A program made the translations under genes and the position numbers. The notes under the pieces were generated by a model. It was not told the origin of the DNA and made no database searches. It worked only from the letters and a program-made list of their open reading frames with translations. From an uncultured Pelagibacteraceae bacterium (lineage in GTDB: Bacteria > Pseudomonadota > Alphaproteobacteria > Pelagibacterales > Pelagibacteraceae), in assembly GCA_902632935.1 (NCBI GenBank), contig CACPEJ010000001.1, positions 21,179 through 85,178 of the forward strand: a DNA stretch of 64,000 nucleotides, in the 5' to 3' direction. Positions 1 to 64,000 of the stretch are shown here, piece after piece; the stretch's first letter is position 1, and each line of letters starts with the position of its first letter.

Positions 1-1116
1 ATGAAAAAAGGAAAAAGGATTGTAAATAGTTGGAATGAGTGGGATCCTTTAAAGCATGTTATTGTTGGAAGGGCCGACGGCACATGTATACCCGCACCAG
101 AGCCTGCTTTAGATGCAAAAGTTCCTGAAGACTCAGATATGAGAGGGAAATTTGGTCCTAGAACAAAAGACACTGTAGATAAAGCAAATCAGTTACTTGA
201 TGATTTCTCAAATGTTTTGGTTAAAAGAGGTATTAAAGTTGATAGACCAACACCTTTAAATTTTAATCAAAAAACTTCAACACCTGATTGGGAATCTGAA
301 ACTATGTTTGGCTGCATGCCTCCTAGAGATGTTTTATTAACAGTTGGAAATGAAATTTTAGAGGCAACTATGAGTTATAGATGTAGATGGTTTGAGTATC
401 TTTGTTATCGTCCGCTTCTTAAAGAATATTACGATTTAGATCCAAACATGAGACATGAATCAGCGCCAAAACCAAGATTAACAGATGCAGATTATAGAAA
501 AGATTATTTATCTGACAAAATCGGAATTCAAAAAAGATTAAAATGGACTGAAGATAAATTTTTCGTAACAACTGAAGAAGAACCTTTGTTCGATGCAGCT
601 GATGTTTTGAGATTTGGTAAAGACTTAGTGGTGCAACATGGTTTTACGACAAATCTTAAAGGAATTGATTGGTTAAAAAGACATTATAAAAATCATCGAG
701 TTCATGCAGTAAACTTTCCTGGTGATCCATACCCAATTCATATAGATGCAACCTTCACACCAATAAAAGAAGGATTGATTATTAACAATCCTCAAAGAAG
801 ATTACCTAAAGAACAAAGAAAATTATTTGAAAATAATGGTTGGGAAATTATAGATGCTGCACAACCTGCTCACAACGAACCACCACCACTTTGTTACTCA
901 TCTGTTTGGCTTTCTATGAATGTTTTGGTAATAGATCCAAAGACAGTTTGTGTAGAAAAAAGTGAAAAATATCAAGCAGAGCAACTCGATAAACTTGGTA
1001 TGGAAGTAATTCCAGTAGATTTAAGAGACGCCTATGCTTTTGGCGGCGGTCTTCATTGTTGTACTGCTGATGTTTATAGAGAAAGTGAATTTAAAGATTA
1101 TTTTCCTAAACAATAA
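1..1116 (+). CDS. Amidinotransferase, glycine/inosamine amidinotransferase (AGAT-like) family
   Basis: N-terminal VNSWNEWDPLKHVIVGR, PRD motif, and Asp/His/Cys catalytic triad contexts FDAAD, HIDAT and GGGLHCCT. The ORF starts at base 1, so upstream context is not visible. Confidence 0.9.
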   Translation: MKKGKRIVNSWNEWDPLKHVIVGRADGTCIPAPEPALDAKVPEDSDMRGKFGPRTKDTVDKANQLLDDFSNVLVKRGIKVDRPTPLNFNQKTSTPDWESETMFGCMPPRDVLLTVGNEILEATMSYRCRWFEYLCYRPLLKEYYDLDPNMRHESAPKPRLTDADYRKDYLSDKIGIQKRLKWTEDKFFVTTEEEPLFDAADVLRFGKDLVVQHGFTTNLKGIDWLKRHYKNHRVHAVNFPGDPYPIHIDATFTPIKEGLIINNPQRRLPKEQRKLFENNGWEIIDAAQPAHNEPPPLCYSSVWLSMNVLVIDPKTVCVEKSEKYQAEQLDKLGMEVIPVDLRDAYAFGGGLHCCTADVYRESEFKDYFPKQ

Positions 1117-1132
1117 AAAAAATATAATTTAA

Positions 1133-1360
1133 TTAGCTAGGATTTTTTTTTAAAAAATTAATATATTGTAAAACTTCATTGAATTTATCATCTGGAATAT
1201 CTTTATAACTTGCATTGAATTTATTTTTTATACAAATTGCTACATGGGCATAAGGATTTCTTCCTTTAGGATGATTAGGATGATCAGGTAATTGACCTAC
1301 CAAATAATCGCCAGCTTCCTGAATAATCTTCCAGAGTTTACTAGCGTTTTCTTTGTTCAT
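1133..1360 (-). CDS. Small hypothetical protein (75 aa) with an ORF6C-like C-terminal pattern
   Basis: ORF 1133..1369 with a more likely start at ATG 1360 (MNKENASK). The C-terminus KNKFNASYKDIPDDKFNEVLQYI resembles the ORF6C pattern by eye. Confidence 0.7.
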   Translation of the reverse strand: MNKENASKLWKIIQEAGDYLVGQLPDHPNHPKGRNPYAHVAICIKNKFNASYKDIPDDKFNEVLQYINFLKKNPS

Positions 1361-1433
1361 ACATCCCAAGATCTTGATTTATTTTAATCTAGCATAGTCT
1401 TCAGACTAAAATAAAAGGAAAGAATTTTTAGAT

Positions 1434-2165
1434 CTAGTTTTCTTTTGATTTATCTATATTAAAATTCTCTAATCCACTTGATGAACTTTTGAGATTTTTA
1501 TCAATTTCCTCAAATCTCGCTCTTTTTTCGATTTCTTTTTGAATAAGCCTTTGTTCTCGTCTAATTTCTTCTTGTTCTTTTTGCTTTCGTTCTCTATCAA
1601 ATTTTTCTTCCCACTCTCTTATTTTGATAAATTCAGCCTCTTTTTGTCTATCTTCCTCTTCTTTCAATATTTTTAGTTCTCTATTTTTACGTCTTTGCTC
1701 TTTTAACTCCTTATTTTTTTGTTCATCTTCTCTTACTTTTAAATCGATATCTTTTCTATTTTGCTCTTCTTCTCTATTTTTTAATTGTTTTTCTTTTTCT
1801 CTTAATTCTTTTGCAACGAGTACCAACTCCTCGTCTTTTTTCGTCAGTCTTTCACTCTCAATTTTTTGTTTTTCTTCTTTAGATCTAATTTCTTTTTCTC
1901 TTATTCTGAGCTCTTCTTCATTTAAGCGGATTTTACTACTTTCTTTGTTGAGCCTATCCTCCCAAAGTTTCAATTCTTTTTTTTCTTTTTGATAAGAATT
2001 TCTTTCCTCAAGTTTTTGTAATTTAATAGCTTTAATTTTTTCTTGTTCTTTTTTTTTCTTATAATTAGATAATGCGCTACTTAACGAACTTGTTGTTAGC
2101 GTTGCTATTTTAGCAAGTCCGTTAGTTTTTTTTTTTATTTTTGTTTTCTTTTTTTTTAATGGCAT
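1434..2165 (-). CDS. Lys/Glu/Arg-rich coiled-coil hypothetical protein
   Basis: 243-aa ORF, almost entirely charged helical sequence, with a basic N-terminus. Confidence 0.7.
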   Translation of the reverse strand: MPLKKKKTKIKKKTNGLAKIATLTTSSLSSALSNYKKKKEQEKIKAIKLQKLEERNSYQKEKKELKLWEDRLNKESSKIRLNEEELRIREKEIRSKEEKQKIESERLTKKDEELVLVAKELREKEKQLKNREEEQNRKDIDLKVREDEQKNKELKEQRRKNRELKILKEEEDRQKEAEFIKIREWEEKFDRERKQKEQEEIRREQRLIQKEIEKRARFEEIDKNLKSSSSGLENFNIDKSKEN

Positions 2166-2273
2166 TTTTTAATTTTTATTTATTTCACTAGATAAATGAA
2201 AATTATTCAATAAGATTCTTAAAAAAATCTATGTAGTCCGACTAAAATGAGTTACAACCTGAAAGGGATATAT

Positions 2274-3629
2274 TTAGTATGTTACTTCCTTTTTTTGATC
2301 TTCGTTCTCGTCTTTTTTATATTTTACACCTTTTCTCTCTAAAATTTCTTTAACTTTTTCTGAATATGGTTCTTCTATGTGTTCAGTAGTAGGATTAAGT
2401 TCAATACCTGCAGGAGTAATGGTCTGTGGCATTGCAACGAACTGAGAGTCTGGATTTTCAACAGTTTTTCTCACTTTCATTCTATATATTCCAAAAAATC
2501 CAATAAAAGAATGAAAAATAAATAAAAATACAAAGAAACCATTTGGTCCAACTAGATCCATAAATATTGAACAAAGAAATGGCCCACTCATTGCTCCTAA
2601 TCCAAAAGCAAATTGCAGTCCCGCTCCAGCTGCTACAAACTTTTCTTTTGAAATATAATCATTTGTATGTGCTAGAATTAAAGAGAACATTGGCAAACTA
2701 CAAAAAGAAAAAAGGATAAAGAAAAAATAAAACCATGTTTTGCTAGTTGCAAGACCACCGGGCAAATACATTTGTCTTGAGACGAATATTGCAATAATTG
2801 CAAATATTGCCGCCCCAAATGTTGAAAAAACAATTACTCTTCTTCTATCATAAATATCAGAAATTTTACCAACTGGAAATTGGGCTACTGCACCTGATAT
2901 TGCCAATAAGAAAGTAACAATTGATATTTCTAAAATTGTAAAGTTCATGGAGGTAGCGTAAACTGCTAGTAATGTGAATAAAGCTGATTGTATTGTTCCA
3001 TAAAAAAGAGAGCTCACCATACCAAAAGGTGAAGCTTCATATAATTCTCGCATATTCATTGCTTGTATTTTTTTAAAGTTTGGTGGTTTCTTTTTAGTTA
3101 ATAAAATTGGTATTAAAGCAGCAGAAGTTATTACTGAAACTAAAATAAATGGTTGAAAGTTTTTAGGACTACTAAAATTAAGTAAAAACATACCGATGCC
3201 CATGGTTCCATAAAGTATGACCATATAAATAGAAAGTACGCTGCCTCGATTTTTATTACTTGATCTATCATTTAACCAACTTTCTGCGACTGTATAAATA
3301 CAAACCATACTGACACCAGTAAGTATTCTTAATAAAAACCATATAAATGGATGAATTATAACTGAGTGAATTAAAACAACTAATGATGCCAAGGACGCAA
3401 AAGCGGCAAAAACTCTTATGTGACCAACTCTTGAAATTATATTTGGAATAGTTGCGGCACCAATAAAATATCCTACAAAATAACCAGACATCATGAATCC
3501 AGTTGAAGTAAGGCTAAATTCTTCCTGAACAGCCCTTACACCTAAGAGAGATCCTTGGAATCCATAAGCCATCATGATGAAACCCATTCCTAAAAACAAT
3601 GCCCAGGAGTTTTTTAAAACTTTATTCAT
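2274..3629 (-). CDS. MFS transporter (YcaD-like)
   Basis: About 12 hydrophobic segments, with VAESWLN and GKISDIYDRR MFS motifs. Confidence 0.88.
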   Translation of the reverse strand: MNKVLKNSWALFLGMGFIMMAYGFQGSLLGVRAVQEEFSLTSTGFMMSGYFVGYFIGAATIPNIISRVGHIRVFAAFASLASLVVLIHSVIIHPFIWFLLRILTGVSMVCIYTVAESWLNDRSSNKNRGSVLSIYMVILYGTMGIGMFLLNFSSPKNFQPFILVSVITSAALIPILLTKKKPPNFKKIQAMNMRELYEASPFGMVSSLFYGTIQSALFTLLAVYATSMNFTILEISIVTFLLAISGAVAQFPVGKISDIYDRRRVIVFSTFGAAIFAIIAIFVSRQMYLPGGLATSKTWFYFFFILFSFCSLPMFSLILAHTNDYISKEKFVAAGAGLQFAFGLGAMSGPFLCSIFMDLVGPNGFFVFLFIFHSFIGFFGIYRMKVRKTVENPDSQFVAMPQTITPAGIELNPTTEHIEEPYSEKVKEILERKGVKYKKDENEDQKKEVTY

Positions 3630-3687
3630 AAAAATTGAGGTAATTATTCGCGATGTATTATTAAATCAAGTCTTAATTGTGACAAGC

Positions 3688-4548
3688 TTAAGAATTTTTG
3701 AGTTTTAAGTATGAGTGAATTGCGATAGTGGTTATTATAACTAGACCACCCTGGAGTGTTTCTAAACTAGGCTGTTCCTTTATGATCAACCAAACCCAAA
3801 TTGGGCCGATTATAGTCTCAAGCAGAAAAAAAAGATTAACTTCTGCAGCAGGTATAAATCTTGGAGCAATAGTTACTAGTACAAAAGGTATAGCAACACA
3901 TAAAATACACATCAATGGAACAATTAAAAGATCATTACCAACTAATACAAAACTTTCTATAAAAAGTAATGCAAAAGTTGCTACAAATAATTTACCAACT
4001 ACTGCAGCAGGAACTAAATTTTTAGTTTTAGCGGATCTAATTATAACTGCTCCGACCGCTAAACCTATCGCAGTAACAAATCCTAACACATCTCCATAAA
4101 AATTACCTAACTTCAAAGAGTCATAGAAAATATATATTATTGTTAAAAAAGTAATTATTATAGAAATCCAAGTTTTTTTATCAGGTGGTTCTTTTAGAAA
4201 TATTGCTCCAAGAATAGCTGATAACATTGGGGCAGTCGCTATCATAACTAAGGTATTGGCAACATTTGTATTTTGAATAGAAACAACAAAAGTTATATTG
4301 GTTACACTAAATGTAATTACATAAAATATTCCATGATAACCACTAGTGAAAAGTATCTTAAAGAAATTTAACTTATAAATAATTAACATACCTAACAAAA
4401 CCGTTATAAAAGGAATAATTCCCCTATAAAAAACTAAACCCCAAGTATCTACATTTGAAAGCCTTATAAATAGTGAGTCTGGTGTAATAAACATTACCGC
4501 AACAAAGGCCAATAACGATCCCTTTTGTTGGCCTGTAAGATTTTTCAC
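3688..4548 (-). CDS. DMT/EamA family transporter
   Basis: About 10 TM segments with two EamA repeats (FLKEP, IIKEQP). GTG start overlaps the gshB stop. Confidence 0.85.
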   Translation of the reverse strand: MKNLTGQQKGSLLAFVAVMFITPDSLFIRLSNVDTWGLVFYRGIIPFITVLLGMLIIYKLNFFKILFTSGYHGIFYVITFSVTNITFVVSIQNTNVANTLVMIATAPMLSAILGAIFLKEPPDKKTWISIIITFLTIIYIFYDSLKLGNFYGDVLGFVTAIGLAVGAVIIRSAKTKNLVPAAVVGKLFVATFALLFIESFVLVGNDLLIVPLMCILCVAIPFVLVTIAPRFIPAAEVNLFFLLETIIGPIWVWLIIKEQPSLETLQGGLVIITTIAIHSYLKLKNS

Positions 4549-5471
4549 GCTTTTAATTCTTTCCAGAAAGTTGAGGCTAAATTTATTTTTGAAAGATCGT
4601 AGAAAGTTTTTAATCCGGTAGGTGATGTAACATTTATGTCACCATTGAGTTGCTCATCTATAAAGTCAATCCCAGCAAAGAAAATTTTATCTTTTTTTAA
4701 ATCTTTACTAATCAATTTTGATATTTTCATTTCTTTATTAGTTAATTTTACATTTATAGGTTTTGCACCTTTGCTTAAATTACTTAAAAATGAGCCTTTT
4801 TTTGGAATTCTTGATATTGCGCCACAAACTTTACCATTTATCAAAAAAACTCTCTTATCTCCCTCTTTGATCTTAGGTAAATATTTTTGACACATAATAT
4901 GATTGTGTTTTTTAATAAATTTTTGAAAAAATTTTAGATTAAACTTGATCAATAAATATATATTGTTTCCACTATAGCTATTGATAGGTTTTACAATCAC
5001 TTTTTTATGTTTTTTAAAAAACTTTCTAATTTCATCAATATTTTGTGAAAAAATAGTATCTGGCATAAATTTTTGATATTTTGTGGAAAAAAGTTTTTCA
5101 GATACATTCCTGATTGCTGTTGGATCATTAATTACTTTAACTCTTTTTTTTATTTTATCTAGAATAAGAGTTGAACAAATATATTCTAAATTGAATGGCG
5201 GATCTTGGCGAATAAGTAAATATTTACACTTAATTAGCTCTAATTTTTGTTTTTTTAAAATTTTAAAAAATCTTTTTTTTCTGTAATCAAATACGACAAA
5301 AAATCCTTTAGCAATTACTTTAAAATTAATAATAGATAAATCTTTTGGATCATAATAGAAAATTTTATAATTTTTTTTTTGTATTTCATGAGCTAAAAAA
5401 ATACTAGTATCAGTTAATGGGTTAAGTTTAGCAGGATGATTTCCCTGAATAGCAATAATTTTATTTGTCAT
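4545..5471 (-). CDS. gshB: Glutathione synthetase
   Basis: RQDPPFNLEY, EKL, GDKRVFLING and INVTSPTG motifs; next to gshA. Confidence 0.95.
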   Translation of the reverse strand: MTNKIIAIQGNHPAKLNPLTDTSIFLAHEIQKKNYKIFYYDPKDLSIINFKVIAKGFFVVFDYRKKRFFKILKKQKLELIKCKYLLIRQDPPFNLEYICSTLILDKIKKRVKVINDPTAIRNVSEKLFSTKYQKFMPDTIFSQNIDEIRKFFKKHKKVIVKPINSYSGNNIYLLIKFNLKFFQKFIKKHNHIMCQKYLPKIKEGDKRVFLINGKVCGAISRIPKKGSFLSNLSKGAKPINVKLTNKEMKISKLISKDLKKDKIFFAGIDFIDEQLNGDINVTSPTGLKTFYDLSKINLASTFWKELKA

Positions 5472-6756
5472 ATAATTCAGTTAAATCTTCATTTTTAGAA
5501 AATTTAATAATCATATGATGTGCATTTGTAGTTTTATTATCAATCACTTTTTGTAGATGATTTAAAAATATGGTCTCATTTTTTCCACTTTTATTGTCTA
5601 TATCTCTTTTTTCTAATCCCTTTTTAGATAAATCTAATAATAATGAGGACCAATAAAGCAGGTCTTTACCCATAAGCTGGGTATTAAAACCTTTTTGAGG
5701 TGCTTCTAAATATGCATTCATAATTTTATCTTTATCCCAACTAGAAATTAATTCATAAACTTCACTTAAATTTCCATATAACATTCCAACATTAAATGCT
5801 GGACCCGCACATAGACAATCCCAACCACAAGTATCCATCGATCTTAATTCAATATATTTTTTAAGTCTATTCTCCGTAAAAATTGTACTTAAATGAGTCG
5901 ATAAATCATTCTCATCAGGCAGACGATTATTTATTTCTTTAATATTGCCTGACATGAAATCACTAAAATTGTATCCTCTACCTGAAAAATAATTTTCTTT
6001 TTGTTGTATAAACAGAACTGGAAAATTAATCACAAAATCTGCATATTTTTCAAAATCAAAGTTTTCTAGGAACAATTTAGGTAAACCACCTCGAGAAGTA
6101 TTTTGCCATACTTTCGATCGATACGATAAATAATTACTTTTTTTCTTCTCAACTATTGATGAATTAGCAAATAAAGCAATTGAAATAGGTACCACAGAAT
6201 TAACTATCTTAAATTTTTTTTTAAAATCTTCTTCTGAACAGTAATCTAAGTTTAACTGTGTTCCACAGGTTCGATACATCATATCAAGACTTAATTCTCC
6301 CCCTAAAGGCATATCATTTGTCATTAACTTGTATCTTTTTTTAGGGTTATTGGGGATCTCATCTAATTTTGATATTGGATCGAAACCTGCACTTACAATT
6401 TTAATATTAAGTTTTTTTGTGACCTGTTTTAATTCAAATAAGTAATCATAAGACTCTGCACATGCTTCATGAATATTACTAAGTTTATCACCAGATAATT
6501 CAATTTGATTACCTGGCTCAAGAGTAATATTTTTACCGCCTTTATTTAAAGCAATAATATTATCGTTTTCTAATACAGGATTCCATCCAAACTCAAGTAG
6601 AGCTGAGAACATTTCCTTTATTTTTTGATAATCAATTCTTTTATTATTTTGACTATTAAATAGAAATTTCTCATGCTCGATACCAATTTTAAACTCTTTT
6701 TTGTTTTTAATTCCAGACTTGAAATATTCAATTATTTGCTCTTTTTTTGTAATCAT
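5461..6756 (-). CDS. gshA: Glutamate--cysteine ligase (alphaproteobacterial/plant type)
   Basis: IGIEHEKF, TLEPGNQIELSG, MMYRTCGTQLNLD and HLSTIFTENRLKKYIELR motifs. Confidence 0.95.
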   Translation of the reverse strand: MITKKEQIIEYFKSGIKNKKEFKIGIEHEKFLFNSQNNKRIDYQKIKEMFSALLEFGWNPVLENDNIIALNKGGKNITLEPGNQIELSGDKLSNIHEACAESYDYLFELKQVTKKLNIKIVSAGFDPISKLDEIPNNPKKRYKLMTNDMPLGGELSLDMMYRTCGTQLNLDYCSEEDFKKKFKIVNSVVPISIALFANSSIVEKKKSNYLSYRSKVWQNTSRGGLPKLFLENFDFEKYADFVINFPVLFIQQKENYFSGRGYNFSDFMSGNIKEINNRLPDENDLSTHLSTIFTENRLKKYIELRSMDTCGWDCLCAGPAFNVGMLYGNLSEVYELISSWDKDKIMNAYLEAPQKGFNTQLMGKDLLYWSSLLLDLSKKGLEKRDIDNKSGKNETIFLNHLQKVIDNKTTNAHHMIIKFSKNEDLTELYDK

Positions 6757-6773
6757 AGAAATAAATTTTATTT

Positions 6774-7340
6774 TTAATTATTCTTAAGAGAAGAATATGG
6801 TTTTCTAGAAAAAATTTTTTTTACAATTGGTTTGAAAAATTCCAATGGTAAAGATTCATATTCAGGATCAAAAGAATTTTGATCATATTTTTCGCAAAAA
6901 TCTATTGTATCTTGGTAGTATTTATGATCTTTATATTTATCTCTTCTGTTCTTATCACCACCTAAATGATGTGCATAATAATACATTTGAAATTCTCCAT
7001 GCTTTTCAACTATCCAATGAGTTTTTTCTGATACATAGGGCTTTAAAATTGAAGCCGCATACTCAGAATGATTCATTGGAGCTAATTCATCACCGATATC
7101 ATGCAATAGACAAGCTACAACCATCTCTTCACTTTCTCCATTCCTATGAGCTCTCGTAGCGCTTTGAAGTGAATGTTCTAGTCTTGATACTTGATATCCC
7201 TCTAAAGTTTCAGTTAGCCCAGACATAAATTTTAATATTCTATCAGCAGTTTTGTTGGCAAAATCTTTTTCATGCTTATCTAAAAAAAGATAATCTTCTT
7301 TAGTGCCATTTTTCATTTCAGTAAAACTTACTTTTTTCAT
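6774..7340 (-). CDS. HD-domain metalloenzyme (PhnZ/TmpB-like pattern)
   Basis: RLEHSLQSATRA, LLHDIGD, NHSE, EKHG and YDQ give an H..HD..H..H..D ligand set. Confidence 0.8.
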   Translation of the reverse strand: MKKVSFTEMKNGTKEDYLFLDKHEKDFANKTADRILKFMSGLTETLEGYQVSRLEHSLQSATRAHRNGESEEMVVACLLHDIGDELAPMNHSEYAASILKPYVSEKTHWIVEKHGEFQMYYYAHHLGGDKNRRDKYKDHKYYQDTIDFCEKYDQNSFDPEYESLPLEFFKPIVKKIFSRKPYSSLKNN

Positions 7341-8822
7341 TTAATTATTAGATGCAGTATTTAACAATGATAATTGTGTGATTTTACTATCACCAAGTTC
7401 ATCGATAGGTTTAACAGGATACTCTCCAGTAAAATAATGATCAGTTAATTGAGGATAACTTTTATTTCTTCCATCAAAACCAATTGCACGATACATTCCA
7501 TTTACTGACAAAAATTTTAATGATTTTGCACCTATATACTTACAGATTTCCGAGTTACTTTTGTTAGCAGCAAGCAATTCTTTTTTAGTTGGAGTATCAA
7601 CTCCATAAAAATCAGGAAATTTGATTTCTGGACAGGCAATTCTAACATGAACCTCTTTTGCGCCAGCGTCATATAACATTTTAACTATTTTATGAGAAGT
7701 TGTACCTCTTACTAGTGAATCATCTACCAAAATTATTTTTTTGCCTTGAATAGTTGATTGATTAGCATTTAATTTTAATTTAACGCCTAAACTTCTGATT
7801 TTCTGACTTGGTTCAATGAAAGTTCTTCCAACATAATGATTTCTAACTAAACCAAGCTCAAATTTTACATTTAAAGATTGCGCAAAACCTAAAGCGGCTG
7901 CATTTCCAGAGTCTGGTACCGGCACAACAATATCAGCATTTATATCATTTTCTTTTGCAAGTTCAGAACCAAGATTTTTTCTATGTTCATACGCAGTTTT
8001 TCCGTCAAGCATACTATCTGGTCTTGCAAAATAAATATATTCAAAAACACAAGGCCTAACTTTTTTTAGAGGAAATGGTTTAATACTTTTCAATTCATTA
8101 TTTTCAATTAAAACTATCTCACCATTTTCAACTTCTCGTATGAATTTAGCACCAATTATATCTAAAGCACATGTTTCAGATGCTAGTACATAACTATTCT
8201 TTAATTTTCCAATTACCAAAGGCCTGATACCAAAAGGATCCCTAACACCTACTAATGAAGTCTGAGTTAACATTACTAAAGCATATCCACCTTGTATTTG
8301 AAAAATTGCATCAACAATTTTATCTATTGTTTTTGCCCGTTTTGACTTGGCAATTAATTGAACTATTGTTTCTGTATCAGATGTTGTGTAAAAAATTGCT
8401 CCTTCATCAACTAATTTTTTTCTTAAAGAAATTGAATTGGTTAAATTTCCATTATGAGCTACGCCGATCCCTCCAGCATTAGTATCAGCAAAGAAAGGCT
8501 GAATGTTTCTAAGAGTATTTTCACCTGTTGTGCTATATCTATTATGTCCAATAGCATAATCACCTTGAAGCTTTTTTAGTATCTTCTCTTTATTAAAATT
8601 ATCGCCTACTAAACCAAATCTTTTTTCAGAAAAATATTGTTTGCCGTCAAAGGTAACGATTCCACATCCTTCCTGACCTCTATGTTGAAGTGCATGAAGT
8701 CCTAAGGCAGTTAGTGCTGAGGCATCCTTGGTATTACTTATTCCAAATATACCACACTCTTCTTTGAGCTTAGGATCAAATATTTTCAATTTTCTCCTTA
8801 GATTTTTTATATGTTTTTTCAT
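7341..8822 (-). CDS. purF: Amidophosphoribosyltransferase
   Basis: EECGIFG, LQHRGQE, GHNRYST and VDDSLVRGTT motifs. Confidence 0.97.
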   Translation of the reverse strand: MKKHIKNLRRKLKIFDPKLKEECGIFGISNTKDASALTALGLHALQHRGQEGCGIVTFDGKQYFSEKRFGLVGDNFNKEKILKKLQGDYAIGHNRYSTTGENTLRNIQPFFADTNAGGIGVAHNGNLTNSISLRKKLVDEGAIFYTTSDTETIVQLIAKSKRAKTIDKIVDAIFQIQGGYALVMLTQTSLVGVRDPFGIRPLVIGKLKNSYVLASETCALDIIGAKFIREVENGEIVLIENNELKSIKPFPLKKVRPCVFEYIYFARPDSMLDGKTAYEHRKNLGSELAKENDINADIVVPVPDSGNAAALGFAQSLNVKFELGLVRNHYVGRTFIEPSQKIRSLGVKLKLNANQSTIQGKKIILVDDSLVRGTTSHKIVKMLYDAGAKEVHVRIACPEIKFPDFYGVDTPTKKELLAANKSNSEICKYIGAKSLKFLSVNGMYRAIGFDGRNKSYPQLTDHYFTGEYPVKPIDELGDSKITQLSLLNTASNN

Positions 8823-9321
8823 CAGGAAATTTTTCTAATAAATAATTACTACCTTTTTCTAAATATGGAAAGATTAATGATTTACTTAAATTTACTGGCC
8901 ATTTATCGTGATTATATACAATGTGTACACCTGAGAAGATACATACAGAAATAATATAAGCTTTGATAAATCCAAAAAAGAATCCAAACATTGTATCTAT
9001 ACTTCCAAGGCCAGTGAATCGGACAGCTTTTCGTATACCTCTATTAATCATTAAAATTAAAAATATAACAATTACAAATATCGTAACTCCTAAAATTACA
9101 TCTAGAACGTACTCGTTATCAATTATGCCCTTCAAATAAGGTTTTGCTCTAGGGAATATTATCAATGTAATTATGTAGGCTAGAAACCATTTAGCCATTG
9201 ACAGAATACTTAAAACAAAACCTCTTTTATAACATCCAATTAATGTAAAAATTGTAATTACTAAATATATGAAATCTATAACATTTGTAGTTTTGTAAAA
9301 ATCTACAACAAGATCTTGCAT
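8776..9321 (-). CDS. cvpA: CvpA family membrane protein
   Basis: Four TM segments, GCYKRGFV and DTMFGFFFG motifs, conserved position upstream of purF. Confidence 0.88.
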   Translation of the reverse strand: MQDLVVDFYKTTNVIDFIYLVITIFTLIGCYKRGFVLSILSMAKWFLAYIITLIIFPRAKPYLKGIIDNEYVLDVILGVTIFVIVIFLILMINRGIRKAVRFTGLGSIDTMFGFFFGFIKAYIISVCIFSGVHIVYNHDKWPVNLSKSLIFPYLEKGSNYLLEKFPDEKTYKKSKEKIENI

Positions 9322-9325
9322 CTAG

Positions 9326-11713
9326 TTATTTATTAAACGGTTTGATTAATAATATTAAAGAAGGAAGCAACGTTAAAACTGAGACCATAGCTAATAACAT
9401 CGCTAATCCAGTAAAAACACCAAAATAAATTGTGGGTATAAATTTCGATAAAACCAATATAGAAAATCCAAAAACTATTGTTATTGAGGTATTTAAAATT
9501 GCTTTACCAACTGTAGAATGACACAAAATAAGAGTTTTATTATAATCTTTTGAGGTATTAAATTCTTCCTTAAATCTATAAATATAATGAATACTATTAT
9601 CAACAGCTATTCCAATTGTAATTGCGGCTATTGTAATTGTCATCATGTCTAATGGAATTCCTAATAAGCCTATTATTCCTAATATAAAAAAAGCTGCTAT
9701 AAAATTTGGTACTACACCAATTAGAGAAAGCTTAATATTTTTGAATAAGATCACAAACATGCCAAATATTCCTATCATCACTAAACCTAAAGTTAGTATT
9801 TGAGATTTAAAAAGACTTTGGAGTAAATTATTAAATAGAATTAAAACTCCACCAAGTTTGAACTCACTTTCTTTTAAACCTAATTTATTTTTTAAGTCAT
9901 AATTAATTTTTTTTATAAGATCGTTTCTCCTTAAATTTTCTTGGGAATCAATAATCCGCAGATTAATCCTTGCCTCGTTATCTTTTATAGAGATATATGG
10001 ATCAATTATTTCAGTCTTAATACTCTCAGGTATTTTTGAATAAAGGACACCCATTTCTAATGTTCCTAAAGGTTTATTATTATTTAGCATTGTTGCCACA
10101 TCAATTATTGATGAAAAGGATAGAACTTTTCCAACTTGAGGCAAATCATCTAGATAGTTATGGACGGAGGAAATCCTATCTATTTTATCTTTGGTAAACC
10201 AGTATTTATCATCATTCTCATTTTCTTCATCTCCCCAATCTTCAAAATCATCTTCATCATCAGTTTTCTTATTTTCTTTCTTTGGAAACTTTAAAATTAC
10301 TTCGAGCGGAGTTGTTCCACCTAATTTTTCGTCTATAAGTTTCATACCTTTATAAATTTCAGTTTTTTTACTGAAATAATTAATGAAACTATTTTCAACC
10401 TCTAATCTGCTTATACCGATTAAACTTAAAATAATAACTACAATAGTTAGGGTAAAAATTGTTTTGTGATTATTTAGGGAAATTTGTGCAAAGAAATAGG
10501 TAATTTTTGACTCTTCTTGTTTTTTAATAAATATTTTTTCTTTAGGCATGAAATTTATAAGAGATGGAAGTAGTGTAAAGGTAATAACAAATGATGTAAT
10601 TAAACCCAAGGTCATCATCCAACCAAAATCAATAATTGGTTTTATTTCACTGAAGATTAGAGATAAAAAGGCAATTATAGTTGTTAAAGCGGTATATAAA
10701 ATTGGCCAAAACATTTTATTGGTTGTCAGAGTAATTAGCTCTATAATTTTTTTGTTTGGATGAATTTCTCTAATTTGTAAAAATCTTGTACTCATGTGAA
10801 TATTCATTGCCATTGTTAAAATTAACATTAGTGCAATGAAGTTTGATGAGATAACTGTAACTTTCCACCCTAATAAACCAAGCAAGCCAGTCATAATTAT
10901 TACTGAAAAAAAACAACTACTTATAGGAACAATAATCCAAATTAGTTTTCTAAATACATACCATAATGTTGCGATAATAAATAATAAAACGCCTAATCCA
11001 AAAACCACTATATCACTTTTGATAAATGTCATCATATCGTCCGCAATCATTGGAATCCCACCTAGATTTATTTTTCCAATATTATTGTAACTTTTAATGA
11101 CATCTCTAATTTCAAGAATATTTTGATGATTTTGTTTTTTTATTAAGTCTTTATGAGCTTCAATTTCTTCTTTCGTTTTATTAGAAATATTTTCTATTGG
11201 TTTTTTATTTTTGATATTAACTATGATACCAGAGGTTTTACCATCCTCGCTAATAACAAAATTTCTAAATACGGGACTACTCAAAATCTCATTAAATCCC
11301 CTTTCTTTATCTATATCCTCATCCTTTAAAGTTTTAAAATTTTCTAATCTTTCTTGCAAAGGGGCATCTGAATTATTTAATAAAGGGATGTCTAAAAGCG
11401 TAATAACACTATGAACCCAGTTTAAACTTTGAATTTTGTATTTTAAACTGAGAAGGTTATTTATAGAAACATTAGAGATCATTCTCTCGTTAGGGGTATA
11501 AGTTAGTATTAAAAATTCCTTTGACCCATACCTATTTGTAATTTCTTTTAAATACTCAAGGTCTGGATCTCCCTCAATTAGCAATGTCTCTGATGAGGCG
11601 TCTAACTTAAAATCTTTGGAATAATAGCCAAAAGTAAATAGGGCTAAAAGTAAGATTATTAATATAGATTTGGGATTTCTAAGAATAATATTTTGATAAA
11701 ATTGGGTAATCAT
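9326..11713 (-). CDS. MMPL/RND family transporter
   Basis: Two MMPL repeats, GGTTPLEV, and GIAVDNSIHY TM motif. Confidence 0.88.
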   Translation of the reverse strand: MITQFYQNIILRNPKSILIILLLALFTFGYYSKDFKLDASSETLLIEGDPDLEYLKEITNRYGSKEFLILTYTPNERMISNVSINNLLSLKYKIQSLNWVHSVITLLDIPLLNNSDAPLQERLENFKTLKDEDIDKERGFNEILSSPVFRNFVISEDGKTSGIIVNIKNKKPIENISNKTKEEIEAHKDLIKKQNHQNILEIRDVIKSYNNIGKINLGGIPMIADDMMTFIKSDIVVFGLGVLLFIIATLWYVFRKLIWIIVPISSCFFSVIIMTGLLGLLGWKVTVISSNFIALMLILTMAMNIHMSTRFLQIREIHPNKKIIELITLTTNKMFWPILYTALTTIIAFLSLIFSEIKPIIDFGWMMTLGLITSFVITFTLLPSLINFMPKEKIFIKKQEESKITYFFAQISLNNHKTIFTLTIVVIILSLIGISRLEVENSFINYFSKKTEIYKGMKLIDEKLGGTTPLEVILKFPKKENKKTDDEDDFEDWGDEENENDDKYWFTKDKIDRISSVHNYLDDLPQVGKVLSFSSIIDVATMLNNNKPLGTLEMGVLYSKIPESIKTEIIDPYISIKDNEARINLRIIDSQENLRRNDLIKKINYDLKNKLGLKESEFKLGGVLILFNNLLQSLFKSQILTLGLVMIGIFGMFVILFKNIKLSLIGVVPNFIAAFFILGIIGLLGIPLDMMTITIAAITIGIAVDNSIHYIYRFKEEFNTSKDYNKTLILCHSTVGKAILNTSITIVFGFSILVLSKFIPTIYFGVFTGLAMLLAMVSVLTLLPSLILLIKPFNK

Positions 11714-11734
11714 CTTACCCTTTTATATTGGAAT

Positions 11735-13153
11735 TTAGTTAATTTGAGTATCTTTAAATTTAGTAAACATTGCCTCAAACTCTAGAAATACATTTCCAGT
11801 TGGACCATGTCTTTGTTTACCAATAATTAATTCTGCCAGATTAGATACATCATTCATCTTTGCTTGCCATTCAGCATGCTCTACAGTTGCTGGCTTTGGT
11901 TCTTTATTTTCTAAATAATAAGATTCTCTATATACAAACATTACTACATCTGCGTCTTGCTCTATCGAGCCAGATTCTCTCAAATCTGACAATTGTGGTT
12001 TTTTATTATCTCTTTGCTCAACTTGTCTTGATAATTGTGAGAGAGCAACTACAGGTATTGATAATTCTTTAGCGATTGCTTTTAAACCTTGAGTGATTTC
12101 TGAAACTTCTTGAACCCTTCCATCTTTATAATTTAAGGTTCCTCTCATTAATTGAATATAATCAACAATAATCATATCAAGACCATAAGTCCTTTTTATT
12201 CTTCGTGCTCGATTACTCATTGTTGCAATAGTTATTGCTGGTGTCTCGTCAATATAAAGTGGAAGTTCAGATATATTTTTTGAAGTCTCAATAAATTTTT
12301 CAAATTGTTCATTAGAAATTTTACCTCTTCTTATATCATTTGATTTAATTCTAGATTGTTCTGCTAAAATTCTTGTAGATAATTGTTCAGATGACATTTC
12401 TAATGAAAAAAAAGCAATGGATGATTTCTTACCACTTTCTTGTAATTTTTGAGCTGCATTAAAAGCGATGTTAGTAGCTAATGCTGTTTTTCCCATGCCA
12501 GGTCTTCCTGCTATTATGATTAAATCAGATTTGTGTAATCCACCTAATCTATCATCTAAATCTCTTAGTCCAGTAGGAACTCCAACTATGCCCTCATCAT
12601 TTCTATAAGCAGCTGAGGCCATATCAATTGTATCTTTTAATGCTTTATCAAATTTTATAAAAGAGGAGCTAAAAGATCCTTTCTCAGCTAATTTAAATAA
12701 TTCTTTTTCCGAATTTTCAATTATTTGTTGTCCGCTTGTATTAAGATCACCTAACTTAGCATCATCAATAGTTTGCTCAGAAATTTTTATCAGTTCTCTT
12801 CGCACAAACATATCATAGATAATTTTTGAGTATTCTATTGCTTGTCTTACTGAAGTCGAAAATTTTGTTATTTTTACTAAGTATTCTGGGACATTTAATT
12901 CATCTTTTTCATCCTCAAAATAATTTTTTAATGTTATAGGGTTTGCTAACAATCCTTTGTAAATTAGGCTTTCTATTGCTTCAAAAATTTTTTGATGCAT
13001 TGGATCATAAAAGTTATTGCTGGTTACAATAATATTAATTTCATCAAAAATTTCATTTGAAACAAGTATAGAACCAATTACTGCTTGCTCTGCTTCAATA
13101 TTATTTGGTAATTCTTTAAATTTGTCTTTTACAATTGTTAAATTATTTTCCAC
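11735..13153 (-). CDS. dnaB: Replicative DNA helicase
   Basis: PNNIEAEQAV, AGRPGMGKT, SLEMS, DYIQL and DLRESGSIEQDAD motifs; GTG start. Confidence 0.98.
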   Translation of the reverse strand: MENNLTIVKDKFKELPNNIEAEQAVIGSILVSNEIFDEINIIVTSNNFYDPMHQKIFEAIESLIYKGLLANPITLKNYFEDEKDELNVPEYLVKITKFSTSVRQAIEYSKIIYDMFVRRELIKISEQTIDDAKLGDLNTSGQQIIENSEKELFKLAEKGSFSSSFIKFDKALKDTIDMASAAYRNDEGIVGVPTGLRDLDDRLGGLHKSDLIIIAGRPGMGKTALATNIAFNAAQKLQESGKKSSIAFFSLEMSSEQLSTRILAEQSRIKSNDIRRGKISNEQFEKFIETSKNISELPLYIDETPAITIATMSNRARRIKRTYGLDMIIVDYIQLMRGTLNYKDGRVQEVSEITQGLKAIAKELSIPVVALSQLSRQVEQRDNKKPQLSDLRESGSIEQDADVVMFVYRESYYLENKEPKPATVEHAEWQAKMNDVSNLAELIIGKQRHGPTGNVFLEFEAMFTKFKDTQIN

Positions 13154-13220
13154 ACTACATTGTATGTCAATTTATCTGACAAATGAATTTTAAATACTAA
13201 TTGGGGAAAAAATTGTATAA

Positions 13221-13679
13221 TTACTGAATAGTTTCAGCAGACTCAACCACAATATGTATCTCTGCATCAATCTCAGAATGTAAAGATACTTTTACCTTAA
13301 ATTTTCCAAGAGATTTGATTTCTTGAATTGGTTGAATCATTGATGGAGTTATGTCTAATTTTTCTTTTTCCTTAATAATTTTGGAAATTTCTGTAGGTTT
13401 GACCGATCCATATAACTCTTTATTTTCAGTCGCAAGTTTTTTCACAATGAATTCCTCTTTATTAATTTTTTCTGCTATTTTTTTTGCTTCTTGTTTTTTT
13501 TCATTATCTTTTTTGGACAATTGTGTCTTTATTTTTTCAACTTGAATTATGTTTTCTTTTGAGGCATACAAAGCTTTTTTATTTGCGATTAAAAAGTTTC
13601 TTGCAAAACCTCTCTTTACATCTATGATTTCACCTATAGACCCAATTCTTTTAATATTTTCAAGTAGTATTACTTTCAT
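13221..13679 (-). CDS. rplI: 50S ribosomal protein L9
   Basis: MKVILLE, GFARNFL and LYGSV motifs. Confidence 0.97.
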   Translation of the reverse strand: MKVILLENIKRIGSIGEIIDVKRGFARNFLIANKKALYASKENIIQVEKIKTQLSKKDNEKKQEAKKIAEKINKEEFIVKKLATENKELYGSVKPTEISKIIKEKEKLDITPSMIQPIQEIKSLGKFKVKVSLHSEIDAEIHIVVESAETIQ

Positions 13680-13952
13680 TTACAACAAAGCTAAGTTCCT
13701 TGCTCTTTTAATTGATAAAGATAATTCTCTCTGTTTTTTTTGACTAACGTTAGTTATTCTTGACGGAAGAATTTTACCATTTTCAGACACATATCTTTTT
13801 AACAATTTAATGTTTTTATAATCGATTATAGGGGCACCTTTGACCGATAATGGGCAATTTTTCTTAAATTTATATTTATTTGGTTGAAAAATACTCAATT
13901 TTGCAAAATTACTTTGTTTATTTTTTCTGTTTCCACTTTGTCTTTTAGGCAT
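13680..13952 (-). CDS. rpsR: 30S ribosomal protein S18
   Basis: [17 protein letters not shown] and [10 protein letters not shown] motifs. Confidence 0.97.
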
Positions 13953-13954
13953 AG

Positions 13955-14308
13955 CTAATTTTTAATAATTTCCTTTTTTTCAATCTCATCTTTTTTAGAG
14001 AAAAAATTAGTTTCAAGATCAAATTTTTTTACTCTCACAGTTAAATATCTTAACAATTTCTTGTCTATTGCCTCATTTTTTTCAAGTTCATTAATTACAT
14101 TCCCTCCACCTTTAAATTTAAAGTGAATGTAGCTTCCTTTTTTATTTTTTTTAATTAAATATGATAAATTTAATAAACCCCAATTTTCAGTTTTCACTAT
14201 TTCACCATCATTTTTTTCAATAATGTCCGAATATTTTTCAGTTAATTGTTTTATTTCACTTGGAGAAGTGTCTTGTCTTGCAATTATGGTATGCTCGTAT
14301 AAATTCAT
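13955..14308 (-). CDS. rpsF: 30S ribosomal protein S6
   Basis: [10 protein letters not shown] and [14 protein letters not shown] motifs; rpsF-rpsR-rplI order. Confidence 0.97.
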
Positions 14309-14395
14309 TTAATTTCTTTAATAAAAAATGAGGATATACTATTATAAATCTTTAATTACAATAGCAAAAACAATAAAAAATATGGGTTTTTTTAG

Positions 14396-15322
14396 ATGTT
14401 TTCATTAGTATTCCCAGGTCAAGGTTCACAAACAATTGGAATGGGAAAAGATTTTTTTGAAAATTATGATTTAGTAAAAAAACTATTTAATGAAGCAGAT
14501 GATTCATTGGGTATTAATCTATCTAAAATAATTTTAGAGGGCCCCAAAGATGAACTGGATCTTACTATAAATACTCAGCCAGCAATATTTCTTATAAGTT
14601 ACTCGATTTTTCAGGTAATGAAAAAAGAATTTCATATAGATCTTGATAATGCAAAATATTTTGCAGGTCATTCACTAGGAGAATATTCTGCTTTATGTGC
14701 TGCTAACTATCTGAGTTTCTCAGATACCATTAAACTTTTAAAAATCCGTGGAGATGCTATGCAAAATGCTGTCCCAAAAGGAGAAGGGGGTATGTTGGCA
14801 GTTTTAGGTTCAAAAGTTGAAATGATAGAAGATCTTTTGGCCGAAAATAAGAATAATTTTATAGCACAAATAGCAAATGACAATTCTGAGGGTCAGATTG
14901 TTTTAAGTGGAAGAAACAGTGATATAGAAAAATTAATCCATTTTTTAAAATCAAAAAATGTTAAAAACATAAAATTACCAGTTAGTGCCCCTTTTCATTG
15001 TAAACTTATGAAAAATGCTACTGAAATTATGCGAAATGAAATAAAAAAATTAAATTTTAAAGAGTCTAAAAAAAAGTTGATATCAAATGTGACAGCAAAA
15101 GAAATTTTAAATAAGGATGAGCTTAAAACACTGTTAATTGACCAAATAGAAAATAGGGTTAGATGGAGAGAAAGTGTTGACCATATGATAAATAATGGAG
15201 TAAATCATTTCATTGAGATCGGACCTGGAAAAGTATTAACAGGATTAATAAAAAGAATAGATAAGAACGTAAAAACTAATACAATTAATACTGAGAGTGA
15301 TATAAAAGACTTAAAGTTATGA
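14396..15322 (+). CDS. fabD: Malonyl-CoA:ACP transacylase
   Basis: FPGQGSQ, GHSLGEY and LPVSAPFH motifs. Confidence 0.98.
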   Translation: MFSLVFPGQGSQTIGMGKDFFENYDLVKKLFNEADDSLGINLSKIILEGPKDELDLTINTQPAIFLISYSIFQVMKKEFHIDLDNAKYFAGHSLGEYSALCAANYLSFSDTIKLLKIRGDAMQNAVPKGEGGMLAVLGSKVEMIEDLLAENKNNFIAQIANDNSEGQIVLSGRNSDIEKLIHFLKSKNVKNIKLPVSAPFHCKLMKNATEIMRNEIKKLNFKESKKKLISNVTAKEILNKDELKTLLIDQIENRVRWRESVDHMINNGVNHFIEIGPGKVLTGLIKRIDKNVKTNTINTESDIKDLKL

Positions 15323-16056
15323 TTAATTTAAGAAATAAAAATATTATTGTAACTGGTGCATCAGGTGGAATAGGTAACTCGATAGTAAAAAAATTGAGTG
15401 AGTTTGAGGCAAATATTTTAGCAACAGGAACAAAAACTGAAAAGTTAGAGGAATTAAAGTCAAACGTTAAAAATGTTAAGATTTTAACTTTTGACATTTC
15501 TCAAGGAGAAAAAATTGAGGAGTTTATCGAAAATGCCACAACACAACTTGGGGGGAAACTAGATTGTATTGTTAATAACGCAGGATTAACCCAAGATAAT
15601 TTAGCAATTCGTATGAGCTTAAATGAATGGAAAAAAGTAATCGATATAAATTTAACATCTACTTTCCTCTTGAGTAAATTTGCTATCAAAAAAATGTTAA
15701 AAAATAAATCAGGAAAAATTGTAAATATTACATCTGTTGTTGGCCATACAGGAAATTTAGGCCAAGCAAATTATACAGCATCAAAAGCGGGAATAGTTGC
15801 TATGTCAAAAAGTTTAGCTATTGAGTATGCCAAAAAGAATATTAATGTAAATTGTATTTCGCCAGGTTTCATTAAAACAACTATGACAGATAAGCTTGAT
15901 CAAAAATTTAAAGAATTAATCATATCTAAAATACCATCCGCAAGGTTAGGAGAGCCTACAGATATTGCTAATGCAGTTCTTTTTTTAGCCTCCGATCAAT
16001 CAAATTACATTAATGGCGAAACAATTCATATTAATGGAGGCATGTATATGGCTTGA
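15319..16056 (+). CDS. fabG: 3-oxoacyl-ACP reductase
   Basis: TGASGGIG, NNAG and YTASK motifs; between fabD and acpP. Confidence 0.97.
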   Translation: MINLRNKNIIVTGASGGIGNSIVKKLSEFEANILATGTKTEKLEELKSNVKNVKILTFDISQGEKIEEFIENATTQLGGKLDCIVNNAGLTQDNLAIRMSLNEWKKVIDINLTSTFLLSKFAIKKMLKNKSGKIVNITSVVGHTGNLGQANYTASKAGIVAMSKSLAIEYAKKNINVNCISPGFIKTTMTDKLDQKFKELIISKIPSARLGEPTDIANAVLFLASDQSNYINGETIHINGGMYMA

Positions 16057-16080
16057 CAAACCAGGTTTTTAAACTATTAA
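16053..16080 (+). promoter_or_regulatory. Putative sigma70 promoter for acpP
   Basis: TTGACA (16053-16058), 16-nt spacer, TATTAA (16075-16080), overlapping the fabG stop. SD-like AAGGA precedes the acpP ATG. Confidence 0.45.
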
Positions 16081-16104
16081 GAATTTAAACAAAAAAGGAT
16101 CAAT

Positions 16105-16344
16105 ATGTCAGAAGATGTTTCAAGTAAAGTTAAAAAAATTGTTGCCGATCATTTAGGTATTGATGAAGCTAAGGTAACAGAGGAGTCAAGTTTTATAGAC
16201 GACTTAGGAGCAGATAGTTTAGATACAGTTGAGTTAGTTATGGCTTTCGAGGAGGAGTTTGGCTCGGAGATTTCTGATAGCGAAGCTGAAAAAATTTTAA
16301 CAGTTGGTGATGCTGTAAAATTTATTGAAGGAAAAGCAAATTAG
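16105..16344 (+). CDS. acpP: Acyl carrier protein
   Basis: [20 protein letters not shown] motif. Confidence 0.98.
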
Positions 16345-16351
16345 ATTTTAA

Positions 16352-16984
16352 ATGCCCATAGATAATGATGGGGTAATGATAATCTTATCTTCTCCTTCTG
16401 GAGCAGGAAAAACTACTTTAGTAAATTTACTATCAAAACTAGATAATTTCGAAATTTCTATTTCACATACAACAAGAAAGCCAAGGCCCAATGAAACCCC
16501 TGATAAGGATTATTTTTTTGTTAGTGAAGATGAGTTTAAAAGGTTAATAAAAAATCAAGAATTTTTAGAATACGCAAAAGTCTTTAATAATTTCTATGGC
16601 TCAACTAGAACACCAGTCATAAATAATTTAAATGACGGAAAAAACGTACTTTTTGATATTGATTGGCAGGGCGCTGATCAAATTAAAAATAAAAAATTAG
16701 ATTATAAGCTCATAACTTTTTTTATTTTACCTCCAAGCAAACAAGTATTGTTTGATAGACTATCTAATAGAGATATGAAAGATAAATTAATAGCTGATGA
16801 GAGAATGAAACAATTTGAACATGACGTATTGCATTGGATAAATTATGATTACGTCGTTATTAATAACAATTTAGATGATTGTTATGAAAAGATTCATAAT
16901 TTAATACAAGCAGAAATCAAAGATGGTTCAAAAGATTATGATAAAGATTTTATCAGAAATCATATAGAAAAACTGACATCATAG
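16352..16984 (+). CDS. gmk: Guanylate kinase
   Basis: [17 protein letters not shown] and DIDWQG motifs. Confidence 0.97.
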
Positions 16985-17761
16985 TTTTTCGTACTCTTCA
17001 GTTAATTTATAATAAACATCTTGACTCAAATTATGAGGTCTTAAGTTAAGATCTATATTCAGTTTATTTAAGATGTTTACATTACCTTTAAATAATATAT
17101 TGAAAGGTGTTTTTATTTTTTTTCTCCTTTGATTAAAAAAAATTCTTGTTATTTTTTCTAAGTTTTTGGGGTTTTTAAACTGATAGAAAATTTTTTTAGG
17201 TTTAAAAAATAATAATGAGCTATCAACTTTAGGCTTTGGAGAAAAACTACCAGGTTTTATATCACAGATTTTATCAATTTCTAATTTCCAATTAGCTAAA
17301 ATTGTTAATCTTCCGTAGTTTGATGAATTAAATTTGGATAAAATTCTATCTGCCACTTCCTTTTGAAACATAAGTATTAGAGAGTCGAACCAAAAATTTG
17401 TATTTTCAAGATTTATTATCCATTTAGCTAATATCTCAGTTGAAATATTATATGGTAAATTTCCAAAAACAATTAGCCTTTCATTATATAATTTTTTTTC
17501 GTCAATTTTAAGAATATCATCATTTATTATTTTTATTTTATTCTCAAATTTTTTTTTTAAATCATTTACTAAGAATTTATCTTTTTCAACCACTATAAGT
17601 TTTTTTGGATTATTTTTTAAAATATAAGAAGTCAGATTTCCTGTTCCTGGACCGATTTCAAGTACAAATTTATCTTCTATTTTTATTAATGAAACAATTT
17701 TTTTTAAAATATTTTGATCTATTAAAAAATTTTGACCTAAACTTTTTTTCGGTTTGATCAC
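16979..17761 (-). CDS. rsmA: 16S rRNA m6,2A dimethyltransferase KsgA
   Basis: [16 protein letters not shown] and GNLPYNIS motifs. Confidence 0.97.
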
Positions 17762-18726
17762 TTTTTAAAATCTAAAAATGTAAGCGCTGAAACTAAACTT
17801 AAAGAATTAGATTTATTCTTCCCTATCATTTTTTCATTAGGACCATGATCTGGGGAAATTCTCAAGAATGGTAGTGCTAAAGTGATATTAATTGCATCAT
17901 ATTCAAATATAGTTTTAATAGGCGTTAACACCTGATCATGATACATCCCTATGATTACATTATATTTTTTTCTGTTGTTTTTTAAGAAAATTGTATCAGC
18001 AGCAAATGGTCCAGATATTTTAAAATTTGATTTATTTAAAGTTTTTATTGCAGGTTTAATAATTTTTTCATCTTCATCAAAAATATCAATACTTTCACAA
18101 TGAGGATTTAAACCCGTGGTTGCTATTTTAGCTTTCTTTTTCAAATGTTTTTTAAAGAAAATATCGATTAACTTAATTTTTTCTTTAATCATATTTTTGT
18201 TAATTTTTTGATGAACTTTTTTTATAGGTAAATGAGTTGTTAAAGGACACACGGATAATTTTTTATTGTAAATCAGCATTGCAAAATTTTTAGTTTTTGT
18301 TTTAGATGCCAAATATTCTGTAATACCTAAATATTTTTTTTTTAAAAAAAATTTTTTAGAAATAGGACCATTTATAAATTTATTAGTAATTTTTTTATTT
18401 AAAATTTTGAGCGCGATACCAAATGATTTTTTTATGTAATCATTAGATTTATTTGAAATCTTATCAAATGCTTTTCTTTGTTCATAAGGTACATCAATTA
18501 AATTTATTTTTTTATTATTCAAGTTTGCATTTTTCAAATCAAACAATTTAATCAATTTTATCTTTTTATTTATTTTTAATTTTTTCATCTGAAGTTTTAT
18601 TAAATTATTAGATGCAATTAAAATTATTGGACTTTTAAATTTTTTTATCTTTAATGATTTAAAAAAGATTTCGGAAAAAATACTATTTGGCTCACCAGCG
18701 ACAATGATAATAGGTTTATAAACCAT
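17758..18726 (-). CDS. pdxA: 4-hydroxythreonine-4-phosphate dehydrogenase
   Basis: GLNPH, MYHDQ and SPDHG motifs; surA-pdxA-rsmA order. Confidence 0.93.
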   Translation of the reverse strand: MVYKPIIIVAGEPNSIFSEIFFKSLKIKKFKSPIILIASNNLIKLQMKKLKINKKIKLIKLFDLKNANLNNKKINLIDVPYEQRKAFDKISNKSNDYIKKSFGIALKILNKKITNKFINGPISKKFFLKKKYLGITEYLASKTKTKNFAMLIYNKKLSVCPLTTHLPIKKVHQKINKNMIKEKIKLIDIFFKKHLKKKAKIATTGLNPHCESIDIFDEDEKIIKPAIKTLNKSNFKISGPFAADTIFLKNNRKKYNVIIGMYHDQVLTPIKTIFEYDAINITLALPFLRISPDHGPNEKMIGKNKSNSLSLVSALTFLDFKK

Positions 18727-19660
18727 ATATCATTAAATCTTTTTTTATCTTATTAAAATACATACTAGAAAATTGATCAAGTTGATTGTTTGTTTTATAT
18801 CTAATCATCTCATTCACTTTGTCTTCTAAGTTTATACTTGAGGCATACTCTTTCTCATCGTCAATTCTTATGATCATAAACCCAGATGAGGTTCTTATTG
18901 GTTCTGAAAATTGACCAGGTTGTAATTTAGAAATAGACTTTTTTATTACTTTATTTAAGTTGTCCTCTTTAATCCAACCAATTAGTCCACCATTAGTTGC
19001 AGTATCAGAATCGCTGTGGATAAAGGCTGACTTTTTAAAACCAATTTTTTCGATATCTAAAAGAATTTTTTTATGCCTATCATTTAAATCATTCTTATTT
19101 TGGACATTAAAAGTTATTTCTGAAAGTAAAAATTCTCTTTGATTTTTTTTTTTAGGATTTTGTAGAATCTCTTTTCTAATTTTATCTTTATTTATTACAA
19201 CTTTTTTATTAAATTTTTGATAAATAAGATCATTCCAGATTAATTCAATTGTAAACTTTTCTCTAATGTTATCTACATTGAAATTCTTATCTTTTAAATA
19301 ATTTTCAAAATCTTCAAAAGAAGATATATTTATATTGGAATATCTACTTCTTATTAAGTTAAATATGAATTTATCCTCAACCTTTATAGTTTTTACGAAA
19401 TTCATTATCTCTATCTTTTTAATTTTATCTCTTAAAATTGAATTTTTGGATATTTCAAATAATTCAGCCTCACTTAAATCATTCATTTCTGGATTAAACA
19501 TTTTTAAAAATCTAATTTCCTCATAAATATCAATTGTTGTAATTATTTCATTATCAACTTTAAATAAGATCTTATTTTCAAGAGCATTTGATAAATTTAT
19601 ATTTAAAATAGTTATTAATAAATATATTGATATAATTTTAAGTTGTTTACTAAAATACAT
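18716..19660 (-). CDS. surA: SurA-like peptidyl-prolyl isomerase/chaperone
   Basis: Signal-like N-terminus, KVDNEIIT, parvulin-like GGLIGWI and SEPIRT. Likely start is ATG 19660; the ORF extends to 19687. Confidence 0.85.
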   Translation of the reverse strand: MYFSKQLKIISIYLLITILNINLSNALENKILFKVDNEIITTIDIYEEIRFLKMFNPEMNDLSEAELFEISKNSILRDKIKKIEIMNFVKTIKVEDKFIFNLIRSRYSNINISSFEDFENYLKDKNFNVDNIREKFTIELIWNDLIYQKFNKKVVINKDKIRKEILQNPKKKNQREFLLSEITFNVQNKNDLNDRHKKILLDIEKIGFKKSAFIHSDSDTATNGGLIGWIKEDNLNKVIKKSISKLQPGQFSEPIRTSSGFMIIRIDDEKEYASSINLEDKVNEMIRYKTNNQLDQFSSMYFNKIKKDLMIYGL

Positions 19661-19664
19661 CTTG

Positions 19665-22094
19665 CTAGTTTGCAAATTTTTGTTCAATACCAGTCAAAGG
19701 AATTAATTTTATACTTAGCATAAAATCTTCTGATGGTTCCAAATCTTTATCTTTATAGTAAGTTTTATTGTATTTTAAACCTGCAACTAAACAATCATTT
19801 TTATATTCATAGATAAGATCATAATATTCAGTTAAATCAATTTCTCTATTATTTCTTGTTTTGAATGTTATATGATTTTGTTCATCAAAACTAAAAGTCG
19901 TTACATTTTCCAAAATATTTGTACTACCAATAACTCCATTTTCTTCAATATAATTGAATTTAGTAACAAAATTATTTTTGCTAAAGGATGTGCCCAAAGA
20001 ATTATATTGAATTTCATCTAAACCATTATTGATTGAGAATTCATACTTTAAAGTCATATTGTCGTTAAGATTATTTGTTATTGAACCAAAGTAATTTGAT
20101 CTTTTTTTATCAATAGTACTATTAGAGGGTATATTTCTATTAGATTTATTTCTTAATACAGTACCAAGTTTCAACTCAAAATATTTGTTTATATTATCAA
20201 TTTTCTCTTTTTTATATTCCAATCCTAATGTTAAATTTTCCCCAGCCTCAAGTGTATCAATGAGACCAAGTCTATTTACATTAAATATATTATCATTATT
20301 AATTCGCCTATTTTGATTTTTATAATTCTTCATGCTTGATGGGTTTATTCTGAAAGATGCTTTTGGATTTAAATAATTGACATAATCTTGGTTTTTATGG
20401 ATTAATGGAAAACTTGAAACAAACTCAAAAATATTCATTAATTTAACATCTGGACTAGAATCATACTCAGAATTATTTTTTCCAGAGAAAATTGTATTTT
20501 TTAAATAATAATTAAAATTATTTTTTGTTCCAATTTTTGAATAATAATCATAACTTTTAATATTCAAATTATTAATCATTCTTGATCTAAGACTATTTGT
20601 ATCTTTTAAGATATTATCTCCTTGAGAAATTAAATCGAAAGAAGCAAAATTATTTGTATCTAAAAAACTTTTATAGAAGTCGAAGTAAGGCAAAACATAT
20701 TGGTAACGATCACTATTTTGTTTAGAGAGATCCTCATAGGCAGAAAAGCCAGTGGACAATGCAAATTTCTCATTTTCTAGATTTAAATCTACATCAGAGG
20801 TTAAAGTGTCGAAATTATCAGGTTTAATGTCTGTATCTACTATGTTAGTATCAAAAATCTTTAAATAGCTATCATTATTAACTTTTTGTAATGAAACATT
20901 AAGTGAGCTCTCATTAAAATTTTGAAAATTAAGATCCATTTGATACTTCGAGAAGAAATGGGTTAAAGTATTTTTCTCTTTTGATTTTTTTGATTTATAG
21001 CCATCAACAATATTAAAGTCAGTTATGAGGAATGAATTCTTATTCTGTTGTCTATATTCATTTTGAAACATATAAATGTCTTTATCAAACAATGATGGTT
21101 TAAATGTAAAGTCTTTGTTTTCAGATAAAGCATAAAAATAAGGTATTTGTATCGAAGAACCTAAAATATTAGAACTTTTAATGTGTGGAACTAAAAAACC
21201 AGATTGTCTCTTCACAGTTGGTCCTGGGTGAAAAAATTTTGGAAAATATAATAGAGGAATATCATATATCTTTAATAAAGCATTATCATAAATCATTTGT
21301 TTTTTATTTTTATCGTAAGTTATTTTATCAGCGAGAATAGTCCATGGTGGACAATTGTCATTTTTTTTACAGCTTGTAAATACACCTTTATTAATTGTTG
21401 TGATACCATCTCTACTTGAAGAGGATAGGCCTTTCAATCTAGGATCATTTTTTTTATTACCAAATATATCTTTCTTCAATTCAATATTTATATCTTGAGC
21501 TGTATAATTTTGATTATTTAGATCAAAAACTGCACTTTTAAAAAAATATTTGTCACTAAAGGGTTGATTGTATTTTGTGTTAATAAAAATTTTTTCCCCT
21601 TTCAAAATTTTATCTTTTAGAGAATAACTAAATTTTCCAATTTCATATCGAGTTTGATTGTCATTATCCAAGATTATTCCACCAACGTCAGAACTAATCA
21701 TCATTTCATTTCTTAATATAATAATATTTTCTGTTTGAAATTTGAAACTAGATTCAACTAGCGCTTCTGAATTACCTTCAATAAAAATTTTTTCTATTTT
21801 TTTATCATAAAAAATTTTCTGTGCAGAAAAGCTATAATCATTTGGTTGATCTTTAATCTTAATATTTCCTTGTGCTTTAAGAATATTCTTAATTTTGTTA
21901 AATTCAAATTCGTCTGCTTCAATAGTAATACCATTATTAGTAGTTATAGTGCCCCTTTTTTTTCCAATTACCCTATCACCCCCATCTAAAATTTCTATTT
22001 CCGAAACATCAAAATTAATTTGATCATTACTATAAGCGTTAAAAAAAAATGAATTAAAGATTATCAAAATTATGAATATAATTTTATTTTTCAT
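19665..22094 (-). CDS. lptD: LPS assembly protein LptD
   Basis: FTSC..CPPW, RQSGFL and C-terminal YKNDCL motifs; lptF-lptG-lptD-surA order. Confidence 0.92.
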   Translation of the reverse strand: MKNKIIFIILIIFNSFFFNAYSNDQINFDVSEIEILDGGDRVIGKKRGTITTNNGITIEADEFEFNKIKNILKAQGNIKIKDQPNDYSFSAQKIFYDKKIEKIFIEGNSEALVESSFKFQTENIIILRNEMMISSDVGGIILDNDNQTRYEIGKFSYSLKDKILKGEKIFINTKYNQPFSDKYFFKSAVFDLNNQNYTAQDINIELKKDIFGNKKNDPRLKGLSSSSRDGITTINKGVFTSCKKNDNCPPWTILADKITYDKNKKQMIYDNALLKIYDIPLLYFPKFFHPGPTVKRQSGFLVPHIKSSNILGSSIQIPYFYALSENKDFTFKPSLFDKDIYMFQNEYRQQNKNSFLITDFNIVDGYKSKKSKEKNTLTHFFSKYQMDLNFQNFNESSLNVSLQKVNNDSYLKIFDTNIVDTDIKPDNFDTLTSDVDLNLENEKFALSTGFSAYEDLSKQNSDRYQYVLPYFDFYKSFLDTNNFASFDLISQGDNILKDTNSLRSRMINNLNIKSYDYYSKIGTKNNFNYYLKNTIFSGKNNSEYDSSPDVKLMNIFEFVSSFPLIHKNQDYVNYLNPKASFRINPSSMKNYKNQNRRINNDNIFNVNRLGLIDTLEAGENLTLGLEYKKEKIDNINKYFELKLGTVLRNKSNRNIPSNSTIDKKRSNYFGSITNNLNDNMTLKYEFSINNGLDEIQYNSLGTSFSKNNFVTKFNYIEENGVIGSTNILENVTTFSFDEQNHITFKTRNNREIDLTEYYDLIYEYKNDCLVAGLKYNKTYYKDKDLEPSEDFMLSIKLIPLTGIEQKFAN

Positions 22095-23157
22095 TTATAT
22101 TTCTCATTAAAAAAGTGTTAATTATAGTCAATATTATTAATGGAATTATGATTGAGCTAATTACATTTATTTTTTCAGAAGTTCCTAAGATATAAAAGAA
22201 ATTATTAATATAATATATTATAACTGATAAAAAAAGCCCCATAATTATTTTAAGGCTTTTACTTTTAAAAGTTTTTGTATTCATCATAATTACTGCTGAA
22301 AAAATAAACATTAAGATAAAATAAAAAGGAAATAAAATTAATTTTAAAAGCTGAAGATCTATCTCTGTTAAAGAATAATTGAGTTTTTTGTAATTCTCTC
22401 TCATTTCTATAAGCTCTAAGAGCGAAAGTGAAGACATATTAGAAAATAAATTTTGAATTAACTCGTAATCAAAATTAGTTTTTAATTTTAAACTTTTAAC
22501 AATATTCTTGTTATTTTGAACATAAATTTCAGCATCGTTAATCACCCATTCTTTATTTGTAATATCTATTTTTTTACTTTTAATATTTCTAATGATCTCA
22601 AAATTTTTATCAAATTCAGAAATGTAGGTATTTAGAAGTTCATTTTTATTAAATGAGCTTGCATTTATCATAAGAATATTTTCATTATATATATCTTTGA
22701 TCCATAAACCATTATTAGTTATAACAGCAAGGTATTTCTTATCCTCAGTATAGTTTGATTTTAATCCAAGATATAAATTTTTAAGATTTGATGATAAATT
22801 ATAAAAAACTGAAATTAAGAAAATACCAATAAAAAAAGTTGTAATGGCTAAGATTGAAAATATTCTAGTATTTTTGAGTCCAGAATATTTAAAAATATTA
22901 ATTTCATTGTCTGTAAGTAAATTGTTAAAAAAAAATTGGGTTGATATTAAAAAAATAAATGGAAACATTTCAAAAACAAGAATTGGAGTATTAATAAGTG
23001 ATAAATACAATGGAAAGTAACTTTCTACATCTGTTTTTTTAAAAAACTCTAGTTCTGTGAGAAGATTCAGTAAATATATTAAACAAAAAAAAATAAAAAA
23101 AACATTAAAAAAAGATAGCAAGTATGTTCTGATCAAAAATTTTGTATAAGTGTTCAT
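22084..23157 (-). CDS. lptG: LPS export ABC permease LptG
   Basis: YjgP/YjgQ topology with NEINIFKYSG and GLWIKD motifs. Confidence 0.85.
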   Translation of the reverse strand: MNTYTKFLIRTYLLSFFNVFFIFFCLIYLLNLLTELEFFKKTDVESYFPLYLSLINTPILVFEMFPFIFLISTQFFFNNLLTDNEINIFKYSGLKNTRIFSILAITTFFIGIFLISVFYNLSSNLKNLYLGLKSNYTEDKKYLAVITNNGLWIKDIYNENILMINASSFNKNELLNTYISEFDKNFEIIRNIKSKKIDITNKEWVINDAEIYVQNNKNIVKSLKLKTNFDYELIQNLFSNMSSLSLLELIEMRENYKKLNYSLTEIDLQLLKLILFPFYFILMFIFSAVIMMNTKTFKSKSLKIIMGLFLSVIIYYINNFFYILGTSEKINVISSIIIPLIILTIINTFLMRNINEK

Positions 23158-24290
23158 TTCAAAATTTCCATACTTTTGAATTTAATTAAATAATTTAAAT
23201 AAAGAATAATAACTAATATAATTGGTATTACAAAAATTTTTAAATTTTTTATAAAATCTTCATTGATTAATCTTATTGTCATTTCTGAGAGGATTATTAT
23301 GCTAAAACCAACTAGGAAAATCAAAATTCTGTACCTTGAATAATTGATATTTTCTTTTGATTTAAAAATCAGTAATAAAGAAATGAGTATTAAAACTGGA
23401 ATATATAAAGGGATGATAACTCTTTTATATAGTTCCTTAATTATATTATCTATATTTTCAGATCTACAATTTTCAACTTCAAAATTTTCATTAATGTTTA
23501 AAAAGTTTAAGTTCATTAAATTATGATAACATTTAACAAGATCTGTTGTTGCTACTTCTTGAGTCTTTTTATATGTAGTAGTATTATCTTCAAAATTACT
23601 TAAGTTAAAATCTGTTTTTTTAAATTTAAAATTGGTTATCTTGTCATTAATTACACTGATTGTTTCACCAAAATTTAATTCTAAAAATTGATTCTTGCCT
23701 ATTTGTTTAAATCGCCCTTCTTTTGCAAAAGTTATTTGAAAATTATCTCCAGATCCTTTTTTAAGATAAATCTCTTTTAAATTTCCAAATTCATCTTTTG
23801 AATTACTATAAATTGTTAAATTTTTCACTGCATCATTAAATATTTTAGGTTTAATGAAATTCTCTAAATAATTTATTGATGAGGCTCTTAAAAAAGATCT
23901 AGCCAAATCTTGTGTTTTTGGAACTATAAAAGCAGTAAGAAATATTTGTAAAAGCATTATTAAAAATGAGAATTTTACAAAAAAATTAATAAGGTCAATT
24001 TTGTTAATTCCAAAATTCCAAAATATGATTAATTCATTTTTTAATTCATACTTTCCAATAACGAAAATAAAGCTGAAGAATAAGACAAAAGGAACTAATT
24101 TGCTTAAAATTTTTGGAAAGTTTAGTATAGAAAAGTTAAGATAAACTAGATAATTTCGACCATCTTCAACAATAATATCCAAGAAATTTACAGCTTGAAA
24201 TACCCATATAATAGTGCCAATGGAGAAAAGAGATATCAGAAAAAAAAATAAACAGTCAAATAATAATTTTCTGAACAAAATTTTTTTCAT
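23154..24290 (-). CDS. lptF: LPS export ABC permease LptF
   Basis: YjgP/YjgQ topology with NELIIFWNFG motif; divergent from pepA. Confidence 0.85.
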   Translation of the reverse strand: MKKILFRKLLFDCLFFFLISLFSIGTIIWVFQAVNFLDIIVEDGRNYLVYLNFSILNFPKILSKLVPFVLFFSFIFVIGKYELKNELIIFWNFGINKIDLINFFVKFSFLIMLLQIFLTAFIVPKTQDLARSFLRASSINYLENFIKPKIFNDAVKNLTIYSNSKDEFGNLKEIYLKKGSGDNFQITFAKEGRFKQIGKNQFLELNFGETISVINDKITNFKFKKTDFNLSNFEDNTTTYKKTQEVATTDLVKCYHNLMNLNFLNINENFEVENCRSENIDNIIKELYKRVIIPLYIPVLILISLLLIFKSKENINYSRYRILIFLVGFSIIILSEMTIRLINEDFIKNLKIFVIPIILVIILYLNYLIKFKSMEILK

Positions 24291-24372
24291 TGAATTCTAT
24301 CAAAATATATTTATATATTTTCAACTATTAGTTTACAATTTAAATACAACTCAAAGTACATATATATAAAAA

Positions 24373-25842
24373 ATGTCAATAAAAATAACCATTAGAAATA
24401 GTTTAAATCTCAAATCTGTTAAAAATCATGTATTTTTCACTAATAAAGATTTTCAAATAAGCCAAATTAGTAAACTTCCAATATCTGAATTTTCTAGTTT
24501 TATAAATAAGTCACTAAAATCAAATAAGTTAGATAACCAAAATTTTTTATCGTTAGATATTAATGCCTCTCAAAAAGTTATTTTGATAAAAATTAAAGAT
24601 GGTCAACGCCAACTAGACATTGAAAAAATTGGAGCAAAATTTTATAATTATTTAAAATCAAATTTGTATGTAAAAACAAATTTTTATGAGCAAAATATAA
24701 GAAGTACTTTTCCTAACAATAAATTCTTTTTTGATCAATTTGCACAAGGTCTCCAATTAAAATCATACGAATTCAATAAATATAAATCTAAAAGTACAGA
24801 AAAAAAATTCTATTTAGAGGTTTTAAACAAAAACAAAAATTTCCAATTTAATAAAAATAAGAAGTATAAATCTTTGATAGAAGGCACAAATTTAACAAAA
24901 GATCTTGTTTCAGAACCTGGAAATATTCTTCATCCAGATGAATATGCAAAAAGATTATTACAGCTCAGAAAATTAGGTCTTAAAGTGAACGTCTTTGATA
25001 AAAAGAAATTAAAAAAGCTTGGTATGAATGCACTTCTGGGTGTAGGACAAGGTAGTATAAGAGGGTCTTATCTTGTTACTTTAGAGTGGAAAGGGGCTAA
25101 AGCAAAAAAGAAACCTTTAGCATTTGTTGGAAAAGGAGTTTGTTTTGACACCGGTGGTATTTCTCTTAAGCCTGCAAAATTCATGGAAGATATGACTTAT
25201 GATATGGCTGGATCTGCCGTTGTTGTAGGTTTGATGAAAAATCTTGCATTAAGAAAAGCAAAAATAAATGCAATTGGAGTTGTAGGACTTGTTGAAAATA
25301 TGCCTGGTGGTAATGCTCAAAGACCCGGTGATATAGTGAAATCTTATAGTGGAAAGACAATTGAAGTTTTAAATACAGATGCTGAAGGAAGATTAGTTTT
25401 AGCCGATGCGCTTACTTACACAGAAATAAAATATAAGCCTGAATTCATTGTTGATTTAGCAACTTTAACAGGAGCAATTATAGTTTCTTTGGGTTCTGAA
25501 TTTGCAGGTCTTTTTTCAAATAATGATAAGTTGTCCAAACAATTATTTGATGCAGGTCAGAAAGTTGGAGAGAGAGTATGGAGAATGCCACTTGATAGAA
25601 ATTATGACAAATTAATTAATTCTAAAAATGCTGATATGCAAAATATTAATTATGTTGGAGGCGCTGGCTCAACTACTGCAGCACAATTTTTACAGAGATT
25701 CATTCTTAATAAAACTCCTTGGGCACATTTAGATATTGCAGGTATGGCATTTTCGAAATATGGAGGTGCTTTAAACTCTGAGGGTGCAACTGGATTTGGA
25801 GTTAGATTATTAAATCAATTAATTGAAGATTATTATGAGTAA
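24373..25842 (+). CDS. pepA: Leucyl aminopeptidase (M17)
   Basis: [23 protein letters not shown] and ATLTG motifs. Confidence 0.97.
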
Positions 25843-26245
25843 TACTGAGCAAACTTTATCAATCATTAAACCAGATGCAGTAGAAAGAAACCTGGATAAT
25901 GAAATTAAACAAATATTTATAAAAAATGGATTTAATATATTTAAAGAAAAAAAAATCCAGATAGAAAAATCAGAGGCTGAAAAATTTTATAAAGTTCATG
26001 AGACAAAACCATTTTATAGTGATTTATGCTCATATCTATCTTCTGGTCCAATTGTTGCAATGATACTCGAGAAAAAAAATGCTGTAGCTGACAATAGAAA
26101 ATTAATGGGAGCAACTAATCCTAAAGACGCAGAGGAAGGAACAATCAGAAAAAAATATGGAATTTCAATAGATAAAAATTCAGTACATGGTTCTGATAGT
26201 GTCGAAAATGCAAAAATTGAAATTGATTTTTTCTTTAAAGATTAA
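25835..26245 (+). CDS. ndk: Nucleoside diphosphate kinase
   Basis: [11 protein letters not shown] and NSVHGSDS motifs; likely start ATG 25835. Confidence 0.97.
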
Positions 26246-26819
26246 CAAATATCTTGCTTATAGCTTTTGGATATAAAATATGTTCATGTTTTAATATTTT
26301 CTTTTGAAGAGATGAGGGTGTTTCTTCTTTTGATAATTTGACTTTTTTTTGAAGAATTATCTTTCCTGAGTCAAGTTTTGAGTTTACAAAATGTACTGTA
26401 CATCCTGAGTATTTTTCTTTGTTTTGAATTGCTCTATGGTGTGTGTTTAATCCTTTATATTTTGGTAATAAAGAGGGATGTATATTCAAAATTTTTCCTT
26501 TAAAATTACCTATAAAATCTTTAGATAAAATTTTCATAAACCCAGCGAGACATATGAGTTGAATGTCATTTGACTTTAAGTCTTTTAATATTATTTTTTC
26601 TGAGATTTTTTTTTTATCATAGTTATAAACTTTTTTTTTAATTTTATACAGTTTTGCAAATTTAAGGCCTTTTGCTTTTGCATTATTTGAAATAATTAAA
26701 ATTATTTTAATTGGAGATTTTTTTTTTAATGAAAATTTTATTAAATTCTTTAAATTACTTCCTGTTCCAGAAATAAAAACTGCAGTTCTTATTTTTTTAG
26801 GACCAATTGATTTTACCAT
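26235..26819 (-). CDS. purN: Phosphoribosylglycinamide formyltransferase
   Basis: ISGTGSN, LAGFMKIL, NIHPSLLP and GCTVH motifs. Confidence 0.97.
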   Translation of the reverse strand: MVKSIGPKKIRTAVFISGTGSNLKNLIKFSLKKKSPIKIILIISNNAKAKGLKFAKLYKIKKKVYNYDKKKISEKIILKDLKSNDIQLICLAGFMKILSKDFIGNFKGKILNIHPSLLPKYKGLNTHHRAIQNKEKYSGCTVHFVNSKLDSGKIILQKKVKLSKEETPSSLQKKILKHEHILYPKAISKIFVNL

Positions 26820-27825
26820 TAAATTTTATTTTTTTTGAATTTTTCGATATTTTGCCAATCACATAAGGTTTATATTCTTTAGAAAAAAATTTATTAATTT
26901 TTTTTAAATTTCTTGGATTAATGATTAAACAAAAACCAACACCACAATTAAAAGTTTTTAACATTTCGTAGTCATTTACATCACTTTTTTTCAACCATTT
27001 AAAAATTTTAAGGGGTTTTATCTTTTCTAAATCAATTTCTGCACAAAGATTATTTGGAATAGCTCTTTTAATATTGTCTGGTAAACCTCCACCAGTAATA
27101 TTTGCACAACCATTTATTAGCTTCCTATTTATGAGATTTAAGATTTCTTTAACATAAATCTTTGTTGGTTTTAGCAACTCTTTTTTTAAAAAAATATTTT
27201 TATTTATTGATATGTTTTTTCTTTTAATAATATTTCTTACTAGTGAGTAACCATTTGAATGCAACCCACTTGATGGAATAGCTAGAATAAGGTTATTTTC
27301 TTTGATATCATTTTTGTTTAAAATTTTTTTTTGTTCAACTAACCCAACTGCAAAACCGGCAATATCAAATTTATTTTTTTCATATGTACCAGGCATTTCG
27401 GCTGTTTCACCACCAACTAAATCACAACCAGATATATTACATCCTTTGACAATTCCTTTAATAATTGATTTTAGTTTTGGTAAATCAATTTTGTTTATCG
27501 AAATATAATCTAAGAAAAAAAGGGGGGTTGCACCTTGGACTATTAAATCGTTTACACTCATCGCAACCAAATCGATACCAATAGTATCAAATTTTTTTAA
27601 GAGATTTGCTATTTCTACTTTAGTACCAACACCATCAGTGCATGCTACAATTTTTGGATTTTTTAAATTGTTGGGAATATTTGTTATAGAACCAAAACCA
27701 CCTATGTTATTAAACTTTTTTTTGCCCTTTTTTTTTGATGAAATCGAAGATATGAATTTTATAAACTTATCTGCAGCCTTAATATCAACTCCGCTTTTTT
27801 TGTATGTTAATAGATTTATATTCAT
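26797..27825 (-). CDS. purM: AIR synthetase
   Basis: TDGVGTK, GGETAEMP, SSGLHSNG and TFNCGVG motifs. Confidence 0.97.
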   Translation of the reverse strand: MNINLLTYKKSGVDIKAADKFIKFISSISSKKKGKKKFNNIGGFGSITNIPNNLKNPKIVACTDGVGTKVEIANLLKKFDTIGIDLVAMSVNDLIVQGATPLFFLDYISINKIDLPKLKSIIKGIVKGCNISGCDLVGGETAEMPGTYEKNKFDIAGFAVGLVEQKKILNKNDIKENNLILAIPSSGLHSNGYSLVRNIIKRKNISINKNIFLKKELLKPTKIYVKEILNLINRKLINGCANITGGGLPDNIKRAIPNNLCAEIDLEKIKPLKIFKWLKKSDVNDYEMLKTFNCGVGFCLIINPRNLKKINKFFSKEYKPYVIGKISKNSKKIKFNGKINWS

Positions 27826-27836
27826 TATTATAAAGT

Positions 27837-28913
27837 ATGATAATTAGATTTAAAAATTTTACACATTTTTTATATATTTTTTTTGCATTTCTATCTTTAA
27901 ATATATTTTTTTTTTCCACAGATAAAGTGGAGGCAAAATCTTTTGATGTAAATAATATTGAAATTTCAAAGCCGTTTGAAATAAATTTTGATAAAAATAA
28001 GGTTATAGATGAAGGTTTTATTAAAGCTTTCGCTAGATTAATCTCAACTATTACAGTTTCTTCAGATCAAGAAATAATTAAAGGAATAAAATTAGCTGAG
28101 ATAAAAGGAATGATAGAGTCTTTTTCTGTAAAAGAGGAAAAGTTTATTGATGAGACTTATTATGTAAATTTGGGTGTCGCTTTTAACAAAAAAAAAATTT
28201 TCAATTACTTAGAAAATAAAAATGTGTTCCCATCAGTTCCAAATAGAAAAAAATTCTTATTGTTTCCGATTATAATAGAAGAAAAAAATGACAATTTAAT
28301 AGCCTTTTCAGAAAATAACTTATTTAACAATTGGAATAAGCATAATAAAAAATCACATCTTCTCGAGTATCTTTTGCCAACTGAAGATCTAGAAGATTTA
28401 AATCTCATAAAAAAAAATTACGAGACAATTGAAAAATATAATTTCAAAGAGATTACCAGGAAATATAATTTAGATGACTCAATTGTAACTTTAGTTTTTA
28501 AAAATAATAATAACGTAAGAATTTTATCAAGAATTACAATCGAGGACAAAGTAGTTTTAAAAAATCTCTCATTTTCTGATATAAATTTTGATGATGAAGA
28601 CGATATTATAAATTTAATAGATAAATTAAAAATAATTTACGAAGATCATTGGAAAATTTTTAATAGAATTAATACCTCAATTAAACTTCCAATATTTGTC
28701 AAATTAGATTCTGATGATAATTTGAAAGTTTCAAATTTTGAGAAAATATTAAATGAGATAAATTTAGTATATGACTATTTTGTTTTAAAATTTGATAAAA
28801 ATCATATTTATTATCAAATTGTTTTTAATGGTACCCCAAATATATTTTTAAAATTAATGAAAGATAAAAATTTTGTTTTTAGCACTCAGAATAAGACATG
28901 GATTTTACAATGA
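27837..28913 (+). CDS. Exported/membrane-anchored protein, DUF2066-like
   Basis: N-terminal hydrophobic segment; divergent from purM and upstream of hda, the usual proteobacterial position. Confidence 0.65.
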   Translation: MIIRFKNFTHFLYIFFAFLSLNIFFFSTDKVEAKSFDVNNIEISKPFEINFDKNKVIDEGFIKAFARLISTITVSSDQEIIKGIKLAEIKGMIESFSVKEEKFIDETYYVNLGVAFNKKKIFNYLENKNVFPSVPNRKKFLLFPIIIEEKNDNLIAFSENNLFNNWNKHNKKSHLLEYLLPTEDLEDLNLIKKNYETIEKYNFKEITRKYNLDDSIVTLVFKNNNNVRILSRITIEDKVVLKNLSFSDINFDDEDDIINLIDKLKIIYEDHWKIFNRINTSIKLPIFVKLDSDDNLKVSNFEKILNEINLVYDYFVLKFDKNHIYYQIVFNGTPNIFLKLMKDKNFVFSTQNKTWILQ

Positions 28914-29572
28914 AAGATATAGATCAAGAAATTATCAAATTTAATTATGATGGTAATTTTAAAGAAGATGATTTTTATGTATCAAAAAGCAATAAACAAA
29001 TATTTGATTTATTAAACAAATGGCCTAAATGGGAAAAAAATTTTCTCAATATAAGCGGTGAAAAATTTTCTGGAAAGACACATTTAATTAATATTTTTTT
29101 AAAAAAATATAAAGGAACTAAAATTGAAGCTAATTTACTATGTGATAATGATTTTAAAAAAATAAAAATCTTTCAAAATATTATTTTAGAAAATGTGTCT
29201 GAAAAGATAAATGAAAATTTATTTTTTACCCTGTGTAATATTGTTGAACAAGATAACAAATATCTAATAGTTACCTCTGAAAGTTCTATAGTAAGTATTG
29301 ATTTTAAGTTGAATGATTTAAAATCAAGATCAAAAAATTTTTTACTTCAAAATATTGATAAACCCGATGATGAACTTTTATTCGCACTAATTTTAAAAAA
29401 TTTATCTGATCGTCAAATATCAATAGATAAAAAATTAATTGACTATATTATTAAAAGAATTGATAGATCATATGGAAAAATAGTTGATTTTATATATAAA
29501 ATCGATGAATTAAGTTTAAAAAAAAAAAGATCTATAAATTTAAGTACAATTAAAGAAGTATTGGGAGAATAA
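28898..29572 (+). CDS. hda: DnaA regulatory inactivator Hda/HdaA-like AAA+ protein
   Basis: DDFYVSKSN, Walker A GEKFSGKTHL, DLKSR and RIDRS motifs. Alternative start at 28910. Confidence 0.8.
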   Translation: MDFTMKDIDQEIIKFNYDGNFKEDDFYVSKSNKQIFDLLNKWPKWEKNFLNISGEKFSGKTHLINIFLKKYKGTKIEANLLCDNDFKKIKIFQNIILENVSEKINENLFFTLCNIVEQDNKYLIVTSESSIVSIDFKLNDLKSRSKNFLLQNIDKPDDELLFALILKNLSDRQISIDKKLIDYIIKRIDRSYGKIVDFIYKIDELSLKKKRSINLSTIKEVLGE

Positions 29573-31351
29573 TTGAATAAATATAGAAGTCACAATTGTA
29601 ACGAACTTAGAAAAAAAAATGTCGGGAGTAATATTTTACTTTCAGGTTGGATTAATAAGAAACGTGATCATGGAAATCTCTTATTTTTAGATTTACGTGA
29701 TAACTATGGCATCACACAATGTATAGTAGACAAAGAAAATAAAAACTTCAAAGATTTAGAAAAATTACAACTTGAAACAGTTATTAATGTAGAGGGTAAA
29801 GTAGTTGATAGATCAACTGATACAATCAATAAAGAGATAGAAACAGGAGAGATCGAAGTCACTATCGAAAATTTTGTTGTTTTGGGTAAGTGCAAAGAAT
29901 TGCCAATGCCTATTTTTAGTGATCAAGAATATTCTGAAGAAATTAGATTAAAATATAGATATCTAGATTTAAGAAGAAAAAAAATTCATGAAAATATTAT
30001 TTTGAGATCAAAAGTTATATCGTTTATCAGAAACGAAATGAATAAATTTGGTTTCTTAGAGTTTCAAACACCAATATTAACTTCATCTAGTCCTGAGGGA
30101 GCTAGAGATTTTCTTGTGCCAAGTAGATTGAATCCAGGTAAGTTTTATGCTTTGCCGCAGGCACCGCAACAATTTAAGCAACTCATAATGGTCTCAGGTT
30201 TTGATAAATATTTTCAAATCGCCCCATGTTTTAGAGATGAAGATGCTCGTGCTGATCGAAGTCCAGGAGAGTTTTATCAGTTAGATTTAGAGATGTCTTT
30301 TGTTGAGCAAGAGGATGTTTTCAAAGTCGTTGAACAATTATTAATTAACACCTTTAAAAAATTCTCAAAAAAAAAAATTATGACAGAAAAATTTCCAAGA
30401 ATTACTTATAGAGATGCTCTTTTAAAGTATGGAAGTGATAAACCTGATCTTAGAAATCCATTGATAATTGAAGACATAACAGAAACTTTTAAAAGAGAGG
30501 ACGTTTCTTTTGATATCTTTAAAAAACTTGTGAAGTCTGGCTCAAAAGTAAGATGTATTGTTACTCAGAATACGAAAGATAAACCAAGAAGCTTCTTTGA
30601 TAATATTGATAGATGGGCTAAAGACGAGGGAGCTTCTGGATTAGCTTATTTTACTATTGAAAATGGTATTTCTGCAAAAGGACCAGTAGGTAAATTTTTT
30701 TCAAAAGAGTCTTTAGAGGAAATCATGAAAAAAACAAGCGCAAAAGTTGGAGATAGTGTATTTATGGCTTGTAGTAAAAAAAAGGATTTAGAGCGAATAA
30801 CTAGTTTGGCTAGAGATAAAATTGCAAAAGACTTAAATTTAATAGATGATAATGTTTTTGCATTTTGTTGGGTAGTTGATTATCCAATGTTTGAAAAAAA
30901 CGATCAAACAAATAAAATTGAATTTAGTCACAATCCTTTTTCGATGCCGCAAGGAGATACTAAAAAACTTAATTTTGAAAAACCTTTGGACATGTTAGCC
31001 TATCAGTACGATATAGTATGTAATGGGATTGAACTTTCATCTGGTGCTATAAGAAATCATATTCCTGAACTTATGTATAAATTATTTGCTATTGCAGGTT
31101 ATAATAAAGATCAAGTTGACGAAAAATTTAGTGGAATGATTAATGCTTTAAGCTATGGTGCACCACCGCATGGGGGAATTGCTCCTGGAATTGATAGAAT
31201 AATAATGCTTTTGGCAAATGAAAAAAATATTAGGGAAGTAACTATGTTTCCCATGAATCAAAACGCTCAAGATTTAATGATGAATGCTCCATCATCAATA
31301 GATGAGAATCAATTAAAGGAGCTTAATCTAGCTCTCAAAATAAAAAAATAG
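29573..31351 (+). CDS. aspS: Aspartate--tRNA ligase
   Basis: YRSHNC, RDHG, PEGARDFLVPSR, CFRDED and GAPPHGG motifs; TTG start. Confidence 0.98.
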   Translation: MNKYRSHNCNELRKKNVGSNILLSGWINKKRDHGNLLFLDLRDNYGITQCIVDKENKNFKDLEKLQLETVINVEGKVVDRSTDTINKEIETGEIEVTIENFVVLGKCKELPMPIFSDQEYSEEIRLKYRYLDLRRKKIHENIILRSKVISFIRNEMNKFGFLEFQTPILTSSSPEGARDFLVPSRLNPGKFYALPQAPQQFKQLIMVSGFDKYFQIAPCFRDEDARADRSPGEFYQLDLEMSFVEQEDVFKVVEQLLINTFKKFSKKKIMTEKFPRITYRDALLKYGSDKPDLRNPLIIEDITETFKREDVSFDIFKKLVKSGSKVRCIVTQNTKDKPRSFFDNIDRWAKDEGASGLAYFTIENGISAKGPVGKFFSKESLEEIMKKTSAKVGDSVFMACSKKKDLERITSLARDKIAKDLNLIDDNVFAFCWVVDYPMFEKNDQTNKIEFSHNPFSMPQGDTKKLNFEKPLDMLAYQYDIVCNGIELSSGAIRNHIPELMYKLFAIAGYNKDQVDEKFSGMINALSYGAPPHGGIAPGIDRIIMLLANEKNIREVTMFPMNQNAQDLMMNAPSSIDENQLKELNLALKIKK

Positions 31352-31352
31352 A

Positions 31353-32177
31353 TTATTTTTTACCTTTAAGATTTATCTTAACATCCGATAAATCAACTAA
31401 ATTTTTCTTATAGTTATTTCTTACAAAACCTTTACTAGTAATATCCTTTACTATTTTCAAAAGTTGATTTTGATCATCTGAGTTTTGCTCATCAATATTT
31501 GAAATTTCTGAATTACCAATTGATGGAGTATGAGCTAAGTCTTCTCTATTTTGATAAGAGATCGCTAATTCCCTAAAAATGTAGTCTAAAATTGATGTTG
31601 CGGTTAAAATTCTATCATTTCCATGAACTTTACCGGAGGGTTCAAATTTTGTACCAACAAAAGCACTTATAAATTCATCTAGTGGAACCCCATATTGTAG
31701 ACCTAAAGATACTGCTATAGCAAAATTGTTCATTAGAGCTTTGACTAATTCACCCTCTTTGCTTGTATCAATAAAAATTTCTCCAATTTTTCCATCTTCA
31801 TATTCACCTGTGTGTAAATATACTTTATGATCACCGATAGTTGCTTTTTGGATGTACCCTTTTCTTCTATCTGGCATACTAAATCTCTTTCCCGATTTTT
31901 CTGAATTATTATTATTTGACTTGATAATATTCTCTAAATTTTTTGATGATGATTGGTTTTTTGAGGTTACTACATCAATTTTCTTATTTTCAATAATTTT
32001 TTTATTATTTGGATCTAAGCTTTTGGTTTTTCTATTATCAAGTTTTACGTCTAGGACTTCAAATTTACCATCGTCACGTTTTTCTAAATTTTTAAGCTCA
32101 GTTTCATTAATGTCGTCTAAATAATGATTTACTTTAAAAGTACAAGTATAATATGTTTCAACTAAATATTTTGCCAT
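31353..32177 (-). CDS. Orphan class II ribonucleotide reductase C-terminal (TSCPD-like) domain protein, no catalytic domain
   Basis: [55 protein letters not shown] matches the C-terminal domain of alphaproteobacterial NrdJ, but the ORF is only 274 aa. Confidence 0.85.
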
Positions 32178-32296
32178 TTACCCTCAGTTATTATTTTAAA
32201 TTTTATTTGAATAATGAATCAATTAATTTATATACAAAAACAAATTTTAGTCTAATTTAATTTATACAATTTTAAATTGAAAAAAATAATTTTATT

Positions 32297-32656
32297 ATGT
32301 TGACACTTTTTAAAAAAATTTTCACCTGGTGGAATCGAGATACTTTTGGAACCAGAATAAAAACAATTTTATCAGGTAAATTAGTAGGAAAAGATCATTT
32401 AGGAAATAAATATTACGAGTCTAAAAATGGAAAAAGATGGGTTATCTATGCTTCAGAGATTGATGCATCAAAAATACCAGTTGAGTGGTATTCATGGATA
32501 CATTTTACTCATAATAAAATAGAAAATAATCATGAATTAAAAAAATATGACTGGCAAAAACCCCATCAAGAGAATTTAACTGGTACAGAATCAGCTTATT
32601 ATCCAAATAAAAACAAAAATGCTATTCAAAAAAAATATAGGTCTTGGAAAGACTAA
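32297..32656 (+). CDS. NADH:ubiquinone oxidoreductase accessory subunit NDUFA12 family
   Basis: GKDHLGNKYY, RWVIY, IPVEWYSWIH and ENLTGT motifs. Confidence 0.92.
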   Translation: MLTLFKKIFTWWNRDTFGTRIKTILSGKLVGKDHLGNKYYESKNGKRWVIYASEIDASKIPVEWYSWIHFTHNKIENNHELKKYDWQKPHQENLTGTESAYYPNKNKNAIQKKYRSWKD

Positions 32657-33017
32657 ATTTAATTTATTTATATATCTTTTTTTAATCATACCCTTTTTTG
32701 CATATTCTGAGCAAAATCAAGAAGGAAGCTATACTAATATAAAAATTTTAGATAAAATTTCGTCAAAAAATATTTTAATTAAACTTAAAAACGGAGAGGC
32801 AAAAAAACACAAAGATCTTCTAATTAAAAGTATGAAGTGTAAAAATTCTGAATTCGATGATAATCCAGAAATTACAGCCTATATTCAAGTTAGTGATCTA
32901 ACAAATAAAGACAAAGACGATGTGTTTGTTTTTAATGGCTGGATGTTTTCATCAAGCCCGTCTATAACTCCATTTGATCACCCTGTGTATGATATTTGGT
33001 TAGTGAGCTGTTATTAA
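32619..33017 (+). CDS. DUF2155 family exported protein
   Basis: LDKIS and FNGWMFSSSPS..DHPVYDIWLVSC motifs. Confidence 0.88.
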   Translation: MLFKKNIGLGKTKFNLFIYLFLIIPFFAYSEQNQEGSYTNIKILDKISSKNILIKLKNGEAKKHKDLLIKSMKCKNSEFDDNPEITAYIQVSDLTNKDKDDVFVFNGWMFSSSPSITPFDHPVYDIWLVSCY

Positions 33018-34351
33018 ACTATCTTTTCATTATCAAGCCAACTTACATTAAAATCAGACTCGATAAATTTTTTATGACTTAAAAGTTTTTTGTGTAAAGG
33101 AATTGTTGTTGTAATACCCTCAATAACAAATTCATCTAATGATCTATTCATTCTTTGAATAGCCTCTCCTCTATTCCTACCATGACAAATTAGTTTACAT
33201 ATCATACTGTCATAATATGGAGTTACTTTATAACCTTGAAATATTGCTCCATCTACTCTTGTCCTAAAACCAGATGGTTGATGACACATGCCGATTGTAC
33301 CTGGAGATGGCTGAAAATTTTTTTCTGGATCCTCAGCATTTATTCTACATTCAATAGCATGGCCCCTAGGATTTATATCTGATTGTTTTAGAGCTGTTTC
33401 ACCAGTAAAAGCAATCCATATTTGTTCTTTAATTATGTCTATTCCTGTAACCATTTCAGTAACTGGATGTTCAACTTGAACTCTCGTATTCATTTCCAAA
33501 AAGTAAAATTTGCCATCTTCATAAATAAATTCGACTGTACCAGCTCCTTGATAACCAATTTTTCTGACCATACTTACAGTTCTATCAAATAAATCTTTTC
33601 TAATCTCGTCGTTCAAAACTGGGCTTGGAGTTTCTTCAATTAATTTTTGATGTCTTCTTTGAACTGAGCAATCTCTTTCATGTAAATGGATTGTTGCATT
33701 TTTTCCAGCTAAAATCTGAACTTCTATATGCCTTGGATTTTGAAAAAATTTCTCAATATAAACTTCGTCATTGCCAAAATATTTTTTTGCCTCTGATTTT
33801 GCTGTAGAAAACATTGTCTCAAAATCTTCCTCTTTTTGAACAATTTTCATACCTTTACCTCCTCCACCTCCAGAGGCTTTAATTAAGACCGGAAAACCAA
33901 TTTTTTTACACAAGTCTTTTGCTGCAGCTACATCTTGAACACCACCATCAGATCCTTCTATAACAGGTAATCCATTTTCTTTTGCAATTTTTTTTGCTTG
34001 AATTTTATCTCCCATCATTTCAATATGTTTTGCAGAAGCACCGATAAATTTGATTTTATTTTCTTCAAGTATCTTTGCGAAGTTTGCATTTTCAGATAAA
34101 AACCCATAACCAGGATGGACTGCTTCAGCATTAGTCAAATCTATAGCTGATAAAAGTGCAGGAATATTTAAATAACTATTAGCTGGCTGATGAGAGCCTA
34201 TACAAACACTTTCATCTGCTAATTTAACGTGCATACTTTCTCTATCCACATCAGAATGAACAGCAACAGTTGAGATTCCCCATTCTTTACAGGCTCTTAT
34301 AATTCTGACTGCAATTTCCCCACGATTTGCAATCAAAATTTTTTTAAACAT
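33014..34351 (-). CDS. accC: Acetyl-CoA carboxylase, biotin carboxylase subunit
   Basis: ANRGEIA, HPGYGFLSEN, GGGGKGM, RDCSVQRRHQK and EMNTRVQVEH motifs. Confidence 0.97.
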   Translation of the reverse strand: MFKKILIANRGEIAVRIIRACKEWGISTVAVHSDVDRESMHVKLADESVCIGSHQPANSYLNIPALLSAIDLTNAEAVHPGYGFLSENANFAKILEENKIKFIGASAKHIEMMGDKIQAKKIAKENGLPVIEGSDGGVQDVAAAKDLCKKIGFPVLIKASGGGGGKGMKIVQKEEDFETMFSTAKSEAKKYFGNDEVYIEKFFQNPRHIEVQILAGKNATIHLHERDCSVQRRHQKLIEETPSPVLNDEIRKDLFDRTVSMVRKIGYQGAGTVEFIYEDGKFYFLEMNTRVQVEHPVTEMVTGIDIIKEQIWIAFTGETALKQSDINPRGHAIECRINAEDPEKNFQPSPGTIGMCHQPSGFRTRVDGAIFQGYKVTPYYDSMICKLICHGRNRGEAIQRMNRSLDEFVIEGITTTIPLHKKLLSHKKFIESDFNVSWLDNEKIV

Positions 34352-34782
34352 TATTCTAAAATGATAAGGGTTTGGCCAAACTCAACAGGTTGACCATCAG
34401 CTACAAGTATCTTCTTTACTATTCCATCAGAACTTGAGGGCACATGATTCATAGTTTTCATAGCTTCGACAATCATAACAGTGTCACCTTTTTTTATTTT
34501 TTTTCCAACTTCTACGAATTTTTTAGCTCCAGGTTCAGGTGCATGGTAAGCAGTACCAATTATTGGCGATGTAACTTCAATTCCAGATATATTATTTTGA
34601 CTTTCTAAATTTTTATTTGAACTTATTTCTTTAGATAATGTTTGATTTGTTTGATTATTGATTGAAATATTATTTTTTGAAACTTTTATTTTAGTATCTT
34701 TTTCAGTGTATTCCAATTCAGTAAGATTAAATTCATCCAAATAATCACTTAACTCTTTTATTATTTTTTTATCTATTTTCAT
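34351..34782 (-). CDS. accB: Biotin carboxyl carrier protein
   Basis: EAMKTMN biotinylation motif. Confidence 0.96.
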   Translation of the reverse strand: MKIDKKIIKELSDYLDEFNLTELEYTEKDTKIKVSKNNISINNQTNQTLSKEISSNKNLESQNNISGIEVTSPIIGTAYHAPEPGAKKFVEVGKKIKKGDTVMIVEAMKTMNHVPSSSDGIVKKILVADGQPVEFGQTLIILE

Positions 34783-35218
34783 TTTGGATTAGCTTTTGCA
34801 TTGAAATTATGGCTAAAATATAACCATCAGCATTTAGGCCAAATATTCCACCAGTAACTACGTCACTTATTAAAGATTTTTTTCTAAATTCTTCACGTTT
34901 GTAGATATTTGAAATATGTACTTCAATAATAGGTTTTTTAAAAATTTCTAAAGCATCTCTAATTGCAACTGAGGTATGAGTAAATGCAGCAGCATTAATA
35001 ATCATCCCATCAAACTTTTCTCTAGCATTTTGTATTAGATTAACCAATTCCCCTTCAACATTTGATTGTGTAAATTCAGTGGAAAGTCCCAATTCTTTTG
35101 ATTTCGCTATGCATTCTTTTTTAAGTTGGTCAAAAGTAATCGATCCATATTGTGATTGTTCTCTTTCACCTAATAGATTAATATTTGGACCATTAATAAT
35201 AATTATTTTATTGTTCAT
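34769..35218 (-). CDS. aroQ: Type II 3-dehydroquinate dehydratase
   Basis: NGPNINLLGERE, HTSVAIRDA and EVHISN motifs. Confidence 0.97.
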   Translation of the reverse strand: MNNKIIIINGPNINLLGEREQSQYGSITFDQLKKECIAKSKELGLSTEFTQSNVEGELVNLIQNAREKFDGMIINAAAFTHTSVAIRDALEIFKKPIIEVHISNIYKREEFRKKSLISDVVTGGIFGLNADGYILAIISMQKLIQNENR

Positions 35219-35234
35219 TCAGCTTTTATATACG

Positions 35235-35447
35235 ATGAAAAAAAAAATAAAAATAAAATTAAATGGAAAATTAAAAACTATCAATAATAAATCAACAATA
35301 TTCAGTATTGTTCAAAAAAACAAAATTCCATTAGCGAAAGTTGCTATTGAATTAAATCAAGAAATAGTGGATAAAAAAAAAATTAAAAATATCAACCTTA
35401 AAAATAATGATAAAATAGAAATTGTCCATTTTATTGGAGGTGGTTAA
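35235..35447 (+). CDS. thiS: Sulfur carrier protein ThiS (70 aa)
   Basis: C-terminal VHFIGGG; directly upstream of thiG. Likely start is ATG 35235, because the ORF-track start at 35079 overlaps aroQ. Confidence 0.92.
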
Positions 35448-35449
35448 AA

Positions 35450-36223
35450 TTGAAAAAAGATAAACTTATTATTTCTAAGAAAAATTTTAGTTCTAGACTT
35501 ATTGTTGGAACTGGTAAGTATAAAAGTATGCATGAGTGCGCTAAAGCAATCAAATTATCTGGAGCTGAAATAGTCACAGTCGCTGTTCGAAGAGTAAATA
35601 TTACTGATAAAAAAAAACCATTATTAATGGATTATATTGATCCTAAAAAAATTACTTACCTTCCTAACACTGCTGGCTGTTTTAATTCAAAAGAAGCATT
35701 AAGAACTTTAAGATTAGCACGAGAGATTGGTGGATGGAAATTGGTAAAACTTGAAGTTTTAGGTGATAAAAAAAACTTATTTCCAGAAATGATTGAAACA
35801 CTTAAATCTACAGAGATATTAACTAAAGAGGGTTTTAAAGTTATGGTCTATTGCAATGATGATCCTTTAATGGCAAAAAGATTAGAAAATTCTGGAGCCT
35901 GCGCAATTATGCCTTTAGCTGCTCCAATAGGCTCTGGTTTAGGTATAATTAACGAGATTAATATTAAGATAATAAGGAAGCAAACAAAATTACCATTAAT
36001 AATTGATGCTGGACTAGGACAAGCCTCAGATGCAGCTATAGCTATGGAACTAGGATGTGATGGGGTTTTAGTAAACACTGCAATTGCTAAAGCAAAAAAA
36101 CCATTTCAAATGGCTTTAGCATTTAAAAATGCGGTTATTGCTGGTCGCCAATCTTATTTATCTGGAAGAATAAAAAAAACTCTATTCGGAAATCCATCTT
36201 CACCAAAGTCTGGAATTATTTAG
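35450..36223 (+). CDS. thiG: Thiazole synthase
   Basis: [21 protein letters not shown] and [10 protein letters not shown] motifs. Confidence 0.97.
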
Positions 36224-38009
36224 CTTTTTTATAATATTTTCTTTTTCTAAAAGTTTTCTTTTTAAATTTCTTCTTATCTTTTAATTCAATAACATTATTT
36301 ACTTTTTGCTCCTCAAGATTTTTTAATTTTTCAAATTGTTCAATAAGTTCAATAGTTTTCTTAGATTTATTTTTAATATCGATAATATATTCAGGAATTA
36401 TTAAACTATTATCAGATATTATATCAATTTTCATTTTATTCTTTTTTTCAAAGTAAGTAAGGTCTTCAATAAAATTTTCTTTTAGAAAATCAGAAATTTT
36501 TTTACAAACCTTTAAATCTACAAATTTAGCTTTATTTAAAACTGCTTTTAATTCAACTAATTTAAGAATTTTTAGCGCAAAAGACTCATCTGTTAGTTTG
36601 ATATTCCATTTAACCGCACTTTCTCTTAATCTCTGTCGAGACATTTCTAAAAGACCAAAATTCGATATTCTTCCAATTTGAATTCTGGCTCGATCAGATC
36701 TACACTTTTCTTTTAGTCTTCTTTCTACTGATCTTCTATTACCATAACTCAGCATGTCAATAAAATCTATTATGATAAGTCCTGACAAATCTCTTATTTT
36801 TATTTGTCTTGCTATTTCATCTGCTGCTTCAAGATTTGTATCTAAAGCAGTACTTTCCACATTTTTTTGTTTAATTGAACTTCCAGAGTTAATATCAATG
36901 GATACCAAGGCCTCTGTAGGATTTATTACCAAGTAACCACCTGAGTTTAATTTTATTTCACTTTCAAATATTTGATTTAATTTCTGTTCAATTCCTTCTT
37001 CAATAAATAAAGGTTTTTTTCCTCTATATTTTTTTATTTTTTTTACATGAGAAGGCATCATCATTTTCATAAAATTTTGGGCTTTTTTATAACCTTCATT
37101 ACCTTCAATAATTATATTTTTCGTGTTTTCATCATACATATCTCTTAAAGTTCTTTTAATTATTTCACTCTCTTGATGAATTAATGAGGGTGCTATAGAA
37201 CTTAAAGCATTTTCCTTAATTTGATTCCAGTTATTAATAAGTGTATCTAAATCATGATTAATTTCATTTTTAGTTTTATTACTTCCAGCGGTTCTTACTA
37301 TTAGTCCCATTTCTTTTGGGATTTCAATTTCATTTAAGATACTTCTTATTTTTTTACGATCTGCAGGATTAAAAATTTTTCTCGAAATTCCTCCACCTTT
37401 AGGTGTATTAGGCATTAAAACTATATATTTGCCCGCAATAGAAATAAATGTACTTAAAGCAGCACCTTTTTGACCACGCTCATCTTTTATAACCTGAACT
37501 AAAATTACTTGATTGGGCTTGATTACCTCTTGGATTTTGTATCTTTTGAATCTAAATTTACTCTCATATTTTTTTTCTTTTTCATTTTGTAAATTCCCCT
37601 TTTCATCTGGATCTTTTTTTTCTATTGGATCTTTTTTTTCTAATGGATCCTCAATCTCTAATTTGCCTTCAGCTAAATTTTCTTCCTCTTTAGCTTCAAC
37701 TTTTTTTGATAGTTCCTCTCGGACTCTTTCCTCCTCTTGTTTTATTTTTTCTAAATCACTTTGTGGAATTTGATAATAATCAGATTGAATATCGTTGAAG
37801 GACAAAAAGCCATGACGTTCTCTCCCAAAATCAACAAACGCAGCTTGCAAAGATGGTTCTATACGACTTACTTTACCTAAATAGATATTATTTTTTATTA
37901 GATTATTTTTTATACCTTCATACTCATAATCTTCAATTTTTTCACCTGATTTGAGTACAATTCTAATCTCGTTTGGATGCGAAGCATCGATATATAAATT
38001 TTTTTCCAT
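36216..38009 (-). CDS. rne: Ribonuclease E/G family, short form without C-terminal scaffold
   Basis: [30 protein letters not shown] and LEMSRQR motifs. Likely start is ATG 38009 (MEKNLYID). Confidence 0.93.
37608..37649. repeat. 18-bp tandem repeat (about 2.3 copies) inside rne
   Basis: ggatcttttttttctatt / ggatcttttttttctaat / ggatc, encoding [14 protein letters not shown]. Confidence 0.75.
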
Positions 38010-38102
38010 AACATTTTTTTTGATTGATTCATAAATTATTAAAATTTTGTTTGTATTCTTATGCCATATCTTTAACAAATTCCCTTATATAATGGAAACA
38101 AA

Positions 38103-40442
38103 ATGAGCAAAATTTTAAAAAATTTATTTATTGGTTTTATTAGTTTTTCATTAATTTCATCAATAATTGTTTTAGCTATTTTATGGAATTATTCTAACAA
38201 TATACCTGATTACAAATTTTTAAAAAATTACAAACCTCCTGTCTCAAGCAAGGTTTATTCTGGGAATGGTGATTTAGTTGCAGATTTTTCCAAAGAAAAG
38301 AGAATATTTGTTCCTTATGGTTCAATTCCTAAAAATGTTATTAATGCTTTTTTATCTGCCGAAGATAAAAATTTTTTTTCTCATCCAGGAGTTGATGCTA
38401 AAGGGGTTTTAAGAGCAATTATAAATAATATTAAAAATGTTCTTACATCTAAAAGACTAGAAGGTGCCTCAACAATTACTCAACAAGTAGCAAAAAACTT
38501 TCTTTTAACTAATGAAGTCAGTTTAAACCGAAAAATTAAAGAGGCCATTTTAGCATTTAGAATTGAAAGAGCATTATCGAAAGAAAGAATACTTGAGCTA
38601 TATTTAAATCAAATTTATCTCGGCAGCGGGGCTTATGGAGTAGCTGCTGCAAGTCTTGAGTATTTTGACAAATCAATAAAAGAATTGAATTACGAAGAAG
38701 CTGCTTTATTAGCTGCATTACCTAAGGCGCCAAGCAAATATAATCCATATAGAAATATTGAATTAGCAAAATTTAGAAGAGATTTAGTTTTAAAAAATTT
38801 ATTAGACAATAATTTTATAACAGAAAAAAATTATCAAAATTTTAGGAAAAAAGATATTCAATTAAAAAAAACTAAAAGAATTTATTTAGAAGATGCTCAA
38901 TATTTTATTGAGGATGTAAGAAAAAATATCATTGAAATTCTATCATATGAAAAAGTTTACAATCAAGGTTTTAATATAAACACACCAATAAATCTAGAAT
39001 TACAAAAAATAGCAACAAACTCTCTAAGAAATGGATTAATCAAATATGATCAACGTAAAGGTTGGCGCGGTCCATTATTTAATAAATCATATTCTAAAAA
39101 TTGGTTTGTTGGTTTAGATAAATACGATTTAGAGAATTCAATTGATTGGAAAATTGCAATAATAAAAAAGATTTCTAAATTTTCTTTAGAAATAGAAACA
39201 AAAGATAAAATCAAAGGAATTATAGATTACAATAATATTTCTTGGACTAAAAAAGAATTAGATGATCTTTTTAGAGTGGGAGACATAATTTATGTTAAGA
39301 ATATAAGAGATAACAAGTTTAGCCTTAAACAATTACCAAAAATAAATGGTGGTATAGTTGTGATGGATCCTTTCACAGGTAGAGTCGTTGCTCTTAGCGG
39401 TGGATTTAGTTTTAAAAATAGTGAGTTTAATAGGGCTTCACAAGCTTTGCGGCAACCCGGTTCAGCATTTAAACCATTTGTTTACGCTTTAGCTCTTGAA
39501 AATAATTACACTCCTTCTTCATTAGTTTTAGATGCACCGTTAGTTTTAGATCAAGGAACTGATTTAAAAATGTGGAAGCCAGAAAATTATGGAAAAAAAT
39601 TTTATGGGCCATCAACTTTGAGAATTGGTTTGGAAAAGTCACGAAATTTAATGACAGTAAGAATTGCACAGAATCTAGGTGTAGATAAAGTTGCCAAATT
39701 TTCTAGAGATCTCGGCATTTATGAAAATCCTGATGAGCTTTTATCTATTTCTCTGGGTTCTGCCGAAACAACTTTGTTAAAACTCACATCTGCATATTCA
39801 GCTTTTGTAAATGGAGGAAAATTAGTTTCACCAATTTTGATTGATCGTGTTCAGGATAGTGAGGGAAACACAATTTTAAATAATGAAAATAGATCATGCT
39901 TAAATTGTGATAAACTTTCATATACTGGTAAAGATTTTCCTAATGTAGGAAATAATTTTAAACAAGTATTTTCTCCTCAGACAGCCTACCAAATTACTTC
40001 TTTGCTAGAGGGTGTTGTAAAAAGAGGAACAGGAAAAAAACTTAGAGATTTAAATTTGAATCTTGCGGGCAAAACAGGAACAACTAATAAAAATACTGAT
40101 GCATGGTTTATTGGGTTCACATCAAATTATGTTATTGGAGTTTATGTGGGTATGGACAATCCTCAACCCTTAGGAAAATTTGAAACTGGTTCAAAAACAG
40201 CACTACCAATTTTTAAGGAATTTATCGAATCAGCTATTAGAAAATCTGACGCTCGACCATTTAAAGTTGCTGATGGAATTACAATGATGGTAGTTGACCC
40301 GACGACAGGTCAAAAAGCAAAATTTTCATCTAAAGATACAATTTTAGAAGCATATAAAAGCAAGAATGTTATTGATGGCAAAGTGTTATATTTAAATAAT
40401 AATAATAGATTAGATACGAATAATATATTAAAGTTTTATTAA
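38103..40442 (+). CDS. mrcA: Penicillin-binding protein 1A
   Basis: Transglycosylase motifs AEDKNF, GASTITQQ and RKIKE; transpeptidase motifs SAFK, SRN and KTG. Confidence 0.96.
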   Translation: MSKILKNLFIGFISFSLISSIIVLAILWNYSNNIPDYKFLKNYKPPVSSKVYSGNGDLVADFSKEKRIFVPYGSIPKNVINAFLSAEDKNFFSHPGVDAKGVLRAIINNIKNVLTSKRLEGASTITQQVAKNFLLTNEVSLNRKIKEAILAFRIERALSKERILELYLNQIYLGSGAYGVAAASLEYFDKSIKELNYEEAALLAALPKAPSKYNPYRNIELAKFRRDLVLKNLLDNNFITEKNYQNFRKKDIQLKKTKRIYLEDAQYFIEDVRKNIIEILSYEKVYNQGFNINTPINLELQKIATNSLRNGLIKYDQRKGWRGPLFNKSYSKNWFVGLDKYDLENSIDWKIAIIKKISKFSLEIETKDKIKGIIDYNNISWTKKELDDLFRVGDIIYVKNIRDNKFSLKQLPKINGGIVVMDPFTGRVVALSGGFSFKNSEFNRASQALRQPGSAFKPFVYALALENNYTPSSLVLDAPLVLDQGTDLKMWKPENYGKKFYGPSTLRIGLEKSRNLMTVRIAQNLGVDKVAKFSRDLGIYENPDELLSISLGSAETTLLKLTSAYSAFVNGGKLVSPILIDRVQDSEGNTILNNENRSCLNCDKLSYTGKDFPNVGNNFKQVFSPQTAYQITSLLEGVVKRGTGKKLRDLNLNLAGKTGTTNKNTDAWFIGFTSNYVIGVYVGMDNPQPLGKFETGSKTALPIFKEFIESAIRKSDARPFKVADGITMMVVDPTTGQKAKFSSKDTILEAYKSKNVIDGKVLYLNNNNRLDTNNILKFY

Positions 40443-41534
40443 TGGATCATAAATATACAGATTATAAAAAAGAGATAGAAAAAATAAATCAAAGAGTTAA
40501 GGAGTATCTTTGATAAAAATAAGATAGATTTAAAATTACAAAGTCATAATAAAACTATTCTTAATCCTGATTTTTGGCAAAATAAGTCTAATTCAAAAAA
40601 AATACTTAAAGAAAAAAAATTATATGAAGACCTGATCAATTCTCACAAAAGCTCTTTAAATCAATTAAAAGATTTAGGAGATTTGTATGAATTAGCTTTA
40701 GAAGAAAATAACACAAACATACAAAATGAGGTTTTAGAAAGTATCAAGAATTTAAGAAAATTAGCGAAAAAAAATGAAATCAATTGTTTTTTATCAAATG
40801 AGTCTGACTCTTTTGATTGTTACATAGAAATTCACGCTGGCGCCGGAGGTACTGAGAGCCAAGATTGGGCAGATATGTTGAGAAGAATGTATTTAAAATG
40901 GTCTGATAATAAAAATTATAAATCAACATTAATAAGTGAACATAAGGGTGATGAGGCAGGTATAAAATCCTCAACAATTAAAATTGAGGGTGATTATGTA
41001 TTTGGTTGGTTAAAAAAAGAGTCTGGAATACACAGGTTAGTAAGAATTTCCCCATTTGACTCAGGTGCAAGACGTCATACTAGTTTTGCTAGTATCTGGG
41101 TTTATCCAGTCGTGGATGAAAATATTAATATTGAAATTCATGATAAAGATTTGAGAATTGACACATATCGATCTAGTGGTGCTGGTGGCCAACATGTTAA
41201 TACAACTGATAGTGCAGTTAGAATTACACATTTACCATCTAAAATTGTAGTCCAATGTCAAAATGAAAGATCTCAACATAAAAATAAAGAGACATGCATG
41301 AACATGCTTAGAGCAAGACTCTATGATTTTGAGATAAAAAAAAAAGAAAAAGAAAATGAAAATACCGAGTCATCAAAATCTGAAATAGGTTGGGGACATC
41401 AAATAAGATCTTATGTTTTACAACCATATAGATTAGTAAAAGATAATAGATCTAACTTTGAAAGCTCTAATCCAGATAAGATTTTAGATGGGGAAATTGA
41501 TGAATTTTTAGAACAATCGCTGTATCAAACATAA
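40442..41534 (+). CDS. prfB: Peptide chain release factor 2 with programmed +1 frameshift (about 363 aa)
   Basis: ATG 40442 reads 23 codons to CTT-TGA (40508-40513). The +1 frame from GAT 40512 is continuous with ORF 40683..41534, which has SPF and GGQ motifs. Confidence 0.96.
40499..40514 (+). promoter_or_regulatory. RF2 +1 frameshift cassette (internal SD plus CTT TGA)
   Basis: AAGGAG-TAT-CTT-TGA-T. Confidence 0.93.
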
Positions 41535-43720
41535 TGAAAATATTTTTTAAACTTTTTATAACTATATTATTTTTAATATTTATTACTTTAACGTACCTAA
41601 GTATTTTTGGAGTTGAGACTGATAAATTTAATAGTCAAATAACAGAAAAAATTCGAAAATTTGATAAGAATTTAGAAGTTGAATTAAAAGAAATAAAATT
41701 AATTTTAGATCCATTTCAATTTAAACTTCAAGCTAAAACGATTGGCACAAATTTAATAAATCAAAGTAAAAAAATAGAAATTGAAAATATTAAAACACAA
41801 CTTTCTTTAAAGTCCTTAATAGAAGATAAGTTTTCAATTGAAAATTTAGAGATTTCATCAAAATCTCTTGAGTTAAAAAACTTAATTTCTTTTTTAAGAT
41901 CATTTAAAAATACTCCTGAACTATTCATAATGGAAAAAGCCATTAAAAAAGGATATTTGATTGCTGATTTAAAATTAGAATTTGATTCAAATGGAAATAT
42001 TAAAAGCAATTATGAGATCAATGGTCTTGTAAAAGATGTTGAATTAAATGTATTAAAAAAATACAATCTTCGCAAATTAGACTTTATTTTTGACTATAGT
42101 AGAAATAATTTCTTAGTTAAAGATCTTAATTTTAAATTTAATAGAGTAGGATTTTCGTCAGAAAAAGTATCAATAAAAAAAAAGAATGATGATTTTATTG
42201 TAGATGGCACTTTTGCGCACAAAAAGTCTGATTTAGATAAAAGAAATATAGATTTATTAGTAAAACCATTTTTACCAAATTTTGAAATAGAAAAAATATC
42301 ATTAACTTCAAATAATAATTTTTCTTTTGAAATACAAAAAGGATTTAAATTTGAAAATTTCAAAATTAATTCAGCAATACTAGTTCATGAATTGATAATA
42401 CCAAATAATTTGAAATTAAAAAGATTTTTTCCTAAACAAAAAAAAACAATTTCTCTCTTAGATCAAAAAATAAAATTACAATATGAAAAGAATAATTTTA
42501 CTATTGAGGGAAATGGAAATTTAAATTATCAAAATGAAAATGATTATATAGAGTATTTTTTTTCAAATAAGAATAAAACTGAAAATTTTGAAATAACTCT
42601 AAAAATAAAAGACAATCCTTTTAAAGTTGATTATTTAAATTACAAAAAAAAGGATAAAAATGAGGTTATTCTAAATTTTAAAGGATCTAAAAATAGAAAT
42701 AATGAACTTGTAATTGAAACTTTTAATCTTAATGAAGATGAAAACTATATTAAGATAAAAGATCTAGTCTTTAATGAAAAATTTCAAATTTCTAGATTAG
42801 ATGAATTAAATTTAGAATATCTTGATGATGATAAACAAAAAAACTCAATAAGATTAAAAATGAATAAAAAAAAATATTTTTTAACTGGGTCTAGTTTTAA
42901 TGCTGATAATTTAATTGAGGATCTATTATCAGATGACTATAAAGATACTAAAATTATAGATATTAATAGTAATTTGAAAATTGATGTAAAAAAAATTTTT
43001 TTAGATAGCGAATATCATTTATCAAATTTCAAAGGAGATATTTTAATCAAAAATAAAGAAATACACAAAGCTGACTTAATTGGAAGCTTTTCAAAAAATA
43101 AAAAACTAAAACTCACAATAAATAAAGATAATAATAATAAAATTACTACCTTGTTTGTTGATGAGGCAAAACCTATTGTAAAAAGATATAAATTTATAAA
43201 AGGTTTTGATGAAGGATCACTCGATTTCTTCAGTTCAAAAAAATCAAAAAAATCTGTTTCACAAATAAAAATTTATGATTTTAAATTAAAAGAGCTACCT
43301 ATATTGACAAAGATTCTCACGTTAGCATCCTTACAAGGTATTGCGGATATTTTATCTGGAGAAGGTATACGTTTCACGGAATTTGAAATGAATTTTAAAA
43401 ATGAGGGTGATTTAATGACCATAGAAGAAATCTATGCGATTGGTCCTGCAATATCTATTTTAATGGAGGGCTATGTTGAAAAAAATAAATTAATTAGTTT
43501 AAAGGGCACATTGGTGCCAGCCACAACAATTAATAATTTTATTGGTTCATTACCTATGCTAGGTGAAATATTAGTTGGAAAAAAAACCGGTGAGGGAGTA
43601 TTTGGAGTAAGTTTTAAGATCAAAGGTCCTCCAAAAAATTTAAAAACTTCAGTAAATCCTGTCAAAACTTTAACACCCAGATTTATTACAAGAACATTGG
43701 AAAAAATTAAAAAGAATTAA
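41534..43720 (+). CDS. AsmA-like/YhdP-type envelope protein
   Basis: N-terminal TM anchor, long beta-rich body, and AsmA_2-like C-terminus (LASLQGI, GTLVPA, NPVKTLTP). Confidence 0.8.
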   Translation: MKIFFKLFITILFLIFITLTYLSIFGVETDKFNSQITEKIRKFDKNLEVELKEIKLILDPFQFKLQAKTIGTNLINQSKKIEIENIKTQLSLKSLIEDKFSIENLEISSKSLELKNLISFLRSFKNTPELFIMEKAIKKGYLIADLKLEFDSNGNIKSNYEINGLVKDVELNVLKKYNLRKLDFIFDYSRNNFLVKDLNFKFNRVGFSSEKVSIKKKNDDFIVDGTFAHKKSDLDKRNIDLLVKPFLPNFEIEKISLTSNNNFSFEIQKGFKFENFKINSAILVHELIIPNNLKLKRFFPKQKKTISLLDQKIKLQYEKNNFTIEGNGNLNYQNENDYIEYFFSNKNKTENFEITLKIKDNPFKVDYLNYKKKDKNEVILNFKGSKNRNNELVIETFNLNEDENYIKIKDLVFNEKFQISRLDELNLEYLDDDKQKNSIRLKMNKKKYFLTGSSFNADNLIEDLLSDDYKDTKIIDINSNLKIDVKKIFLDSEYHLSNFKGDILIKNKEIHKADLIGSFSKNKKLKLTINKDNNNKITTLFVDEAKPIVKRYKFIKGFDEGSLDFFSSKKSKKSVSQIKIYDFKLKELPILTKILTLASLQGIADILSGEGIRFTEFEMNFKNEGDLMTIEEIYAIGPAISILMEGYVEKNKLISLKGTLVPATTINNFIGSLPMLGEILVGKKTGEGVFGVSFKIKGPPKNLKTSVNPVKTLTPRFITRTLEKIKKN

Positions 43721-44946
43721 CTTAACTCAATTTTTAGATGTCTTTTTTTTCCCACAGAAAGTTTTAAATAATTTTGTCTGAATAATTCATAAGAAATAAT
43801 CAGATTTTCTTGAGATATAATTTCATCATTCAGTTTTATTGCATTTCCTTTAATAAGACGTCTGATTTCACTTTTTGAATTTTCTAATTTAGATAAGATC
43901 ACGAGATCTATAATACTAATTTTATTTTCAATATCAGCTTTCTTAATTTTAATTGAAGGTAAATTTGAACCAAGCGAAGTTCCTGAGAAAGCTTCTTTTG
44001 CCGCTTGTTCTGAACTTTTAGCAGCTTTTAAACCATGAAGCATAGTAGTTGTCTCGTTAGCTAGCTTAATTTTAAGTTTATTAATATCTTCATCCTTAAT
44101 TTTATCAATTTCTTTAATATCTAAATCTGTGAACATCTTTAAAAATTTTATTACATCTCTGTCATCGATATTTCTCCAAAATTGCCAATAGTCATATGAT
44201 GATAATAATTTTTCATCTAACCAAATAGCACCTGACTCAGTTTTTCCCATTTTTGCTCCTGAGGATAATGTAATGAGAGGGGTAGTTAAACCATAAGCTT
44301 GTTTACTAGAATACCTTTTTATAAGTTCTGTTCCATTGACAATGTTTCCCCATTGATCAGAACCTCCTATTTGTAAGGAACAATTCTCTTTTATATTTAG
44401 CTCTAAAAAATCATAAGCTTGCAAAATCATATAATTAAATTCCATATAACTTAAAGATTGTTCTCTATCCAATCTAGTTTTAACGCTTTCGAAAGTAAGC
44501 ATTTTATTGATTGTAAAATGTTTTCCTATTTCTCTTAGAAATGAAATATAATTTAAATTTTTGAGCCAAGAATAATTATTTACAAAAATAGGTTTTGTTT
44601 TTGGATCGTTATTATTTAAAAATTTTTTTAATATTTTTTCAATATTTTTTGTATTTTTATCTATTTCTTTTTCAGTTAAAATTTTCCTTGTTTTGTCTTT
44701 ACCTGAAGGATCTCCAATTCTGGTAGTCCCTCCACCTAATAAGACAATCGGTCTGTGCCCATATTTTTGAAGAAGTCTAAGACACATGATTTGAAGCAAA
44801 CTTCCAATATGAAGACTTTCAGCAGTACAATCAAAACCTATGTAACCTTTAATTTTTTCTTTATCTATTAATTTGGATAATTCATTTTCATTCGTGCATT
44901 GATAGAAGTAGCCTCTATCTTTAAATTCTTTTAAAAATTTATCCAT
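43717..44946 (-). CDS. tyrS: Tyrosine--tRNA ligase
   Basis: HIGS, QIGGSDQWGN and KMGKT motifs plus an S4-like tail. Likely start is ATG 44946; GTG 44964 is an alternative. Confidence 0.97.
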   Translation of the reverse strand: MDKFLKEFKDRGYFYQCTNENELSKLIDKEKIKGYIGFDCTAESLHIGSLLQIMCLRLLQKYGHRPIVLLGGGTTRIGDPSGKDKTRKILTEKEIDKNTKNIEKILKKFLNNNDPKTKPIFVNNYSWLKNLNYISFLREIGKHFTINKMLTFESVKTRLDREQSLSYMEFNYMILQAYDFLELNIKENCSLQIGGSDQWGNIVNGTELIKRYSSKQAYGLTTPLITLSSGAKMGKTESGAIWLDEKLLSSYDYWQFWRNIDDRDVIKFLKMFTDLDIKEIDKIKDEDINKLKIKLANETTTMLHGLKAAKSSEQAAKEAFSGTSLGSNLPSIKIKKADIENKISIIDLVILSKLENSKSEIRRLIKGNAIKLNDEIISQENLIISYELFRQNYLKLSVGKKRHLKIELS

Positions 44947-44993
44947 AAGTCTATAGTTCCACAATATACATTATTTAATAAAAAAAAGTAAGA

Positions 44994-46139
44994 ATGGATA
45001 AGATTTATACAGCAATGGGTTTAATGAGTGGTACCTCATCAGATGGAGTAGATGTATCCATAATTAAGTCAGATGGTAATCAAGAATTTTCAATATTAAT
45101 CGATAAATATTTTCAGTATGATGAGGAATTAACTCAAAAAATACTTAAAATTAGGGATAAAATCTTAAGTCCAGATAATTTAATCAAATATCAAGTTGAA
45201 ATCAAAGATTTAGAAAGAGAAATAACTTTATTTCATTTTAAGGCTGTTAATAAGAGCCTTGAATTATCAAAATCTGATGTCGATTTAATTGGTTTCCATG
45301 GTCAAACGATATTTCATGCTCCAGAAAAAAGAATTACAAAACAATTGGGTGACGGATTGCTACTATCTCAATTAACGAAAAAGAAAGTTATTTATAATTT
45401 TAGACAAAATGATTTAGAAAATGGGGGGCAGGGCGCTCCTCTAGCGCCAATCTTTCATAATGCTTTAGCTAATGAATTAAATAAAAAATTTAATTTAGGT
45501 TTTCCAATGAATATTCTTAATATTGGAGGTATTTCTAATGTAACGTCTACAATAGAATATAATAATTTGGATTTAGAAGAAAAAATTTATGCATGTGATA
45601 TTGGACCTGGCAATTGTTTGATAGATGAATGGATGAGAAAAAATTCAAAAAAAGGGTATGACAAAGAAGGTTTAGTAGCAAGATCTGGAAAAACAGACAA
45701 ATTAATTTTAAATCAAGCTTTGGACAATTTTACTGAACAATCTAATTTTGAAAAATCTTTAGATATTAAAAATTTTGATATTTTTTTTGCAAAAGGACTT
45801 TCATTAGAGGATGGTGCTGCAACAATTACGGATTTCACCGCGAAATTAATTTCCAATGGAATGAATTTTATTCACAATAAGAATAATTCTCAAAAAAGTA
45901 AATGGTTAGTATGTGGGGGAGGGAGAAAAAATAAATATCTCTTAGAAAGTATAAAAAGTAATTTTGATGATATAAATCTTAATTCAATTGATCAATATGG
46001 ATTAGATGGAGACTTTATCGAGTCCCAAGCTTTTGCTTTTTTAGCGATAAGATCATTAAAAGGTATGCCTATTTCATTTCCAAATACAACTAGATGTATA
46101 AAATCGGTAACTGGTGGAGTTTTAGTCGAAAATTTTTAA
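44994..46139 (+). CDS. anmK: Anhydro-N-acetylmuramic acid kinase
   Basis: GLMSGTSSDG, GFHGQT, GGQGAPL, NIGGISN, GPGN and CGGG motifs. Confidence 0.96.
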   Translation: MDKIYTAMGLMSGTSSDGVDVSIIKSDGNQEFSILIDKYFQYDEELTQKILKIRDKILSPDNLIKYQVEIKDLEREITLFHFKAVNKSLELSKSDVDLIGFHGQTIFHAPEKRITKQLGDGLLLSQLTKKKVIYNFRQNDLENGGQGAPLAPIFHNALANELNKKFNLGFPMNILNIGGISNVTSTIEYNNLDLEEKIYACDIGPGNCLIDEWMRKNSKKGYDKEGLVARSGKTDKLILNQALDNFTEQSNFEKSLDIKNFDIFFAKGLSLEDGAATITDFTAKLISNGMNFIHNKNNSQKSKWLVCGGGRKNKYLLESIKSNFDDINLNSIDQYGLDGDFIESQAFAFLAIRSLKGMPISFPNTTRCIKSVTGGVLVENF

Positions 46140-46792
46140 TACAAAGCTGTTTCTTTTTTAATGTATTTATCAAGAGACTTTGAAAGTGCATTCTCATTTT
46201 TTGAAAAAAAATGATTTGCTTCTGAGATTGATTGAAATTCAACTTTAATACCTTTTTGCGCACTTAATCTTTTATTTAGTTCATTGATATGTTCAACAGG
46301 TACCAATTCATCTTTTTTTCCATAAATCATTATTCCAGAAGTTGGACACGGAGACAAAAATGAAAAATCATAAACATTTGGTTGGGGAGAGATTGCGACA
46401 AATCTATTTATCTCTGGTCTCCTCATTAAAAGTTGCATAGCAATCAATGACCCAAAAGAAAAACCTGAAACCCAACACTGAGAATTATCAAAATTTTCCC
46501 TCTCTAACCAATCAAGAGCAGCTGCAGCATCTGCTAATTCACCTTGGCCATTGTCAAATTCTCCATCACTCTTTCCAACGCCTCTAAAATTTACTCTGCA
46601 AACTGAAAAATCATTTTCCATAAAAGTATGAAAAGTTTCCACGACAACTTTATTATTCATTGTCCCTCCATACTGAGGATGCGGTTGTAAAACTAAAGCT
46701 ATTGGTGAAGTATTTTTTTTACTCTTATAATATTTGGCTTCAAGTCTACCTGCAGGTCCTGGAATAAATATTTCTAATATTTTATTTTCCAT
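46136..46792 (-). CDS. Alpha/beta hydrolase
   Basis: GPAGRLE, PHPQYGGTMNN and GFSFG motifs; conserved neighbour of iscR in alphaproteobacteria. Confidence 0.9.
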   Translation of the reverse strand: MENKILEIFIPGPAGRLEAKYYKSKKNTSPIALVLQPHPQYGGTMNNKVVVETFHTFMENDFSVCRVNFRGVGKSDGEFDNGQGELADAAAALDWLERENFDNSQCWVSGFSFGSLIAMQLLMRRPEINRFVAISPQPNVYDFSFLSPCPTSGIMIYGKKDELVPVEHINELNKRLSAQKGIKVEFQSISEANHFFSKNENALSKSLDKYIKKETALY

Positions 46793-46874
46793 AATTGTTA
46801 TTGATTATTATTCTCAAAAAAAAATTAGGTTTATCACAACTGCGTGACAAAATGTTAGCTTTTTTTTACTCATG

Positions 46875-46899
46875 ATACTTGACTATTTTGGTCAGGTTT
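46875..46899 (+). promoter_or_regulatory. IscR type-1 operator overlapping the iscR-suf promoter
   Basis: ATACTTGACTATTTTGGTCAGGTTT matches ATASYYGACTRWWWYAGTCRRSTAT at 23 of 25 positions and contains the -35-like TTGACT. Confidence 0.85.
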
Positions 46900-46926
46900 A
46901 TATATACCCCAATAAAATAAGGAATT

Positions 46927-47352
46927 ATGAGACTTACTTCTAAAGGCAGATATGCGGTAATGGCTTTAGTGGATTTGGCTAGATTCGATGGAATTAATCC
47001 AGTTTCTCTAAGAGATATATCTTTAAGACAAGGCATTTCGTTAGATTATTTAGAACAAATTTTTTCAAAATTGAGAAAAAAAGAAATTGTTCAAAGCGTT
47101 AGAGGAACTCAAGGTGGATATATTTTAAATAGGAAAGCTAAAGAAATAAAATTAACAAATATTTTTGATGCAGTAGACGAAAAAGTAAAAACTGTCCAAT
47201 GTAAAAAAGAGTCAAAAAAAGGATGCAATGGTAAATCTACAAAATGTTTAACTCACAATCTTTGGGATGAACTTGAAACTCATATCAATAATTTTTTTGA
47301 TAAAAAAAGTTTAGACGACTTAGTAAAAGAAAACTTTGAAAGAAGATTATAA
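46927..47352 (+). CDS. iscR: Rrf2-family Fe-S cluster regulator IscR
   Basis: [17 protein letters not shown] and RGTQGGY motifs; three Cys plus the CLTH His are retained. Confidence 0.92.
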
Positions 47353-47353
47353 A

Positions 47354-48796
47354 ATGGATACTAGAGAAAAAGATATAGAAAATTTAAAAGATTATAAATA
47401 CGGTTTTACAACTGATATTGAAAATATTAGAGCACCAAAAGGTCTAAATGAAAATATAATCAAGTTTATTTCAAATATTAAAAAAGAGCCTAAATGGATG
47501 TTGGATTTTAGATTAAAAGCATTTGAAAGATTTAAGCTTCTCAAAGAGCCTAACTGGCAAAAACCTAAGTATCCTAAAATTGATTATCAAGATTTATATT
47601 ACTATTCGGCTCCGAAAAGCATGAAGGATAAACCTAAGAGCTTAGACGAATTAGATCCTAAACTTTTAGAAACTTATAATAAATTAGGAATTCCCCTTCA
47701 AGAGCAAGCAAGATTAAATGGAATAGCTGTGGATGCGGTATTTGATTCTGTTTCAGTAGCCACAACATTTAAAGGTGAATTAACAAAACATGGAATCATT
47801 TTTTGTTCAATGTCAGAAGCAATACAAAAACATCCTGATTTGGTAAAAAAATATTTAGGAACAGTAATTCCAACAACAGATCATTTTTTTGCGACATTAA
47901 ACTCTGCTGTTTTTACCGATGGGTCATTTGTTTATATTCCTGAGGGTGTAAAGTGTCCAATGGAGCTCTCGACCTATTTCAGAATTAACGCATCAGAAAC
48001 TGGTCAATTTGAAAGAACTTTAATTATTGCTGATAAAGGAAGTTACGTGAGTTATTTAGAGGGCTGTACTGCACCGATGAGAGATGAAAATCAATTACAC
48101 GCTGCTAACGTTGAACTAATAGCTCTTGATGATGCTGAGATTAAATATTCAACTGTTCAAAACTGGTACCCAGGAGATGAAAATGGAAAAGGGGGAATTT
48201 ATAATTTTGTAACTAAAAGAGGACTATGTAAGGGAAAAAATTCTAAGATTTCTTGGACACAGGTAGAGACAGGTTCTGCTATAACTTGGAAATACCCTAG
48301 TTGTATTTTAAAGGGTGATAACTCAATTGGAGAATTTTATTCAATAGCAATTACAAACAATCATCAAAAAGCAGATACAGGGACAAAGATGATCCACCTT
48401 GGTAAAAATACTAAAAGTAAAATAATTTCCAAAGGTATTAGTGCCGGATTTTCTGATATGACCTATAGAGGATTAGTAGATATAAATTCAAAAGCAAAAA
48501 ATTCTAGTAATTATACCCAATGTGACTCTCTTTTAATGGGAAATAAATGTGGAGCACATACTGTTCCTTATATAAAGAACAAAAATTTCGACTCAAATGT
48601 TGCTCATGAAGCAACAACGTCAAAAATAAGTGAGGAGCAATTACACTATTGTCAACAAAGAGGATTAAATCCTGAGGAAGCTGTTGGGTTAATCGTTAAT
48701 GGATTTTGCAAAGAAGTTCTTCAGCAATTACCAATGGAGTTTGCTGTAGAGGCACAAAAACTTGTTGGAATTAGTCTTGAAGGGAGCGTGGGTTAA
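47354..48796 (+). CDS. sufB: Fe-S assembly protein SufB
   Basis: [27 protein letters not shown] and HEAT motifs; likely start ATG 47354. Confidence 0.97.
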
Positions 48797-49530
48797 TGCT
48801 GAAAATTAATAACTTAAACGCAAATGTTGAAAATAAGTCAATTTTAAAAGGATTTTCACTAAATATAAACCCAGGTGAAGTTCATGCAATAATGGGTCCC
48901 AATGGCTCTGGAAAAAGTACTTTATCTAATATTTTATCGGGAAAAAAAGGTTACGAGGTATCTGGAGAAATATTATTTGAAAATAAAAATTTATTTGAAC
49001 TTGAAACTGAGGAAAGAGCGCACAAAGGTATATTTTTAGCCTTCCAATACCCTTTAGAAATTCCTGGGGTAAATACTAATATTTTTTTAAAGACTTCTTT
49101 AAATGCAATTAGAAAAGCTCGTGGACAAAAAGAACTTGATGCTATCGAGTTTTTAAAACTCGTAAAAGAAAAAGCTAAGGAACTTAAATTTGATGAAGAA
49201 AAACTTAATAGGCAATTAAATGTAGGCTTTTCTGGTGGAGAAAAAAAGAAAAACGAAATTCTACAAATGTCAATGCTGGCGCCAAAACTTTCAATTTTAG
49301 ATGAAACAGACTCAGGTTTAGATATAGATGCTCTAAAAATAGTTGCAGATGGTGTGAACACATTAAGGAATAATGAAAATTCTTTTTTAATCATTACTCA
49401 TTATCAAAGACTATTAGATTATATTAAGCCAGATTTCGTTCACGTTTTAATGAATGGAAAAATTATTAAATCAGGTGGACCTGAACTTGCAAAAGAATTA
49501 GAAAAAAAAGGATATGAGAGTTTTAATTAG
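48796..49530 (+). CDS. sufC: Fe-S assembly ATPase SufC
   Basis: GPNGSGKST, FSGGEKK and DETDSGLDID motifs. Confidence 0.97.
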   Translation: MLKINNLNANVENKSILKGFSLNINPGEVHAIMGPNGSGKSTLSNILSGKKGYEVSGEILFENKNLFELETEERAHKGIFLAFQYPLEIPGVNTNIFLKTSLNAIRKARGQKELDAIEFLKLVKEKAKELKFDEEKLNRQLNVGFSGGEKKKNEILQMSMLAPKLSILDETDSGLDIDALKIVADGVNTLRNNENSFLIITHYQRLLDYIKPDFVHVLMNGKIIKSGGPELAKELEKKGYESFN

Positions 49531-50778
49531 ATGAAGGAACAATTAAAAATAGATTTTAACAAAATAAAAGAAGTTTCTAATTTTTCAAATAGAGATATTG
49601 AGATAAAAAAGTCTTACCTAAATAAATTTATTGAAAATGGTTTCCCAAATAGAAAACAAGAAGATTGGAAGTTTTTAGATATAAATCAAATAATTAGTAA
49701 TAATATTTCAGATTTGAGTTTTTATAATGATTATTCAATTGAAAATAAGATTGATTCCTCAATTTTTATAGATGATTTAGAACATAATAAAATTATTTTT
49801 ATTAATGGAAGAATTGAAAAAATTGACTTTAGTTATGAGGATAAAAAACAGATTGAAATAATTGAGGACTCTTACACAATTGATAAGTCTGAAAACGATA
49901 ATTCATTAATTGATTTGAATATTGCATTTAGTAATAAACATTTTAAAATTTTAATTAAAAAAGGCTACTCATTAAAAAAACCCTTAATCATTTATCATTT
50001 GACTAATGAGAAAATGAAATCAAAGAATATTAATTTAAGGTTAGATTTTGAGCTTGAACAAAACAGCTCACTAAAATTAATAGATTTCTTTACTGATGAT
50101 AGTGAAAAAAATTTTATGAATATTTTTTATAATTTTAATTTGGATAGAGATGCGATTCTTAAAAATTATAAAATTGATAAGTCGTTGAATAAAAATCTAA
50201 AATATTCATTTAATGATATTAATCAAAAACAAAATAGTATTTCTGAAACTTTTGTTTTTTCTGCAGGTTCAGATTATTTCAAAAATGAGATAAATTGTAA
50301 TCTAAAAGGCAAATATTCTTCAGCATTTATAAATGGTATTTTTTCGTTAGATGATAATAAACAGCACGAAATAAGAACTACTATAAATCATTTGGTTGAA
50401 AATACAAAAAGCTATCAGTTAATTAAGAGTGTGCTTGGAAAAAATACAAAGTCTGCTTATCAAGGAAGAATATATGTAGACTCAAAGGCTCAGAAAACAG
50501 ATGGATATCAATTAAGTAAAGCAATTTTGTTAGATGAAACCTCAGAGTTTAACGCAAAACCAGAATTAGAAATTTATGCTGATGATGTTAAATGTTCTCA
50601 TGGATCAGCATCTGGTTGTCTTGATGATAATTCAATTTTTTATTTAATGTCTAGAGGACTAAACTATAAACAAGCTAAAGGACTATTGATAAATGGTTTT
50701 TTACTCGATGTAATCGAAAAGATTACTGATGCTGAAATTAAAGATTTATTAAAAAAAATGATTGGTTTAAAAAAATGA
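49531..50778 (+). CDS. sufD: Fe-S assembly protein SufD
   Basis: EDWKF, KPELEIYADDVKCSHG and FYLMSRG motifs. Confidence 0.95.
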   Translation: MKEQLKIDFNKIKEVSNFSNRDIEIKKSYLNKFIENGFPNRKQEDWKFLDINQIISNNISDLSFYNDYSIENKIDSSIFIDDLEHNKIIFINGRIEKIDFSYEDKKQIEIIEDSYTIDKSENDNSLIDLNIAFSNKHFKILIKKGYSLKKPLIIYHLTNEKMKSKNINLRLDFELEQNSSLKLIDFFTDDSEKNFMNIFYNFNLDRDAILKNYKIDKSLNKNLKYSFNDINQKQNSISETFVFSAGSDYFKNEINCNLKGKYSSAFINGIFSLDDNKQHEIRTTINHLVENTKSYQLIKSVLGKNTKSAYQGRIYVDSKAQKTDGYQLSKAILLDETSEFNAKPELEIYADDVKCSHGSASGCLDDNSIFYLMSRGLNYKQAKGLLINGFLLDVIEKITDAEIKDLLKKMIGLKK

Positions 50779-51995
50779 ACATAGATAATATTAAAAAAGA
50801 GTTTCCTATCTTTGATGAAAAGATACAAAACAATGATCTAGTTTATTTGGACAGTGCTAACTCTTCTCAAAAACCTAAAGTTGTTATTGATAGAATAAAC
50901 GAATTCTATACTAAAGAATTTTCAAATGTGGGCCGAAGTATTCATTATTTGGCAGTGGCAGCTACAAATTTATATGAAAATACACGATCTTCCGTCCAAA
51001 AATATATTAATGCAAAAGATAAAAATGAGATTGTATTTACTAAGGGTGCAACTGAAGCCCTCAATTTGGTTGCTAATACACTTGGCCAAAAGTATTTGAA
51101 TGAAGGTGACGAAATTTTACTCACTGAGTTAGAGCATCATTCAAATTATGTACCATGGCACTATTTGAGAAAATCAAAAAATATAAAGATTAATTTTGCT
51201 GAAATAAATGAGGATGGAGAAATTCCAATTGAAAATATTGAAAAAAAGATTACACCAAAAACAAAGGTGATTGCCATTAATCATCTATCGAATGTCACTG
51301 GCGCAATCCTGCCAATCAAAGAGATTACTGAGCTTGCACACGCAAAAGATATAATTGTTGTTGTAGATGGATGCCAAGGTGCACCACATTTGAAACTTGA
51401 TATGCAAGATCTGGATTGTGATTTTTATGCAATTTCTTGTCATAAAATGTATGGACCGACTGGACTTGGAATTTTGTATGGAAAAAAAAAATGGCTTGAA
51501 GAATTACCGCCTTATCAAGGTGGTGGTGGAATGATTAAAGAAGTTAAAAAAGATCGTATTACTTATGGTGATCTTCCAAATAAGTATGAAGCAGGCACTA
51601 TGGCCACTGCACAGGTGATAGCTTTTGATAAGTCTATCAAATTTTTAGAAAGTATTGGAATTGAAAATATAATTAAACATGAAAAAGAATTAATAGAATA
51701 TGGTCAAGAAATTTTAAAAAAGAATAATTCAGTAAAATTAATTGGTAATCCAAAAAATAAAGGCGGTGTAATATCGTTTACGATTGAAGGGGTACATCCA
51801 CATGACATAGCGACAATACTTGACGAAGATGGAGTAGCTATTAGGGCTGGACACCATTGCTGTCAAATATTACACGACAAACTTGAAATACCTGCAAGTG
51901 CAAGAGCATCAGTAGGAGTCTATAATACTAAAAGTGATTTTGATCAATTAAATGAGTCAATAAACAAATGTAAAAAAATTTTTGATTTAAAATGA
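50775..51995 (+). CDS. sufS: Cysteine desulfurase SufS
   Basis: YLDSA, EHHSN, HKMYGPTG and RAGHHC motifs. Confidence 0.96.
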   Translation: MNIDNIKKEFPIFDEKIQNNDLVYLDSANSSQKPKVVIDRINEFYTKEFSNVGRSIHYLAVAATNLYENTRSSVQKYINAKDKNEIVFTKGATEALNLVANTLGQKYLNEGDEILLTELEHHSNYVPWHYLRKSKNIKINFAEINEDGEIPIENIEKKITPKTKVIAINHLSNVTGAILPIKEITELAHAKDIIVVVDGCQGAPHLKLDMQDLDCDFYAISCHKMYGPTGLGILYGKKKWLEELPPYQGGGGMIKEVKKDRITYGDLPNKYEAGTMATAQVIAFDKSIKFLESIGIENIIKHEKELIEYGQEILKKNNSVKLIGNPKNKGGVISFTIEGVHPHDIATILDEDGVAIRAGHHCCQILHDKLEIPASARASVGVYNTKSDFDQLNESINKCKKIFDLK

Positions 51996-52456
51996 ATTTA
52001 AAAGAATTATATCAAGAAATAATTTTAGAACATGGAAAAAATCCAAGAAATTTAAGGAAGACTGAGAATTTTAATAAAGATGCGAAAGGGAATAATCCTT
52101 TATGTGGGGATAATGTGCATGTTTATTTAAAACTGAACAATCAAAAAAAAGTTGAAGATATTTCTTTTGAAGGAAGTGGTTGTGCTATATCAATGGCTTC
52201 AGCTTCAATAATGACAGATTTGATTAAAGGCAAAAGTGACAATGAAGCAAAGGAGATCATAGATGATTTTCTGGGAATGATAAAAGAAAATCCTGAATTA
52301 AAGTCTACAATTTTAGAAGAAGATGATAAAACAAAACTAATGTGTCTATCAGGAGTAAAACAATATCCTATGAGAGTAAAATGTGCTACTTTATCATGGC
52401 ATACTTTGATTTCTGCAATGGAAGATGATGGAAACCAAGTGAGTACAGAAGATTAA
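51992..52456 (+). CDS. sufU: SufU (NifU-type) sulfur-transfer/scaffold protein
   Basis: NPLCGD, GCAISMASAS and RVKCA motifs. Confidence 0.92.
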   Translation: MNLKELYQEIILEHGKNPRNLRKTENFNKDAKGNNPLCGDNVHVYLKLNNQKKVEDISFEGSGCAISMASASIMTDLIKGKSDNEAKEIIDDFLGMIKENPELKSTILEEDDKTKLMCLSGVKQYPMRVKCATLSWHTLISAMEDDGNQVSTED

Positions 52457-52460
52457 TATT

Positions 52461-52757
52461 ATGGAAATAAAAGAAAAAATTATAAATGAAATTAGAAAAA
52501 TTTATGATCCTGAGTTACCAGTTAATATTTATGAACTTGGTTTAATTTATGATATTCAAGTAAAAGGAAAAAAAGCTGAAATTAAAATGACCTTAACCAC
52601 ACCAAATTGTCCTGTTGCAGAAAGTTTACCAAAAGAAGTAAAAGAAGGAGCTATGCAAGTTGAAGAAATTGATGATGTTGATCTTCAATTAGTTTGGGAC
52701 CCACCTTGGAACAAAGATATGATGTCAGATGCTGCTAAGTTGGAGTTAAATTTGTAA
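52461..52757 (+). CDS. sufT: SufT/DUF59 Fe-S assembly protein
   Basis: DPELPVNIYELGLIY, MTLTTPNCP and WDPPW motifs. Confidence 0.92.
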   Translation: MEIKEKIINEIRKIYDPELPVNIYELGLIYDIQVKGKKAEIKMTLTTPNCPVAESLPKEVKEGAMQVEEIDDVDLQLVWDPPWNKDMMSDAAKLELNL

Positions 52758-53092
52758 TGAATCCTATAATTAAATTAAGTGAAAATGCAGCAAACAGAAT
52801 TAAAGAAATCATGTCTAGTGCCGAAAAAGATGCTTTAGGAGTGAGAGTTTCAGTTAAATCTGGAGGATGCGCAGGCATGTCATATGTAATGGAATATTCT
52901 AAAGAACTTAACCCGAATGATGAGGTAATTGAGGACAAGGGAGTTAAGGTTTTTATAGATTCTGCTGCAGTGATGTATTTATTAGGTACAGAAATGGATT
53001 ACAAAAAAGAGGATTTTTCCTCAACTTTTGTGTTCAATAATCCCAATGAAACAGAGAGATGTGGTTGTGGGGAATCTTTCAAAGTAGAATAA
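52757..53092 (+). CDS. A-type Fe-S carrier (SufA/IscA/HesB family)
   Basis: GGCAGMSY and NPN..CGCGESF motifs. Confidence 0.93.
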   Translation: MNPIIKLSENAANRIKEIMSSAEKDALGVRVSVKSGGCAGMSYVMEYSKELNPNDEVIEDKGVKVFIDSAAVMYLLGTEMDYKKEDFSSTFVFNNPNETERCGCGESFKVE

Positions 53093-53123
53093 AATTTAGT
53101 ATCTCATAAGTTGCATAGCTGTA

Positions 53124-53152
53124 TTGCTTAAAATGCATATCTAGTATATAAT
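53124..53152 (+). promoter_or_regulatory. Sigma70-type promoter placing the transcription start at the small-ORF ATG
   Basis: TTGCTT (53124-53129), 17 nt, TATAAT (53147-53152), then 6 nt to ATG 53159. Confidence 0.7.
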
Positions 53153-53158
53153 CATTAT

Positions 53159-53329
53159 ATGAACGTTTTTGAATTTAGAAATTTATTAGCGTCTGAAGAC
53201 AGAAAAGAGAAAAGAAAAAGCCTTCAAAGATCTTTAATCAAATCTGTTGAGACAGGAGCTAATGGAACTCAAGATTACGTTGTTAAAAAAGGTCCAGGCA
53301 AAAATAAGATTGCCACTACTAGACAATAA
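53159..53329 (+). CDS. Uncalled small basic protein, 56 aa
   Basis: Manual translation MNVFEFRNLLASEDRKEKRKSLQRSLIKSVETGANGTQDYVVKKGPGKNKIATTRQ*. It fills the gap up to the glnA stop and has its own promoter. Confidence 0.75.
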   Translation: MNVFEFRNLLASEDRKEKRKSLQRSLIKSVETGANGTQDYVVKKGPGKNKIATTRQ

Positions 53330-53332
53330 TTT

Positions 53333-54739
53333 TTAACAACTATAATACATGTCGAACTCTATTGGGTGTGGTGTGTGTTCAAAATTATGTATTTCCTCAA
53401 ATTTTAAAGCAATGTAAGCATCTATCTGATCATCAGTGAAAACGTTACCTTGTTTTAAAAAATCTCTGTCCTTATCCAAACTTTCCATTGCTTCTCTTAA
53501 TGAGCCACAAACAGTAGGTATCTTTTTAACCTCATTTTCAGATAAAGCATAAAGATCTTTATCGAAAGATTTACCTGGATCAATTTTATTCTTAATACCA
53601 TCTAGTCCAGCCATAAGCATTGCTGCAAAAGTTAAGTATGGGTTTCCAGCTGCATCACCAAATCTAATTTCACATCTCGCAGCCTTTTTACTTAGAGTAA
53701 TAGGGATCCTACATGAAGCTGACCTGTTTCTTGCTGAGTAAGCTAATAACACTGGGGCTTCAAATCCTGGGATCAATCTTTTGTAACTATTGGTTGTTGC
53801 GTTTGAAAAAGCGTTTATAGCTTTTGCATGTTTTAAAATTCCACCAATATAGTGTAAAGCTAAATCGGATAAGCCAGCATATTTATCTCCTGAAAATAAT
53901 GCTGTATTTCCTTTCCAAATTGATTGGTGCACATGCATACCTGATCCATTATCACCTTTTACTGGTTTAGGCATAAAAGTTGCGGTTTTTCCAAATGAAT
54001 GTGAAACCATATGAACCGCATACTTATATAGTTGCAAGTTATCAGCTTGGTCAACTAAAGTTCCAAAATACATTCCAAGTTCATGCTGACTTGGAGCAAC
54101 TTCATGGTGATGTTTCTCAACTTTAATACCCATGTCTTTCATTGCTTTCAAATACTCACTTCTCATATCTTGTGCACTATCAACAGGAGGAACTGGGAAG
54201 TAACCACCTTTGATGCCAGGTCTATGTCCCATATTTCCATTTTCATAATTTTTTCCAGTGTTGTAAGGGCCTTCAGTACTATCAATTTTGAAGCCAGTTT
54301 CATTCATGTCATTTTTAAATCTTACATCATCGAATACAAAAAATTCAGCTTCTGGACCAAAAAATGCTTTATCGCCAATTCCAGATTTTTTTAAATATGC
54401 CTCAGCTTTTTTTGCTGTACCTCTAGGATCTCTTTCGTAAGGATCTTTTTTTATTGCATCTAAAATATCACAAAAAATATTTAATGTATTATGAGATGTA
54501 AATGGATCAACTACAGTTCTGCTTAAATCAGGCTTTAAAATCATGTCAGATTCATTGATGGCTTTCCAACCTGCAATTGAGGAGCCGTCAAAGAAAATTC
54601 CATCGTTTAACATATCTTCGTCAACTACCTTAGTATCCATCGTCACGTGTTGAAGTTTACCTCTAGGATCAGTGAATCTTAGATCAACGTAATCAATTTC
54701 TCTATCTTTTATAACTTTTAATACATTTTTTGCGCTCAT
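53333..54739 (-). CDS. glnA: Glutamine synthetase type I
   Basis: [33 protein letters not shown] and DKDLY motifs. Start ATG 54739 has an AGAGGAG SD. Confidence 0.98.
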
Positions 54740-54879
54740 ATATCTCCTCTGTAATTCAGTGGGTTGTGATACCAAATAAAGATTGATAAATAATCCTCTT
54801 TTACTTAATAACACCTATGCATTTTTTACATAAGTGTATAATTAAAAGACTAAAAATACTAACAATTCAGAGTTGAATA

Positions 54880-55359
54880 ATGACATTACTCGATAAAGAA
54901 CCAGTTCAAAGGGTTGGTAAAATTATTAAAGAGTTTAATCAAAATTTAAGTGTAAGTGTTTTAGAAACTTCAGCTAGAACTGCTTTAGAAGCCGCATCTT
55001 CTTTAGGGTGTGAGGTCGGAGCTATAGTTAAAAGCTTACTTTTTAAAACAGATAATAAGTTTAGTTTATTTTTGGTTGCTGGAGATAAGAAAGCTTCCCT
55101 TAAAAAAATTAAAAAAAATATTAAATTTAATGATGTTTCGATGGCTACTGCTGAAGATGTAAAAAACATTACTGGTTATACTATTGGTGGTGTTTCACCA
55201 GTAGGCCATTTAGAAAATGTTGATATTTACATAGATAATTCTTTAAATAGGTTTGATTTTTTATTTGCTGCTGCAGGTCATCCAAATTGTATATTTAAAA
55301 TCAATTTTTCAGATTTAAAGAAAATTACAAAAGGAAAAATTGAGGATATTACTGAATGA
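54880..55359 (+). CDS. YbaK/EbsC family aminoacyl-tRNA deacylase
   Basis: IVKSLLF, TGYTIGGVSPVG and AAAG motifs. Confidence 0.9.
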   Translation: MTLLDKEPVQRVGKIIKEFNQNLSVSVLETSARTALEAASSLGCEVGAIVKSLLFKTDNKFSLFLVAGDKKASLKKIKKNIKFNDVSMATAEDVKNITGYTIGGVSPVGHLENVDIYIDNSLNRFDFLFAAAGHPNCIFKINFSDLKKITKGKIEDITE

Positions 55360-56255
55360 GACAACCAAAACTATTAGATTATCTTTTATTAATTTTGTTA
55401 GCTTTAATATGGGCATCAGCTTTTTTTAATATTAAAATTGCAACCTATTCATTTGGACCAATTACTATTGCATTTTTAAGAGTATTTTTTGGAGCAATAC
55501 CAGTTTTGTTACTTTGTTATTATAAAAAAATAAAGATTGAAGCTTTTTCAAAGGATTGGCATTGGTTTGCGATGATAGGATTTATAAATTTAGTAGCTCC
55601 TTTTTTTTTAATTGCCTACGGCGTGCAATCAGTTCAAAGTAATTTGGCAGCAATATTGATGTCAACTACACCATTAAGTTCAACTGTGCTTGGTCATTTT
55701 TACACAAAAAATGAGAAATTCAATTTTATCAAAACAATAGGAATCTTAATAGGTTTTTCTGGAATACTTTACTTATTTTCTGATAATATTTTGATTAATG
55801 AAAATAATTTTTTTTCCGCAATACTAATTCTATTAGGTTCAACTTGTTATGTAATAGGTGGTGTTCTAACCTTAAAAATTAGTAAGAAAAAAAATGAAAA
55901 TGTAACTGGCTCAATACTGGTTTGGGCAGTTTTGATTTTGATACCTATTGTAAGTATTTTTGAACAACCATGGAATGTCTCGCCAAGGTTAGATTCTACA
56001 ATATCTGTGATATATCTTGGCTTAGTTTCTACTGGAATTGCATGGTTATTGAGATTTAGAATTTTAGTTAATAATGGACTGATATTTCAGTCACAAGTTT
56101 CATATTTAATTCCAATTTTTGGAACTATTTTGAGTTATATTTTCCTCAAGGAATTGATCACTTTCAAAGTTTTGATATCTCTCATTGCGGTGTCAGTAGG
56201 AATTTATTTTGTGAGAAAAGCAGACAATAAAATTAGTAAAATAAAGCTCGATTAA
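55356..56255 (+). CDS. DMT/EamA family transporter
   Basis: About 10 TM segments, LIWASAF and FLKE motifs. Confidence 0.87.
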   Translation: MRQPKLLDYLLLILLALIWASAFFNIKIATYSFGPITIAFLRVFFGAIPVLLLCYYKKIKIEAFSKDWHWFAMIGFINLVAPFFLIAYGVQSVQSNLAAILMSTTPLSSTVLGHFYTKNEKFNFIKTIGILIGFSGILYLFSDNILINENNFFSAILILLGSTCYVIGGVLTLKISKKKNENVTGSILVWAVLILIPIVSIFEQPWNVSPRLDSTISVIYLGLVSTGIAWLLRFRILVNNGLIFQSQVSYLIPIFGTILSYIFLKELITFKVLISLIAVSVGIYFVRKADNKISKIKLD

Positions 56256-56287
56256 TACAATTCTTAGTTGAAAACATTATTGACCCA

Positions 56288-56316
56288 TTTACATCATTCC
56301 CAAAAAGGTCTTTAAT
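56288..56316 (+). promoter_or_regulatory. Putative promoter for aldB
   Basis: TTTACA, 17 nt, TTTAAT; strong SD AGAGGAG before ATG 56348. Confidence 0.45.
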
Positions 56317-56347
56317 TAATTTATATAAATAACAAGAGGAGAAAAAA

Positions 56348-57892
56348 ATGAGTGCAGAAGCAATGAAAGTGTCATCTGTATTAGATACTTCTCATTTAAA
56401 GGTTAAATTTCCGTTTAAAGCAAAATATGGAAACTACATTAATGGAAAATTTGTAGAACCAAAGTCAGGCAAGTATTTTGATAATGTTAGCCCGATCTCA
56501 AATGAGAAAATCTGTTCAGTTGCACGATCAGACGAAAAAGACGTAGAAGCAGCATTAGATGCGGCTCACGCAGCTTTCCCTGAGTGGGGAAAAACAGATA
56601 TCACTACGCGATCAAATATATTGTACAAAATCGCTGATGTGTTGGAAAAAAATCTAAACTTACTTGCAACAGCTGAATGTTTAGATAATGGAAAACCAAT
56701 AAGAGAGTGTATGGCAGCAGATTTACCTTTGGTTATTGACCATTGGAGATATTTTGCTGGTGTGATTAGAGCAGAAGAAGGTTCAATCGCTGAAATAGCA
56801 AATAACCAATACTCATACAATTTTCATGAACCATTAGGTGTAGTTGGTCAGATAGTTCCATGGAATTTCCCATTATTAATGGCGACATGGAAATTAGCTC
56901 CAGCTTTAGCAGCAGGTAACTGTTCAGTTTTAAAACCAGCTGAACAAACGCCAGCATCCATAATGGTGATGATGGAACTTATTGGAGATTTATTACCTCC
57001 AGGAGTTGTCAACATTGTTAGTGGTTTTGGATTAGAAGCAGGTAAACCTCTAGCATCATCAAAAAGAGTTGCTAAAGTTGCATTTACTGGTGAAACTACA
57101 ACAGGAAGATTGATTATGCAGTATGCTGCACAAAACATAATTCCAATTACTTTGGAGTTAGGTGGAAAATCTCCAAACATTTTCTTTGAGGATATCATGG
57201 ATAAAGATGATGATTTCTTTGACAAATGTATTGAAGGTTTTGTGATGTTCAATCTAAACCAAGGTGAGGTTTGTACTTGTCCAAGTAGAGCTTTAGTTCA
57301 AGAGTCGATCTATGATAAATTCATGGAAAGAGCTATAGCTAGAACAAAAGCTGTTGTTCAAGACAATCCTTTGAAAATGGAAACTATGATTGGGGCGCAA
57401 GCGTCAGTAGAGCAAATGGAAAAGATTAAATCTTATCTTGAGCTTGGAAAAAAAGAGGGTGCTAAAGTTCTAACAGGTGGAAGTGTTGCTAAACTTAACA
57501 GCGGGTTGGAAAAAGGTAATTACATTCAACCAACTGTTTTTGAGGCAAAAAATGACATGCGAATTTCTCAAGAGGAGATCTTCGGACCAGTTGTATCTGT
57601 GATTAAATTTAAAGATGAAGCAGAGGCATTGAAAATTGCTAATGATACTCTTTATGGTTTAGGAGCAGCTGTATGGACTAGAAATGGTAATATAGCTCAC
57701 AGAATGGGTAGAGCGATACAAGCAGGAATAGTATGGACTAATTGTTATCATGCTTACCCAGCTCACTCACCATTTGGTGGATACAAACAATCTGGAGTTG
57801 GTAGAGAAACTCACAAAATGATGCTTAATCATTACAGACAGAATAAGAATCTTCATGTTTCTTATGCTGAGAAAAAATTAGGCTTCTTTTAA
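56348..57892 (+). CDS. aldB: NAD-dependent aldehyde dehydrogenase, AldB/acetaldehyde dehydrogenase II type
   Basis: [32 protein letters not shown] and EEIFGP motifs; C-terminal KLGFF; followed by DUF779. Confidence 0.9.
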
Positions 57893-57906
57893 TCAAATAA
57901 TATATA

Positions 57907-57935
57907 CTGGTCCATGATTCGATATCATGGGCCAG
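57907..57935 (+). other. Stem-loop between aldB and DUF779
   Basis: CTGGTCCATGAT-tcgat-ATCATGGGCCAG, a 12-bp stem with one G-U pair and no U-tract on the + strand. Confidence 0.7.
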
Positions 57936-57944
57936 AGAAAAAAT

Positions 57945-58298
57945 ATGAAAGTATCTGCAACACATTCGGCACTTAGTTTATTATCTGAACTTAAAGAAAA
58001 ATATGGTGAAAAGTTAATGTTTCATCAATCAGGTGGATGTTGTGATGGGAGTGCACCTATGTGTTTCCAAGAAGGTGAATTTCCATTAGGAGATAATGAT
58101 ATTAAACTCGGAGAAATAGGTGGAGTTCCATTTTACATGAATGGTGATCAATATGAAAAATGGAAACATACTGATCTAACGATAGATGCTGTAAAAGGAA
58201 TTGGCGGAATGTTTTCATTAGATAATGGAACTGGAAGAAGATTTTTAACTAAATCTGAAATATGTCTCGTAGTGGATAACGATAATCCAAATCATTAA
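57945..58298 (+). CDS. DUF779 family protein
   Basis: FHQSGGCCDGSAPMC and WKHT motifs. Likely start is ATG 57945, since ATG 57927 lies inside the hairpin. Confidence 0.9.
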   Translation: MKVSATHSALSLLSELKEKYGEKLMFHQSGGCCDGSAPMCFQEGEFPLGDNDIKLGEIGGVPFYMNGDQYEKWKHTDLTIDAVKGIGGMFSLDNGTGRRFLTKSEICLVVDNDNPNH

Positions 58299-58312
58299 AT
58301 TTTTATTTTACA

Positions 58313-58783
58313 ATGCCGATTTTTTTAAGTTCACAAAAAATTGTGAAAGATTGGATTGATTATAACAATCATATGAATGTTTCTTATTATCTTTTGATCT
58401 TTGATAAATATGGAGCAGATATATTAAATGACTCCTTTAAAATGGGCGAGCATTCAGCGAGGACTACTGGAAAAAGCACAATGATTGTTGAGTCTCATAT
58501 TACCTATAATCAAGAACTAAAGATGAATGACGAAGTAGATGTAAATTTAGTTTTTTTTGATCACGATAAAAAAAGGTTGCAATACAAGATGGAAATGATC
58601 CATAAGCAAAAGCAATATTTAGCATCAACGATTGAAGTCCTTGCATTATATGTTGATTTAAATACTCGAAAAGTCTCAGAATTCGAAGGAGATAAATTAG
58701 AAATTATGGATAATTATATTAAAAACAATATAGAAAAGTTTGATAATACAAATCTTAAGTTTTCTTCTAAATTGAAAAAGTAA
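58313..58783 (+). CDS. Hot-dog fold thioesterase (4HBT-like)
   Basis: WIDYNNHMNVSYY motif. Confidence 0.85.
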   Translation: MPIFLSSQKIVKDWIDYNNHMNVSYYLLIFDKYGADILNDSFKMGEHSARTTGKSTMIVESHITYNQELKMNDEVDVNLVFFDHDKKRLQYKMEMIHKQKQYLASTIEVLALYVDLNTRKVSEFEGDKLEIMDNYIKNNIEKFDNTNLKFSSKLKK

Positions 58784-58789
58784 ATAAAT

Positions 58790-58817
58790 TTACTTCCAGC
58801 CCGCGCACTGGAAGTAA
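58790..58817. terminator. Hairpin between the convergent thioesterase and GYD genes, probable bidirectional terminator
   Basis: TTACTTCCAG-cccgcgca-CTGGAAGTAA, a perfect 10-bp stem with AT-rich flanks. Confidence 0.7.
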
Positions 58818-58825
58818 TAATCTAT

Positions 58826-59152
58826 TTATTGTCCTGGCGCTTTGTATGCACCTGACGCAACTTCACTTGCTTTAACAGTAGCTTTATTAAAATCAATAGC
58901 TTCTAACATTGTTAAATTTTTAACTGCACCTGATGCTTCTACTACAAGTTTTACTGCCGCAAAGTCTTCAAACGTTGTAAGTTCATTTACAACTATAAAG
59001 TCATATGGACCTCTAACTATATCCATACTATGCATTGTTCCACCCATAGCTTTTGTTAATTGTTCAACTACTGCTTTTCTATCACTTTTAGGATCTTTTA
59101 AAAAACCTTGAAAAGCTTTTTCAGTGTAGTTTCCCATTATATATGCTTTCAT
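58826..59152 (-). CDS. GYD-domain protein
   Basis: YIMGNYT, SDRKAVVEQL..GG and GPYD motifs. Confidence 0.8.
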   Translation of the reverse strand: MKAYIMGNYTEKAFQGFLKDPKSDRKAVVEQLTKAMGGTMHSMDIVRGPYDFIVVNELTTFEDFAAVKLVVEASGAVKNLTMLEAIDFNKATVKASEVASGAYKAPGQ

Positions 59153-59220
59153 ATGTTACCCCTTTCTTTATTTAAAAAATATTACAGCAAAATTTATGTC
59201 TGTAGAAGTGGTATATTTGT

Positions 59221-60018
59221 CTAATTATTTTCTATTCGGTCCATTTCTTTAAGTTCGACCTCTAATTTATCTAATTCCTCACCACCTGCCATCATGCTTA
59301 AAAGTTTTTCTCTAGATATATCTTTTTTTTGAAATGTCCCCATACTTTTTCCTCGATTTAAAACTGTAAAACTATTTCCAACAGGATAAGCATGATGAAC
59401 GTTGTGTGTTATTAAAATTACAGCTAAACCTTGTGATGCTGCTTTAACAATATATTTCAGGACCATTGAAGCTTGATGTACACCTAATGCTGATGTTGGT
59501 TCATCTAATACCAAAACTTTTGCCCCAAAATAAATTGCTCTAGAAATAGCGAGACATTGTCTTTCACCTCCAGACATCGTGCCGACGGCTTGTGATGGGT
59601 CTCTCACATCAATACCTATTTGTCCCATTCTTTCTGCAGCTATAGTGTTTGCTTTTTCAATATCAAACGTTTTGAAAAAAGGTAAACCTTTTTGTGGCTC
59701 TCTGCCCATAAAAAAATTTCTAGTTACACTCATAAGGGAAACTAATGCTAAATCTTGATAAACAGTACCTATCCCAATATCCAAAGCATCTCGTGGTGAG
59801 TCAAAAACTATTTTTTGATCTTCAAAAATAATTTCACCTTCATCAGGCTTATGAACGCCTGCTAAAGTTTTTATCAAAGTAGATTTTCCAGCTCCATTGT
59901 CACCAAGTAAGCACATTATTTCGCCTTTTTTAAGTTTCATGGTGACGTCTTTCAAAGCAATTACTTTACCAAAAAATTTACTTATATTATTGAATTGAAC
60001 TAAATATTCAGACATCAT
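59221..60018 (-). CDS. Sugar (probably inositol) ABC transporter ATP-binding protein, single domain
   Basis: [16 protein letters not shown] and LDEPT motifs. Confidence 0.92.
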
Positions 60019-61142
60019 TTAGTCTCCGTAACTTTTTTTCTAATATAATTATTGAATACTACTGCAATTAACATCATTGCGCCTAAAAAAACCTTAAACC
60101 AATCAGTATCCACATCTGTATAAAAAATTCCCATTGATACAGTGCCAAAAATAATAGCGCCCAATGCTGCTCCGATGGCAGAGCCATAACCTCCAGTCAA
60201 AAGACAACCGCCAACCACGGCAGCTGCTATTGCTTCCAATTCTTTTAAAGTTCCTCTCATAGTATCTGCAGAACCTGCATCTAAAACTTGAATACAAGCA
60301 AATATTGTCGATGCTACAGCTGTTCCAATAAATAGACTTATTTTTACTCTTCCAACAGGTACACCAACATTTGTAGCACCAACTTTATCTCCACCTGATG
60401 CAAATATCCAATTTCCATATCTAGTTTTCATAAGTATCCAAGTCGCAAATAATGTAAGAGCAATAAACCATATTACTGATGGTGGAATACCTGTAGCTAA
60501 TGGTGTACCGTCAGTTCTCAGTGCAATTAATTTCATCGATCCTAGCCATGTGAATAACCATTGAAAAGTATCTGTTGCAAACAACCAAGCGATTGGATCA
60601 TCTTCTATTAAAACTCTTAACCCTGGTACTTGAGTTCTTCCTGTAATTAATCTCGTAATAGCCAAAGTTGCCCCTCTTAAAATGAACAACATTGCAAGAG
60701 TTACTATGAAGGATGGAAGACCAGTTTTTACTACCATTATACCATTGAAATAACCAATTAGTACTGCCATAGCAAAAGCAAAAATAATACTCGTCCATAA
60801 AGGCCAGCCCCAATAAATTGCAGGTATAGCGATACAGATTCCTGCAAAACCAATCATTGATCCAATTGATAAATCAAACTCTCCACCGATCATTAACATT
60901 GCAGCAGCAATAGCAATAATTCCTAAATTAGCTGAAACATCTAAAAAATTTAATGTCCCATAAGCGCTAAACATTCCAGTGTCACCAGCAACTATTCCAA
61001 AAAAAATAAAAACTAAAATTGAGCCACCCAAAGCACCAAGCTCTGGTCTGTTTAATAAAACTCTAAGAGGTGAAATTTTTTTAAGTCTTTCATCTTGTCC
61101 ACTATCTTTTTTAGATTGAATACTCTCTGATTTTACAGACAT
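60015..61142 (-). CDS. Sugar (probably inositol) ABC transporter permease
   Basis: [16 protein letters not shown] and [12 protein letters not shown] motifs. Confidence 0.92.
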
Positions 61143-61168
61143 ATAAAAATTATAATTTAAAGATGATT

Positions 61169-61203
61169 AAAAAAAAGGCCTGACTAACATTAGTCAGGCC
61201 TTT
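61169..61203 (-). terminator. Intrinsic terminator-like hairpin between binding protein and permease
   Basis: On the minus strand AAAGGCCTGACTAA-tg-TTAGTCAGGCC followed by a run of 8 T; 14-bp inverted repeat. Confidence 0.85.
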
Positions 61204-61214
61204 AATTCATATTT

Positions 61215-62138
61215 TTATCTATAACCTTGAGCTGCCCATTTTATTACTTTAGACGCATTGTCAGGAGTAACAAAACCAGGTCCAGTCATTACTACACCTG
61301 CTGGCATTGTTCCCCATCTCATATATTGTCCAAAGATAGCTATTGGTAAATATCCTTGTAGATATTGCTGTTGGTCAATTAAAAACTCTACTTTTCCTGC
61401 AGCAGCAGCTTTTAACATATTTGGAGACATATCAAATGTTCCTAATCTTACAGAACCAACTTTTCCAGCTGACTCAAGTGCTTTCAATGCTGCTTCACCA
61501 GACAATCCAGCACCTAAAGTTAGAATAGTGTCATAGCCACCACCTAATTTTGCAGCAACAGCTTTTTGAATCTCTGTTGGGTCATTTGAAGTACCTAAAA
61601 TATCAACAGATCCACCAAAACCTTTTTTGAAACCAGCACATCTTCTATCAAGTGCAACGTTTCCTACCTCATGGTTAACACATAATGCTTTTTTTCCACC
61701 AGCGGCTTTCATTTTTTGTCCACCACCTACACCTGCTTCAAACTCAGTTTGTCCAACGTGTGCACTAATTCCTAAAGATGCATAATCATCAGATCCAGAG
61801 TTCATTGATATTACAGGAATACCTGCAGCAATCGCAGCTTTAACTGATTTTCCTAAAGCAGCAGCATCTGGTAATGTTATCACAATACCTTTCGGTTTTT
61901 GTGATACAGCATTATCAATTAATTTTGCCATTTCTACCATGTCGAAAGTAGCTGGTGCTGTGTATTTGCAAGACACTCCCATGTCTTTACATCCAGCATC
62001 AACTCCATTTTTAGCAACTGACCAGAAAGGATCATTTGCTTGACCATGAGAAACCACAATTATATCTACAGCTAAAGCAGATACAGACATCATTGCCCAT
62101 GCAGCTAAAGCTAATATAAAGTTTTTTATTGTTTTCAT
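61215..62138 (-). CDS. Sugar ABC transporter substrate-binding protein, probably myo-inositol
   Basis: Signal peptide, DPFWSV and IDQQQYLQGY motifs; next to iolG/iolE; GAGG SD. Confidence 0.88.
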   Translation of the reverse strand: MKTIKNFILALAAWAMMSVSALAVDIIVVSHGQANDPFWSVAKNGVDAGCKDMGVSCKYTAPATFDMVEMAKLIDNAVSQKPKGIVITLPDAAALGKSVKAAIAAGIPVISMNSGSDDYASLGISAHVGQTEFEAGVGGGQKMKAAGGKKALCVNHEVGNVALDRRCAGFKKGFGGSVDILGTSNDPTEIQKAVAAKLGGGYDTILTLGAGLSGEAALKALESAGKVGSVRLGTFDMSPNMLKAAAAGKVEFLIDQQQYLQGYLPIAIFGQYMRWGTMPAGVVMTGPGFVTPDNASKVIKWAAQGYR

Positions 62139-62239
62139 TATTTTCCTCTAATTAAAGTTAACTTTTAAAAATAAAATCTAATCAAAATATTATTTGGTTG
62201 TAAAGCAGACAGGTTGCATTCTACTTATGGTTGATTCAA

Positions 62240-63241
62240 TTAAAGATTAAGTTTTTCAAACTTTTTTGATTTTAAAGATTTTTGAGCTGCATTCGCAATT
62301 ATCAGAGCTTTTCTTCCCTCTTCAAATCCTGCAAGAGGTTGAATTTTCTTTCTTATAAATTTTGCAAAATCCTTTAGTTGATTTTTATAAGCATCTTTAT
62401 ACCTCTCAATAAAAAAATTAAGCAAAGGAGATTTGTTCGAAGTTGATTGTGCAGAATATAAAGATGTCTCGTTTTGTCTTTTATTTTCTGAAATTAACAT
62501 ACCTTTTGATCCAAATAATTCTATTCTTTGATCATAACCGAAACTACAATGTCTGGAATTAGTTATTATGCACTGAACACCAGCTTTAGATCTAATTATG
62601 GTAGATGCTAATTCAAAATCTTTTATTTTATCAAATCTTTTGTCTGATATGTTGCTACCAGAAGCTATTATTTTCGCAGGCTCATCATTACCAAGGTAGA
62701 ATCTAACAAGATCAAAATCATGGATCATCATATCTCTAAAAATACCACCAGATTCTTTTAGATATTTCATAGTTGGTGGGGCAGGATCACGACTAGTGAT
62801 AATAATTTTTTCTAATTTACCTATTTTTCCACTTAGTAATTGTTTTCTTAAATTATTGTGTGTTGGGTCATATCGTCTATTAAAACCTAATTGTATTTTT
62901 GGATTTAATCTTTTAATTTTTTTTTTGCAGGACTCAATTTTCTTAATACTTAAATCCAGTGGTTTTTCACAAAAGATAATTTTTTTATTCTTAATACCAT
63001 CTAAAATAAATTTAATATGTGTTGATGTTGATGAGGTAATAAAAATAGCTTTTATATCTTTATCTTTATAAGCCAAAGATGGATTATTTATAGCTTTTGT
63101 TTTTAATGTTTTTGAATACTTTTTAGACAATTTTTGTTCAATGTCATAAATATATTTAAGATTAAAATCTTTACTACGCATTAAATTTTTTCCATGCATA
63201 ATACCAATTCTACCAAGTCCAAATAAAGCTATATCAATCAT
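62240..63241 (-). CDS. iolG: Myo-inositol 2-dehydrogenase (Gfo/Idh/MocA)
   Basis: GLGRIG, CEKP, GFNRRYDP, SRDP, DMMIHDFD and GYDQRIE motifs. Confidence 0.9.
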   Translation of the reverse strand: MIDIALFGLGRIGIMHGKNLMRSKDFNLKYIYDIEQKLSKKYSKTLKTKAINNPSLAYKDKDIKAIFITSSTSTHIKFILDGIKNKKIIFCEKPLDLSIKKIESCKKKIKRLNPKIQLGFNRRYDPTHNNLRKQLLSGKIGKLEKIIITSRDPAPPTMKYLKESGGIFRDMMIHDFDLVRFYLGNDEPAKIIASGSNISDKRFDKIKDFELASTIIRSKAGVQCIITNSRHCSFGYDQRIELFGSKGMLISENKRQNETSLYSAQSTSNKSPLLNFFIERYKDAYKNQLKDFAKFIRKKIQPLAGFEEGRKALIIANAAQKSLKSKKFEKLNL

Positions 63242-63285
63242 TTAAAATTTGTATTAAAATAATAACTTAACTAAAAAAATTTCTT

Positions 63286-64000
63286 ATGTCAGTAAAATTA
63301 GGAGTTGCACCCATTGCATGGAGTAATGATGACATGCCTGAGTTAGGTGGTGACACCTCATTAGAACAATGTTTAAAAGAAGCCAATGAAGCAGGCTATA
63401 TAGGCATAGAGTCAGGTGGAAAATTTCCAAAGAAATCTTCGGAATTAATTCCAAAATTAGATCAATTTAATCTTAAACTTTGCTCAGGATGGTATGGTGC
63501 TAATCTAAGAAAAAATTCTGTTGAGGAAGAAAAAAAATCCATTCAAGAACAACTAGATTTATTTAAAGATTGTGATGCACCTTGTATAGTTTTTGCGGAA
63601 GTTTCTGGCTCTATTCAAGGAGATCCTAATAGAAAATTATCAACTCGGCCTCAAATGGAAAGGGACGAATGGCAGAAGTTTTGTGAAAAAATTTCTGAAC
63701 TAGGAAAATATTTAGAGGATGAAGGAATGCCTTTAGCATATCATCATCATATGGGAACAGTAATTGAAACTCAAAAAGATACTGAAAGACTTATAGAAAA
63801 TACTCATGAAAGTGTAAAATTAACATTAGATACAGGACACATGTTATTTGCAAAAGGGGACTCAAAATACATATTACAAAATTATCATGAAAGAATTTTG
63901 CACGTCCATTGTAAAGATATAAGAAAACAAGTTCTTGAAAAATCTTTAAAAGAGGATTTAAGTTTTAGAGGTGCTTTTTTAGAGGGTGCGTTTACAGTAC
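63286..64000 (+). CDS. iolE: Myo-inosose-2 dehydratase (partial, runs off the window end)
   Basis: Manual translation from ATG 63286: MSVKLGVAPIAWSNDDMPELGG..YHHHMGT..DTGH..HVHCKD. It is missing from the ORF track because there is no stop in the window. Confidence 0.92.
   Translation, partial: MSVKLGVAPIAWSNDDMPELGGDTSLEQCLKEANEAGYIGIESGGKFPKKSSELIPKLDQFNLKLCSGWYGANLRKNSVEEEKKSIQEQLDLFKDCDAPCIVFAEVSGSIQGDPNRKLSTRPQMERDEWQKFCEKISELGKYLEDEGMPLAYHHHMGTVIETQKDTERLIENTHESVKLTLDTGHMLFAKGDSKYILQNYHERILHVHCKDIRKQVLEKSLKEDLSFRGAFLEGAFTV

Follow-up and report, generated by a model that had tools for sequence, protein, structure and literature searches.

Long, dimeric class II ribonucleotide reductases (RNRs) carry at their C-termini an IscU-like domain, which occurs in a sizeable proportion of class II RNRs, has no assigned role and in most copies lacks the cysteines of IscU (PMC9669993, Burnim et al. 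2022). In P. aeruginosa the domain is borne by NrdJb, whose terminal cysteines serve in thiol-disulfide exchange (PMC4520616, Crona et al. 2015). The only solved chains of the alphaproteobacterial type of NrdJ, 7b9p and 7b9q, stop short of the IscU-like domain, at residue 925. Stand-alone proteins are also known in the TSCPD family (PF12637), typical members of which have the TSCPD motif and four cysteines.

We analysed a gene for a protein of 274 amino acids (aa), here called the remnant, in a 64,000-nucleotide stretch of DNA from an uncultured Pelagibacteraceae bacterium (the window). The direct homolog and ancestor of this protein is the tail of alphaproteobacterial NrdJ (PRK07562), with which it shares a cysteine-free domain and the same order with respect to the SKGF motif. 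Unlike NrdJ, it stands alone, without the catalytic barrel, the AdoCbl site, the Zn finger or the redox Cys pair, and it has gained an N-terminal head. Like NrdJb of P. aeruginosa it is a small separate polypeptide with an IscU-like domain, but NrdJb delivers electrons through its C-terminal cysteines to NrdJa, the product of the adjacent gene. The remnant passes the gathering score of the stand-alone TSCPD proteins, and NCBI labels its SAR11 orthologs 'TSCPD domain-containing protein'; it differs from that group in having TSILD in place of the motif, in the absence of cysteines from the domain and in its demonstrable descent from NrdJ at its own locus. The IscU/NifU scaffold may resemble the remnant in its alpha+beta topology (weak Z scores of 4.2-5.1) and has a CGSAIAS-type motif that can be compared with NNFAIAVS in the remnant, which, however, has no cluster ligands and no isc/suf context. 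Two further alphaproteobacterial groups treated below, a 276-aa protein of a second family (f9) and NrdJ homologs of the Caulobacterales type (L126, L077), resemble the remnant in keeping a near-consensus tail without a working class II enzyme. The f9 protein differs in keeping the Zn ribbon and in its unrelated, helical N-terminus, and the Caulobacterales type in its long degenerate body. A published description of the remnant was not found in the literature on TSCPD/RNR, Pelagibacter nrdJ or SAR11_0723, its ortholog in strain HTCC1062.

Anatomy of the remnant and its locus

The original prediction, made from the letters of the window, had described an intact 274-aa open reading frame with a single Cys and with neither the catalytic barrel nor the terminal CxxC tail, and this was confirmed by the sequence, Pfam and NCBIfam. 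The frame starts with ATG, and GAGGG lies 5 nt upstream (32181-32185). When 32 orthologs, representing five genera, were aligned, the protein divided into five parts, which are given here together with the gene and the elements around it.

31353..32177, minus strand: nrdJ remnant, whole gene, 274 aa plus stop; in-situ remnant, ortholog of SAR11_0723 in HTCC1062
32019..32177, minus strand: N-terminal module (head), residues 1-53; predicted beta-hairpin, dN/dS 0.18
31890..32018, minus strand: linker 1, residues 54-96, hypervariable, Asn/Ser/Lys-rich; predicted disordered, varying in length and sequence
31521..31889, minus strand: NrdJ-derived IscU-like (TSCPD) domain, residues 97-219, Cys-free; 80-92% identity between Pelagibacteraceae genera
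31467..31520, minus strand: linker 2, residues 220-237, variable, acidic; predicted disordered
31356..31466, minus strand: C-tail, residues 238-274, conserved, basic; the SKGFVR..NLVDL part is common to NrdJ
32178..32296, no strand: divergent intergenic region common to the remnant and NDUFA12; promoter-like site and conserved motifs
31319..31334, minus strand: terminator-like hairpin, 19 nt 3' of the remnant stop, within the 3'-terminal part of aspS, which is convergent

The flanking genes are those named in the original prediction: aspS is convergent and ends 2 nt away, and NDUFA12 (PF05071) is divergent at a distance of 119 nt, with DUF2155, accC, accB and aroQ beyond it. The intergenic region contains a promoter-like TTGATT-18-TAAAAT at 32222-32193 (minus strand), and its conserved motifs are a CAATTT..AAATTG palindrome, TAGACT and TTTGTATATA. 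A search of positions 31000-32700 against Rfam gave no riboswitch or other RNA family.

TSCPD (PF12637) is the sole Pfam domain in the remnant, covering residues 110-205 with 52.3 bits against a cut-off of 22.8; the catalytic barrel (PF02867) gave no Pfam match in the frame. With the NCBIfam model PRK07562 (B12-dependent RNR), residues 71-263 aligned to profile positions 944-1133 of 1222 (E 1.9e-66), and the score of 224 bits is far under the 1737-bit cut-off because the remaining enzyme is absent. BLASTP against full-length Pelagibacterales NrdJ gave 56% identity over residues 91-253. The match of residues ~98-217 to the C-terminal domain of NrdJ had been recognized from the outset, but the limit set then was too narrow, as the similarity extends to ~262 (SKGF.R...NLV.L). 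The C-tail of the remnant, SKGFVR..NLVDL, matches the NrdJ consensus SKGFxRGxxPxNLVxL, and about 20 residues past the SKGF motif the remnant stops where NrdJ runs on into the Zn ribbon and the redox Cys pair. Both of these are absent from the remnant, which ends at residue 274 and has no Cys after position 12; C12 is the one Cys of the whole protein. Residues 97-219 contain no Cys, all three positions that correspond to IscU cluster ligands are non-Cys and the TSCPD motif reads TSILD. By our own reading, NNFAIAVS and TSILD appear to sit at the positions of the IscU/TSCPD Cys motifs. As its sequence establishes, the protein is unable to reduce nucleotides, to shuttle electrons or to hold an Fe-S cluster.

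The structure of the remnant was predicted with AF2 from a 70-row alignment, a model from a shallow alignment being poor (pLDDT 48). The domain is predicted with pLDDT above 90 as a three-stranded sheet with helices packed on it. The compact, beta-looking N-terminal module that had been noticed in the letters came out as a long beta-hairpin of ~53 aa (pLDDT 70-81; strands 4-17 and 38-53, with helix 25-33 in between), in which K3, Y10, C12, K15, H18, L20, D36, G37, K45, R49, K50 and T51 are invariant. Both linkers are predicted to be disordered, and the first, which is hypervariable, is the Asn/Ser/Lys-rich linker that was said to follow the module. Foldseek of the remnant model against the PDB gave nothing at E<=1e-3 (1wfz came at rank 8 with E 0.47, and E-values for IscU/NifU chains exceeded 0.1), and a sequence search of the PDB with the remnant gave no match. 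The domain shows a weak structural likeness to IscU/NifU/CsdE. VIA-align scores with IscU/NifU chains were weak (Z 5.1 for 1q48, 4.2 for 4eb5_C and 4.2 for 5uft) and tied with those of unrelated dimer-interface domains of disulfide reductases, the matches covering the domain alone. A two-copy complex prediction of the remnant scored 0.39 against a mark of 0.42, and weighs neither way.

Origin at the nrdJ locus

Orthologs were sought in 150 genomes of the same order. Within Pelagibacteraceae, the window's own family, whose orthologs NCBI lists under Candidatus Pelagibacter, a full-length intact ortholog was found in 88 of 90 genomes and in five genera (58-100% identity; frames of 273-294 aa, none interrupted by a stop). 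In the remaining two the assembly has a gap, NDUFA12 lying at a contig end in one genome and the entire locus being missing from the other. In f2, the sister family, the match was limited to residues ~55-263 and fell inside a frame of 1194-1203 aa. This frame encodes NrdJ in full length, from the barrel through the tail domain and the Zn ribbon to the terminal Cys pair, and its gene order is that of the window: aspS, nrdJ on the opposite strand, NDUFA12, DUF2155, accC, accB and aroQ. The divergent pairing of nrdJ, or its remnant, with NDUFA12 recurs in Pelagibacteraceae, f2, f9 and four of the five other alphaproteobacterial genomes tested, in line with the statement of the original prediction that full-length nrdJ is often divergent from NDUFA12 in alphaproteobacteria.

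The two families also differ in the RNRs that they encode. NrdJ accounted for all large-subunit RNR matches in f2, where nrdB was detected in none of 13 genomes that are at least 90% complete, whereas nrdB is present in 130 of 137 Pelagibacteraceae genomes. A search of the remnant's own genome, which is 65% complete, found nrdA, whose 646-aa product has the redox tail CLSC, adjoining nrdB, and did not find an NrdJ barrel. Nor did a search at E<=1e-30 detect a barrel in 60 Pelagibacteraceae genomes of at least 97% completeness, so that the cognate NrdJa which the original prediction had considered was seen neither in the own genome nor in these 60. The order-wide and nrdB tallies include the unpublished genome G111, and the class-wide and NrdA tallies given below include G229 and G403 (counts only).

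In f2 the slot between aspS and NDUFA12 is occupied by a full-length nrdJ, and this synteny shows the gene to be, as was first suggested, the remnant of a lost B12-dependent RNR. The synteny of the two families and their RNR content therefore indicate that Pelagibacteraceae swapped class II for class I RNR and that nrdJ was trimmed in place. This evolutionary account, an in-situ remnant left by an RNR class switch and held under strong purifying selection, is well established. The head was seen only in Pelagibacteraceae. It showed no similarity to full NrdJ or to a profile of NrdJ N-termini (hhalign), and belongs to no Pfam family, and five SAR11 genomes contain no paralog of it.

Conservation of the tail domain with and without the enzyme

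The dN/dS ratio, calculated by the Nei-Gojobori method (NG86) over 126 pairs, was lowest in the domain, at 0.05; the C-tail had 0.13 and the head 0.18. The dS was 1.1-1.4, near saturation; in the linkers dN is saturated and evolution is very fast. For head and domain, the two modules whose conservation across SAR11 the original prediction had proposed to measure, these values mean purifying selection, and no disrupted copy was seen among 88 genomes. The remnant has matches in over 8000 metagenomic protein clusters, the best 120 of which are all 274-280 aa long. The gene is functional and is not decaying.

The gene is also transcribed in culture. In an iron-limitation microarray study of HTCC1062, SAR11_0723 fell in the 'Exponential Growth' cluster with aspS, SAR11_0724 and NrdR, and nrdA and nrdF fell in iron-stress clusters (PMC2864753 Table S1). 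Under sulfur limitation its log2 signal was 4.4-5.6, compared with 4.6-6.5 for aspS, ~2 for apparently silent neighbours and 9-11.7 for nrdA/nrdF, the last being ~5 units above SAR11_0723 (PMC5069961 Data Set S1).

Comparison of 25 remnants with 45 NrdJ tails gave 24 invariant residues common to both; the same surface has therefore stayed constrained after the loss of the barrel, and does not merely make contact with it. Conservation along NrdJ itself was profiled with 14 genome-derived full-length sequences from diverse alphaproteobacterial families. Mean pairwise identity in the tail domain was 0.78-0.79, the best catalytic windows reached 0.77-0.81 and most of the barrel was lower. A profile built from fragmentary metagenomic representatives proved to be a misleading artefact and was dropped for these 14 sequences.

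In a class-wide search of 250-251 alphaproteobacterial genomes, the domain was nearly always found within frames of 1200-1350 aa. It is absent from 83 of the 251 sampled genomes, and its function is therefore not needed everywhere. A 292-aa match in G285 was not counted as a remnant, since it belongs to a full-length NrdJ that is cut off by the end of a contig. The exception to the long frames is f9, a second streamlined family with genomes of 1.4-1.6 Mb, which has a remnant of 276-278 aa divergent from NDUFA12 (e.g. L044:4632-5462). The domain of this protein is nearly identical to the NrdJ consensus, with dN of 0.06-0.10 and saturated dS. Its N-terminus is helical, fast-evolving and unrelated to the head of the Pelagibacteraceae remnant; the four-Cys Zn ribbon is retained and the terminal redox pair is gone. 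The f9 genomes contain nrdAB, and an NrdJ barrel was not found in them.

Independent truncation in Pelagibacteraceae and f9 is the most parsimonious reading, favoured because the trimming differs and because f2, which belongs to the window's order, keeps the full gene. It rests on taxonomy and on the differing architectures, and the tree does not decide: the domain tree grouped Pelagibacteraceae with f2 at a support of 71, and a single clade of Pelagibacteraceae and f9 was not rejected (p-AU 0.55). A further departure from the full enzyme is seen in homologs of Brevundimonas and Maricaulis (898 and 992 aa), in which the motifs PHACFIQ, GSGTG, NPCSEY..CNL, APTGT and ISKTIN are absent or unalignable. 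The tail domain of these proteins is near-consensus despite their degenerate long body. The f9 remnant and the Caulobacterales-type homologs support a role of the tail that is independent of catalysis.

Possible roles of the remnant

We favour, with a probability of roughly 0.55, the reading that the remnant is a binding or adaptor protein with neither catalytic nor redox activity, left over from nrdJ after the class switch, that uses the conserved surface of the NrdJ tail. Pelagibacteraceae moved from a B12-dependent class II reductase to class I NrdAB, and a deletion at the ancestral locus took the catalytic body of ~900 aa together with the C-terminal Zn ribbon and its redox cysteines. The tail domain, IscU-like and cysteine-free, has survived along with the short SKGF motif behind it, and a disordered linker now joins them to the lineage-specific beta-hairpin head of ~53 aa. 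The mechanism we infer from conservation. Because its invariant surface residues match those of full-length NrdJ, the domain would be expected to bind the same ligand or partner as the NrdJ tail, independently of a barrel, and the head and the basic tail would provide a second contact or self-association. The function of the tail would then be older than the truncation, and it would explain why this part of the gene was kept in a genome from which dispensable DNA is discarded. Of the non-RNR role proposed originally, the non-catalytic and non-redox part is well supported; separation from RNR altogether is less secure, as a link in trans to the class I enzyme keeps some probability.

Such a link would make the remnant a trans-acting accessory of NrdAB that docks on the enzyme, or on its reductant or regulator, in the service of dNTP synthesis. 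The remnants are seen only in lineages running class I RNR (Pelagibacteraceae and f9), the barrel fold is common to classes I and II, the HTCC1062 transcript groups with exponential growth as does that of NrdR, and NrdJb of P. aeruginosa, which has this domain, binds at the rim of the active-site cleft of NrdJa (PMC4520616). Such a function is the foremost rival of the preferred reading, but we consider it unlikely. A Cys-free domain provides no electron relay, and NrdA has its own CLSC tail. The remnant gene is unlinked to nrdAB, its mRNA is ~5 log2 units below those of nrdA/nrdF and it belongs to another expression cluster. Paired NrdR boxes precede nrdA and the nrdJ of f2, but a consensus scan of 32178-32296, upstream of the remnant, found no such box, and TTTGTATATA matches it in the AT-rich core only. 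The same type of NrdA (60-75% identity) moreover occurs in 115 of 251 alphaproteobacterial genomes, at least 11 of which lack the NrdJ-tail domain (for example G209, G210, G211, G215, G216, G233, G241, G243, G244, G255 and G258). The domain could alternatively handle metal or Fe-S clusters in the manner of IscU/NifU, possibly through C12 and H18, or the protein could be functionally coupled to the complex I subunit NDUFA12. The weak likeness to IscU/NifU/CsdE, the correspondence of the NNFAIA and TSILD motifs, the invariance of C12 and H18 in the head, the four-Cys Zn ribbon kept in f9 and the recurrent divergent pair with NDUFA12 point this way. We regard both versions as improbable, given that none of the three IscU cluster-ligand positions is Cys, that one Cys and one His per chain make no site unless the protein is oligomeric, and that the adjacency to NDUFA12 is inherited synteny, which proves no functional link.

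Two other readings have next to no probability left. Split enzymes in which NrdJb bears an IscU-like domain do exist (PMC4520616, PMC9669993), and the remnant might be taken for the small subunit, comparable to NrdJb, of a split class II enzyme with its NrdJa encoded elsewhere. No NrdJ barrel was found in its own genome, in the 60 near-complete Pelagibacteraceae or in f9, however, and the Zn finger and redox Cys pair that define the function of NrdJb are absent; with no NrdJa found and no cysteines for thiol exchange, this is effectively refuted. A decaying pseudogene or an artefact of gene calling might be suspected in a fragment of a larger ancestral gene with such fast-evolving linkers, but the gene is intact in 88 genomes, that is, wherever the locus was assembled, and in each of three modules dN/dS lies between 0.05 and 0.18, dS being close to saturation. 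Transcription in culture and the uniform 274-280 aa length of the best 120 among more than 8000 metagenomic clusters argue in the same direction, and the data on selection and conservation refute decay.

The preferred reading, a binding or adaptor protein built on the NrdJ tail, can be extended to NrdJ at large. The conserved remnant suggests that the tail does something besides making DNA precursors. We tentatively propose, as a possibility that falls short of being probable, that the NrdJ tail has a second function that is independent of catalysis, for instance the docking of a conserved partner that would couple dNTP supply with a different process or a task unrelated to RNR, and that it mattered enough to be salvaged as a gene of its own at least twice, in Pelagibacteraceae and in f9, and kept on a dead scaffold in the Caulobacterales type. 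If this is true, SAR11_0723 would found a new functional family of proteins, of which it would be the minimal member, and would give the cleanest access to the function of the tail. The SAR11 remnant, the f9 remnant and the dead Caulobacterales-type NrdJ form a natural deletion series that separates the IscU-like domain from catalysis. SAR11 genomes are, to our knowledge, the most streamlined among free-living ones, and very strong selection on the tail domain in such genomes makes an open question about RNR tractable through a protein of 274 aa that an abundant organism encodes.

The class switch within Pelagibacterales, with a B12-dependent NrdJ and no detected nrdB in f2 and a B12-independent NrdAB in Pelagibacteraceae, bears on the ecology of vitamin B12 in the ocean. 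Annotation of the remnant has a bearing here as well: SAR11_0723 carries the erroneous name 'nrdE, ribonucleotide reductase alpha subunit', its orthologs are labelled 'ribonucleotide reductase', and such labels could inflate the B12 dependence or the RNR counts inferred from marine metagenomes.

Pairing with NDUFA12 and the shared intergenic region

In four of the five alphaproteobacterial genomes sampled (G271, G412, G208 and G252, versus G417), covering three of four families, NDUFA12 is the immediate upstream neighbour of nrdJ and is oriented divergently. The same pairing is present in the Pelagibacteraceae, in their sister family with full-length nrdJ, and in a second small-genome family (f9) that carries a differently trimmed nrdJ remnant. 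The persistence of this gene pair is unusual. In the window, the two genes flank the following feature.

32178-32296: divergent intergenic region of 119 bp between the remnant and NDUFA12, with genus-wide conserved motifs

Within the genus, a palindrome, CAATTT-N-AAATTG, is followed by TAGACT and then by TTTGTATATA(A/C)AT, and CACAAT..AATTGT variants occur in this intergenic region in more distant genera. A genus-conserved GATTC belongs to a −35-like hexamer, TTGATT. The motifs may constitute a common operator of the divergent remnant and NDUFA12 genes. They do not resemble an NrdR site.

At its other end, the remnant is separated by 2 nt from the convergent aspS gene, and its sole terminator-like hairpin sits within the 3′ end of the aspS coding sequence. 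The start codon of aspS is TTG. The Hda-like gene upstream abuts aspS and shares 16 nt with the DUF2066 gene that precedes it.

31319-31334 (-): terminator-like hairpin of the remnant
28898-29572 (+): gene for an Hda-like DnaA regulator (Hda lid domain), upstream of aspS

Other forms retaining the NrdJ tail

The second streamlined family keeps an nrdJ remnant of 276-278 aa adjoining NDUFA12 (loci L044, L045, L059 and L060), two examples being:

L044:4632-5462 (+): nrdJ remnant adjoining NDUFA12
L045:4744-5580 (+): nrdJ remnant adjoining NDUFA12

The N-terminus of these proteins is variable and helical and their IscU-like domain is near-consensus; the CxxC..CxxC Zn ribbon is kept and the terminal redox pair is missing. 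A 159-aa gene lies downstream, overlapping the remnant by 11 nt.

Two NrdJ homologs of ∼900-990 aa, L126 from Brevundimonas and L077 from Maricaulis, also have a near-consensus tail domain, and all catalytic motifs examined in their barrels are absent. They look like catalytically dead NrdJ retained for the tail. Two metagenomic proteins, P0126 (349 aa, with an additional Zn ribbon) and P0134 (294 aa), each contain two tandem IscU-like domains, and each apparently begins at a start codon of its own. These proteins may represent additional NrdJ-tail forms, stand-alone or split, from other lineages, or they may be contig-end fragments.

Annotation of the remnant and nrdB copies

Public labels for the remnant (31353-32177) and its HTCC1062 ortholog, SAR11_0723, include ‘nrdE ribonucleotide reductase alpha subunit’, ‘ribonucleotide reductase’ and ‘ribonucleoside-diphosphate reductase’. 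Since the catalytic domain is absent from both, these labels are wrong, and on remnant orthologs they could distort surveys of ribonucleotide reductases or of B12 dependence.

A second nrdB copy, with a frame of 363-366 aa, is found in six Pelagibacter genomes (G035, G061, G067, G081, G087 and G119), and in one genome nrdB is broken by four stop codons (G144:C1:826105-826924).
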